Positions 1 through 42,809 of a DNA stretch of 42,809 nucleotides are shown piece by piece. Under the pieces are notes generated by a model that did not search any database, had not been told where the DNA came from, and worked only from the letters and a program-made list of their open reading frames with translations. Where the stretch lies: positions 1-42,809 of the IMG/VR virus record IMGVR_UViG_3300048857_000017. The stretch is one strand, 5' to 3'. Numbering within the stretch: the first letter of the stretch is position 1; the number at the start of each line of letters is the position of its first letter. The stretch comes from a virus (taxonomy: Duplodnaviria; Caudoviricetes). The position numbers were made by a program, and so were the translations under genes.

Positions 1-84
1 TGCACGCCGGAAGAGCTGCGCCAGGCCGTGAAGGACGCCGGCAGCAATTCCGTGGACAAGGTCCGCGCGATCCTGAAGAAGTAG
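1..84 (+). CDS. 3' end of DUF3606-like small protein (partial)
   Basis: Frame 1 reads CTPEELRQAVKDAGSNSVDKVRAILKK*, resembling the DUF3606 C-terminus. Confidence 0.55.
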   Translation, partial: CTPEELRQAVKDAGSNSVDKVRAILKK

Positions 85-87
85 GCC

Positions 88-1083
88 ATGCCAGAGCCGC
101 CGGACTTCATCAAGCCGCCGCTGGCCACGCTCGTGGACGGGCCGCCGCCCAGCGGCTACGCCTACGAACTCAAGTTCGACGGCTACCGCATGCTATGTCG
201 CATCGATAAGTCCGGCGTGCGGTTCTTCAGCCGCGAGGCGAAGGACTGGACGCCGAAGCTCGCCGACTTGGTGCAGCGCATTGAGGCGCTGAAAATCACC
301 GGTACCGGCTGGCTCGACGGCGAGATCGTGGTGATGGACGAGCGCGGCGTGAGCAGCTTCCAGCGCCTGCAGAACGCCATGGACAAGAGCGTCGCCAAGC
401 AGGTGCAGTACGTGGCATTCGATATCCCGTACTGGAACGGGAAGGACCTGCGGGAGTTTCCATTCCTGGAGCGCGCAAAGGCACTCCAGGCGGTCCTGGC
501 CGGAGTGCCGGAGAACGGCGCGATCATGCGCAGCACGGTCGCCGAGGTGGAATCCAGGGATCATGCCGTGTCGCTGCTCGCGCAGGCGTGCGAGCGGAAG
601 CTGGAAGGCCTGATCGGCAAGCGTCTGGACGCGCCCTACCGCGCGGGGCGCACCGACACCTGGATCAAGCTCAAGTGCCGGCCCAGGCAGGAATTCGTCG
701 TGGGCGGATGGACCAATCCGGGCGGATCGCGAAACGCCTTCGGCGCCCTGCTCGTTGGATTGCGAGAAGGCGACAGGCTGCGCTATTCGGGCCGCGTAGG
801 CACTGGGTTCAGCGGAAGTACCCTCGACATGCTGATGAAGCGCCTGACGCCCCTGACTACCGAGGAAATGCCGTTCATCGAAAAGCCCGAGCTGTCGGAC
901 CGCTGGGGCGGCAATTCGAAGCCGACCATGCACTGGGTCAGGCCTGAGTTGGTTGTGGAGGTCGCGTACACGACGATTACAGACGGCGGCATCCTGCGGC
1001 AGGCGTCGTTCCAAGGCGTGCGCGAGGACAAGCCGGCGCGCAAGGTGACGGGCGAGCGATCTAAGAAAGTGCTTGACGGGTAG
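88..1083 (+). CDS. ATP-dependent DNA ligase (stand-alone LigD-type ligase domain)
   Basis: Adenylation motif ELKFDGYR, LDGEIV, YVAFDI, EGLIGKR, WIKLK and an OB-fold C-terminus (GRVGTGF, WVRPELVVEV). Confidence 0.92.
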   Translation: MPEPPDFIKPPLATLVDGPPPSGYAYELKFDGYRMLCRIDKSGVRFFSREAKDWTPKLADLVQRIEALKITGTGWLDGEIVVMDERGVSSFQRLQNAMDKSVAKQVQYVAFDIPYWNGKDLREFPFLERAKALQAVLAGVPENGAIMRSTVAEVESRDHAVSLLAQACERKLEGLIGKRLDAPYRAGRTDTWIKLKCRPRQEFVVGGWTNPGGSRNAFGALLVGLREGDRLRYSGRVGTGFSGSTLDMLMKRLTPLTTEEMPFIEKPELSDRWGGNSKPTMHWVRPELVVEVAYTTITDGGILRQASFQGVREDKPARKVTGERSKKVLDG

Positions 1084-1101
1084 CACCAAAGGGGCTAATA
1101 T
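1073..1101 (+). promoter_or_regulatory. Sigma70 promoter with overlapping palindromic operator
   Basis: TTGACG(1073-1078)-17 bp-TAATAT(1096-1101). Imperfect inverted repeat TAGCACC-AAA-GGGGCTA at 1081-1097. Confidence 0.7.
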
Positions 1102-1154
1102 TCGTCTTGTGGTAACGCACCGTGCGCTGCCCGACAACCCGAAAGGAAGCCGAA

Positions 1155-1319
1155 ATGGAAGACCAAATGACCAACGCCCAACTTGCGAAGATCAACGCGG
1201 AAATCGCGAAGCTGATGGCCGAGACCATCAAGATCAACGCTGAAGCGCGCTGGTATCCCCTGGTGGTGGGCGCCACCCTCGCCGCCGCAGTGATGGGCCT
1301 CACCAAGCTGTTCCTCTAA
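1155..1319 (+). CDS. Small protein, N-terminal coiled coil and C-terminal TM helix
   Basis: AAGGAAG RBS before ATG 1155. Sequence MEDQMTNAQLAKINAEIAKL...WYPLVVGATLAAAVMGLTKLFL. Confidence 0.75.
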   Translation: MEDQMTNAQLAKINAEIAKLMAETIKINAEARWYPLVVGATLAAAVMGLTKLFL

Positions 1320-1327
1320 AGGCAGCG

Positions 1328-1350
1328 GCCCCGCGAAAGCGGGGCTTTTT
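1328..1350 (+). terminator. Intrinsic terminator
   Basis: GCCCCGC-GAAA-GCGGGGC hairpin followed by TTTTT. Confidence 0.8.
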
Positions 1351-1354
1351 CCAT

Positions 1355-1645
1355 ATGAAGACCTTCCAGAACTACGTCGCGCCCAGCACGGCCGACCTCG
1401 CCGCGCTGAAAGACCAGCTCGGCTACACCGGCGCGCAGATGGCGGACCTTGCCAGCGTGGCGGGCTCCAACCAGTGGCGCAAGTACACCGGCGGGGCCGC
1501 GCCGCGCGAGATCAACCCGCACATGCTGTTTTTTATCGCCGCGCGGCTAGAGCTATCGGATGCAGACTTGGCGCGCATCCTGGCGCGCATGCGTGAGATC
1601 GGCGCTGATTTCCAGTTCGAAGAGCCAACTGCCATCAGCGAATAG
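1355..1645 (+). CDS. HTH repressor, KorC/Aca-like XRE family
   Basis: PSTADLAALKDQLGYTGAQMADLASVAGSNQWRKYTGG fits a small XRE-type HTH. Confidence 0.7.
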   Translation: MKTFQNYVAPSTADLAALKDQLGYTGAQMADLASVAGSNQWRKYTGGAAPREINPHMLFFIAARLELSDADLARILARMREIGADFQFEEPTAISE

Positions 1646-1789
1646 ATTTTTGCCGTCCGACTGGCTGGCCAGGCGGTCGACCGCTGTATGCCGTGGTTTC
1701 CACTAAATACGATCTACGCCGCCCTCCTAAAAAGCGGGAAGATAATCGCAATACAATGCCCCCCGCATTCGAACAATCCGGGAGGGGAC

Positions 1790-2185
1790 ATGCCATATCG
1801 CAATGCTGTGACCGCCGTGCTGATCGCGGCAATGCTCGCCGGCTGCGCCGCGAGAAGCAGCACCAAGCGCACGAAGGACAGCGCCCAGCTACCGCCCTAC
1901 AGCGGCCCAGTTTGCTTCCTACCCACCCCGCTCCCCCTGGACGTCAAGGCGACCCCGATCGGCAAACTGGTTGGCTCCAAGCGCTGGTACGGCGGCACCA
2001 CGGAAGTCCTGCAGGTGGCTGCCGATGAGGCGCGGCGATCTGGCGCCGACGTGGTGGCCAACGTGAAATCAGGCCATCGCATCGGTGCATTAGCATGGGC
2101 CCGGCCGGTGGCCACCGGCGACAGCTACCGCCTCGACGCGGGCGTCACTATCGATTGTGTGAAGCTGGGTGGCACACTGCGGTAA
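1790..2185 (+). CDS. Lipoprotein moron
   Basis: GGAGGGG RBS, lipobox LAGC, and orientation opposite to the lysis genes. Confidence 0.75.
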   Translation: MPYRNAVTAVLIAAMLAGCAARSSTKRTKDSAQLPPYSGPVCFLPTPLPLDVKATPIGKLVGSKRWYGGTTEVLQVAADEARRSGADVVANVKSGHRIGALAWARPVATGDSYRLDAGVTIDCVKLGGTLR

Positions 2186-2194
2186 CGACCAAGA

Positions 2195-2464
2195 TCACTT
2201 CGCCGGCGGCTTCCAGCCGCAATGCTCTACGCCGGCTTCGTTGTTGCCCACGATGGTCTTGGCCGACGGGTCACCAAGCACGTCGGTCGGCAGCAGATAC
2301 ACGGGCTTGAACCACGTGCATGACCGGTCGATTATGCGGGTCTTGACCACAACCTCGGGTTCCAGTTTCTCGGGCTCGCCCCGCTGCGGCTGCGTCGAGC
2401 CGCAGCCCGCGAGAACGAAAGCCGCCAGGACGCTAACTGCGCGTACGCCATTTGTCGAGAGCAT
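2195..2464 (-). CDS. o-spanin (Rz1-like lipoprotein)
   Basis: Lipobox LAGC, Pro/Cys-containing body, overlaps the 3' end of the i-spanin gene. Confidence 0.75.
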   Translation of the reverse strand: MLSTNGVRAVSVLAAFVLAGCGSTQPQRGEPEKLEPEVVVKTRIIDRSCTWFKPVYLLPTDVLGDPSAKTIVGNNEAGVEHCGWKPPAK

Positions 2465-2768
2465 TCTGTACCCCCTGATGGGTCATTGCGGCCAGGTCCG
2501 AATCGATATCAGCACGGACGCCGGCCGCGTCAACGGCTGATTGAGCGACGTCGGCATTTGCCTTGGCTTCAGCCGCGCGATCGCGCTCAGCCTGCGCCTT
2601 CACTTCTGCGGCGGTTCTCTCGGCCTGCGCCTGCTTCACCTGCGCAGCCGCAGCGCGGTTGTCGCCGGACTTCACACCAAGCCAGGCAATCAGTCCGCCG
2701 ATGGCCACGCCCAGCGCGGCGAGGATCTGCGCCCAGAAGGGCGCCAGCATTGCGATGAATGAAGCCAT
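2433..2768 (-). CDS. i-spanin (Rz-like)
   Basis: N-terminal TM helix plus Ala-rich coiled coil, directly after the endolysin. Confidence 0.75.
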   Translation of the reverse strand: MASFIAMLAPFWAQILAALGVAIGGLIAWLGVKSGDNRAAAAQVKQAQAERTAAEVKAQAERDRAAEAKANADVAQSAVDAAGVRADIDSDLAAMTHQGVQNALDKWRTRS

Positions 2769-2774
2769 GACACC

Positions 2775-3260
2775 TCACACGTCTTGTGCGCCGTAGCGCA
2801 GGTTGTTGGCCATGCGTGCCATCCAGCCGCTGCCAAAATAGGAAAACGTCGACCGGGTCCGCATAAAGTCGATGCGCTGCGCCACATAGCGCATGATTTG
2901 GGACCCCTCCGGCATGGCCAGTGCGGCCGCGCGCGTGACCGGCCCCCATACGCCATCCGCCGGCACGCCCAGCGCCTGCTGCAGGCCCGAGATCGCCTGC
3001 TTGATCCCAGAGTTGATGGCGTAGTCCAGGCCCTGATAGGCGATGCCGTCATACAACTCGTCGGCGTGGATCTTTTGCCAGAAATCGCGCTCATAGATCG
3101 CGATGGCCTGGTCGCGCGTCAGATTCTTGATGTCGTGATCGGGGTAACTGCGCTTGCTGATACCCCATTTCGTCTCGCCGCCCGGATCCCGTGGGTCGTT
3201 CACATAGCCGCCTTCGTGACCCAGCACGCGCTCGATGGCGGTCCGGAAGTCAACCATCAC
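2775..3260 (-). CDS. Endolysin, glycoside hydrolase family 108
   Basis: HEGGYVNDPRDPGGETKWGI signature and C-terminal GWMARM peptidoglycan-binding-like motif. Confidence 0.92.
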   Translation of the reverse strand: MMVDFRTAIERVLGHEGGYVNDPRDPGGETKWGISKRSYPDHDIKNLTRDQAIAIYERDFWQKIHADELYDGIAYQGLDYAINSGIKQAISGLQQALGVPADGVWGPVTRAAALAMPEGSQIMRYVAQRIDFMRTRSTFSYFGSGWMARMANNLRYGAQDV

Positions 3261-3549
3261 CTAGATCCTCTTCCTTACGGCCGAGCAGGCGCGCTATCCA
3301 GCGGCGGATCAGACCGTAGATAAAGCCCTGGTTCGTGATGCGAGCCAGAACAGTCAGCGCGACGCCGATCGCTGGCCCGATCGCTTTCTCGCTGGTCGGG
3401 AAGTACTGCACCAGCAGGGGCATCAGATCGCTGGTCCAGCGGTCCGCCAATATCGGGAGCGCGATGAGGGCGCACAGCGTGGCCAGGCCAACCCAGACCG
3501 ACCACCACCGTTTGACCTCGCTCCATTCGTCCGCCAGCAGCTTTCTCAT
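3250..3549 (-). CDS. Putative holin
   Basis: Two TM segments, charged C-terminus, directly upstream of the endolysin. Confidence 0.65.
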   Translation of the reverse strand: MRKLLADEWSEVKRWWSVWVGLATLCALIALPILADRWTSDLMPLLVQYFPTSEKAIGPAIGVALTVLARITNQGFIYGLIRRWIARLLGRKEEDLGDG

Positions 3550-3884
3550 TTCGCCCACCTTTGCGTGTCCGGCCGATTGGCCGCCATGTTCGTGATGATC
3601 TGGTCCTTCAGCTGGTCCATCTTCCCGATCACGTCCTTCACGTCTTGGCTGATGTTGCGCAGCGCGTCACGGGTATCGCTGCGCTGATCGACGAGCGCAG
3701 ACTCGATCCGTGTCATACGCTGCTCCTGCTGCCGGTCGTGTTCTTCCAGCGTTTGGACGCGGCTAACCAGCGCATACCAAGCGATGATCGCCGCGCCCGC
3801 AACGGCCGCCAGCCAAACCACGAGGCTTTGCAGGCTGATAGTCGGGTCGAGCCAACGCGACCTGTGAGTGTGGGGTTCCTGCAT
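3546..3884 (-). CDS. Single-TM coiled-coil lysis-module protein (holin/antiholin-like)
   Basis: One TM helix followed by a coiled coil. First gene of the lysis cassette. Confidence 0.55.
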   Translation of the reverse strand: MQEPHTHRSRWLDPTISLQSLVVWLAAVAGAAIIAWYALVSRVQTLEEHDRQQEQRMTRIESALVDQRSDTRDALRNISQDVKDVIGKMDQLKDQIITNMAANRPDTQRWAK

Positions 3885-3904
3885 GGTGGTCCTTTTGCTT
3901 AGGC

Positions 3905-3928
3905 AAAAAAAAGCCCGCCGTAGCGGGC
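3905..3928 (-). terminator. Intrinsic terminator between tail and lysis genes
   Basis: GCCCGC hairpin followed by a T8 tract on the minus strand. Confidence 0.7.
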
Positions 3929-3951
3929 GTACGACAACAAAGGCGTAGCGA

Positions 3952-4368
3952 CTACTGCACCGATGCGGCGGCGATGAATAACTGGTCGATCATCTCGTCC
4001 GACAGACCTAACGCATGTGCAGCGTCGATAAGCGCGGGGCTGGAGCGCTCGACCGTCGGCGCTTCCTGCCAGGCCAGCTTGCCCATGTCGTCGTCCGGTA
4101 GTGCGGCAAAATGGTCGTTGACCTGCTGCAGCAGGTCCGCCGCCAGAAGAGCGGCGCGGGCCTGATAGCGTGTCGCCTGTTGCGGCACAAACAGCTTCGA
4201 GGGGGCGTGCGCCCCGTAGACCGCCATCACGGCATCGCGCTCGTGCTGGGAAACCTGGTCCGTGAAGTTGATCTCTCCATCGGCGGTCCACAGGAAAGGT
4301 AGACCCAACAGCCCCGCGGCCTCCAACTCGAACCCGAATGTCGGGCCGATTCTCTTCTGTTCGGTCAT
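3952..4368 (-). CDS. Tail fibre-associated (assembly/chaperone-like) protein
   Basis: Follows the fibre gene. C-terminal WQEAPTVERSSP...LGLSDEMIDQLFIAA motif is typical of such proteins. Confidence 0.55.
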   Translation of the reverse strand: MTEQKRIGPTFGFELEAAGLLGLPFLWTADGEINFTDQVSQHERDAVMAVYGAHAPSKLFVPQQATRYQARAALLAADLLQQVNDHFAALPDDDMGKLAWQEAPTVERSSPALIDAAHALGLSDEMIDQLFIAAASVQ

Positions 4369-5525
4369 ATGAGGACCTCCGCCCTAAGATGAAGTTGGAA
4401 AGTGCCGGTTCCGCCGCCCACGCGGATGCTTGCGCCGGGCTGGAAAAACCCGTCCTGATTCGCCGGAATGGCGAATGACTGCGCGAAGGCCTGGAACTGG
4501 TTCGCGACCGAGGGCTGCGCCGTGGATTCGATGGTCTGCGCCGCGCCCTGGTCGGTGATCACCGCGTAGGATGGCATCAGCGCTTGCGTGTTGGTCCCAT
4601 TGCCCCACAGGCTCACATCGACGGACTCCCCTTTCCACGCCAGCACATTCCGCGCGGTGGCACTCACACCAGTTAAGGATGCAGTGGACGCGTTGCTTAT
4701 CGTCGACGTGACGATCTGCTTGCGGCGGTTGAACCAGCTCGCAACCCCGCGCTCTGTCGTGCTGTCCAGCAGCTGATCTGCCCCATTGACTCGGAACATT
4801 CCGACCAGCAGGAAATCAGGGTTCCCGCTCGCAACCTCGCTGCCATCCGCATTTGTGACGTGCGCGGTCTGAAGTGCGAGAAGGTTGAGTACTCCATTGG
4901 TTACGCGGAGATAAACGAAATAGATCAGGCCGGCCGCCGCCTGCGAGAACTGTGCTTCGATGCCCGCCGCCGGAATGACATAGCCTTTTCCGTTGATGGT
5001 GATGCGCGAGCCACCGTATCGGATCAACTTGACGGATTTTGCAGCGGCGCCGAGCACCAGTCTGCATTCGGCGAATCGAAACACCGGCAGATACCGCGCC
5101 GCAGCGGTATCCCACTCCATCGGACCAGCATCCGACACATATATGGAGCCAATGTTCGAAGTGGGCAGGTTCGCGGCCGCGAATACCGGCAGCCCCCCCT
5201 CCACCTGCATCTGTTCGAAGTATCCCTGCGCCTGCTCTGCGCTCCCCGCGGCCGCGACTGCTGCCATCTGAGCATCGGTGCGCGCCTGCGCGGCGCCCGT
5301 TGCGGCCTGAGAGGCGCTTGAGGCGCTGCCTGCCGCCGCACTGGCGCTCGCCGCTGCCGCGGCGGCGCTGCTCGCGGTGTCGCTCTCCGTTTGGTTGAGT
5401 TCGACCTGGAGCGCGTTCGCCTGCTGCGCGAACAGCGGAAGCGCAGCCATGAATGCATCGGCACGCTCCGGAAAGTTGGCCGGATCGCTGCGACTAGGCG
5501 GATCGGGCAATGGACTGATGGCCAT
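4365..5525 (-). CDS. Tail fibre / receptor-binding protein
   Basis: N-terminal PDPPSRSDPANF, Ala/Ser-rich stalk, beta-rich C-terminus, and position in the tail module. Confidence 0.7.
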   Translation of the reverse strand: MAISPLPDPPSRSDPANFPERADAFMAALPLFAQQANALQVELNQTESDTASSAAAAAASASAAAGSASSASQAATGAAQARTDAQMAAVAAAGSAEQAQGYFEQMQVEGGLPVFAAANLPTSNIGSIYVSDAGPMEWDTAAARYLPVFRFAECRLVLGAAAKSVKLIRYGGSRITINGKGYVIPAAGIEAQFSQAAAGLIYFVYLRVTNGVLNLLALQTAHVTNADGSEVASGNPDFLLVGMFRVNGADQLLDSTTERGVASWFNRRKQIVTSTISNASTASLTGVSATARNVLAWKGESVDVSLWGNGTNTQALMPSYAVITDQGAAQTIESTAQPSVANQFQAFAQSFAIPANQDGFFQPGASIRVGGGTGTFQLHLRAEVLI

Positions 5526-6415
5526 TATGTGAGTCCTTCGATTTCAAGGTTGCAGAAGTTGACCAAGGGGTAGGCGATATCGATGCTGAAATCACGGTAG
5601 AAGCCAAAAATCGTCAGCGGACCAAGCTCTTCCGATTCGGCGCCAATCCATACGCAGGGCGTCGCGCGAAGCCCTGACAGCAGGCGATACACGGCGTTGA
5701 ACCGAGCCGCGTCGACCCACAGTCGTTGCGACATTCGGCGGGAGAAATTGCGCTTGCGAAATGTCGTCTTGCCGGTTTCGGACGTGTCCTTCCGGCTGTA
5801 GTCGATGATGCCGGCGCTTCCTCCATACTCGCCGTCGCCGATGAGGTACGCATTGCCAGGAATGAGCGCGCCGCACGCCACTTGAGCGTTTAGCGCAATG
5901 ATCGACACCGCTAAGTGCAGGCTCCCGTAAGCCGGCAAGTCCGTCAACACCACTTCGGACAATGGCGCGAACGGTTCGAAGAAGTACTCGTACCAGTTGG
6001 TGACGATGGACGCCTCCAGCCGTCGCTCGGTGGTGTAGATCACCGGCCCGTTGAGCCCATCACGCCCCGTTACCTCGACCTTCGATCCTACCATCCCCAG
6101 CAAGGCCAGGCTGTTCACAAGCCCCGGCTTAACCACCACCGTCAGGGGACTGTCGCGCACGGTCTGCGTGCTCACCTGGTCGTCAAACATGGCCCATTTG
6201 TTCGTGGGGCCTGAAAGAGCCCAATAGAGCGGGTCCGTGCCCGGGGTGTGGCCAGTGTTGGGCGTCTGCACCGACTGGTAGATATTCGATTGATAGACGA
6301 CATTCGCGCCCACGGGGTAGTTGGTTGCAGCGTTGTAGGTCGGATAGTCGTCCTCGGCCACATTCGAACTGACCAGTTGCGCCGGCCCAATCGCTACGGG
6401 CTTGATCACTTTCAT
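5525..6415 (-). CDS. Tail tip protein with N-terminal carbohydrate-binding-like module
   Basis: YNAATNYPVGANVVYQSNIYQS...PGTDPLYW resembles CBM5/12. Directly follows the tape measure gene. Confidence 0.6.
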   Translation of the reverse strand: MKVIKPVAIGPAQLVSSNVAEDDYPTYNAATNYPVGANVVYQSNIYQSVQTPNTGHTPGTDPLYWALSGPTNKWAMFDDQVSTQTVRDSPLTVVVKPGLVNSLALLGMVGSKVEVTGRDGLNGPVIYTTERRLEASIVTNWYEYFFEPFAPLSEVVLTDLPAYGSLHLAVSIIALNAQVACGALIPGNAYLIGDGEYGGSAGIIDYSRKDTSETGKTTFRKRNFSRRMSQRLWVDAARFNAVYRLLSGLRATPCVWIGAESEELGPLTIFGFYRDFSIDIAYPLVNFCNLEIEGLT

Positions 6416-9400
6416 GCTTGGACCTCCACGTGAAGCGGCTCATGTGCGTCGGTGCGTACCGGCATGCCCTCCATTTCGAAGCGCTCCAGCTGCCGCGTGG
6501 TTTTCGCCGTGTTGCTGGCCATGGCGCGAGCCTCGACGCGCAGCCCCTGGACCTCATCGCGCAGCGACTGCTGCTCCTGCAACAGCGCTCGCAGCGCCGC
6601 CAGCAGCTGCGTCTGATCGGAGCCACCGGCGAGGATGCTCTGCGTCTGCTGCGCATTGAAGATGCGCGACGGCCCGGTGACCTCCAGCTCAGGGCCGTTT
6701 TCACCGACGAGTCGCAATCCGCCCGCATGATCGCCACCGCTGGCAAACGCCGCCACCGGAGCGCCGGTCAGCGCATTCACTACCTGACGAAGCCCGTTCA
6801 CCGTGGCGTCACGCGCCGCGTTGATCGCGTTCGTGAGGATCTGGTCGCCACTGAGGGCTGAGCTTTGCAGCGCAGCCAGTGTGGCGTCGATCTGGCCCAG
6901 GAGCCCCAGGCTTTCTTGCTCGTACCCCTTCGGCGCCACCGCGTCCATTCGCTTCGCGATTGCTTCTGCGCGCGCCAGGGTCGTTGCGATGAACGCCTGG
7001 TACTGAGTATCCGACGAGAAGGCATCGCCGGCGGCGGCCAGCAGCGGTTGGAGCATGCTGTTCAACTGGTCCGCATAGCCGGTTAGCGCATCGCCGTCCG
7101 AGCCAGCTGCCTTGGCGTACAGCTTAGCGAAGTCGCTCTGCATGACCGCGAACTGGTCTTCAGGATCAAGCTGGCTGACGCGGTAATCCTTCACCGTTTT
7201 GCGAAGCGCGGCCGCACCCTCAGACAAAGCGGACGCCAGCGCCTTCTGCGCCTCGTAGTACTTGACCGTCTGATTCCGCAAGTCGCTGAGCGTCGCCACC
7301 GACTTCGTCGCATTCAGCGCAAACTGCTGGAGCGAGTCGGTGTAGGCGAGCTGCTCGTTCCTGGCATTGCGAGCGGCCTCCGTAGCGGCTGCCTGCGCGC
7401 TGGCCGCGGCGCTGACCGATTGCGCGTACTGGTCGCGCAACCGCCCCACATCGACGGCCTGGGGGCCGCTGGCGAAGGTGTTCTGCGCTGATATAAATGC
7501 TGCGATCGCGTTGTCGTAAGCTTGCTGAGCAGCAGGAAGCTGCGCTTGAGCAATAGAGCGGGCCTGATCTAGCTCTTCCCAGTTGTCCTTTTTGTAGCCT
7601 ACCGTCTTGGGCGCATATATGTCCCAATTCAGCTTTTGCAAGCGGGCGAGGGCATCATCCTTCGTCTTCTGCGCGGCATTCAGCGCGGCATAGTTGGCCT
7701 CGTACACCCTTTCCGTCGAGACGTATGCCTGTTCCGCGACATTGCGCTGGCCAACCGCCCCGGCCGATTGGGCCCCGGCCCAGTTCAGCGCTGCAGTCGC
7801 TTGAACGAGTCCCGCGTTGCTGGGCAGCGCCGTGCTGATCCCGGCGATGGCCTGCCGAATTGCTGCCGGAGACATAGGCGCCGGGTCCAGGATGTCACGC
7901 GCCGACTGCCGCACGGCCATCCGCTCATTGCCGATGGAGTCGAACAGCGACTTCATGCGGTCGGCCAGCTGCTGGAATGCAGCGTTGAGCGTAGCCACAA
8001 AGACATCGGCGTCGACATCTGCCAGTGCGTCGCCCATCGACTTAAAGTCGATGATGGTCCCACCAAGGCCTTGTTGCAGCAGGGCTATCTGATCGCCGAG
8101 ATCGGCGCTTGCTTGCTGCGCACCAGAAAGCGATCCATCCAGATTTGCAGTGGAGCCTTGGAAGTCCAGCAGACCGGCATCCAGGTCGAGGAACAACCGC
8201 GAGATTTGCCCGGAAACAACTGATGTCTGCTGGAGCGTGTCCGCCAGCACAAGCGCGCTGAGCGCAGCAGCGTCCATGGCAGGCACGACGCCGCCGCGGC
8301 CCGTGTAGGCGGCCAGGATGCGCGCAGCCATCTCCTGCCCCTGCCGCGCCGTCGCTTCCACGACCGCGGCAAACTCAGGCGCCACGGTCAAGAGCGCGGC
8401 GTAAGCGGCCTGGCCAGCGTCTGAAGTGAGGTCCAGGGCGGACACCATGGCGCGGAATTCTTCCATGGTGTTGGGCAGGACGATGTTCAGCCCCTTGAGC
8501 TGGTCGTTCATGGACGCGAGGCTCAACTTGGCCCGCTCCGCCTCCGAGTAGTATTGCTGGTAATACTGCTGCGTGGCCTGGGTCATCGCATCGATGCCGC
8601 CGAATGCGTCCGCCAGCTTGGTGGCCGTCGCCGCCCCCGTGATCGACACGTCGAACAGCTTCAGGTCCAGCAGTTTCAGCGATTGGTTGACCGCCGTCAG
8701 GTTCGTGCCCAGGCGCGCCAGCGTTGCGGAGGCCGTCTCACCCTCCTTTGCGAAATCGGCAATGTTGGGGACCAGTGAGCGCACCAGGTTCTCGCCCACC
8801 GACGAGATAGCGTCCTCGATGAGTTTCTGGTTCGCCTCTTCGTCTTCGCCGAGCGTCACGCGGATCTGCTCGCTGTAGGTGTCCAGCGACTTAGCAGACA
8901 CGCCTACGACTTGCGCCATGGCGGCCGCGTTCGCCTTCATCTGGTCGAAAGCGGTGCTCACCTGGTCAATGAACGAATCGTCGAGCGTACCGATCTGCGT
9001 GCCGCTCTTGTTGCTGCGAAACAGACCGCCCTTCTGCTTCCATGGCGTGCTGGTGTAGCCGCTGAAACCAAGGGAGCCGAAGTCTCCAACCAGCGAGGTG
9101 TCGCCATACTTCACCGAGCCCATGCCGAATAGGCGGGCGACGGTCGACGATCCGGATAGCATGGACGCCAACTCCCCACCCAGGCCGGCGCTCCGTAGAA
9201 TTTTGTCCGTCCACACTGAAGGGCCGGTGACAGGGTTGTATTTGCCGAAGTCCGATAGCGTCCCGTTATCGGCATCCCAGCCCTGCTTATATAGCGACCG
9301 ACTGGCCAACATGCCAGCGGCGATCCAGCCAACAACTGGGATTGCGCCGGCAAAGCTGGAGCCGAGCCCGGCGGCAGTGCTGCCGGCCGTGGTAGGGCCC

Positions 9401-11985
9401 GCTACGCCGGCGGCCAACGTCGCGCCCTGCCCCGTCATACCAAGCGCGAATTGCTGCGCGGCCGTTGAGCCAATGGCGCTGCCAATCGAAGAGATGCCCG
9501 AAGCCAGCGATGCAGTCAGGCCGCCGGTCAGCGCGCCGTATGCGTTGCGCACCAGCCCGAACGCATTGGTTGCGTTCAGGCCGACGCCGGCCAGGCCGGA
9601 AGCGCCCGACGATCCGGAACCAGCAAGCGAGCTAAGTGCGCTGGCTCCTGAAGCCAATGCGTTTGTTCCCGTCAGGCCCAACACGTTGGCGGCAATGTTG
9701 ACCACGATCGGCTGCAGGAACGTCTTGTATATGACATCGGCAACCGTGGTCTTGAAAGTCGTCACGAGCGACGTCGTGAACGCCTTCCAGCCTTCCTTAC
9801 CGTTGTTCAGCATGCCGGCAAAGCCCTGACGGAACACGTCACCATACTGGTCGACCGCCTTTTCCCAATCCCGTACGAAATCGGCGTTGGCTTTCTTCTG
9901 TGCGTCCTTCACGTCCTTGGCACGCACAGCCGTCACCAAGCGCTCCCGCGCATCGATCTCCTGGTTGATCAGGTCGATCTCTTCCTGTGCCCCGTCGAAG
10001 CCCTGCAGGGCCGCCTTGCGCTCTTCAAGGCGCGCGATGGTCAGTTGCTCCAGCGCCGCCTTGCTCAGACCGTAGGTGGCAACCTGGTCCTCCGTGGCCT
10101 GGGCTTCCTGCGTGATCTTCGCGATGCCGTCGCGCACGCCATCGAGGTACTTTTCGCGCGACTCAAGGAACGCCTTGGTTTCGGTGTTCGCACGGACCAG
10201 CGCGCCGGCCTCCGCGGCGAGCGCCTGCGTGTGCTCCAGGCTGGCACGGACTCGCCCCTTGAGGTTGCCCTGCAGAAGCTCACCGATCTCAGCGGCACGG
10301 CGCTCGAACTCGTTCAGCTTGCTCGTTTGCAGGCCGCGCTCCGCCAGATCGGTGGACAGCGCCTTTTCCTCACCGATGCGCGCGGTCAGCCGGGCGGCCT
10401 CCGTGTCGGCGCCGGTCGGCCCGGTGGCCTTGTCCTCGAATTTCTTGTTGATGGCGTCGAGCGCCGTCCGGTGGGCCTCGTAGACCTGCTGGTACTCCTG
10501 CGTCCCTTCGCGTAGGCCTTCGATGGCCTTCTGGAATGCCTGCTGCTCCTGCTGGATCGCCTTCACGCGCTGTTGCGAAGGCGAGTTGCGGCTGTCGCTG
10601 TCCAGGTAGCCGGCACGGAAGCTCGCGCGGGACAGTTCCTCCTGCTGAGACTTGCCAGCGGCTGCCGCCGATGCCTCGGCGTAATACTGCCGCTCCAGAC
10701 GATCCTGTTCCGCTTGAGCCGCAGCGAGCTGCGCCGCAAGTTGCCCCGTAGGCCGACCCCGAGACGACTGTGCCAACAGCTTGTCGCCGAGGTTCTGCAC
10801 GACGCCCGCCTGCGCGGATATGCGGTCCTCCAGCGATGCTGGCCGGCCGATATCGAGCATCGCGTCCCAGGCACCCTTCGCAACACCCTTCACGCGGTCC
10901 CAGGCGCGCTCCAGCACACCGAGGTTCTGCTCAAGCTTTGGCGCGCGGTCATTCAGCGCGTCGGCGTATGCCTTCTGCGCCACGGCCGCGGCCTGAGCGG
11001 TCTGCCCCTGGCGCTCCAGCGAGCGGATTTGCTCGTAGGTGCTGGCCGTCAGGAAGTTCATGCCTTCGTTGAGCTTGAGCACTGCGTCGAGTGGGTCTTT
11101 GCCCAGCTCGAGGAACGCCTTGACGGTGTCCTCCGCGGCGGTGCCAGTGACCTTCTCCCAGCGGATCGCTGCCTGGGCGAACTGCTCCATGTTCTCGGCG
11201 CCCACCTTGGTGCTACGCGCGAACAAATCCAGGACAGCCGCGGCCTGGCCCTGCGTGCCGACCACGTCGGCAATGCGGCGCGCCATCTGCTGCAGGTCGC
11301 CAGTCGTTTTGCCGGCCAGAGCGCCCGTCTCGATGAAGGTCCGATTGAACTGCTCGGCCTCACTTGCGCCTTGGGAGTAGGCAACGGCCAGCGCAACCGC
11401 AGCGCCGGCGGCCAGGGTGAGCGGGTTGACCATGCCCGCGATATAGCCAGTCAGCGCGCGCGCGGTGGGCGCTATGCCGCCGAACAGATCTTTCAGCTGT
11501 CCACCCTGTTGTAGCAGCACCGTCAAAGGGCGCTGCCCGCCCTGCAGGGACACCGCAATGTCGGTGAACTGCGCCGGCAGTCCCCGCGTGGCTGCCAACA
11601 GCGCTTTCGCCGATAGGCCGGCCTGGCCTTGTGCCGCGCCAACCGCGTGCAACTGATCCAGGTAGGGCTTCAGCTGGTTCGGATCAACGCCACGCTGCTT
11701 TGCAATCGCCTGGAAGTACTCCGCAGTCCCCTTGGCCCCGGCCTGCGTCAAGGCAATCTGACGTTCAATCTGGCTGATAAGGCTCTGCGTCGAGCGCTCC
11801 ATCTTCCGGGTGGCTTGGCCGCCATCAGTGGCGGCCTTCGTCAAGCTTTGTGACGCACCGCGGCCGAGATCCTCGATCGACTTTTTCGCCCTCCCGGTCT
11901 GCTGCGTCACTTCGGCCATGGTGGCGCTCAGGCCCGATGCGTCGCCAGTGACTGCAACGACGCCTTCCGCGATGACTTGAGACAT
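6412..11985 (-). CDS. Tail tape measure protein (1857 aa)
   Basis: Lambda-type N-terminal motif LPAQFTDIAVSLQGGQRPLTVLLQQGGQLKD, long Ala-rich helical body, and position after the chaperones. Confidence 0.93.
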   Translation of the reverse strand: MSQVIAEGVVAVTGDASGLSATMAEVTQQTGRAKKSIEDLGRGASQSLTKAATDGGQATRKMERSTQSLISQIERQIALTQAGAKGTAEYFQAIAKQRGVDPNQLKPYLDQLHAVGAAQGQAGLSAKALLAATRGLPAQFTDIAVSLQGGQRPLTVLLQQGGQLKDLFGGIAPTARALTGYIAGMVNPLTLAAGAAVALAVAYSQGASEAEQFNRTFIETGALAGKTTGDLQQMARRIADVVGTQGQAAAVLDLFARSTKVGAENMEQFAQAAIRWEKVTGTAAEDTVKAFLELGKDPLDAVLKLNEGMNFLTASTYEQIRSLERQGQTAQAAAVAQKAYADALNDRAPKLEQNLGVLERAWDRVKGVAKGAWDAMLDIGRPASLEDRISAQAGVVQNLGDKLLAQSSRGRPTGQLAAQLAAAQAEQDRLERQYYAEASAAAAGKSQQEELSRASFRAGYLDSDSRNSPSQQRVKAIQQEQQAFQKAIEGLREGTQEYQQVYEAHRTALDAINKKFEDKATGPTGADTEAARLTARIGEEKALSTDLAERGLQTSKLNEFERRAAEIGELLQGNLKGRVRASLEHTQALAAEAGALVRANTETKAFLESREKYLDGVRDGIAKITQEAQATEDQVATYGLSKAALEQLTIARLEERKAALQGFDGAQEEIDLINQEIDARERLVTAVRAKDVKDAQKKANADFVRDWEKAVDQYGDVFRQGFAGMLNNGKEGWKAFTTSLVTTFKTTVADVIYKTFLQPIVVNIAANVLGLTGTNALASGASALSSLAGSGSSGASGLAGVGLNATNAFGLVRNAYGALTGGLTASLASGISSIGSAIGSTAAQQFALGMTGQGATLAAGVAGPTTAGSTAAGLGSSFAGAIPVVGWIAAGMLASRSLYKQGWDADNGTLSDFGKYNPVTGPSVWTDKILRSAGLGGELASMLSGSSTVARLFGMGSVKYGDTSLVGDFGSLGFSGYTSTPWKQKGGLFRSNKSGTQIGTLDDSFIDQVSTAFDQMKANAAAMAQVVGVSAKSLDTYSEQIRVTLGEDEEANQKLIEDAISSVGENLVRSLVPNIADFAKEGETASATLARLGTNLTAVNQSLKLLDLKLFDVSITGAATATKLADAFGGIDAMTQATQQYYQQYYSEAERAKLSLASMNDQLKGLNIVLPNTMEEFRAMVSALDLTSDAGQAAYAALLTVAPEFAAVVEATARQGQEMAARILAAYTGRGGVVPAMDAAALSALVLADTLQQTSVVSGQISRLFLDLDAGLLDFQGSTANLDGSLSGAQQASADLGDQIALLQQGLGGTIIDFKSMGDALADVDADVFVATLNAAFQQLADRMKSLFDSIGNERMAVRQSARDILDPAPMSPAAIRQAIAGISTALPSNAGLVQATAALNWAGAQSAGAVGQRNVAEQAYVSTERVYEANYAALNAAQKTKDDALARLQKLNWDIYAPKTVGYKKDNWEELDQARSIAQAQLPAAQQAYDNAIAAFISAQNTFASGPQAVDVGRLRDQYAQSVSAAASAQAAATEAARNARNEQLAYTDSLQQFALNATKSVATLSDLRNQTVKYYEAQKALASALSEGAAALRKTVKDYRVSQLDPEDQFAVMQSDFAKLYAKAAGSDGDALTGYADQLNSMLQPLLAAAGDAFSSDTQYQAFIATTLARAEAIAKRMDAVAPKGYEQESLGLLGQIDATLAALQSSALSGDQILTNAINAARDATVNGLRQVVNALTGAPVAAFASGGDHAGGLRLVGENGPELEVTGPSRIFNAQQTQSILAGGSDQTQLLAALRALLQEQQSLRDEVQGLRVEARAMASNTAKTTRQLERFEMEGMPVRTDAHEPLHVEVQA

Positions 11986-12020
11986 GACAGGCTTCCAGTA
12001 AAAACGCCCGGCAAAGCGGG

Positions 12021-12338
12021 CTACTTCTTGGCCATCTCATCCAGGGCCGCGTTTTCCATGATCCGGATTTCTTCCTCCAGATCCTCGTAGCGTTCGGGGG
12101 ACAACCCCATGCGATCCATCTTGTGGAAGAGCACGCCGTAATCGAGCCCCGTGGCGCCGGCCAGGCCCACGCGCCACTGCGTGCGCATGGCCAAGAACAA
12201 GGAGAGTGCCTCCTCGTGCCCGGGCCAGACCTCAATGGGCGGCCCAGCCACGTCGTCCAGCGTCAAGCCGAAGGCTGCCAGCTCGTTCGGGTCGGGGCCC
12301 CTGGCGTAGAGCGCCGCGCCCAGGGCCGTCAGTTTCCC
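12021..12338 (-). CDS. Tail assembly chaperone gpT-like part (DUF1799-like), reached by -1 frameshift
   Basis: The -1 frame is open from GGGAAAC (12332-12338) to 12021 and contains RTQWRVGLAGATGLDY. Confidence 0.8.
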   Translation of the reverse strand, partial: GKLTALGAALYARGPDPNELAAFGLTLDDVAGPPIEVWPGHEEALSLFLAMRTQWRVGLAGATGLDYGVLFHKMDRMGLSPERYEDLEEEIRIMENAALDEMAKK

Positions 12339-12652
12339 ACTCGGGCCTTGATCAGTTCGTCCACGTAGGCCGAGAAGATCGCCCGCGCGGCACCGACGTA
12401 GCTGTCGACCAGCTTCCCGACGTGCTCTTGATCGAAGGGCTCCTGCAGCTCCCAGCCGCTGGCCACGTCCATCACCAGGGCCACGTCGTCGTCCTGGTCC
12501 TTCGCGCGCTCCATGAAGTCCTTGAACTCGGCCTTGCTCCGATGCTTGAACGTGATTTCGACTTCAGCGAAGCCAGCGCCCGGAATGGGCATTTGCACCT
12601 TGTGCTTGAAGGTGGGCTGCGGAATGAGCGTGAACTTGATTTTGCCGGCCAT
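12329..12652 (-). CDS. Tail assembly chaperone gpG-like
   Basis: PTFKHKVQMP...ITFKHR...SGWEL, ending in GTG GGA AAC TGA slippery site. Confidence 0.85.
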   Translation of the reverse strand: MAGKIKFTLIPQPTFKHKVQMPIPGAGFAEVEITFKHRSKAEFKDFMERAKDQDDDVALVMDVASGWELQEPFDQEHVGKLVDSYVGAARAIFSAYVDELIKARVGN

Positions 12653-12736
12653 GTATCGGTCCTTTGGGTGCTAGCGCGTGGGGAAAGGTGGATTGGCCGC
12701 GCCAGCGCAAAAGCGGCGCGGTCCGTGAGGGCTTGC

Positions 12737-13393
12737 TTAGGCCTGCGGCGCCGCGTAGCGCACGGGGCGCGACAGCAGCGAAAACGTGGCCTGCACCGCC
12801 ATCACCTGGCCCTTCGTCATGGTTGGGGTCTCATTGAACGACACGTAGCCGTTGTAGAGAATGACCGAGCCGTTGGGGAACGTGATGCGCAGCGCGCGGA
12901 CGTCGCGCTTCTCCGCGGCCACCTGCAGCGCCTTGTAGCCCGGCAGTGTCGGGTCATCGGCGATGGTCAGCGTGAACGACTGAGCGCTGGCTTGGGTGGG
13001 GATCTGCGATTCGAAATCGTTCTCCAGAAAGCTGAAGGTCGCGAACTGCATGTCACCGCCCGAGGTCGACGTGTCCGTGACCTGCGAGATCTGCGTCCAA
13101 GCGGTGACTTCGCGCAGCGATCCGACGCCGGTACCGCCGGGGTAGATGGTCTGCGACGTGGTATCGGTCCCTTCGAGCGAGAATGCGCTCGTGGTCGAAT
13201 CGTCGATACGGAAGATGCGGTCGTTCAGCTTCTGCCAGCCGGACTTCACTTCGATCAGTGCGCCATCGCTCAAGCCGTGCGCGGCACTGGTTGCCACAGC
13301 GGGCGCGGCGTTCGTCAGCGCGGTGATGTTCTTGACGGCGCCGTAGGCAGTAGCGAGCGCCAGGATGACGCCATTGGGAAGAGATACAGACAT
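12737..13393 (-). CDS. Major tail tube protein (Phage_tail_3-like)
   Basis: MSVSLPNG...WTQISQV...SGGDMQF...YNGYVSFNETP. Confidence 0.85.
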   Translation of the reverse strand: MSVSLPNGVILALATAYGAVKNITALTNAAPAVATSAAHGLSDGALIEVKSGWQKLNDRIFRIDDSTTSAFSLEGTDTTSQTIYPGGTGVGSLREVTAWTQISQVTDTSTSGGDMQFATFSFLENDFESQIPTQASAQSFTLTIADDPTLPGYKALQVAAEKRDVRALRITFPNGSVILYNGYVSFNETPTMTKGQVMAVQATFSLLSRPVRYAAPQA

Positions 13394-13487
13394 GGGATTT
13401 GCTCCGATCAAGGGACGAAAAAAACCCACCGGTGGTGGGCTGGGTGGTTGTACCCCATGGAGGGCAGCGCGCCTGGCTTCCCAGGCG

Positions 13488-13928
13488 TTAAATCGGCTCG
13501 AGGATCTCGCTTTCTATCTCGAGGGTGATGGAAGTGGCAGCGATGTCGGTGGCGCTGCCCAGACCCAATGTCCGATTCGAGGCGCGAGCCGTAAAGAAAT
13601 GATCCCCCAGGCCGCGCAAAAAGATGCGGAAGGAGTAAGGAACGTCCTGGTCGATGGCCTCGCGCAGCAGCGCCTGGCCCGCGTCATCAAGGCGGTACAG
13701 GTCCAGCTGCAGCGACTGCGGCGCACGCGCCACCCGACGCTGCCTCGGCACGCCGCCAGCGAGCGGCGCGAACGTGGCTGTTTGGTATTGCTTCACCAGC
13801 GAGCCGATAACCCGGACGCCTCGCACCTGCGTGAACGCTAGCGCCTGATACGCCTCAAGCGTGAAGGAGGCCGGCGGCGTGGAGGACACATGCACAGTGG
13901 CCAGGACGAGAGCGGCGGGAGCGATCAC
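13488..13928 (-). CDS. Second tail-tube-like protein
   Basis: PASFTLEAYQALAFTQV...DDAGQALL...YSFRI...ITLEIES resembles siphovirus tube core proteins. Confidence 0.55.
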   Translation of the reverse strand: MIAPAALVLATVHVSSTPPASFTLEAYQALAFTQVRGVRVIGSLVKQYQTATFAPLAGGVPRQRRVARAPQSLQLDLYRLDDAGQALLREAIDQDVPYSFRIFLRGLGDHFFTARASNRTLGLGSATDIAATSITLEIESEILEPI

Positions 13929-14272
13929 TGGGGCGAGTACCAGATGCTGAAGTCCTGCTGTGCACCGAAAAAACCATCCTCATTCCGGGCGACGTCTGCG
14001 CCTAGGGGCACCGCCAGCGCGGGCGCAGCGCACAACGCGGCTTTAACCTGGCGCATCATTGCCGAGGCCTCGGTGCGTTTGCGGGCCCATACCTGTACCT
14101 GTACACGGGCGTTTTCCTTATCGGGCAGAGTCCCATCAGCGAACACCGGATCAATGCCACCCACCTTCTGGTAGATCACGAAAGGCAGCAGCGTATTAGC
14201 CGGCGCCGTGTCCGGAAACACGCGCGACCCGACCAGCGTCCCAAGCACTTCAGCCATGAGAACTTCAAGCAT
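13925..14272 (-). CDS. Tail completion/terminator protein (DUF3168-like)
   Basis: RVFPDTAP...PFVIYQKVGG...RVQVQVWA and position. Confidence 0.8.
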   Translation of the reverse strand: MLEVLMAEVLGTLVGSRVFPDTAPANTLLPFVIYQKVGGIDPVFADGTLPDKENARVQVQVWARKRTEASAMMRQVKAALCAAPALAVPLGADVARNEDGFFGAQQDFSIWYSPQ

Positions 14273-14759
14273 TCTGGATTTCCTGAATCTTCTCAGCCAG
14301 CCGGCGACGGCCAGCTTCTACTGCGGCGGCCAGCTTCGCATCGACGGATACCCGTAGATAGGGCTGCGCGGGCACGTAGACCGGCACCTTTAGCGGCTGG
14401 CTCTTGATCGTCACCCATTCGCCTGACGCCAGCTTGATGACCGCGTGACGGCGCCAGTAACCGTGTTCCACCACCCACCAATGAGGCGCCTTGCGCTTAT
14501 TTACGCCGACCAAGTAGGTCTTGATGTCCGGTCCAGATTCTTTCTCGTCAAACCAGCGGTAGATGGCCGACTGCAGAGTGCCCATCTTCAACGGCACACG
14601 CGCGCGCATTTCGTCGTACAGCACAAGCGCCATAGCGTGGGCGGCGGGCCTGATCGCCTCGCTTTTGATACGCTCGCAGAACTCGCCCACCCGGGCGGCA
14701 ATATCGCCCTCGAAGGCAAAGGACACGCTGTTGGCGGCGTACCTACGCGGCTGCGTCAT
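14265..14759 (-). CDS. HK97 gp10-like neck protein
   Basis: GTLQSAI...VEHG...PAQPYLR motifs. Confidence 0.8.
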   Translation of the reverse strand: MTQPRRYAANSVSFAFEGDIAARVGEFCERIKSEAIRPAAHAMALVLYDEMRARVPLKMGTLQSAIYRWFDEKESGPDIKTYLVGVNKRKAPHWWVVEHGYWRRHAVIKLASGEWVTIKSQPLKVPVYVPAQPYLRVSVDAKLAAAVEAGRRRLAEKIQEIQNA

Positions 14760-15090
14760 CGCCCACCTCACGCGGGGAGAGCAGACGGCACACGAGATCG
14801 ACGTACTCGCGCCTCACCTCATCCGGTAGCGCTGCCTCGACCAAGTAATGATCGTCGCCGTGCACCATCCGCATATCCATGACGACGTCACGCCGGTACC
14901 GCAGGCGAATGCTTGCGCGCACCATAGGCGTATCTGCGCCCGCCATTACTGCCTTCAAGCCAGATGTATGCCGAATGGAGGCCCAAACCGGGTTTCCGAC
15001 GTTTTCCCAAATGTCGACCGGCTGGCCTAAGCCGTCGCGCTCAGCGCGGCGCTGTATCTGGACCCGCCGATTCAGTTGCCCGGCCCTCAT
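14743..15090 (-). CDS. Head closure / head-tail adaptor
   Basis: MRAGQLNRRVQIQR...VWASI...IRLRYR. Confidence 0.85.
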   Translation of the reverse strand: MRAGQLNRRVQIQRRAERDGLGQPVDIWENVGNPVWASIRHTSGLKAVMAGADTPMVRASIRLRYRRDVVMDMRMVHGDDHYLVEAALPDEVRREYVDLVCRLLSPREVGDDAAA

Positions 15091-15566
15091 GGTCCCATCA
15101 TCCTGCGATAAGGCCGTAGCAAGTCCTTCACGCCCAACGGTAGCTCCGTTGCCGTCACTCCGACCACCACTCCTTCGGGATTTGCCCAGAAGTGGCCGAG
15201 AGTTAAACGTACCGCAGCGAGGACGCTGCCGTTGGCGACCAAGCCGCTAAGGGTACGTTGCGCCTCGATGTCGAAGTCATCCCGTCGCTGGATGGCCACC
15301 TTAATCGCCATGCAACGACCTGCGTCGTCTTCGATAGTCTTCGCTTCAGCGATCGCCGCATCATAGGCCGACTTGGCCTCCGACGCCCTACTGGGTAGGG
15401 CGTCAAGGGCGCTGTCGAGCTCGGCGGCGCTTTCGAACAATCGCCTATTGAGGTACGCAGCGCAGGCGTCTTCGGCAGAGCTGAGCAGACTAGCCAGGTC
15501 GGCGTCCGAGTCTTCGTCGCACACCCGACACTGCGTGCGGCACTGTTCAAGGGTCAGCAGCGGCAC
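15087..15566 (-). CDS. Head-tail connector (HK97 gp6-like)
   Basis: LTLEQCRTQCRV...YLNR...AVRLTLGHFWAN...LLRPYR. Confidence 0.85.
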   Translation of the reverse strand: MPLLTLEQCRTQCRVCDEDSDADLASLLSSAEDACAAYLNRRLFESAAELDSALDALPSRASEAKSAYDAAIAEAKTIEDDAGRCMAIKVAIQRRDDFDIEAQRTLSGLVANGSVLAAVRLTLGHFWANPEGVVVGVTATELPLGVKDLLRPYRRMMGP

Positions 15567-15568
15567 GA

Positions 15569-15772
15569 TCAGACCTTGTTGGCGTCGCCCTTGTCATCGC
15601 CGCCAGCGGTGCCGTCGTTACCGCCGTCCGCCTTCGCACCACCCTTGCCGATGACACCCAGCGACTTCGCCGCGGACTCGAGCTCCGGCGGACAATCGTC
15701 GCCCACCTTGAACTGCGTCGGATAGATATCGCCCTTCTTGACGCCCCGGAATGCTTTCGTGAACTTCGCCAT
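15569..15772 (-). CDS. Small head-associated hypothetical protein
   Basis: GGAG RBS, located between the capsid and connector genes. Confidence 0.65.
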   Translation of the reverse strand: MAKFTKAFRGVKKGDIYPTQFKVGDDCPPELESAAKSLGVIGKGGAKADGGNDGTAGGDDKGDANKV

Positions 15773-15847
15773 TTCGGCTCCAAAAGAGATGGGGCGACCA
15801 TCGGTCGCCCCGATTTGCGGCTGCCAGATTGCGACCAGCGCCGCGGC

Positions 15848-17125
15848 TTACGCGTCAGCTGCCACCACCATCGCCCGCATCGGTTCGGGGTTCTGCACGC
15901 CACCGCCCACGCGCTTGGTGGTGTAGAACGACACATAGGGCTTGTTGGTATACGGATCGCGCAACACCCGCACGCCGATACGGTCGAGGATCAGGTACGT
16001 CCGCTTGAAGTCGCCGAACAGGATCGGCACCGCATTCGCGGCAACGTCCGGCATGTCGGGGACTTCCGTCACGGGGAATCCGGCCACCGTGGCCGGCTGC
16101 CCCGCGACGAAGGACGGCTGCCACAGGTAGTTGCCCTGGCCGTCCTTCAGCTTGCGCACGGCGCCTTGCGTCTTGCGGTTCATCGCGAAGCGCGCATTGC
16201 CGGTGAAGGCCGACGGCAGGTCATAGATGATGTCGATGATGCTGTCGGACGTGATCGCCGCGGCGGCACCGGAGTTCACCGTGGTGATCGCGCCGAACGG
16301 ATGTTTGACCGCGTTGGCGCCGCCCGTCACATAGGTCAGGATGCCGAACGGCTTGTTCGTGCCGTCGCCGGCCACGAAGGCACCCCCTTCCTGCTTGGAG
16401 AACTCGGTCTGGACTTCGCCAGCGAGCCAGGCCTCCAGATCGATGGCGGCATCGTCCAGGATTTGCTGGGTGGCGGCCGGATTCGCGTAGATTTCACCCC
16501 AGCCGAAGCCCAGGGAGGCGAAGGTGCCGGTGTTGGTGTTGGGCCGCGCGGTCGTTTCACCCACCCAGCCGGAGGCCGTGCCGCCCATGTTGAAGAGCTT
16601 GCTGAAGCCGGCGCCCGTGACGGGCTGAACCTGGGCCAATTGGCGCATCGGGGACACTTCGACCAGCTTGTCGGTGATCGTGCGGTCCCATTCGACCGGG
16701 GCCAGATAGCCGCCCTGGTCGTTGGCGCCCTTGTTTAGGGCCGCCTGCACATCGCCCTTTTTGAAGTGCGCCATGAAGGCCTCGGAGTACTCACGATCCT
16801 TCACCCGGCGGCCGTCGCCGGCGCCCATTTCCCCCGCGGCGATCTTGGTGTTCGCCTCGTCGACCGCAGCCTGCAGGCGCGCGATATCGGCGTTGATGTT
16901 CTCGACCTTCAGGGCGTGGAGCGCGTCGTGAGTGCCCTTCTTCACTTCGTCGAGCTGTTTGCCGTGCTCTTCTTTGAAGTCAGCGAATGCCTTGTTCAAC
17001 TGCTCGATGAGCACTTTCACATCGCCCGGACCTTCGGCGCGAACAGACATGATGCCACGGGGCACGAAGCCGCTGGCAGGCATGAAGAAGGCCGCGAGTG
17101 CGGCCAGAATGGACTTGCTTTGCAT
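15848..17125 (-). CDS. HK97-fold major capsid protein
   Basis: Coiled-coil delta domain, GGYLAP, GDGTNKPFGIL, YLWQP, FGDF, LRDPYT. Confidence 0.95.
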   Translation of the reverse strand: MQSKSILAALAAFFMPASGFVPRGIMSVRAEGPGDVKVLIEQLNKAFADFKEEHGKQLDEVKKGTHDALHALKVENINADIARLQAAVDEANTKIAAGEMGAGDGRRVKDREYSEAFMAHFKKGDVQAALNKGANDQGGYLAPVEWDRTITDKLVEVSPMRQLAQVQPVTGAGFSKLFNMGGTASGWVGETTARPNTNTGTFASLGFGWGEIYANPAATQQILDDAAIDLEAWLAGEVQTEFSKQEGGAFVAGDGTNKPFGILTYVTGGANAVKHPFGAITTVNSGAAAAITSDSIIDIIYDLPSAFTGNARFAMNRKTQGAVRKLKDGQGNYLWQPSFVAGQPATVAGFPVTEVPDMPDVAANAVPILFGDFKRTYLILDRIGVRVLRDPYTNKPYVSFYTTKRVGGGVQNPEPMRAMVVAADA

Positions 17126-17129
17126 GGTT

Positions 17130-17996
17130 CTAACCTCGCAGGGTGTTGAGAGTGTTTCGCAGCAGGGCTGCAACGTCTTCGCCAGCGCCCGGCGTGGCGG
17201 AACCGGCAGCGCTCGGCGTACCGGGGTCGGCAGCGCTAGGCTTGCCGGAAAACAGGGCTTTGAATGCGTCGCGACGGGACGAGCGGCTATGGCCGGCGCG
17301 CGCCATGGAGGCCTCGATCGACGCCATCGCGCGCCGGTATTCGGTGCTGGCCTGGGTGGTCTGTGCGGTTTCGCGGAAGTCCAACAGACCGGTCGCGAAG
17401 CCGTCCTCGACGGCCCGTTGCGCGCCGATCCAGGTTTCCTTGTCCATCAGCGCGGCCGCCTCGGACTTCGTGATGCCTGCCCGGCTCGCGTAGACGCTCG
17501 CCATGGCGTCGTCGAACGGAGCCAACATCGCCGCGGCATCCGCCAGGTCGTGGCGGTTGCCAATAGCGACGGCCCAGGCGTTATGGATCATGAGGAACGA
17601 CCCTTCGCCCATCAGGATTTCGTCGCCGGCCATCGCGATGACCGAAGCCGCCGACGCGGCCAGCCCCATGACCTTCACCGTTACCTTCGCCTTATGCTGA
17701 CGCAGGGTGTTGTAGATCGCGACGCCCTCGAAGAAGTTGCCGCCGGGCGAATTGACGTTCACCGTCACGTCCCGATCCCCCATCGCACGCAGCGCGGCAC
17801 TGATACGCTTGACCGTGACGCCGGAGCCGTCCCAGGCCTCGCCGATGGCGTCGTAGATGGAGATCGTCGCGTCATCATCGTCCGCGGCCGCCCGCACTTG
17901 GGGCTGCCAGCGCTCCAGCGCGTCGGGGCGCAGGTCGAAATCGGCCGCGCCCAGCCGGAAATCAGCCCTGATTTCGGGCAGTTGCAGCAGGCTCAT
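17130..17996 (-). CDS. ClpP-type head maturation protease
   Basis: NSPGG, GLAASAASVIAMAGD, MIHNAW, MDKETW. Confidence 0.93.
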   Translation of the reverse strand: MSLLQLPEIRADFRLGAADFDLRPDALERWQPQVRAAADDDDATISIYDAIGEAWDGSGVTVKRISAALRAMGDRDVTVNVNSPGGNFFEGVAIYNTLRQHKAKVTVKVMGLAASAASVIAMAGDEILMGEGSFLMIHNAWAVAIGNRHDLADAAAMLAPFDDAMASVYASRAGITKSEAAALMDKETWIGAQRAVEDGFATGLLDFRETAQTTQASTEYRRAMASIEASMARAGHSRSSRRDAFKALFSGKPSAADPGTPSAAGSATPGAGEDVAALLRNTLNTLRG

Positions 17997-19227
17997 TGGT
18001 CGGTCCTTTCTGGGTCATGGGGTTGCGCAACTTGTCCGCCTCCGGGTCGTTGGATCGCGGATAGTCCTGGAGCTCGCGCACTTCGTTCTGGGTGTTCCAG
18101 GGGGCCTGGCCGCCTGCGCCAAGGGCCTTGGCGAAGTAGTCTGCCTGGTCTTTTAGGGTGCCGCGCAGAAGCGCCCGCTCGTTGAACTTGGCTGTCAGGT
18201 AATCCAGCTCGCTCTCTTCCAGCAGCACCCGCATGACCGCCTGTTCCCAGGCGGTGAACCAATACTGCAGGCCGTACTGCACGAAAAAGATGCCGAGTTG
18301 CTCGATCCCGGACCCCCAACTGGTGTCGTCCATCATCAAGAGCGGCCGCGGCACGCCAAACGCTCGGGCAACCTCCTCGATCTGGGCGTTGCGGTTCTCG
18401 ATGTGCTGCGCCTGGGCGGACGTCGTAGCGAACTTATTTGCTTTGGCGCCCTCCTCCAGGAGCATCCAGCGCTCGGCGTTCTCCGCGCCGGCGTAGTCCT
18501 CGTCCAGGGAGTGGCGCATACGGGTGTACGCCTGATCGGACAATGCCTTGGGGACCTCTACGGCGCCACCGGCCATATTGCCGGTGCGAAACACGCGCCC
18601 GGCGGCTCTCTCCGCGTCCTGGGCCAGCTGTATGGCATCCCGCGCCAAGCGCATCCGCGAGATGCCTTCCACGCCGTCCATGGACAGATCCCGGAGATGG
18701 AATATGTCGCGAGTCCCCAGCGTGATCGTGCCGCCATCCGGCCGGATGTACTGGTACTGCATCTTCCACCCTGCAGTTAGGGTCGGTTCAACCGTCCCCC
18801 GCTCCAGCGGAATCATCGCTATGGGCCTTCCCGCCGACCAAATCACGCGTGCATAGGCGTTGCCCTCGGCGAGCGCATGCAACTGCATTTGTGACTTGAA
18901 CTCGAAGGGCGTCTGCCAGCCGTTGGGCTTGAGTTTCAGCAGCCGGTAACCAGGGTGTTCCTTGGCCAGCGCCTTGCTGTCGTCGTTGTGCAACAGGTTC
19001 AGCGGAAGCATGCCGATCGACGTAGAGATCAGCGACACGCACCGAAGCGCCGCCATGTTGCGCAGCTCGTGCATGCGCCGCCCATAGTCGCCGCTTCGGA
19101 CGTACTCCAGGAGCGCGGGATCATCCAGGCTCTTGAAGACCTCGCCGCCTGTCTGCTGCGCCAGAACCGACGGGCGCGCCTCGGCCTCCGGCGAGTTTGC
19201 TCGCCGGAATCGGTCAAAAAGTCCCAT
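17962..19227 (-). CDS. HK97-family portal protein
   Basis: KPNGWQTPFEF, GNAYA, IFHLR, EEVARAFGVP, NEVR. Confidence 0.93.
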   Translation of the reverse strand: MGLFDRFRRANSPEAEARPSVLAQQTGGEVFKSLDDPALLEYVRSGDYGRRMHELRNMAALRCVSLISTSIGMLPLNLLHNDDSKALAKEHPGYRLLKLKPNGWQTPFEFKSQMQLHALAEGNAYARVIWSAGRPIAMIPLERGTVEPTLTAGWKMQYQYIRPDGGTITLGTRDIFHLRDLSMDGVEGISRMRLARDAIQLAQDAERAAGRVFRTGNMAGGAVEVPKALSDQAYTRMRHSLDEDYAGAENAERWMLLEEGAKANKFATTSAQAQHIENRNAQIEEVARAFGVPRPLLMMDDTSWGSGIEQLGIFFVQYGLQYWFTAWEQAVMRVLLEESELDYLTAKFNERALLRGTLKDQADYFAKALGAGGQAPWNTQNEVRELQDYPRSNDPEADKLRNPMTQKGPTNEPAATARNQG

Positions 19228-19235
19228 TGGTTCCC

Positions 19236-20918
19236 TTAGATGAAGCGTATGCCGCGCGTCTCGTAAACCGAGCTGCCGACCGCCTCCGGATTCAGCGCCA
19301 TCAGGTGCGCCGCGTTCAAAAGTGCCATCAGCGGGTCGATCTTGGCCGTCCCGCTGGCTTGCTTTGTGATCAGAATCGAGTTGGCGCGGGGCTCGATGCG
19401 CGCATTGCTTACGCACCAGGCCATCATTGGCCGGCCGCCATGATCGAAAGCGCCCTCAGCAAGCTTGCGTTCGACGGTCTTTATCGTGCCGCCAAGCCGC
19501 CAGCCCTGCGAAATCCCCACCAACATCGTTTCCGTGACGCCAGCCATGGCCAGCGCTTCCTCGAAATTGACCCCGCTGGGGTCGGCTCCAACCGCGTTTT
19601 TCTCCGGCAACAACCCGGTTTCGACGATCCGCTCAGCGATCGCGCCCAGCTCCTCGACGTCCTCGCCGATCTGGCGCACCAGCACCAAGTCACCATCGCG
19701 CTCGAAGTCCCTCAGTCGCGGCGCGATTTCCATTCGACGCTGCAGCACGGACGGATGCGCCCACGCCCGACCCCAATGCAGCCAACGCCCGGTCACCCGC
19801 TCGCGTCCGATGACGGCCACGCCCAGCAGATCATCCAGGCCGCCGCCGTCGATCCCTAGCGTCACAACTTCCGACCGCTCCAGCAGCGCATCCAGCGTCA
19901 GCGCGCGATCGCCCTGCGCCTCCCAGTGATCAGCGCCCGCCCACCGGTCGGAACGCAGGTTCAGCCCGATTTCGACGTTCAGGTGTTTGGCCAGGAACTG
20001 CTGGAAGGACCCGTCCTGCTTCGCCTGGTTCTTGCGCAGCTGGTCTTCCAGCCATTCCCGGCTGACGGATCGACCGAGATTCGGATTGGTGATGTGGAAG
20101 TTCTCCGGGTCCATATAGGCCTTGGACGCCACCATATCCTCTGGAAACTCGTACAGCACACCAAGCGACTTCGGATCGACGATTTTTCCGTCGCGCACGT
20201 CGCGGTAGTAGTCCAGCTTTTCCTTGAAGACCCCGGCTGGCGGATCGTCGCTCTGCGTCGACAGGTAGATCACCCATCCCTCATTGCGCGACACCTGCCC
20301 ACCGGTGGCTTCCATGAACATCGCTGCAGCATTGGCCCGCTTGCCAAACACCCAGTGCTCGTCCACCAAGATCCGGCCAGACTTCTTTCCGGACACCGTA
20401 TCAGTATCGGCTGCCACAACCTTCAGGCTGGCGCGCGTCACCCGATGCGTGATTGTCCGGTAGTGGTCTTGGACGTGGAAGATCTCGCTCAGCTCCTCGT
20501 CTGCCCGTACCATGCCGGCCGCTGGCTTGAAGCTGTTGTCCGCCACTTCCTTGGTCGGGGCCAGAATCAGATGCTCCTCTTCCTCGCGCCAGCACAGCAG
20601 CACCGCGGTCAGCATGATCCCCGCCGCGATGGTCGATTTGGTGTTCTTCTTGCTGATGAGGAGGAAGAATTCCCGAATCAGCTGGTTTCCCGTCTCCGCG
20701 TCATAGGCGCCGAAGATAGCCCTGACGAAGTCGAACACCCATTGTTCGCTGCACTCGCCGAAGGTCGGCTTGCCGGGCAAGTCCACCACCCGCAGTTCCT
20801 TGAATATCGCAAGGGCCGCGTCCGCCTGGTCGGCGAAGATCGGAGGCGGGATGATGGACTGGCCCGCGCGCAGCCGATCCGCCCAGTCTGGGCAGGCCGT
20901 ACTCCATTCCATGGTCAC
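19236..20918 (-). CDS. terL: Terminase large subunit
   Basis: Walker A-like ISKKNTKST, Walker B ILVDE, nuclease motifs GIDGGGLDDL and KIDPLMA. Confidence 0.95.
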   Translation of the reverse strand: MTMEWSTACPDWADRLRAGQSIIPPPIFADQADAALAIFKELRVVDLPGKPTFGECSEQWVFDFVRAIFGAYDAETGNQLIREFFLLISKKNTKSTIAAGIMLTAVLLCWREEEEHLILAPTKEVADNSFKPAAGMVRADEELSEIFHVQDHYRTITHRVTRASLKVVAADTDTVSGKKSGRILVDEHWVFGKRANAAAMFMEATGGQVSRNEGWVIYLSTQSDDPPAGVFKEKLDYYRDVRDGKIVDPKSLGVLYEFPEDMVASKAYMDPENFHITNPNLGRSVSREWLEDQLRKNQAKQDGSFQQFLAKHLNVEIGLNLRSDRWAGADHWEAQGDRALTLDALLERSEVVTLGIDGGGLDDLLGVAVIGRERVTGRWLHWGRAWAHPSVLQRRMEIAPRLRDFERDGDLVLVRQIGEDVEELGAIAERIVETGLLPEKNAVGADPSGVNFEEALAMAGVTETMLVGISQGWRLGGTIKTVERKLAEGAFDHGGRPMMAWCVSNARIEPRANSILITKQASGTAKIDPLMALLNAAHLMALNPEAVGSSVYETRGIRFI

Positions 20919-21223
20919 TTACCGCCGACGACACGCAGCGCCGGAGGCGCAGGCGGCGCAAACCGGCCGGAGGCCTTCCTCGCCGCTTCATTCTTGGCTT
21001 CCTTCTTGCCGGGCTCCGCTACCTTTCCGTGCACGTACGGCATGAGCGCCTTCGCGGCGTCCGCGCGCACTTTCATCTCCGTCGCCGGGTCATTCATAAC
21101 CGCCACCAGGAACGCCTTCGGGTCCTTGGTCAATAGCGCCGGCGAATCGCTCAGATTCGGCGGTTTCTTCGGACGGCCAGCCCCCGGCCGGGCCCCACCG
21201 CTTCGGCCTGGTTTGCCTGCCAT
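20915..21223 (-). CDS. terS: Terminase small subunit
   Basis: MAGKPGRSGGARPGAGRPKK...RADAAKALMPYVH, with a 4-nt overlap with terL. Confidence 0.8.
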   Translation of the reverse strand: MAGKPGRSGGARPGAGRPKKPPNLSDSPALLTKDPKAFLVAVMNDPATEMKVRADAAKALMPYVHGKVAEPGKKEAKNEAARKASGRFAPPAPPALRVVGGK

Positions 21224-21235
21224 TTGAATACCGTT

Positions 21236-21320
21236 TGAATAGGGAAAATTTTCTCTGCGTGAGGGAACTGGCGGTTTCCGGGACCGAATCGGCCCAGACT
21301 TTCGACCGCCCCCCCCAAGT
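21236..21320 (-). other. Probable cos/packaging region
   Basis: Between the HNH and terS genes. G8 run followed by GAAAGT...CCGCC...AGAGAAAATTTT, typical of HNH-assisted cos phages. Confidence 0.5.
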
Positions 21321-21323
21321 CTG

Positions 21324-21674
21324 TCACCGTCGCCTCGGGCCGCCCGGCGGCCGCCGCTCATCGGCCGTCTTCGCCGCGTGGCAGCCCTGCTTCCTACCGC
21401 GCTCGTCCCGCCAGGCACACAGCACCTGGCAGTTCGCATCCGTGTCCGGGCCGCCTTGGTCCAGCCGCACCACGTGATCCACCTCAAACCCGACAGCGGA
21501 TCTGCCATCCAGCGACACCAGCTGACCGCAGCAAGCGCAGTAGGGATTGGCCTGCCACAGCCGGAGGCGACGGGCCTGCAACTGGCGGCCCGCCGTTCGT
21601 TGCTCGCTGGGTGTGGGTGCCAACTGGCGGGTACGGCCAACCGCGGCCATCCTGGGTTTCAGCGTCCGTAGCAT
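21324..21674 (-). CDS. Packaging-associated HNH endonuclease (HK97 gp74-like)
   Basis: CACCG...EVDHVVRLDQGG...NCQVLC...CHAAKT, upstream of terS. Confidence 0.85.
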   Translation of the reverse strand: MLRTLKPRMAAVGRTRQLAPTPSEQRTAGRQLQARRLRLWQANPYCACCGQLVSLDGRSAVGFEVDHVVRLDQGGPDTDANCQVLCAWRDERGRKQGCHAAKTADERRPPGGPRRR

Positions 21675-21856
21675 CGAAACCAGCCGTGGCCAGGGCGATG
21701 ATCCAGCCCGTACATGTCCACCCGCTCCCGGCATACCTGCCAAGCGCTTCGGCCGTCCGCAGCTTGCGCGGACATCGGCGTGCAGCCTATGCCTTCCACC
21801 CGATCGGACAGCACCATTCGGCCGTCCTCATGTCGGCAGAGATAGAACTGTTCCAT
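21659..21856 (-). CDS. Hypothetical phage protein
   Basis: 65-aa ORF overlapping the HNH start. Confidence 0.45.
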   Translation of the reverse strand: MEQFYLCRHEDGRMVLSDRVEGIGCTPMSAQAADGRSAWQVCRERVDMYGLDHRPGHGWFRCYGR

Positions 21857-22024
21857 GTCTGTGCGCCAAAACGAACGCCCCGCCGAGCTGGACTCAGGCG
21901 GGGCGCTAGGTGCCGCTGCCGCGGCGGAGGGGATTGTTGCGTTTTATCTCTGCCTTGCTTTGGCTTGGATACATTTTCGACTTCGGACTACGCTACCTCC
22001 GCCAAACGATGGAGGAGAAGACCA

Positions 22025-22252
22025 ATGGCGCAATATAAGTACCCACAAATTCTCACTCAGAATCAACACCAAGCATTCGACCAGCTCCACGGACCAGGTC
22101 AAGTTGTGCCCTTTTCTGGAATTTATCGATGCGCTGGATGCGCGAAAGAAATCGCCGCTAATCAGCGAGATCCCTTCCCGCCACAAAATCATCACCAGCA
22201 CAATCAAACGCAGGGGACAATCCGCTGGCAGTTGATCATCGCAACCAGTTGA
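22025..22252 (+). CDS. Small Cys/His-rich moron protein (YjzC-like zinc ribbon)
   Basis: GGAGGAG RBS. PGQVVPFSGIYRCAGC...FPPQNHHQH...IRWQL. Lower GC, opposite strand. Confidence 0.75.
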   Translation: MAQYKYPQILTQNQHQAFDQLHGPGQVVPFSGIYRCAGCAKEIAANQRDPFPPQNHHQHNQTQGTIRWQLIIATS

Positions 22253-22258
22253 GAAACC

Positions 22259-22297
22259 AAAAAGCCCGCGGCTCTCGCCAGCGGGCTTCCGTTTTTC
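22259..22297. terminator. Bidirectional intrinsic terminator
   Basis: AAAAAGCCCGC...GCGGGCTTCCGTTTTT between convergent genes. Confidence 0.65.
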
Positions 22298-22517
22298 AGT
22301 CATGGGCTTGCGCTTCAGCCCGATCGCGGAGCCGAAGCTCTTGGCGGGTCAAATCGCCGAAATACTTGCGAGCATTGCCGCACATCCAGCACGAGCAAGG
22401 TTTCGGCGTATCGACCGCACGGCCCACCAATTCTGCCGGCAGCTTCCTTCCCCACCACACCTGACGCTTCTTCTTGAGTCGAGCTATCTCGGCCCGTCGC
22501 TGAGCTATCCCAACCAT
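22296..22517 (-). CDS. Small basic protein with CSCWMC motif
   Basis: AAGGAG RBS and TPKPCSCWMCGNARK. First ORF of the late transcript. Confidence 0.65.
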   Translation of the reverse strand: MVGIAQRRAEIARLKKKRQVWWGRKLPAELVGRAVDTPKPCSCWMCGNARKYFGDLTRQELRLRDRAEAQAHD

Positions 22518-22546
22518 CGCACACTCCTTCAAACCCTAGAGGTGCG

Positions 22547-22643
22547 AAAGCCCGCTCAACCTTTCGATTGGCGGGCTACGTTTCTTCAGGGCGAGCGAAC
22601 CCGCCTTGGGTGCGATTATGAGGCAACCAATCCCGTCGCGCAA
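22547..22643 (-). promoter_or_regulatory. Late promoter (pR'-like) with downstream terminator
   Basis: TTGCGC(22643-22638)-17 bp-CATAAT(22620-22615), then an AGCCCGC hairpin + TTT at 22547-22577, immediately downstream of the Q-like gene. Confidence 0.7.
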
Positions 22644-22648
22644 TACCC

Positions 22649-23167
22649 TCACGCCGCAATCTTCACCAGCTCACGCCGGCGCAACAGCGGCAAGATCTGC
22701 AGCTTCGCTTCCTGATACCGACGATGCTGCTCCTCCGCCGAACAGCGCGGATTGCGGTAGACCTCCACGCCAGCCGCGCGGTTAGCCGTACGCAGGCCCA
22801 CCGCGGCACGCAGATCCACCGGCAGGGCCGCCAGGCACGCTTCTACCTGTTCGGCGATCAGCCGATTCAAGCGCGCCTCACGGTCTTCATCGTCGTCGTG
22901 GACGTCACTGCTATCCGCGTACTGGAACCCAGGCGACACGCGGCTGTATCCCAACTGCTCGCGGTGTGCCTTGGCCCAGTAATACCAGGTCAGTAGCAAT
23001 TCTTCGATCTGTTCGCTCTCGTCCCTTGTCATCACGATCACCCCTTTTCTCCAAAGTGCCCCGAAGGGGTCTTGCTTGATCGGTCCCAGGCGCCGGGATC
23101 TCATCCCTTCCATTCGCTCATACACCTTCGCCGGATCACCCATCTGCCACCGCATCAGGGAGCTCAC
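22649..23167 (-). CDS. Late gene activator / antiterminator Q-like (start may be 23032)
   Basis: IEELLLTWYYW...QVEACLAALPVDLRAAV, positioned just before the late promoter. Confidence 0.6.
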   Translation of the reverse strand: MSSLMRWQMGDPAKVYERMEGMRSRRLGPIKQDPFGALWRKGVIVMTRDESEQIEELLLTWYYWAKAHREQLGYSRVSPGFQYADSSDVHDDDEDREARLNRLIAEQVEACLAALPVDLRAAVGLRTANRAAGVEVYRNPRCSAEEQHRRYQEAKLQILPLLRRRELVKIAA

Positions 23168-23583
23168 GACACGCCCGCCATCGCGTCGAAAGCCTCGGTA
23201 GGCTCTGGGATACCCAGATAGCTCAAAATCGCTTCCTTGGCCGGCTGGAAGCCTCGGCAGACCTCCACGCGGTATCCGTTGTCCGCCAGATTCGCGTGCC
23301 AGCGCTTCTGGTCATCGCTCACCACGCCGCCCGTCGGCGGTTTCATCTCGATCCACAAGCCGTGGTGGGCTTGGGAGGGAACCGGCAAGAAGAGATCCGG
23401 CACGCCACGCTTCACACCCAGCAGCTTCATCAGCGCGCCTTGCGTCGGATGCCGATGCCCACCATTGGGCACGTGGAACAACAGACCCAGCGCCGGGATC
23501 TGCTGGCGGTTCCTGAGCGACCACTGGATCAGCGCCACCTGTTCGGCGGCTTCGGGATCAAGTTCGTTTCGCTTGCCTGCCAC
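23164..23583 (-). CDS. VRR-NUC domain nuclease
   Basis: FHVPNGG, GVKRGVPDLFL, LWIEMK, QKRWH. Confidence 0.9.
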   Translation of the reverse strand: MAGKRNELDPEAAEQVALIQWSLRNRQQIPALGLLFHVPNGGHRHPTQGALMKLLGVKRGVPDLFLPVPSQAHHGLWIEMKPPTGGVVSDDQKRWHANLADNGYRVEVCRGFQPAKEAILSYLGIPEPTEAFDAMAGVS

Positions 23584-23594
23584 TGCCTCTCTCC

Positions 23595-23872
23595 TCGTCG
23601 AACCCGGTTCGACGAAATTGACGATTTAAGAATTGCGTAAGGTGATTTCGTCGAACTGTCAGCATTTCGTCAAAGGGTCTTCGACGACGTAGACCCGCAT
23701 AAACAAAGGCTCTTCTCCAAAAAAGTCTAATAAACACACATATGTTTGTGTATTACCTTTTTAGGGTTATCCCAGGGAGACACACGGACGCTGTCGCGAT
23801 TCGACGAAATCCCGTCAAACCCGCATGAATGCTTGTTCTACGTCGTCGAAGCCTGTTCGACGAATTCGACGA
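23595..23872. repeat. Putative replication origin with TTCGACGA iterons around an AT-rich core
   Basis: Eight perfect TTCGACGA/TCGTCGAA copies (23595, 23608, 23648, 23680, 23800, 23843, 23856, 23865) flanking AT-rich 23700-23770, directly downstream of the primase gene. Confidence 0.75.
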
Positions 23873-23874
23873 TT

Positions 23875-26157
23875 TCACGGTGAATCCCCGGGGGAGATAC
23901 TGTCGGCGTCGACGCTGACAGCAACGTAGGCCTGGCGCTTTCTGCCGGCCATGCTAGCCATCTCGACAAAGGCGATGTCGCCCAGGAACTGCAGGCTCGA
24001 CAGCACGTTCTCCTGGCCGCGGCGGTCCACCTGGCTAAAGCGCCGGCTCTTGCGCGCCAACTCGCGCACGGTGAGTCCCTGTTCGCCGGCGGCCAGGATC
24101 AGCGCATAGACCTGCTTCTTCAGGGCATCGAATTCGCTATCGGACACGCAGGTACGCAGGCGCTCGGCTGTGCGGCGGGCGAAATGGCGGGCGTAGTCAA
24201 TCGCCCACCGCGCGTGGTCGTCCGTGACGCTGGATGCTCGGCAGCCGACCGCCACGACCAGGGCAAGACGCATGGCGATCTCGCGCGTCCGACCGAACAT
24301 TTCGGCCATGCCGGCGTCTTCGTACGCGTCCATGTCGGCCAGGCACTCGGTTTCGAAGGCATCGAAGAGCCGCTGGGCTGCCGCGGTGATTCCCACGACC
24401 TGGGCGATGGGCTCCAAGCTGGCGTTGGTGTCAGGGCTCACCAGCTGAGTGCCGGGCATGGACCGGACCTCTGCCGCCCACTCGCGGATGGACTGGGGTA
24501 GGTCCGTAAGTTCGGGCGATCGTGAGGGCTGACGGCCGATGTCGCTTTCGACGGTCAGAAACCGGTTCAAGAAGCCGTCGCGCGCCGCGGCCGACCCGAT
24601 GCTGTCGAAGAAGCTCTCTGGCGTAGTCATCGCCAGGAGCGTCAATGCCGGGTTGCGCACCGTGCGTTCGGCAAGCTTGGCTGCCTCGGACGCCGACATG
24701 CCGAATGTGGAATAGCCCTGCGGACGCATGGCGCCGTCGCACCGGCCCCAGACCTCCATCAGCGCGCGCAAGGTCGACTGCGCCCGGTTGTTGTGCTTGA
24801 CGCTGGCGGACTCCAGCACCTTGCCGAACTCGTCGATAACGGTGAAGTGAGACGGCTGGTGCAGCAGCGCCGACAAAAGGCCCGAATCGCTGGTGTAAGA
24901 AGCTGGCCCGATCAGGCGGGAAAGGCCGCATTGGTCCAGCGCCTTTTCTACGGCCCACTTCGCGTGTTCCTTGCCGCTGGCGGACTTTCCGATGTTCAGT
25001 AGATAAAGCGACGGCCAGTTGCGCTGCGTGGTAACGAACCGCCGGCCCATGACGGCGCAGCAGAACGCAATGGCCGCCTGGACTGCGAACTGCGGTTGCG
25101 GCTTCCGTGAGGTGGCGTCGACCCAGCGCGCCATGTCGCCCAGGATGCCAGGCGGGTTTAGCAGGTTGGCGGGCGCGTCGGCGGCAGGCACCGGCGTGGC
25201 GATGACAACCTGGGTGGCCGGCACCGGCGTCGTGGCCCGGGCGTTGATCCAGCCACGGGCCTGGGCCATGGCAAAGATGGTCGCCTTCGATACGCCAGCC
25301 AAGCCCTTGTTGCGGAATGACGCCCAGACGCGCGTGCAGTCGCGGGCGTCGTACTTTGCGGAGGACTGGCTCCAGGCGTCCCAGAGCATGAAGGCTTCAC
25401 CGCCTGCGGCGGTGGAGTGCAACGCCATGCCAACCTGCACCCAATCGTCTCGGTCGTCGCTCGGGATGGCCTGGAGGGCGGATTGCAGGTCGGCGCGGTC
25501 GTGGTCGGACAGCGCACGTGGCTCGGCCGGCGGGAGCGCTGGGGAAGCAGCGGCACCTCCAAACGTGCCGCGCAACCAGTCTGGCAGCGGCGGCGGCATG
25601 ACGCCTTCCAGCGGGTTGCTGGAGGCCTCCCACTGGTAGGTGCGGCCGGACAGGTGCCTGGACGGCTCGGCGATGATGTAGCCATTGCGCTTGACGTCCA
25701 CGCCGGCGCCGAGCTTGCCGGGGAGCGCCAAGCCTTCGTCCGGATCCAGACGGAAGATGCGGTGCTCCCCTCCTCCGCCCGTCAGCTGCAGCACGTCAGA
25801 CACCAGGCCGCCGTGCTTCGCTTCCAGGTCGTCAATCGAGTCCCAGCCGCCATTACGCGGGTCGATGTCGATGGCCACCAGCCCGGAGGGCTTGAGCATG
25901 ATGGCGATATTGGCATCAGGCGCGGACGTCCACCAGGCGCGGATCTTTGCCGCGTCGGTCGTTGCGTCATCCTGGCCCTTCTTAGCGAGCCAGCCGATCG
26001 GATGTTTGCCCGGACTCTTGCATTCGGCGTTGTTGCAGCTGCAAGCCCCGTCCTCGATGCTGAAGGCGGGGAAGACATGCCAGCCCAAGCTGGCGTAAGC
26101 GAGCGCGTAATCAAGCGCCGTTGTGGGCGCCTGCTGCAGAGGAATGACGGCCGCCAT
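23875..26157 (-). CDS. Bifunctional primase-polymerase with PriCT-2 and helicase-like (DUF3987-like) domains
   Basis: GWHVFP...GKHP...AIDIDPRNGG (Prim-Pol), WVQVGMALH...WDAWSQSSAKY (PriCT-2), GKSASGKE and VIDEFG (P-loop). Confidence 0.88.
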   Translation of the reverse strand: MAAVIPLQQAPTTALDYALAYASLGWHVFPAFSIEDGACSCNNAECKSPGKHPIGWLAKKGQDDATTDAAKIRAWWTSAPDANIAIMLKPSGLVAIDIDPRNGGWDSIDDLEAKHGGLVSDVLQLTGGGGEHRIFRLDPDEGLALPGKLGAGVDVKRNGYIIAEPSRHLSGRTYQWEASSNPLEGVMPPPLPDWLRGTFGGAAASPALPPAEPRALSDHDRADLQSALQAIPSDDRDDWVQVGMALHSTAAGGEAFMLWDAWSQSSAKYDARDCTRVWASFRNKGLAGVSKATIFAMAQARGWINARATTPVPATQVVIATPVPAADAPANLLNPPGILGDMARWVDATSRKPQPQFAVQAAIAFCCAVMGRRFVTTQRNWPSLYLLNIGKSASGKEHAKWAVEKALDQCGLSRLIGPASYTSDSGLLSALLHQPSHFTVIDEFGKVLESASVKHNNRAQSTLRALMEVWGRCDGAMRPQGYSTFGMSASEAAKLAERTVRNPALTLLAMTTPESFFDSIGSAAARDGFLNRFLTVESDIGRQPSRSPELTDLPQSIREWAAEVRSMPGTQLVSPDTNASLEPIAQVVGITAAAQRLFDAFETECLADMDAYEDAGMAEMFGRTREIAMRLALVVAVGCRASSVTDDHARWAIDYARHFARRTAERLRTCVSDSEFDALKKQVYALILAAGEQGLTVRELARKSRRFSQVDRRGQENVLSSLQFLGDIAFVEMASMAGRKRQAYVAVSVDADSISPGDSP

Positions 26158-26182
26158 TACCGGCGCGTCCTATAGGGCGGTG

Positions 26183-26620
26183 TCATTCGGCCATGCCCTC
26201 GAGGCAGGCGACCAGCGTCGCGACCTTGGACATAGCCTCCAGCGCCTGCTGGCGGATGGCCCCGATCTCCTTTTGGTCGACCTTGCCGTCCGAAAGCGCC
26301 GTATGGATCGTCTGCATGTACTGGCCGACCTGGGTCACCAACGAGCAGGTATCCGCCAGCACGTCCATGTCCGAGACGCCGGCCGCGGGAATCGGCACGG
26401 TGACTCGGCCAAGTTCCGCGGCAAACGCGTCCAGCATGCGCGCGTCGCCCGTCACCACCGATATTCGGACTGCCTCATCCCAGGCCAGACGGTGCGTATC
26501 GTTCTGGGGGTTGACCTTGTTGCGCAGCACGGCCGGCGAGACACCCACGCGCGGGCCCAGCGACTCGCTGCCGCCCGGGTAATCGTGGACGGTGGCGTAG
26601 GCGGCGTCGGTGGTGTTCAT
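26183..26620 (-). CDS. CII-like regulatory protein
   Basis: TVHDYPGGSESLGPRVG...LRNKVNP...HRL...ALSDGKVDQKE, downstream of cro. Confidence 0.8.
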   Translation of the reverse strand: MNTTDAAYATVHDYPGGSESLGPRVGVSPAVLRNKVNPQNDTHRLAWDEAVRISVVTGDARMLDAFAAELGRVTVPIPAAGVSDMDVLADTCSLVTQVGQYMQTIHTALSDGKVDQKEIGAIRQQALEAMSKVATLVACLEGMAE

Positions 26621-26642
26621 TGGGGACAGGCTCCGAACGTGT

Positions 26643-26915
26643 TTATGGTTGAGCTGCGCGGGTACGATGCGACGCAACATGAACAGATGCCACTACGCTT
26701 GGTTTCTCTACCTCCGTCGACTCCGCGTAGACGTCATCTAGTGTGATGTCCGTTCCGCATTGGTGCGCAAAGGCGACCAGCCGCCTGGCGACCTTCGGTG
26801 GCATCACTTGTCCGTGTTCGTAAAGCGAGACGTTGCCCTGCGTGACCCCGAGCCCGTCGGCCAGGGCCTGCTGCGTTAAACCTAAGCGATTGCGGATCGA
26901 TCGGATGGCGTTCAT
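26643..26915 (-). CDS. cro: Cro-like HTH repressor
   Basis: LGLTQQALADGLGVTQGNVSLYEHG, divergent from cI. Confidence 0.85.
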   Translation of the reverse strand: MNAIRSIRNRLGLTQQALADGLGVTQGNVSLYEHGQVMPPKVARRLVAFAHQCGTDITLDDVYAESTEVEKPSVVASVHVASHRTRAAQP

Positions 26916-26921
26916 CCGTTC

Positions 26922-26986
26922 ATTATCAGTCGGACTGCTTACACAGTCAACAGTCCGACTAATTGCAAACTATCAGCCCTACTAAT
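26922..26986. promoter_or_regulatory. OR operators and PR
   Basis: ATCAGTCGGACTGCT (26925), AACAGTCCGACTAAT (26949), ATCAGCCCTACTAAT (26972). Minus-strand TTGACT-17-GATAAT. Confidence 0.85.
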
Positions 26987-26998
26987 ATCGTTGCGCGC

Positions 26999-27748
26999 AT
27001 GCCAGCACAGCCGCTCACCCCTGTCCAGCTCGCCGACGCCGCCCGCTTGCGTGCGCTCTACGAGCAATGGAAGCATGGCCGACGTGACGCCGGAGAACCC
27101 GCTTCCCAGGAAGTTGTCGCCGGCCTACTTGGATTCAACAGCCAAAGTTCGGTGAGTCAGTACGTCAACGGTCGCATTCCGCTCAATATCAGCGCACTGC
27201 TGAAGTTCTGCGAATTGCTCGCCGTTCAGCCCTCTGATATCAGTCCCGATCTCGCTGCAGAAATACAGCGGTTGGCCGGCGCGCTACCTGAGCCAGGTAC
27301 GCCGAAGGAGATCGACCCCGACACCGACCCCAACTTCGCCGCCATCCGCCAGGTGGTCTTCAAGATTTCGGCCGGCATCGCCGGCTTCTCAGTGGAATTC
27401 ACCGAGGAGGACGCCGAAGAGCCGCTTTTCCTGCCCCGCGGCTGGCTCGAGCGACGCGACCTGGACCCGACGAAGCTCTATGCCACCAGGGTGAACGGCA
27501 ACAGCATGGCGCCGGGTATTCGCAACGGCGACGTGATCGTGGTCGACACAGCCGACACAAGCCGGGAAAAGGATGCCATTGTGGCCGTTAATCACGAGGG
27601 TGAGCTCACCGTGAAACGGCTGAAATATGAGCATCGCCGGTGGTGGCTGACCTCAGATAACGCCGACCAGAAGAGCTACCCTCCGGTGCCGTGCGGGGAC
27701 GGGACGTATCTGCTGGGGCGCGTGGTGCATTTGCATCGAGAGTTGTAG
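26999..27748 (+). CDS. cI: CI repressor (HTH + S24 peptidase)
   Basis: HTH QEVVAGLLGFNSQSSVSQY, cleavage site SAG, catalytic GNSM and TVKRL. Confidence 0.92.
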   Translation: MPAQPLTPVQLADAARLRALYEQWKHGRRDAGEPASQEVVAGLLGFNSQSSVSQYVNGRIPLNISALLKFCELLAVQPSDISPDLAAEIQRLAGALPEPGTPKEIDPDTDPNFAAIRQVVFKISAGIAGFSVEFTEEDAEEPLFLPRGWLERRDLDPTKLYATRVNGNSMAPGIRNGDVIVVDTADTSREKDAIVAVNHEGELTVKRLKYEHRRWWLTSDNADQKSYPPVPCGDGTYLLGRVVHLHREL

Positions 27749-27834
27749 CCCAGCCCCCACTACGCCAAGACTTAGATCAACGCGCGGACCGCACGTCCGG
27801 CACGACGGTCAACTGTCCACGCAATAGGATTTAC

Positions 27835-28608
27835 ATGTCGATCGCCCTTCAACCAAAGACCAAAGTCAATGAAATTGGCAATGAAATCCGCGAGTTGCTG
27901 ATGGCTAGCTCGCGGTATCTCGACCGCAATGACTTCGCGGTTCGTCTTCTGTTGAAGAAGTGTGCAGAACTGACGAAGGTGGACGCGGCGCTTGGCCATG
28001 TCACCACCGCTCTAGCGCATCAGCTTTATGGGGATGCGGAGGGGATGGAGTATCATTTCCTCAACGCCAAGAGACTGAAACCCGACCAGGACGGCCAGTT
28101 CGATCACTTCTGGGCCCAGGCGTGTGCGAATTTGGGACGCTTTAGCAAAGCCCAAGCGTTGCTCAAGCAAACGCTCCTGCCGGAGCTTGGCTTTTTCACC
28201 TATCGGGCTCTACTGGCACCGCCTATTGGGGCTTTCCATCTGCTTCTCGAGCATTTTGATGGAGCTTTGCGGATGAATGTCCAACTGCCTGACGATTTTC
28301 CCATAGACGCCGTCCGACATGCCACAACTCTGCTGGATCGCGACGGAACGTCGGATTCGGACGTTGCTGCGATGCTTGACCTTATGGGAGAAGTGTTGCG
28401 GGACCGGCAACTGTTCTTCCTTGGGTACGGACCTAAGTGGGACGTTATCGAACACCCTGACTTGCAAATGGTGCACTTTCTGTTCCAGGTGGATGCCACG
28501 CCTACCGAAGTTGCCGATATGAACTTCGACTTAGCCACGAGGATCGCTGATCGGCTAGAACACATTCCTGAAGGGTTCCACGTCAGTTTCACTGGGCGCA
28601 AAGCATGA
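27835..28608 (+). CDS. Hypothetical protein with helical/TPR-like N-terminal half
   Basis: 257 aa, lower GC, ATGA overlap with the HEPN gene. Confidence 0.7.
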   Translation: MSIALQPKTKVNEIGNEIRELLMASSRYLDRNDFAVRLLLKKCAELTKVDAALGHVTTALAHQLYGDAEGMEYHFLNAKRLKPDQDGQFDHFWAQACANLGRFSKAQALLKQTLLPELGFFTYRALLAPPIGAFHLLLEHFDGALRMNVQLPDDFPIDAVRHATTLLDRDGTSDSDVAAMLDLMGEVLRDRQLFFLGYGPKWDVIEHPDLQMVHFLFQVDATPTEVADMNFDLATRIADRLEHIPEGFHVSFTGRKA

Positions 28609-29036
28609 GCGTTACCTCGGACCATATTTTCTCAGCGGGCGAGAAAGTTTTACTCACGGCCGATTGCGAAGGCGACTGGAGGGGAGCGATCGGGCGCTTC
28701 TACTACGCCGTCCACCACCAAGCAAAATTGTTTCACGATGCGCTGCCTTCGCCCGGCGCCAGTACTAGCGATCGTGGCAGCCACGACACGCTTTGTTCGC
28801 AACTGCAAAATCCCACCATTCCTCGCAGCGACCCCAATCATACGAAGTCGAAGCAGATCGGGTATATGAGCAAGACACTGTTGGGCCTACGTATTAAGGC
28901 GGACTATTGGGTAGCTGAAAACGTCTCGAAGGGAGAAGCGACAGAAGCCCGCGAGATAGCTCGTCGCACTCTTGGGTTGGCTACGCCGCAAGCTGCCGCT
29001 CTCTACAACAAAGCGGCCCGCGACGCGGCTTCTTAA
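28605..29036 (+). CDS. HEPN-superfamily protein (UPF0332-like)
   Basis: AIGRFYYAVHH...GSH...LRIKADY matches the HEPN RxYYA / H / RxxADY pattern. Confidence 0.7.
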   Translation: MSVTSDHIFSAGEKVLLTADCEGDWRGAIGRFYYAVHHQAKLFHDALPSPGASTSDRGSHDTLCSQLQNPTIPRSDPNHTKSKQIGYMSKTLLGLRIKADYWVAENVSKGEATEAREIARRTLGLATPQAAALYNKAARDAAS

Positions 29037-29038
29037 TA

Positions 29039-29250
29039 TCACGGCTTCGCGATCTCGGACACCGCCGCCCTCACCTCTTCCCTCACGACTTGGCGCACAG
29101 CGTCAAGGTTGGCCATGTCCTCCGCAGCCATCGATTGCTGAACCCGCCACAATCTCAGCATTGGCGGACCGCCCATTCTGAGCCGCTATCTCATTGATCT
29201 CGTCGCCATGTCGAGGTGGTAGACGCCACTGCGCCACGGGCGCCACGGAG
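29039..29250 (-). pseudogene. Frameshifted Arc-family DNA-binding protein remnant
   Basis: RLPPRHGDEINEIAAQNGRSANAEIVA in one frame continues as VQQSMAAEDMANLDAVRQVVREEVRAAVSEIAKP* in another. No clear start. Confidence 0.55.
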
Positions 29251-29271
29251 CCCAGCTCCCTGCTGAAAAGC

Positions 29272-30060
29272 TCACAGGACCGGTTCCTGCCGATCTGTAT
29301 GGGGCACGCTAAAGTGCGGATTAACGTACGTATTGCGCACCCGGCGCGATACCTTGAGATAGATGGTCCAAACAGCAGCGTAGGCGAGTACTCCGATCTG
29401 TCCCCCCACGGCCTGGGCGCTAAACAATTCCTCGGCCTTCGCTCCCAAGATTGTCGCCTGCTCAAAAAGGATGCAGATTGCGCCAATCGGCCCGGACAGC
29501 CAGAGCATCCATATCGCGAACCGAACAGTCTGGGGCCGGTGATCGTTACGCAATCGCCATCCACCGGCAATGCTTGCGGCACACGCCGCCGCAATAGTGG
29601 ACCAGATGACTAGCTTGTATGTGTTCCAGAGCGGTACTTTGAGCAGCGCTGGATAGAATGCCTCTGTATCGTGGATGGCGTTCATCGTCTCTGCGACGTT
29701 GCGCAAAGGGCCTAGGACCAGCATTCCAATTACTAGGAGAAGAAGCCATCCGTTAACGCCGGCAGGCCCTGAACTTCTAGCCGATGCGACGTCAGGCTTT
29801 CCTTTTGTCTTCCTCCAGATTCGAAAGTCGCGCGGGCGAACCAAGCCATCAGCGCCAGCAAGGTTCCCCGAAAATCCCACGAGTACCCAAGCGATCCCCT
29901 GCAACACGACGAAAATAATGCCGCCGATGCCTATGAAAACGAGGGCTTCACCGACGCTTCCTGCGCTAAGCGCCCCTGTTACTGCTGAAATGGCCAGAGC
30001 GAGCCAAGCTATAACGGAAATTATGCGGATCAGCCGCCTAATGCCCTCTTGCGCATTCAT
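29272..30060 (-). CDS. Multi-pass membrane protein with DUF2569-like C-terminal domain
   Basis: GVNGWLLLLVIG...WTIYLKVSRRVRNTY, about six TM helices. Confidence 0.7.
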   Translation of the reverse strand: MNAQEGIRRLIRIISVIAWLALAISAVTGALSAGSVGEALVFIGIGGIIFVVLQGIAWVLVGFSGNLAGADGLVRPRDFRIWRKTKGKPDVASARSSGPAGVNGWLLLLVIGMLVLGPLRNVAETMNAIHDTEAFYPALLKVPLWNTYKLVIWSTIAAACAASIAGGWRLRNDHRPQTVRFAIWMLWLSGPIGAICILFEQATILGAKAEELFSAQAVGGQIGVLAYAAVWTIYLKVSRRVRNTYVNPHFSVPHTDRQEPVL

Positions 30061-30181
30061 GATCTGCCCTCTAGCGACGAAGCAAAGACATATTTGTACC
30101 ATGTAGATACATTCAGCAGCACCACTGACACCGAAAAGTTAGCGGGTACGCTGTTATGCGTTTCCGGCGGAACACGTTTGT

Positions 30182-30442
30182 CTAACGCCCCGCGACTAGG
30201 GTACATACGACTACCGCGCCCCATAGGGACCTCTCCAACCTGCCGCGCACCTCCCCACCGTGGCGCAGATGACGAACCAACTCGGCCGACCTCACCTCGC
30301 CAATTCTCCGTCCTGTATCGGCCAGCTTGGCCGTTACGCGATCGCCCTGCAGGCCAAGCTGCAGCACTGCTCCGTCCTTGGCCGGCTTGATCGACACGCC
30401 GTCCACCGCCTCCAGAGCGGCAATGATTTGCTCGGTACGCAT
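30182..30442 (-). CDS. Hypothetical protein (86 aa)
   Basis: AAGGAAG RBS, divergent from PL. Confidence 0.55.
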   Translation of the reverse strand: MRTEQIIAALEAVDGVSIKPAKDGAVLQLGLQGDRVTAKLADTGRRIGEVRSAELVRHLRHGGEVRGRLERSLWGAVVVCTLVAGR

Positions 30443-30543
30443 TCTTCTTCCTTTCTCGGGTTCGGATGCCCGTATGCGGAAGTATGAATCAGACCAATCC
30501 GATCAGCCATAGGTAGGCGTCCGGCCGCGGAGTTACAAAATAA

Positions 30544-30585
30544 ATTAGTCGGACTGTTGATTTGCAAATCAGTCCGACTGATAAT
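30544..30585 (+). promoter_or_regulatory. OL operators and PL
   Basis: ATTAGTCGGACTGTT (30544) and ATCAGTCCGACTGAT (30568) match OR. TTGATT-17-GATAAT. Confidence 0.85.
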
Positions 30586-30619
30586 TCCTCCAGCGCGTCA
30601 CCCGACGCGAAGGAGACCG

Positions 30620-30934
30620 ATGGTGATCCTGACCCACCAACAAGCCGCCGCCGTGCTGACCGTGATCGATTCCGGCGGTACGGGCACCGTGACGTTCAAA
30701 GGAGAAGACTGCGCGCTCGTCTCGTTCAAGGACAGCGGCGCTGTCTTCGTCGCCTTGTTCTGCGACGACGGTCGTCGCGACCTGCAAGAAGCGTATGCAA
30801 CCTTCGCGCATTTCCGTCTGGCCTATACCGAGGCCGCGCCTGACTTTGCCCGTGCGGCCGCTCACTACATCCCCATGGCCGCCAAGGCCAAGACGTTGGC
30901 GCAGCACGTCGCCGCCGGCGAAGGCCGCAACTGA
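30620..30934 (+). CDS. Hypothetical protein, first PL gene
   Basis: AAGGAG RBS before ATG 30620. Confidence 0.7.
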   Translation: MVILTHQQAAAVLTVIDSGGTGTVTFKGEDCALVSFKDSGAVFVALFCDDGRRDLQEAYATFAHFRLAYTEAAPDFARAAAHYIPMAAKAKTLAQHVAAGEGRN

Positions 30935-30935
30935 C

Positions 30936-31043
30936 ATGGTCGGCGTCGCCCTCTTCTCCATCGCGGTCGTCTACGCCCTCGCCTGCCTGGGCGACCACGT
31001 GATGCGCCTTCACCGCGACACCGATCCGTGGAGCCCCCGATGA
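30936..31043 (+). CDS. Small membrane peptide (35 aa)
   Basis: MVGVALFSIAVVYALACLG..., tightly packed with its neighbours. Confidence 0.5.
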   Translation: MVGVALFSIAVVYALACLGDHVMRLHRDTDPWSPR

Positions 31044-31177
31044 AGGCCGCTGTCCGCTTCCTTCGCGTCCACGGCGAAACCCTTATCTACGCCGCCGCGA
31101 TCGTGCTGGCCCTGGCCGTACTCGGCCCGACCCTGGACCGCTACGACGCCGAACACGCCCAGACTGCCCAAAGGTAA
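31040..31177 (+). CDS. Small membrane peptide (45 aa)
   Basis: MKAAVRFLRVHGETLIYAAAIVLALAVLGPTLDRYD..., ATGA overlap. Confidence 0.55.
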   Translation: MKAAVRFLRVHGETLIYAAAIVLALAVLGPTLDRYDAEHAQTAQR

Positions 31178-31180
31178 GCC

Positions 31181-31555
31181 ATGACTCCTACCGAACTCGC
31201 TCGCGCCTGGCTTGCTGCCAAGGCTGCCGAAAACCAAGCCTCCAAGCGTCGCCAGGAAGTGGAGGCCCAGATCATCAATCTGCTCGGCGCCAAGGAAGAA
31301 GGCAGCAAGACGCACGACGTGGAGGGCTTCAAGGTGACGATCACCGGCAAGCTTTCCTATAAGGCGGACGTTCCGCTGCTCACCAACCTTTGCGACAAGG
31401 TGCCGACGGAGCTGCGCCCGCTCAAGGTCGAAACCAAGCTGGACGAAACGGGCGCGAAGTGCCTGCGGGCCAACGAGCCCGAGATTTGGGCGTTGATCGC
31501 CCCTGCCATCACCATCACCCCGGCGAAAACCGCCCTCTCCATCAAGGAAGCCTGA
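31181..31555 (+). CDS. Hypothetical protein of the recombination module
   Basis: 124 aa, typical codon usage, directly precedes the AAA_24 gene. Confidence 0.75.
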   Translation: MTPTELARAWLAAKAAENQASKRRQEVEAQIINLLGAKEEGSKTHDVEGFKVTITGKLSYKADVPLLTNLCDKVPTELRPLKVETKLDETGAKCLRANEPEIWALIAPAITITPAKTALSIKEA

Positions 31556-31556
31556 C

Positions 31557-32366
31557 ATGGCCATCTCTCTCGCATCGCTCAAGCGCGTGTCCAACGACCG
31601 CCCACCCATCATCTGCGTCCACGGCGGACCCGGCATCGGCAAAACCACATTCGCCGCCATGTCGGAAGACTGCGTGTTCATTCGGACCGAAGACGGCCTG
31701 GGCAACCTGGAGGCTACGGCATTCCCTATCGCCACCAGCTTCGCGGACGTCATGGAGGCTATCGGCTCCCTGGCAGGTGAAGAGCACAGCTTCCGCTGGG
31801 TCGTGCTCGATTCCCTGTCCGCGCTTGAGCCGCTGATTTGGGACGCCGTAGCGAAAGATGAAGGCAAGAAAAGCGTCGAAGACCTGGGCTACGGCAAAGG
31901 CTACGTCATGGCGCTCGACCGCTGGCGCGAAATGCTGGACGCCCTGGCGTACCTTGCCGCCGAGAAGAAGGTCGGCTCCATCCTGATCGCCCATAGTGAC
32001 ATCGTGCGCCATGAGCCGCCCGAGATGGCGGCCTACGACCGCACCCAGATCAAGTTGCACAAGCGTGCCTTCCAACTGGTGTACGAACGCGCCGACATCA
32101 TCGGCTATGCGGCGCCGGAAGTCTTCCTGTCCAAGGACGGCGACCCGAAGTCCCTCAAAGGTGCCCGCAACATCGCCACCAGCAGCGGCCAACGCTGGCT
32201 GCATCTGGTCGAAAAGCCCGCCTTCATCGCCAAGAACCGCTATCAGATGCCGGAGAAGTTGGCGCTTTCCTGGCCGGAATTTCATGCCGAACTGATGGCG
32301 CGCGCTACGGGCCAGACCGTAGCCGGCCAGGCCAAATCTGCCGAACCCGCGGCGCAAGCCGCCTAA
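31557..32366 (+). CDS. AAA_24 / Sak4-like ATPase
   Basis: GGPGIGKTT, TEDG, VVLDSL, GYGKGY, IAKNRY. Confidence 0.85.
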   Translation: MAISLASLKRVSNDRPPIICVHGGPGIGKTTFAAMSEDCVFIRTEDGLGNLEATAFPIATSFADVMEAIGSLAGEEHSFRWVVLDSLSALEPLIWDAVAKDEGKKSVEDLGYGKGYVMALDRWREMLDALAYLAAEKKVGSILIAHSDIVRHEPPEMAAYDRTQIKLHKRAFQLVYERADIIGYAAPEVFLSKDGDPKSLKGARNIATSSGQRWLHLVEKPAFIAKNRYQMPEKLALSWPEFHAELMARATGQTVAGQAKSAEPAAQAA

Positions 32367-32381
32367 CCCAAGGAGGCCACC

Positions 32382-32852
32382 ATGGCCCAGATGAACTTCG
32401 ACGCGACCACCGTCGCCCCTCAACAATCGTTCTCTCCCATCCCGGCCGGCGTCTACGCCGCACAGATTGTCGACAGCGATGTGAAACCCCTGAAATCCGG
32501 TAAAGGTACGGGCCTGTCCCTGACCTTCGAAGTGCTGGATGGCGAGTACAAGGGACGCAAAGTCTTCGGCAACCTGAATGTCCAGCACACCAACGCCCAG
32601 GCGCAGGAAATCGCCCAGGCCCAGTTGTCGGCGCTGTGCCATGCCACCGGCGTCATCAAGCTGCAGGACTCCAGCCAGTTGCACAACAAGCCCATCCGCA
32701 TGCGTGTGAAGGTCCGCACGCAGGACGGCTACGAGCCCCGCAACGAGGTCACGGGCTTCGAGGCGCTGGGAACCGCCACCGCGGCCGTTCCTGGAGCCGT
32801 CATCGCGGCCCAGCAGGCGCCGGCGCGCACCGCCCCCTGGAAGCGGGCGTAA
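32382..32852 (+). CDS. DUF669 family ssDNA-binding-like protein
   Basis: PIPAGVY...LTFEVLDGEYKGRKVF...LSALCHATG...NEV. Confidence 0.85.
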   Translation: MAQMNFDATTVAPQQSFSPIPAGVYAAQIVDSDVKPLKSGKGTGLSLTFEVLDGEYKGRKVFGNLNVQHTNAQAQEIAQAQLSALCHATGVIKLQDSSQLHNKPIRMRVKVRTQDGYEPRNEVTGFEALGTATAAVPGAVIAAQQAPARTAPWKRA

Positions 32853-32854
32853 TC

Positions 32855-33907
32855 ATGGCGGCCATCGAGGACCCTCGCTTTCGCACGGCCCAGGCGATCT
32901 ACGCCTGGTACGAGCGCAATGCCGACGATGGCCATCGGCCGCACCTGGGTGCCAGTTTGATCGGCCACCCTTGTGCGCGCCATCTTTGGCTTACCTTCCG
33001 GTGGGCGTATGGCAAGAAGTTCAGCGGCAGGATGCTGCGCCTCTTTGACACCGGCCAGCGCGAAGAGGCGCGAATCGTGGCAGAGCTGCGCGCCATCGGT
33101 TGCGAAGTCCACGACGCCGAGCCGGACGGCCGGCAGTTCAGGGTTGAAACGCTGGGCGGCCATTTCTCCGGCAGCCTGGACGCAGCGATCAAAGGCTTGC
33201 CTGAGGCACCAGGAACTTGGCACGTCGGCGAATTCAAGACGCACAACGAGAAGTCCTTCGCCGACCTGAAGAACCACGGCGTGGAGAAGTCGAAACCCAT
33301 GCACTACGCGCAAATGATGACCTACATGGGCCTGACCGGCATGGAGCGGGCTTTCTACTTCGCCGTCAACAAAGATACCGACGAGATCTACACCGAGCGC
33401 GTGGAGTTCTCGCAGGACAAGTTCAAGCGCTTGGTGGACCGCGCCGAGTCGATCATCTTCGCCGCCAATCCGCCGGCGCGCATCAGCGAGGACCCGTCCT
33501 GGTACCAGTGCAAGATGTGCGACCACCGCGAACTTTGCCATGGCGTGCAGATCGCGGAGCCCAATTGCCGTACCTGCGCCCATGTCACCCCGGCGCGCGA
33601 CGGCACATGGCAATGCGAGCGGCACGGTCGGACGTTGGACGTGCCGGCCCAGAAGCAGGCGTGCCAGGCGCACCGCTTCATTCCCATTCTGCTGGAGCGG
33701 CTTGGCGAGCAGGTGGACGCCAGCCAGGAAGAGAACTGGATCCGGTACCGGAACAGGAAGACCGGCGCCTGCTTTACGAATGGCACGCCGCCGGCCGGGT
33801 TCAGCAGCCTGGAGATCCACGCCGCCCAGGATATCGGCGCTCTGGATGATGCCGACGAAACGCTGCACACGCTGCGCGACGCATTCGGCGGGAGGATCGT
33901 CGCGTGA
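32855..33907 (+). CDS. Cas4-like PD-(D/E)XK exonuclease
   Basis: HLGASLIGHPCAR, GSLDA, EFKT, HYAQMMTY, CKMC...C. Confidence 0.85.
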   Translation: MAAIEDPRFRTAQAIYAWYERNADDGHRPHLGASLIGHPCARHLWLTFRWAYGKKFSGRMLRLFDTGQREEARIVAELRAIGCEVHDAEPDGRQFRVETLGGHFSGSLDAAIKGLPEAPGTWHVGEFKTHNEKSFADLKNHGVEKSKPMHYAQMMTYMGLTGMERAFYFAVNKDTDEIYTERVEFSQDKFKRLVDRAESIIFAANPPARISEDPSWYQCKMCDHRELCHGVQIAEPNCRTCAHVTPARDGTWQCERHGRTLDVPAQKQACQAHRFIPILLERLGEQVDASQEENWIRYRNRKTGACFTNGTPPAGFSSLEIHAAQDIGALDDADETLHTLRDAFGGRIVA

Positions 33908-35577
33908 GTATTGCCTTGCGAGCCTACCAATCCACCGCCATCGAGGAATTGCTGGCCTGGTGGGACACCCATCCCGGCCAGGGCCAGATCCCCATCGCCG
34001 TGCTGCCGACCGGCGCCGGCAAGTCAATCATCATCGCCGACATGGTCCGCCAGCTCTTCGCGCTGTGGCCGGAATACCACCCGCGCACCCTGGTCATCGT
34101 GCCGTCCAAGGAGCTGGCCGAGCAGAACGCTGAAAAGCTAGCTACGGTGCTGCCGTCGCATCTGCGGATCGGGTACTACAGCGCCAGCGTGGGCAAGAAA
34201 GATCCGACCGCCGACGTCATCGTGGCCACCATCGGCAGCGTCGCCAAGCAAGCGCACATCCTGGGCAATATCTGCTGCGTTCTGGTGGACGAGTGCCACC
34301 TGATTTCCCCGGACGGCGCCGGACAGTATCGGTCCTTCCTGATTGAACTGGCCCGCTACTGCCAGTTCCGCACGGCTGGCCTGACGGCCACGCCGTTCCG
34401 CGGAAACGGCATCTGGCTGACCGATGGGAAGGCACCGCTTTTCACCGGCATCGCCACCGAGGTACGGCTGCGCCAGCTGCTGGACGATGCCTACCTGTCG
34501 CCCCTGGTGCGCCCTGTGGACGTCCTGGAACAGATCGACGCCAGTGGCGTGGAAGTATCGAAAGCCACCGGCGACTACGACCTGCACCAGTTGTCCGAAG
34601 TGGTGGACGCCTATATCGAGTCCGCGGCCCGCCAGTCGGTACGGATCGCCTTTGACCGGAAAAAGTGGATCGCCTTCTGTCCGACAGTGGCGAACGCCGA
34701 GAAGCTGGCGCGCGCACTCAACACGCTGGGCGTCGTTACGCAGGTTGTCACCGGCGAAACGCCCAAGGCCGTGCGTGAAAGCCTGATCGGCCAGTTCCGC
34801 GCCGGCAAGATCCGCTGCTTGGTCACGGTTCTGGCCCTGGCGACCGGCTTCGATGTCCCGGACGTGGATTGCATTCTGTGGCTGCGACCGACGAAATCGC
34901 CGGTGCTGTACGTCCAGGGTGCCGGTCGCGGCATGCGCATCGCTCCAGGCAAGAAGGACTGCCTGTGGCTGGACTTCTCGGACACCACTGCCCGCCTGGG
35001 TCCGCTCGACAAGATCCGTGGCCGCGCCAAGCGTTCCAGCAATCCCGGCATGGCGCCCTTCGCTGTCTGCGACGACTGCGGAGCCCAGGTGCGGCCCGCC
35101 AGCCTGTTGGTGTGCCCGGAATGCGGCTTTGTCATGCGCGAGGAAGAGGCGCCGTCAGCCAGGAAGGTGAGCGACGCCGCGGTGCTCGCCAGCCAAGTCA
35201 GGCAGAAGATCAACCGCTACGAGATCGACCGCGTCCAGTACGCCAAGCACGAAAAGGCCGGCTCGCCGCCGTCCCTGCGCGTCGAGTACTGGGCCGGCTA
35301 CCGCTGCGTAGCGCGGGAGTGGGTGTGTCTCTCGCACGCGGGCTATGCGCTTGCCAAGGCGAGGTCGTGGTTCTCGGATCGGTCGCCCGCTGGCTACAGC
35401 CATCTTCCGGGATCGGTCGACCAGGCGCTGGAGTGGCTAGACACCGGCTTCGAACTGCGCCAGCCCTCAGCCATCGTGGTCAACGAGACCGCGAAGTTCC
35501 CGGAGATCGTTTCGTATGAATGGAATTCAACTGCAGACGCAAGTGACGGCGCTGCGCGCGATGTTATCGAGGCTTGA
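33904..35577 (+). CDS. SF2 DEAD/DEAH helicase (RadD/YejH-like) with Zn finger
   Basis: LPTGAGKS, DECH, LTATP, TGFDVP, QGAGRGMR, CDDC...CPEC. Confidence 0.92.
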   Translation: MSIALRAYQSTAIEELLAWWDTHPGQGQIPIAVLPTGAGKSIIIADMVRQLFALWPEYHPRTLVIVPSKELAEQNAEKLATVLPSHLRIGYYSASVGKKDPTADVIVATIGSVAKQAHILGNICCVLVDECHLISPDGAGQYRSFLIELARYCQFRTAGLTATPFRGNGIWLTDGKAPLFTGIATEVRLRQLLDDAYLSPLVRPVDVLEQIDASGVEVSKATGDYDLHQLSEVVDAYIESAARQSVRIAFDRKKWIAFCPTVANAEKLARALNTLGVVTQVVTGETPKAVRESLIGQFRAGKIRCLVTVLALATGFDVPDVDCILWLRPTKSPVLYVQGAGRGMRIAPGKKDCLWLDFSDTTARLGPLDKIRGRAKRSSNPGMAPFAVCDDCGAQVRPASLLVCPECGFVMREEEAPSARKVSDAAVLASQVRQKINRYEIDRVQYAKHEKAGSPPSLRVEYWAGYRCVAREWVCLSHAGYALAKARSWFSDRSPAGYSHLPGSVDQALEWLDTGFELRQPSAIVVNETAKFPEIVSYEWNSTADASDGAARDVIEA

Positions 35578-35710
35578 GGCGATCCATGTTTCCTGCAAAA
35601 CCTGTTCTCAGTTCAGTGGCACGACGTGCAAGCGGTATGGAGAAATGCCGCCTGCCGATGTGGTCACCCAAGGGTGCGACGAGTGGGAGTTTGATGGGGT
35701 GCCGTTTTGA
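35516..35710 (+). CDS. Small Cys-rich protein
   Basis: CKTC...C...GCDEWEFDGVPF. Confidence 0.7.
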   Translation: MNGIQLQTQVTALRAMLSRLEAIHVSCKTCSQFSGTTCKRYGEMPPADVVTQGCDEWEFDGVPF

Positions 35711-35714
35711 AATG

Positions 35715-36419
35715 TTAAGCGTTCGCGTCAACGTCTTCGAGATGAGCCCGCATCTGCAGCTCAGTGACTCGCTGACGCAGCCGTTCGTGAGAACCAATAA
35801 GAGCGCAAACCCGAAAATCCTGGTTCTCAGTGCCAAGAACAAGCGCGACTTCTTTCCCCAGTCGTTCGATGCGCATCAACTCTTCGTCACAGAAGTCCCA
35901 AAAGTTCGGCGTGCTAGCGCCGTCCCACGGAATCCTTTTCACGAAACTCAACAGTTTCGGAAGGCCCCCGAGAACCCTAGCAATCGCTTCTGCTTCACCT
36001 TGCGGAAGCTGGCGGAGATTCGGCCTTTCAGAGCGCAATACATCCAAGGACACCGCCGCAGCTTCCCGCTGAATACGCTCCCAAGTACGCTGCTTCGCGC
36101 GCTCAGGCACATCTGGATCAATCATCCGTTGGAAGATCGATGGCAAGCCGCTGAGGAAGTTAAGCAGATCGACAAGCTCGTCATGGACGATCTGCTTGAT
36201 CATCGCCGCCTCGAAACGACGGCCCTGTTCCCTGGCTCTCCTTTCCTTATCTGCCAGCCACAGAGCAATGGCTGCAGCGGCCGCCGTTCCCAGCGCGCTC
36301 ACTATCTCCCACCAATGAGAACCTCCAACCCAGTCAGCACCATCGAATATCAGCTGACCGGCGAGCACCATTGCGGCACCCAACGACACATTGAAGACGA
36401 AATCCGCGCGGCGTTCCAT
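35715..36419 (-). CDS. Accessory membrane-anchored protein (2 N-terminal TM + helical domain)
   Basis: GGGAGAGGGG RBS, WWEIVSALGTAAAAAIALWL, own promoter. Confidence 0.75.
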   Translation of the reverse strand: MERRADFVFNVSLGAAMVLAGQLIFDGADWVGGSHWWEIVSALGTAAAAAIALWLADKERRAREQGRRFEAAMIKQIVHDELVDLLNFLSGLPSIFQRMIDPDVPERAKQRTWERIQREAAAVSLDVLRSERPNLRQLPQGEAEAIARVLGGLPKLLSFVKRIPWDGASTPNFWDFCDEELMRIERLGKEVALVLGTENQDFRVCALIGSHERLRQRVTELQMRAHLEDVDANA

Positions 36420-36524
36420 TCCCCTCTCCCAAGGCGTGAACGGCGGCAATCGTACTCCGGGCCGCGCTCCGGTGTCAGCCCTTGGTGGGCGCAACGGACG
36501 CAGGAGGTGAATGGATCGGATGTA

Positions 36525-36827
36525 TTACAGCCCCAGAATGCGATTGGTTCGCTCTTCATCCATCGCGCGAAGCCGCTGAAACTCGGATTCGGACCCTGCA
36601 CCCATACGCAGCAGCATGAGGTTTACGTCCAGGCCCTTCGCCCGCGCAGCAGCATCAATTTCACGACCGATTTCGTCGTCGATAAGGTCGGAATGTTCGA
36701 CTCCGATTGCGTTGGCCATGTCAGGGGAGCATCGCGCGTTCACCGCAGCCACAATGCTCGGATTGCTATCAATCCAAGTTTGCCTGCCACGTCTCAAGGC
36801 ACCCAAAATCTCTTGATCTTCGGTCAT
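36525..36827 (-). CDS. Accessory hypothetical protein (100 aa)
   Basis: AAGGGG RBS and own promoter. Confidence 0.7.
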   Translation of the reverse strand: MTEDQEILGALRRGRQTWIDSNPSIVAAVNARCSPDMANAIGVEHSDLIDDEIGREIDAAARAKGLDVNLMLLRMGAGSESEFQRLRAMDEERTNRILGL

Positions 36828-36917
36828 CTATGGCCCCTTAGTGATCTTGTCGATCGCCGATCGTACTGCTCCTCCGCCATGTCCCGCAACAATGTCTCGG
36901 ATGCGAGCAACGATACG

Positions 36918-37511
36918 CTATGTGCGGCGACCGCTGCCTCTTGGCTCAAACGGACGGCGATACCTCCATTCGAACACCAATGGCGCGATGAGGCGTCGTG
37001 CCCTAGTCAAGGAGAGTTGTACAGATTTCACTTTCCGTTTATCGCCATTGGGATACTCACCCGAGCGGTGATGCAATTCCACGAGATGTCGTCGCGCATG
37101 ACTTATATAGGCGAGCACGTCCGCAGCGTTCTGAAACTCGCTACCGTCGAGGTCCCGGATGATCTCTCTTACCCAGTCCTCAATCGTCAGGCGTGTGATC
37201 AGTTGGGCGGTGGATACATCCCTTTTCTGAGGGTCACTCTCCAGCCGTTCGATAGCAGCAAGATAGCGCCTAAACTCCGGCCACAGCGCTGTTCTGGCAT
37301 ACGTCATCCGGCGCCTGTCCTCGTGCCTGCGCATGCGGATCTCACGAGTACCCAACCAAGCAGCAACTACCGCTGCGGCCAACGTGCCAAACGCCGTCAC
37401 AACATCGAGCAGCTTAACTTCGGCGATCACCTCGGGGCGACTGGCCCACAGCCAGCCCAGCACCATCCCGCAGCACAGGGCGCCACTGACTTTCACTGTT
37501 TCGTCCTTCAC
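36918..37511 (-). CDS. Accessory membrane-anchored protein (2 N-terminal TM + helical domain)
   Basis: LLDVVTAFGTLAAAVVAAWLG, own promoter. Confidence 0.7.
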   Translation of the reverse strand: MKDETVKVSGALCCGMVLGWLWASRPEVIAEVKLLDVVTAFGTLAAAVVAAWLGTREIRMRRHEDRRRMTYARTALWPEFRRYLAAIERLESDPQKRDVSTAQLITRLTIEDWVREIIRDLDGSEFQNAADVLAYISHARRHLVELHHRSGEYPNGDKRKVKSVQLSLTRARRLIAPLVFEWRYRRPFEPRGSGRRT

Positions 37512-37642
37512 TTCTTCCGTCCGCGGAGAATCCAGAACGCCGCATCGTACCGCCTAGCGCGACGCGTGTCTGCCATGTCGCGCAACAGCCGCACGAAGCA
37601 CCAGAAGCGGGGCCGGGACTTCCCGTATCCGGGGCAGGAGGA

Positions 37643-38722
37643 TTGATGAATCCGCTCCAACAAAGAGGCTTCCCAATCCCAATAAGTCGGCTTTCCTCGT
37701 CAGTCGTGCAGACCTTTCGGATAGGCGAATACATGCTCTCGATGCCACTCAAGGTACGTGGTCTGCCTGCTGGAAAATCTCCCCACGTTTTTCGAGACGG
37801 GCAGACCCCAAGCTCGCATTGCGTTTTTGGCGCCAATGTGAACTTGCAGATCACCATTCTGCGCGAAGGAAATCCAGCCCTTGTCGAAAAGTTTGTCGAC
37901 ATGCGGAGAGAGCATGAGGCCGTTATGGCCATCAAGTCGCTCGTCGTCGTCGCTCGAGCGCCAGGGCTTAATGTGGCTCGCGATCAGAAACGATGGGTCC
38001 GAAACACCTGTCAGCCGACACGAAGTTTCGACTTTCAACACCTCCACACGATACTGCCCCTGCCCGATACGGGCTTGCTGCAATCTCAGCTTTTGCGTTT
38101 CTGGAATGCGGCGCGCACGCGTCTCAGCCTGGTCTGCAGCAACCTCTACAGCGTCCTCATCGAGTCCGGCGCGCGCGATCAGCCAACGCGCCAGGGCCAG
38201 ATCAATCTCGTGGAGGTACGAGACATTCCCGTCACCATTGGCCCTCAAAGGGGCATGCTTCTGACGCAACAGTGGGCGAATTTCATCTATGTGTTGCTTC
38301 GGGGCGATCCGTTCCGAGAGGCGCGTCCAAGAGACTGCGACCTCCAAGCCCTCGTCATTCCACCATCCCGAATATCCTTCACGGGCTTTCGCAGGGTGAG
38401 AATCCTTCGTCGCAATTCCAACCGCAAGGATCTTCTGATCCGCGTAGGAGAACACCATGTCGCCGGCGCGAACACGGCGCATGGTCAGCCAGGATTCGCG
38501 CCGAATATCGCCGTCCCTCAGTGCAGGACACCAGATGTATCCCTCGGCAAGCTCGCGCCTGAACATCCGCCCATGGTTTACCCACCAGAATTTCATGCCC
38601 ACCTCCCAGAGTCGCCGCAATCGTACTGCGGCGCCACGAGGAGCCGCAACGGCGCTCATTCTCTGCAACCACTAAGTTGCATTCAACCATCTACTTGTCA
38701 GGAGGCTGGGTCGTGGAGTTGA
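37643..38722 (+). other. Stop-free ORF antisense to the HNH gene, coupled at both ends
   Basis: AGGAGG RBS. Its start overlaps the stop of the previous ORF (TTGATG) and its stop lies 7 nt inside the methyltransferase ORF. Confidence 0.45.
37700..38596 (-). CDS. EVE/PUA-like + HNH endonuclease (VcaM4I-like modification-dependent restriction candidate)
   Basis: N-terminal FWWVNH...EGYIWCP...GDMVFSY. C-terminal RIGQGQYR...CRLTG...ASHIKPW...NGLMLSPHVDKLFDKGWISF. Confidence 0.8.
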   Translation of the reverse strand: MKFWWVNHGRMFRRELAEGYIWCPALRDGDIRRESWLTMRRVRAGDMVFSYADQKILAVGIATKDSHPAKAREGYSGWWNDEGLEVAVSWTRLSERIAPKQHIDEIRPLLRQKHAPLRANGDGNVSYLHEIDLALARWLIARAGLDEDAVEVAADQAETRARRIPETQKLRLQQARIGQGQYRVEVLKVETSCRLTGVSDPSFLIASHIKPWRSSDDDERLDGHNGLMLSPHVDKLFDKGWISFAQNGDLQVHIGAKNAMRAWGLPVSKNVGRFSSRQTTYLEWHREHVFAYPKGLHD

Positions 38723-39774
38723 ATCGCTGCTACCTGGGCGACTGCCGCGATGTCATGCGCGACCTGATCGCGCGCGATGTGCGCGTGCAGTGCATCGTCA
38801 CCAGCCCGCCGTACTTCGGTCTCCGCGACTATGGCGTGGATGGCCAACTGGGTCTAGAGCCGACGCCGGAAGAGTACGTCGGCGCACTGGTCAATGTGTT
38901 CCGCGTTGCTCGAGATCTGCTGGCCGACGACGGCACGCTCTGGCTGAACATTGGGGACAGCTATTGCTCGCGGCCAAATGGCACTGTCGGCAAGGAAAGC
39001 AGGCTGCAGGGAGCCTTCACAGGCCATACTGAGTTTCGCCGCGCACACGCGCTGCGCAAACCGGGCGTGCCGTCAGGCCTGAAGCACAAGGATCTGATCG
39101 GTGTGCCGTGGATGCTTGCGTTCGCGCTGCGCGCCGACGGCTGGTATCTACGGCAAGAAATCATCTGGCACAAGCCGAACCCGATGCCTGAGAGCGTACG
39201 CGACCGCTGCACCAAGGCGCACGAGCATCTCTTCCTGCTCACGAAGTCGGAGCGCTACGCCTTCGACGCCAGCGCGATATCCGAAGAGGCCTCCGGCGAA
39301 TTGCCTGGCAACCGGTCCGCGTTGAAAGGCACTGCACAGGATCCAGAGAAGCACCGGACCCGAGCCGGGCTGCACGCCTATGCAGAACGCCAGCGCAGCC
39401 GCCGTTACAGCTTCGCGCGGCAGACCAAGGAGTCAGCGGCGGTGCACGGCCAAACCGCCCAGCACCGCCCAGACCGCGAGGACGTCGACTATGCCGGCCG
39501 GCGCAACAAACGCAGCGTCTGGACTGTGGCCACCAAGCCTTACGCCGGCGCGCACTTCGCTGTTATGCCAGAGACGCTGGTGGAACCGTGCATCCTGGCC
39601 GGTAGCCGGCCCGGTGACATCGTGTTCGATCCATTCATGGGGTCCGGAACGGTCGCAGCCGTGGCCCAACGCCTAGGCCGCCGCTGGCTCGGCGCGGAAC
39701 TCAATCCCCAATACATCGAACTGCAGGCGCAGCGCACGCGCCAAGCCGGCCTGCAACTGGAGCATGCCACATGA
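38713..39774 (+). CDS. DNA methyltransferase, beta class (N4-C/N6-A)
   Basis: Catalytic TSPPY precedes SAM motif FDPFMGSGT. GGAGG RBS before the GTG start. Confidence 0.92.
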   Translation: MELNRCYLGDCRDVMRDLIARDVRVQCIVTSPPYFGLRDYGVDGQLGLEPTPEEYVGALVNVFRVARDLLADDGTLWLNIGDSYCSRPNGTVGKESRLQGAFTGHTEFRRAHALRKPGVPSGLKHKDLIGVPWMLAFALRADGWYLRQEIIWHKPNPMPESVRDRCTKAHEHLFLLTKSERYAFDASAISEEASGELPGNRSALKGTAQDPEKHRTRAGLHAYAERQRSRRYSFARQTKESAAVHGQTAQHRPDREDVDYAGRRNKRSVWTVATKPYAGAHFAVMPETLVEPCILAGSRPGDIVFDPFMGSGTVAAVAQRLGRRWLGAELNPQYIELQAQRTRQAGLQLEHAT

Positions 39775-39805
39775 ATACCCGTTCACTTTTCCGCTGCGCG
39801 GGCAG

Positions 39806-40492
39806 CTATCGCTCTTGGATGAACCGAACGATCGAGTCAATCTCTTCGACCGTCGTATCGAACCACTCCAAGCCAGGCACGTTCTCGCGCCAACGACCAC
39901 GATTCTTCAACGTGTTATGTACAGCGAGCTCCAATGCCCGCACTCGTTGCGCTGTCCAGGTGCCTAGTATGCGGGGATTCTCGAATGATGCGGACTTTCG
40001 GCATTGGTCCGCAACTCGCTTTTCGGCGTCACCCGAGGCGAGGCCAATCTTGATTGGGAACGGAGCGCCGTCTCGCATAAGCATGGGGAATGTGAAGGCA
40101 TACAGCGTCCCAGCTAGTGTGCTTTCTTCGACTTCCTCACCGGCGAGTTCTTCGCCTTCGAGTTCGGCCTCTTCGAGGTCGTCTTCCTCATCACCCGGGA
40201 TCCGAAAGAGTCCGGCGCCGAGGTTGATCAACTGCCCTGTGTTCTTGGCAATGAATGGCACATAGAAACGGATCGTCTTCCCGACGGACACGGAGCCGCC
40301 GGCTCGCGGACGTTCGAAGGTTGCTGCCTGCTGGTCTGTCGTGAGGTACTTGTCCGTAATGGCTCGCACGAACTCTATCAGGCGAAATTGGTCCCCGGAG
40401 GCAACTTCAGGCTGTTGCAGTATCTCCGGAAGCGCCTTGTAGCGCGCGAAGCGATAGCAGAACGAATTCGTCGGTTCGAAATCGATGTCCAT
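39806..40492 (-). CDS. GIY-YIG (T5orf172-like) nuclease with N-terminal domain and acidic linker
   Basis: GTLYAF...IKIG...KRV...LELAVH...EWF. GGAGGGAG RBS. Promoter TTGGCA-18-TACTCT at 40547-40518. Confidence 0.75.
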   Translation of the reverse strand: MDIDFEPTNSFCYRFARYKALPEILQQPEVASGDQFRLIEFVRAITDKYLTTDQQAATFERPRAGGSVSVGKTIRFYVPFIAKNTGQLINLGAGLFRIPGDEEDDLEEAELEGEELAGEEVEESTLAGTLYAFTFPMLMRDGAPFPIKIGLASGDAEKRVADQCRKSASFENPRILGTWTAQRVRALELAVHNTLKNRGRWRENVPGLEWFDTTVEEIDSIVRFIQER

Positions 40493-40615
40493 CTCTCCCT
40501 CCACTCGAAAAGCCAGCAGAGTAGGTTATGAATAAGAAATCTGCCAAGCGAAAACTTGTTCCTGCCGCCCCTTTCCGTCCACCCGCGCCCAGCGTGCCGC
40601 AGAGGGGGATGCGTG

Positions 40616-41005
40616 ATGCGTAACATGAGCTTCGCCCTGACGACAGAACAGATTCGCGCTGGCATCAAGGACGTAACGCGGCGGGCCGGCTGGCAATTCC
40701 TCAAGCCCGGGAACCTAGTGCGCCCGGTCCTGAAAGCCATGGGGTTGCGCCCCGGCGAAAAGATCCAGGCGCTGCGCCAACCGATCCGCATTGTGAGCGT
40801 ACGGCGCGAACCGCTGCGCGCGATGCTGGATGACCTGGACTATGGCTACGAAGAGGTGCGCCGCGAAGGCTTCGAGGGACATCCACAGCACGGCCACCCA
40901 AGCACCTGGGTAGACATGTTCTGCGCCTCTCACAAGGGCGTGACGCCGGACAGCCTGGTAACCCGGATCGAGTTCGAATACACCGACGAGGTCGACCATG
41001 GATAG
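40616..41005 (+). CDS. ASCH-like domain protein
   Basis: MSF...IRAGIKDVTRRAGW...VSVRREPL...REGF...RIEF. Confidence 0.7.
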   Translation: MRNMSFALTTEQIRAGIKDVTRRAGWQFLKPGNLVRPVLKAMGLRPGEKIQALRQPIRIVSVRREPLRAMLDDLDYGYEEVRREGFEGHPQHGHPSTWVDMFCASHKGVTPDSLVTRIEFEYTDEVDHG

Positions 41006-41116
41006 GCGTGAACCCGGCCAGCCCGAGGGGACGCCGCCGGCGACCTCCGGATCATCCTGCCTGGTCCACCACGGGTCTGTGGCGGCCCGCGCCCCGGAGG
41101 TTCCAGGAGGAAACCC

Positions 41117-41347
41117 GTGATCACGCTGACCCCCGAGGAAATCACCGAATTGACGCACCGCTCGCGGAAGGGGGCACAATGTGACGCCCTGAAGCAGCTG
41201 GGCATCCCCTTCAAGATCAGGCCGGACGGCACACCTGTCGTGCTCCGGGCCGCCATGGAAGCCGCGTTGGGCTATGCGAACAAGAACCAAGGACCGACAC
41301 CTCCCCGCGTGCGTCTACCAGAAGCACGGCGCCTACTATCTCGTTAA
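41117..41347 (+). CDS. Excisionase-like (DUF4224) protein
   Basis: LTPEEITELT...Q...L...GIPFKIRPDGTPVV, AGGAGG RBS, overlaps int. Confidence 0.8.
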   Translation: MITLTPEEITELTHRSRKGAQCDALKQLGIPFKIRPDGTPVVLRAAMEAALGYANKNQGPTPPRVRLPEARRLLSR

Positions 41348-42242
41348 GCAGGGGAAATGGCAGCGCCTAGGCGGCGATTTGCACGAAGCCCTGACCGAGT
41401 ACGCGCGCTTGGTCGCGGCGCCTAAGGACGGCATGCCGTCATTGATCGACAAGGCCATGCCGGCCGTCATAGAGGGCAAATCACCCTCCACGGTGACCCA
41501 GTACCAGTACTGCGCCCGGCTGCTCAAGGAAGTCTTTGCTGATTTCCGGCCGGAACAGGTCCGGCACGGCGACATCGTCCAGATGCTGGACGGTTTCAAG
41601 GATCGCCAGGCCATCGCCAACCGCATGCTGACCGTCCTTCGCCTGATCTTCCGCTGGGCCCTGGACCGAGAGCTTGTCGAGGCAGACCCGACCGTGAGCG
41701 TGCAGCGCTTCAAACAGCGATCGCGCGACCGGCTCATCAGCGATCGGGAATACGCGGCTATCTACCAGCAATCCGCCCCCTGGTTGCAGTGCGTCATGGA
41801 CCTTTGCTACCTCACGGGGCAGCGCATCGGCGACGTGCTCAAGATCGAGCGAGCGCACCTTCTGACCGAAGGCATCTTCATCGAGCAGCAGAAGACCGGC
41901 AAGAAGCTGATCGTCGGCTGGACGTCGGAGCTGCGGGAAGCCATTGAGCGGGCCAAGAAGACGGTCGGGCAGGTCCAGGCCATGACCTATATCCTGGCGG
42001 GGCGCCGCGGACGCCTACGGGCCCATGCGAACGTCTGGAAGGCCTTCAAGCTGGCAGCCAGTAAGGCCGGCGTCGAGAACGTGACGCTGCACGACTTACG
42101 GGCGATGTCGGGCACAGAAGCCGACCGCCAGGGCATGGATGCGACTGCCCTTCTCGGCCATACGGACCGTCGCACCACCCGCATTTACCTGCGCGACAAG
42201 AGCACCAAGGTGGTGGCCAGTCCGCGCAAAAAGGCTGGATAA
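41274..42242 (+). CDS. int: Tyrosine recombinase (integrase)
   Basis: TGQRIGD, QQKTG, HDLR, LGH and catalytic Y (TRIYLR). Confidence 0.93.
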   Translation: MRTRTKDRHLPACVYQKHGAYYLVKQGKWQRLGGDLHEALTEYARLVAAPKDGMPSLIDKAMPAVIEGKSPSTVTQYQYCARLLKEVFADFRPEQVRHGDIVQMLDGFKDRQAIANRMLTVLRLIFRWALDRELVEADPTVSVQRFKQRSRDRLISDREYAAIYQQSAPWLQCVMDLCYLTGQRIGDVLKIERAHLLTEGIFIEQQKTGKKLIVGWTSELREAIERAKKTVGQVQAMTYILAGRRGRLRAHANVWKAFKLAASKAGVENVTLHDLRAMSGTEADRQGMDATALLGHTDRRTTRIYLRDKSTKVVASPRKKAG

Positions 42243-42252
42243 GCGTCCAGTT

Positions 42253-42291
42253 TTAGACGACGGCAATTAGACAGGTGTTGGATTCTTAGAC
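42253..42291 (+). repeat. Three TTAGAC direct repeats, putative integrase arm sites
   Basis: TTAGAC at 42253, 42267 and 42286, between the int stop and the junction. Confidence 0.55.
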
Positions 42292-42340
42292 AATACCGGC
42301 CCGCAAGGCCAATAAATATGCGGGTCTCGTTTTTCATAAG

Positions 42341-42388
42341 GTATTCCGTCATGCCCTGGCCGCGCTGGCGTTTGCGGTCGATGCCCAT
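42341..42388 (-). pseudogene. 5' fragment of host Flp/Tad-type pilin gene interrupted by the prophage
   Basis: GGAG RBS, then MGIDRKRQRGQGMTEY (basic leader + G/xxxxEY motif). Continues into AT-rich phage sequence instead of the hydrophobic pilin helix. Confidence 0.7.
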
Positions 42389-42646
42389 GGATTTCTCCGT
42401 TGAAACGGGGTAGGCATCCAGTGTGCGCGGCCCTGGACGCGCCGCCAATTCGTACATGCCGAGGTGGATCGGAACATCACGCTGCAAGCGCGCCCCGATG
42501 GGACCGGCTGTCCCCAGCCCGGGCGTTCCAGGCACCGTCACCGATGGCCGGTGCGCACGCCGGCCGCACGGCAAGCAGCCAATGCCAGGGACGCAAGGAA
42601 AGAACACCGCGTAGGGGCGGCATATGAAGAATGGCGGGCGGAGGAT

Positions 42647-42675
42647 AAAAAAAACGCCGCCCCGTGGGCGGCGTT
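42647..42675 (-). terminator. Intrinsic terminator of the entericidin gene
   Basis: AACGCCGCCC hairpin followed by a T tract on the minus strand. Confidence 0.75.
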
Positions 42676-42699
42676 CGAACCATCAGTACGACGCGGCGT

Positions 42700-42809
42700 T
42701 CATTTCTCCGCGGCGTTGCTGATGGCATTGCCGGCGCGCTGGATGTCCTTGCCGGCACCGGCAATCGTATTGCATCCCGCCAGCACCATCGCGAAGACTA
42801 CCAACGTCG
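42700..42809 (-). CDS. Entericidin A/B family lipoprotein (5' end outside window), host gene
   Basis: LVVFAMVLAGCNTIAGAGKDIQRAGNAISNAAEK*. Confidence 0.85.
   Translation of the reverse strand, partial: TLVVFAMVLAGCNTIAGAGKDIQRAGNAISNAAEK

Follow-up and report, generated by a model that had tools for sequence, protein, structure and literature searches.

Stop-free forward reading frames across reverse accessory genes in the early operon of a temperate phage

Reverse genes and forward frames between helicase and methyltransferase

The window analyzed here is the whole 42,809-nt record IMGVR_UViG_3300048857_000017, which belongs to a Caudoviricetes phage with a likely proteobacterial host. Its early operon would be read from a PL-like promoter that shares operator-like palindromes with a PR-like site on the minus strand (26922-26950). 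Between the helicase and small gene on one side and the methyltransferase on the other lie four reverse genes, R1 to R4 (Table 1), which is the gene layout of a noncontiguous operon; the remaining operon is a tight gene chain. These four real genes are crossed by two forward ORFs, here called bridges, neither of which meets a stop in its own frame.

Table 1. Features of the early operon and the reverse-gene array
Feature	Position	Strand	Remarks
PL-like early promoter	30557..30585	+	TTGATT-17-GATAAT; consensus match only
DNA helicase	33904..35577	+	early operon, Sak4-SSB-exonuclease-helicase module
64-aa small gene	35516..35710	+	directly upstream of array; phrog_23504; conserved in relatives
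Bridge ORF 1	35712..37646	+	644 codons from ATG 35712; filler with conserved C-terminal tail
R1	35715..36419	-	234 aa; N-terminal region hydrophobic; family unnamed; feature score of 0.97 in ESM Atlas
P1 for R1	36449..36478	-	promoter-like, CTGACA-18-TACGAT
R2	36525..36827	-	100 aa; without family; Atlas model folds well (pLDDT 0.88)
P2 for R2	36860..36889	-	promoter-like, TTGCGG-18-TACGAT; overlaps decayed copy of micro-ORF 5' end
R3	36918..37511	-	197 aa, hydrophobic N-terminal region; 6 homologues, 48-54% identity
P3 for R3	37544..37572	-	promoter-like element
Micro-ORF	37575..37646	+	23 aa, Arg/Pro-rich, conserved; C-terminal end of bridge 1
Bridge ORF 2	37643..38722	+	ATG 37646 overlaps bridge 1 stop
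R4	37700..38596	-	EVE-HNH nuclease, full-length VcaM4I homologue
P4 for R4	38620..38649	-	promoter-like, TTGCGG-18-TACGAT
N6/N4 DNA methyltransferase	38713..39774	+	first normal operon gene past array
Partial cover ORF over R5	39771..40265	+	164 codons, ATGA-coupled, out of register
R5	39806..40492	-	fifth reverse gene, T5orf172, without promoter repeat
xis	41117..41347	+	distal operon gene
int	41274..42242	+	distal operon gene

This arrangement had been proposed from the nucleotide sequence, and the coordinates of that original prediction all hold. R1, R2 and R3 share one codon register with offsets of 810 and 1203 nt, the plus frame above them is stop-free for 644 codons from ATG 35712 to TGA 37644-37646, and the junctions TGA-A-ATG-TTA and AGGAGGA-TTGATG are present at the start and end of bridge 1, respectively. 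Bridge 2 is in register with the HNH gene R4 and stops 10 nt inside the methyltransferase ORF (GTG 38713). The count of four reverse genes under forward ORFs needs an amendment: four are bridged fully, and a fifth, R5, is covered partly. The cover ORF over R5 also occurs in a relative (L027) and is not significant alone (P=0.067); unless a string of very short ORFs is allowed for, about 290-350 nt stay uncovered, which counts against the reading favored below.

The true start of bridge 1 is uncertain, because ATG 35712 lacks a good Shine-Dalgarno sequence and other in-frame starts include TTG 35574 (overlapping the helicase stop), ATG 35586 and ATG 35694. The frame is open for a further 56 codons upstream, from 35547, with the preceding stop at 35544. 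The bridge proteins match no family in Pfam, PHROGs, PADLOC or NCBIfam. No plus-strand terminator-like site was found in 35000-41500, no terminator-like site within 35712-38722, and no Rfam match or tRNA in the window. Likewise, none of the early genes scanned matches an N-like antiterminator family; the first PL gene could not be assigned to any family and may be an unrecognized antiterminator, which also weighs against the favored reading.

Among the reverse genes, which we refer to as cargo, R4 is the best characterized. It matches PDB 6yex (E 4e-63, residues 1-290) with full-length homology over the EVE and HNH domains and is likely a modification-dependent restriction nuclease; VcaM4I recognizes 5mC/5hmC (PMC7897488). 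Homologues of this HNH cargo were not found in viral contigs. R1 is weakly similar to other cargo, and a search of plasmids gave no homologue of it.

Stop avoidance in the window and in related prophages

Because the window was chosen for having an open frame, related loci provide the unbiased test. Eleven related prophage contigs were recovered by searches with proteins or short motifs, which took no account of whether a frame was open. Nine candidates were dropped as chance pattern hits, namely L025 (1/6) and L116, L119, L121, L123, L128, L129, L131 and L132 (8/19), and a second bridge proposed after the helicase of L001 was rejected, its ORF being a plus-strand HNH homing-type gene. As predicted for related loci, the plus frame is open at 12/12 cargo sites on the 11 contigs, over largely different cargo. 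Thirteen bridges were scored, two from the window and 11 from relatives, with L118 omitted as a near copy of L110. Together they span 4,221 codons and contain no stop, whereas the remaining two frames hold 215. Two null models, in which synonymous codons and intergenic sequence were shuffled with cargo-like or core-gene codon usage, predict 71.7 and 42.2 stops, respectively. The claim that the frame is open beyond the chance given by rare codons thus stands.

In the window, bridge 1 is open in 0/1,500 shuffles with cargo-like usage (13.5 stops expected; P=0.0007 with core-gene usage), and the corresponding values for bridge 2 are P=0.0013 and 0.033. R1 to R4 hold zero TTA, CTA or TCA in 833 codons at a GC3 of ~0.6. 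Across non-redundant in-register cargo there are 0 such codons in 2,207 (18.5-47.2 expected), and 0 in 1,382 when the window is excluded (11.6-29.6 expected). By contrast, homologues of the HNH gene elsewhere use these codons normally, as had been anticipated: four plasmid HNH genes contain 3, 6, 5 and 14, versus 0 here (five were fetched, and L156, annotated as truncated, was left out).

Could the open frame be a neutral shadow, opened by GC-rich codon bias and in-phase recombination without selection? Core genes for the capsid protease, tail tube, Sak4 and exonuclease do lack in-register antisense stops, and short bridges are often open under the null (P up to 0.78, L130). However, core-gene usage still predicts 42 stops overall, or 11.6 in the non-redundant cargo of relatives, where none is seen; a further 3,232 nt of the bridges lie outside cargo and are open too; and cargo GC3 is 0.57-0.79. 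This explanation is rejected statistically and we regard it as hardly credible.

Two further claims were upheld in part. A shared codon register is preferred (19/22 cargo ORFs) but not required, since 3/22 are out of register. Two out-of-register genes contain 8 and 3 TTA/CTA/TCA codons, yet the bridge frame over them is stop-free; taken singly, neither case is strong (P=0.058 and 0.31), and the two are mutually homologous (49%), a point against the favored reading. The ends are coupled in that 12/12 testable bridges have a start lying -7 to +2 nt from the stop of the preceding gene (3/24 in other frames), but this coupling is partly inherited from the Shine-Dalgarno sequence and start of the upstream gene. 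L001, to the detriment of the favored reading, has no start adjoining the upstream stop.

Conservation of the bridges points to the frame and not to the product. Between L027 and L117, cargo is 91% and bridge 60% identical, compared with 93% and 62% for the unbridged R5 pair, and changes fall at cargo third positions 66 times versus 16 and 8. Amino-acid constraint on the bridge protein is therefore absent, its identity equaling that of the unbridged control, except in the last 23 codons. Enrichment of C over G in the bridges is mild (1.09-1.29), another point against the favored reading. Nor is the open-bridge rule universal, because in a crude survey of distant integrase loci the whole gap is open for only 2/22 called reverse genes, both in L027; that survey relied on this phage's codon model and on loci of GC >=55% only, and therefore under-calls low-GC cargo. 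A scan of genome contigs yielded only four distant helicase loci.

Promoter-like repeats and a conserved micro-ORF

An in-phase promoter-like repeat and a conserved 23-aa micro-ORF, both missed by the original prediction, are further features of these arrays. The repeat is sigma70-like and lies beside variable genes in 22 copies across the 13 bridges, 21 of them in fixed phase to the bridge. Its -10 word TACGAT is by itself not enriched window-wide (5 seen; 6/100 shuffles reach 5) but is informative by position, 24-33 nt before every cargo start. Cassette gains and losses were predicted to come in multiples of 3, and 9/9 promoter-to-promoter distances (6 distinct) are such multiples. With the phase of the repeat fixed to the bridge, exchanging cassettes there would leave the reading frame intact, and shared cassettes with different neighbors suggest that recombination between repeats takes place.

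The micro-ORF contains in its final codons the Shine-Dalgarno sequence of the following ORF. Its 12 copies vary synonymously, with Ser2 encoded by both TCN and AGY codons, and amino-acid constraint is indicated by the pairwise codon differences, of which 372 are synonymous and 288 non-synonymous. In L023 it is free-standing, with no cargo. Three bridges end otherwise: it is absent from window bridge 2 and L117 site 1, and the open frame of L134 differs. A conserved RNA structure was considered and rejected (-2.6 kcal/mol; 1/8 pairs covarying). Searches for the micro-ORF gave no match among annotated phages, and the protein database yielded no candidate either.

Possible roles of the bridges and their relation to known systems

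The open frames of relatives, the distances in multiples of 3 and the normal codon use of HNH homologues make selection for an open plus frame well supported, acting by filtering at insertion or by later purging. As to what is selected, our preferred reading, to which we give a probability of about 60%, is that the stop-free filler keeps ribosomes on the early transcript, against Rho termination and head-on collisions, as far as the methyltransferase, xis and int. The backward accessory genes carry their own promoter-like elements inside the early operon, and in the lysogen these repeats would drive cargo expression. Upon induction, PL transcription would traverse the array with ribosomes on the bridge, and cargo may thereby also be turned down. 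In E. coli, an ORF extended through an antisense gene gave higher RNA polymerase processivity and ~6-fold repression (bioRxiv 10.1101/2020.09.23.310730). Cassettes may be exchanged by recombination at the repeat, the fixed phase preserving the open frame, and the aligned register may be preferred as the only one in which synonymous changes can clear the opposite strand of every stop (PMC6884476). A more elaborate version, which we put forward tentatively, is a frame-locked cassette system: the repeat, doubling as the 5' end of the micro-gene, would be a phase-fixed exchange site, circulating cassettes would be pre-purged, defense and exclusion genes could be exchanged within an early operon that is essential, and the ribosome train would replace an N-type antiterminator and switch cargo off on induction.

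Other roles can be weighed against this one. The bridge may simply hand ribosomes to the next gene by termination-reinitiation, with the transcript itself not dependent on it. The canonical ATGA, TGATG and TAGTG junctions at both bridge ends fit such a relay, as do the Shine-Dalgarno sequence of the next gene, predicted to be unpaired with a probability of only 0.20-0.68, and the L134 bridge, which is fused in frame to the next gene. We nevertheless consider it rather unlikely: the ORF after the bridge has its own Shine-Dalgarno sequence in 11/12 cases, which favors a transcript-level role over a pure relay, that ORF varies between phages, and a short ORF with its own start, like the free micro-ORF of L023, would do as well as 644 purged codons. 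Alternatively, translation may protect the RNA from pairing with cargo mRNA and cutting by RNase III, or the bridge ribosomes may mainly silence cargo that is harmful to its own phage or host upon induction. The two transcripts, sense and antisense, would overlap by ~3 kb, a likely modification-dependent nuclease is among the cargo beside a phage methyltransferase, antisense architecture turns off phage immunity in S. aureus 80alpha (PMC11087260), and ribosome protection has been proposed for narnaviruses (PMC8316113). Most cargo, however, has no known toxicity, and the methyltransferase is of the N6/N4 type, whereas VcaM4I senses 5mC/5hmC; as the chief role this is improbable, and it is compatible with the preferred reading rather than exclusive of it. 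The 23-aa peptide might also be the selected product, if cargo inserted in the micro-gene 5' end removed its ribosome-binding site and the peptide is now made as the tail of a long fusion. Its amino-acid constraint, lack of conserved RNA structure and free-standing copy speak for a peptide, but the three bridges that end otherwise contradict it as a full explanation and leave it very unlikely.

If ribosomes do accompany RNA polymerase through the array, this would be a possible answer to a puzzle raised by PMC11034616, namely how a backward gene is crossed where RNA polymerase needs a trailing ribosome. It would imply a hidden constraint on phage cargo (three codons avoided, cassette lengths divisible by three), ORFs of a kind selected for being translated and not for their product, and a simple sequence signature to locate lysogen-expressed defense cassettes. 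It would also caution annotators to treat such long ORFs neither as artefacts nor as ordinary genes, and offer phage engineering a rule for gene insertion into early operons. In the literature searched, largely freely available main texts, we found no account of filler ORFs that cross reverse phage genes without a stop.

Several known systems share parts of this design. Noncontiguous operons or excludons, such as the S. aureus men operon and 80alpha tha/ith, likewise hold opposite-strand genes with their own promoter inside an operon (PMC11034616, PMC11087260), and repression in both directions, linked to the phage life cycle, is a plausible further likeness. There, the operon strand over the antisense gene is described by the authors as untranslated and explained by Gram-positive runaway transcription, whereas here it is a purged, coupled ORF. 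Ambigrammatic narnaviruses also have a long reverse ORF in a stop-free, codon-aligned frame without known protein homology, and translation of that ORF has itself been proposed as its function (PMC6884476, PMC8316113). The phage shares the aligned frame purged of TTA, CTA and TCA but not the RNA genome and RdRp; narnaviruses, which are RNA viruses of eukaryotes, have a single fixed gene pair, whereas in this dsDNA temperate phage the bridge crosses intergenic DNA as well as several genes that are interchangeable, and is coupled to operon neighbors. In the PeSL cassettes of T4-type phages, a repeated promoter borders accessory genes and likely mediates shuffling, but PeSLs have a terminator stem-loop (PMC2839356), of which none was found in this array, and the repeat here faces against the operon, overlaps the micro-ORF and is phase-locked to the reading frame. 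The engineered E. coli interference, in which an ORF through an antisense gene guards RNA polymerase against Rho while repressing that gene (bioRxiv 10.1101/2020.09.23.310730), is synthetic, whereas the present case would be natural, evolved and modular.

Gifsy-1 orf45-anrP resembles the bridges in that an ORF for a variable protein drives the next gene by its translation through an AUGA overlap, but that ORF, as described, is short and sRNA-regulated and does not lie over antisense genes (PMC4825925). Lambda sieB offers a further likeness as a reverse accessory gene within a lambdoid PL operon. The lambda PL operon is N-antiterminated, and it has no bridge, the PL strand across sieB carrying 9, 15 and 4 stops in the three frames.

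Open frames over reverse genes

Re-computation confirmed every coordinate originally proposed for the array, in which stop-free plus-strand filler ORFs (bridges) run over four reverse cargo genes, R1-R4. All four reverse ORFs have the look of genuine genes. Unnamed protein clusters match R1 (feature score 0.97); for R2 there is a confident model in the Atlas but no family; R3 has 6 homologues (48-54%); and R4 is homologous over its full length to PDB 6yex, described in PMC7897488 as VcaM4I, an EVE-HNH modification-dependent nuclease. Two claims of the original prediction needed amendment. The first plus frame is open as described, but it stays open 56 codons upstream of the ATG at 35712 and other starts are possible; the four genes do lie under open frames, but a fifth, R5 (T5orf172), is just partly covered.

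Features of the window and of the loci compared with it
Feature	Sequence	Position	Strand	Remark
R1	window	35715-36419	-	
R2	window	36525-36827	-	
R3	window	36918-37511	-	
R4	window	37700-38596	-	
R5, T5orf172	window	39806-40492	-	after a methyltransferase
T5orf172	L027	8483-9169		backwards, after an unrelated methyltransferase
Bridge 1	window	35712-37646	+	
Bridge 2	window	37643-38722	+	
Micro-ORF	window	37575-37646	+	23 aa, Arg/Pro-rich end of bridge 1
Micro-ORF, cargo-free	L023	6947-7021		reverse complement
Small gene, 64 aa	window	35516-35710	+	+1 frame open
Small gene	L001	11207-11401		+1 frame open
Small gene	L002	10607-10801		+1 frame closed
Small gene	L003	10613-10807		+1 frame closed
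HNH homing-type gene	L001	10635-11210		in helicase 3' end
Operon	window	30620-42242		
PL-like promoter, predicted	window	30557-30585	+	operator-like palindromes common to PR-like site
PR-like promoter, predicted	window	26922-26950	-	operator-like palindromes common to PL-like site
Structural genes, primase, cro	window		-	
Repressor, early recombination operon, xis, int	window		+	
LigD-type ATP-dependent ligase domain	window	88-1083		at prophage end; also in relatives G002, G003, G005
Two low-GC3 genes	window	27835-29036	+	right behind repressor, at lambda rexAB position
172-aa gene	window	22649-23167	-	immediately upstream of late genes
74-aa CxxC ORF	window	22028-22252	+	late-operon leader
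Crossing ORF	window	21944-22303	-	in register with CxxC ORF

Relatives were sought by helicase (16 loci, 3 close), integrase (80 loci), small gene (5 loci) and short DNA motifs, queries of which none favours an open frame across cargo; duplicates and chance matches were removed before counting. Reverse cargo occupied 12 sites in 11 related contigs, with widely varying genes up- and downstream, and the plus frame across it was open at 12/12 sites, as had been predicted for such an alignment, all relatives belonging to one phage community and sharing some cassettes. In L134 the open frame differs from the micro-ORF frame and fuses into the next gene; in the distant relative L162 ordinary forward genes follow the small gene; and in L023, an otherwise different prophage, the micro-ORF is present without cargo and has a ribosome-binding site of its own. 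No additional bridge turned up when distant integrase loci were crudely surveyed.

What selection acts on

Thirteen bridges were scored, L118 being left out as 99% like L110, and their 4,221 codons hold 0 stops, whereas the two remaining plus frames hold 215. With synonymous codons and intergenic sequence resampled and the last 25 codons excluded, 71.7 stops were expected under cargo-like usage (taken from 56/2,617 control codons) and 42.2 under core-gene usage; individual short bridges are not significant alone (P up to 0.78). An antisense frame left open neutrally, without selection, is hardly credible against this deficit, and we rejected that reading. TTA, CTA and TCA make up 0/833 codons of R1-R4 (GC3 0.58-0.65) and 6/306, 3/144, 5/277 and 3/227 in other low-GC3 window genes. 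They are absent from in-register cargo, counted without four redundant cassettes (0/2,207; expected 18.5-47.2) and also without the window (0/1,382; expected 11.6-29.6). The proposed comparison with homologues elsewhere bore this out, four plasmid homologues of R4 having 3, 6, 5 and 14. Two homologous out-of-register cargo genes use these codons 8 and 3 times, yet the bridge frame has no stop, a weak result for each gene singly (P=0.058 and 0.31). On these sequence comparisons, we consider the bridge array real and selected.

Each window cargo gene has a TACGAT element 24-33 nt upstream and, another 17-18 nt beyond it, a hexamer of the TTGCG- or CTGACA-like type; the phase of the -10 element to the bridge is identical in 21/22 copies. 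Repeat-to-repeat distances are multiples of 3 in 9/9 cases (6 distinct), as anticipated, and identical or close cassettes occur beside different neighbours. Cassettes thus appear to be exchanged by recombination at the promoter-like repeat, and such swaps would preserve the bridge frame; the Sak4-like annealing protein of the phage is a plausible helper.

In the homologous cassettes of L027 and L117, changes number 66 at cargo third positions versus 16 and 8 at the other two, and where cargo identity is 91%, that of the bridge translation is 60%; the unbridged R5 pair shows the same pattern. Selection therefore acts on the filler to be open and not on its protein, the last 23 codons excepted. 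Among 12 copies of this micro-ORF, synonymous differences outnumber non-synonymous ones, Ser2 uses both Ser codon families, and no conserved RNA structure was found in the alignment. The -35 of the promoter-like element on the reverse strand falls in its first codons, and the Shine-Dalgarno of the next gene in its last. That bridges exist to make this peptide is nevertheless very unlikely, and it cannot be the whole reason because three bridges end without it.

Coupling and transcript protection

A start codon lies -7 to +2 nt from the upstream stop in 12/12 testable bridges versus 3/24 other frames, with a Shine-Dalgarno 7-10 nt upstream in 10/11 relatives' bridges. Much of this coupling is probably a legacy of the junction that served the next gene before its displacement; it is evidence that a bridge can be loaded, not that its start was selected. 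Gaps in the window operon are <=15 nt except over R5, where a coupled 164-codon ORF spans two thirds of the gene (P=0.067); over the remaining third there are only very short ORFs, with a 42-nt gap. At both T5orf172 loci the methyltransferase supplies an ATGA-coupled 164-codon cover ORF.

Rho and transcription-translation coupling, general in Proteobacteria, are assumed for the host. In E. coli, a trailing ribosome is reported to prevent Rho termination, antisense strands being typical Rho targets (PMC13323073), and when an ORF was extended across an opposing gene, RNA polymerase reportedly became more processive and that gene was repressed (bioRxiv 10.1101/2020.09.23.310730). The atlas of noncontiguous operons calls the untranslated stretch a puzzle and answers it, for Gram-positives, with runaway transcription (PMC11034616). 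These reports lead us to adopt protection of the PL transcript: bridge translation would shield it against Rho and against cargo polymerases met head-on, which we infer to be its likely role (probability about 0.6). Over lambda sieB, which is transcribed under N antitermination, each of the three frames on the PL strand contains stops, as transcript protection expects; no early gene of the window matched an antiterminator family, and genes of unknown family remain there. A translational relay to the next gene is an unlikely purpose, and so is RNA protection or cargo silencing.

The array is built like a noncontiguous operon, co-transcription here being predicted. The bridge would work like a narnavirus reverse ORF and the array would shuffle like PeSL cassettes, but each lacks a defining trait of the system it resembles. 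We found no description of such bridges in phages in the literature; the nearest report, on Fc02 olg1/gene 10, presents functional overlapping proteins (PMC9936078).

Prophage setting

The single virus record of 42,809 bases is a lambdoid-type prophage. Its ligase is 84% identical to one from Bordetella sp. H567, which makes an environmental Bordetella-like bacterium the probable host. The gene pair behind the repressor, a candidate exclusion system, has no match in Pfam or PADLOC, and its second gene only a PHROG of unknown function. The 172-aa gene has a weak sigma-factor match; its position suggests, by analogy, a Q-like late antiterminator. The CxxC ORF lacks TTA, CTA and TCA, and the minus ORF crossing it begins in an ATGA overlap; this pair, with no homologue among the loci compared, is a possible additional small bridge, short enough for chance. 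The +1 frame of the small gene is open where a cassette directly follows and closed where a normal gene does, hinting that the bridge may begin upstream, a contrast confounded by kinship. Insertion of the HNH homing-type gene in L001 is accompanied by a short duplication and by replacement of the C-terminus.
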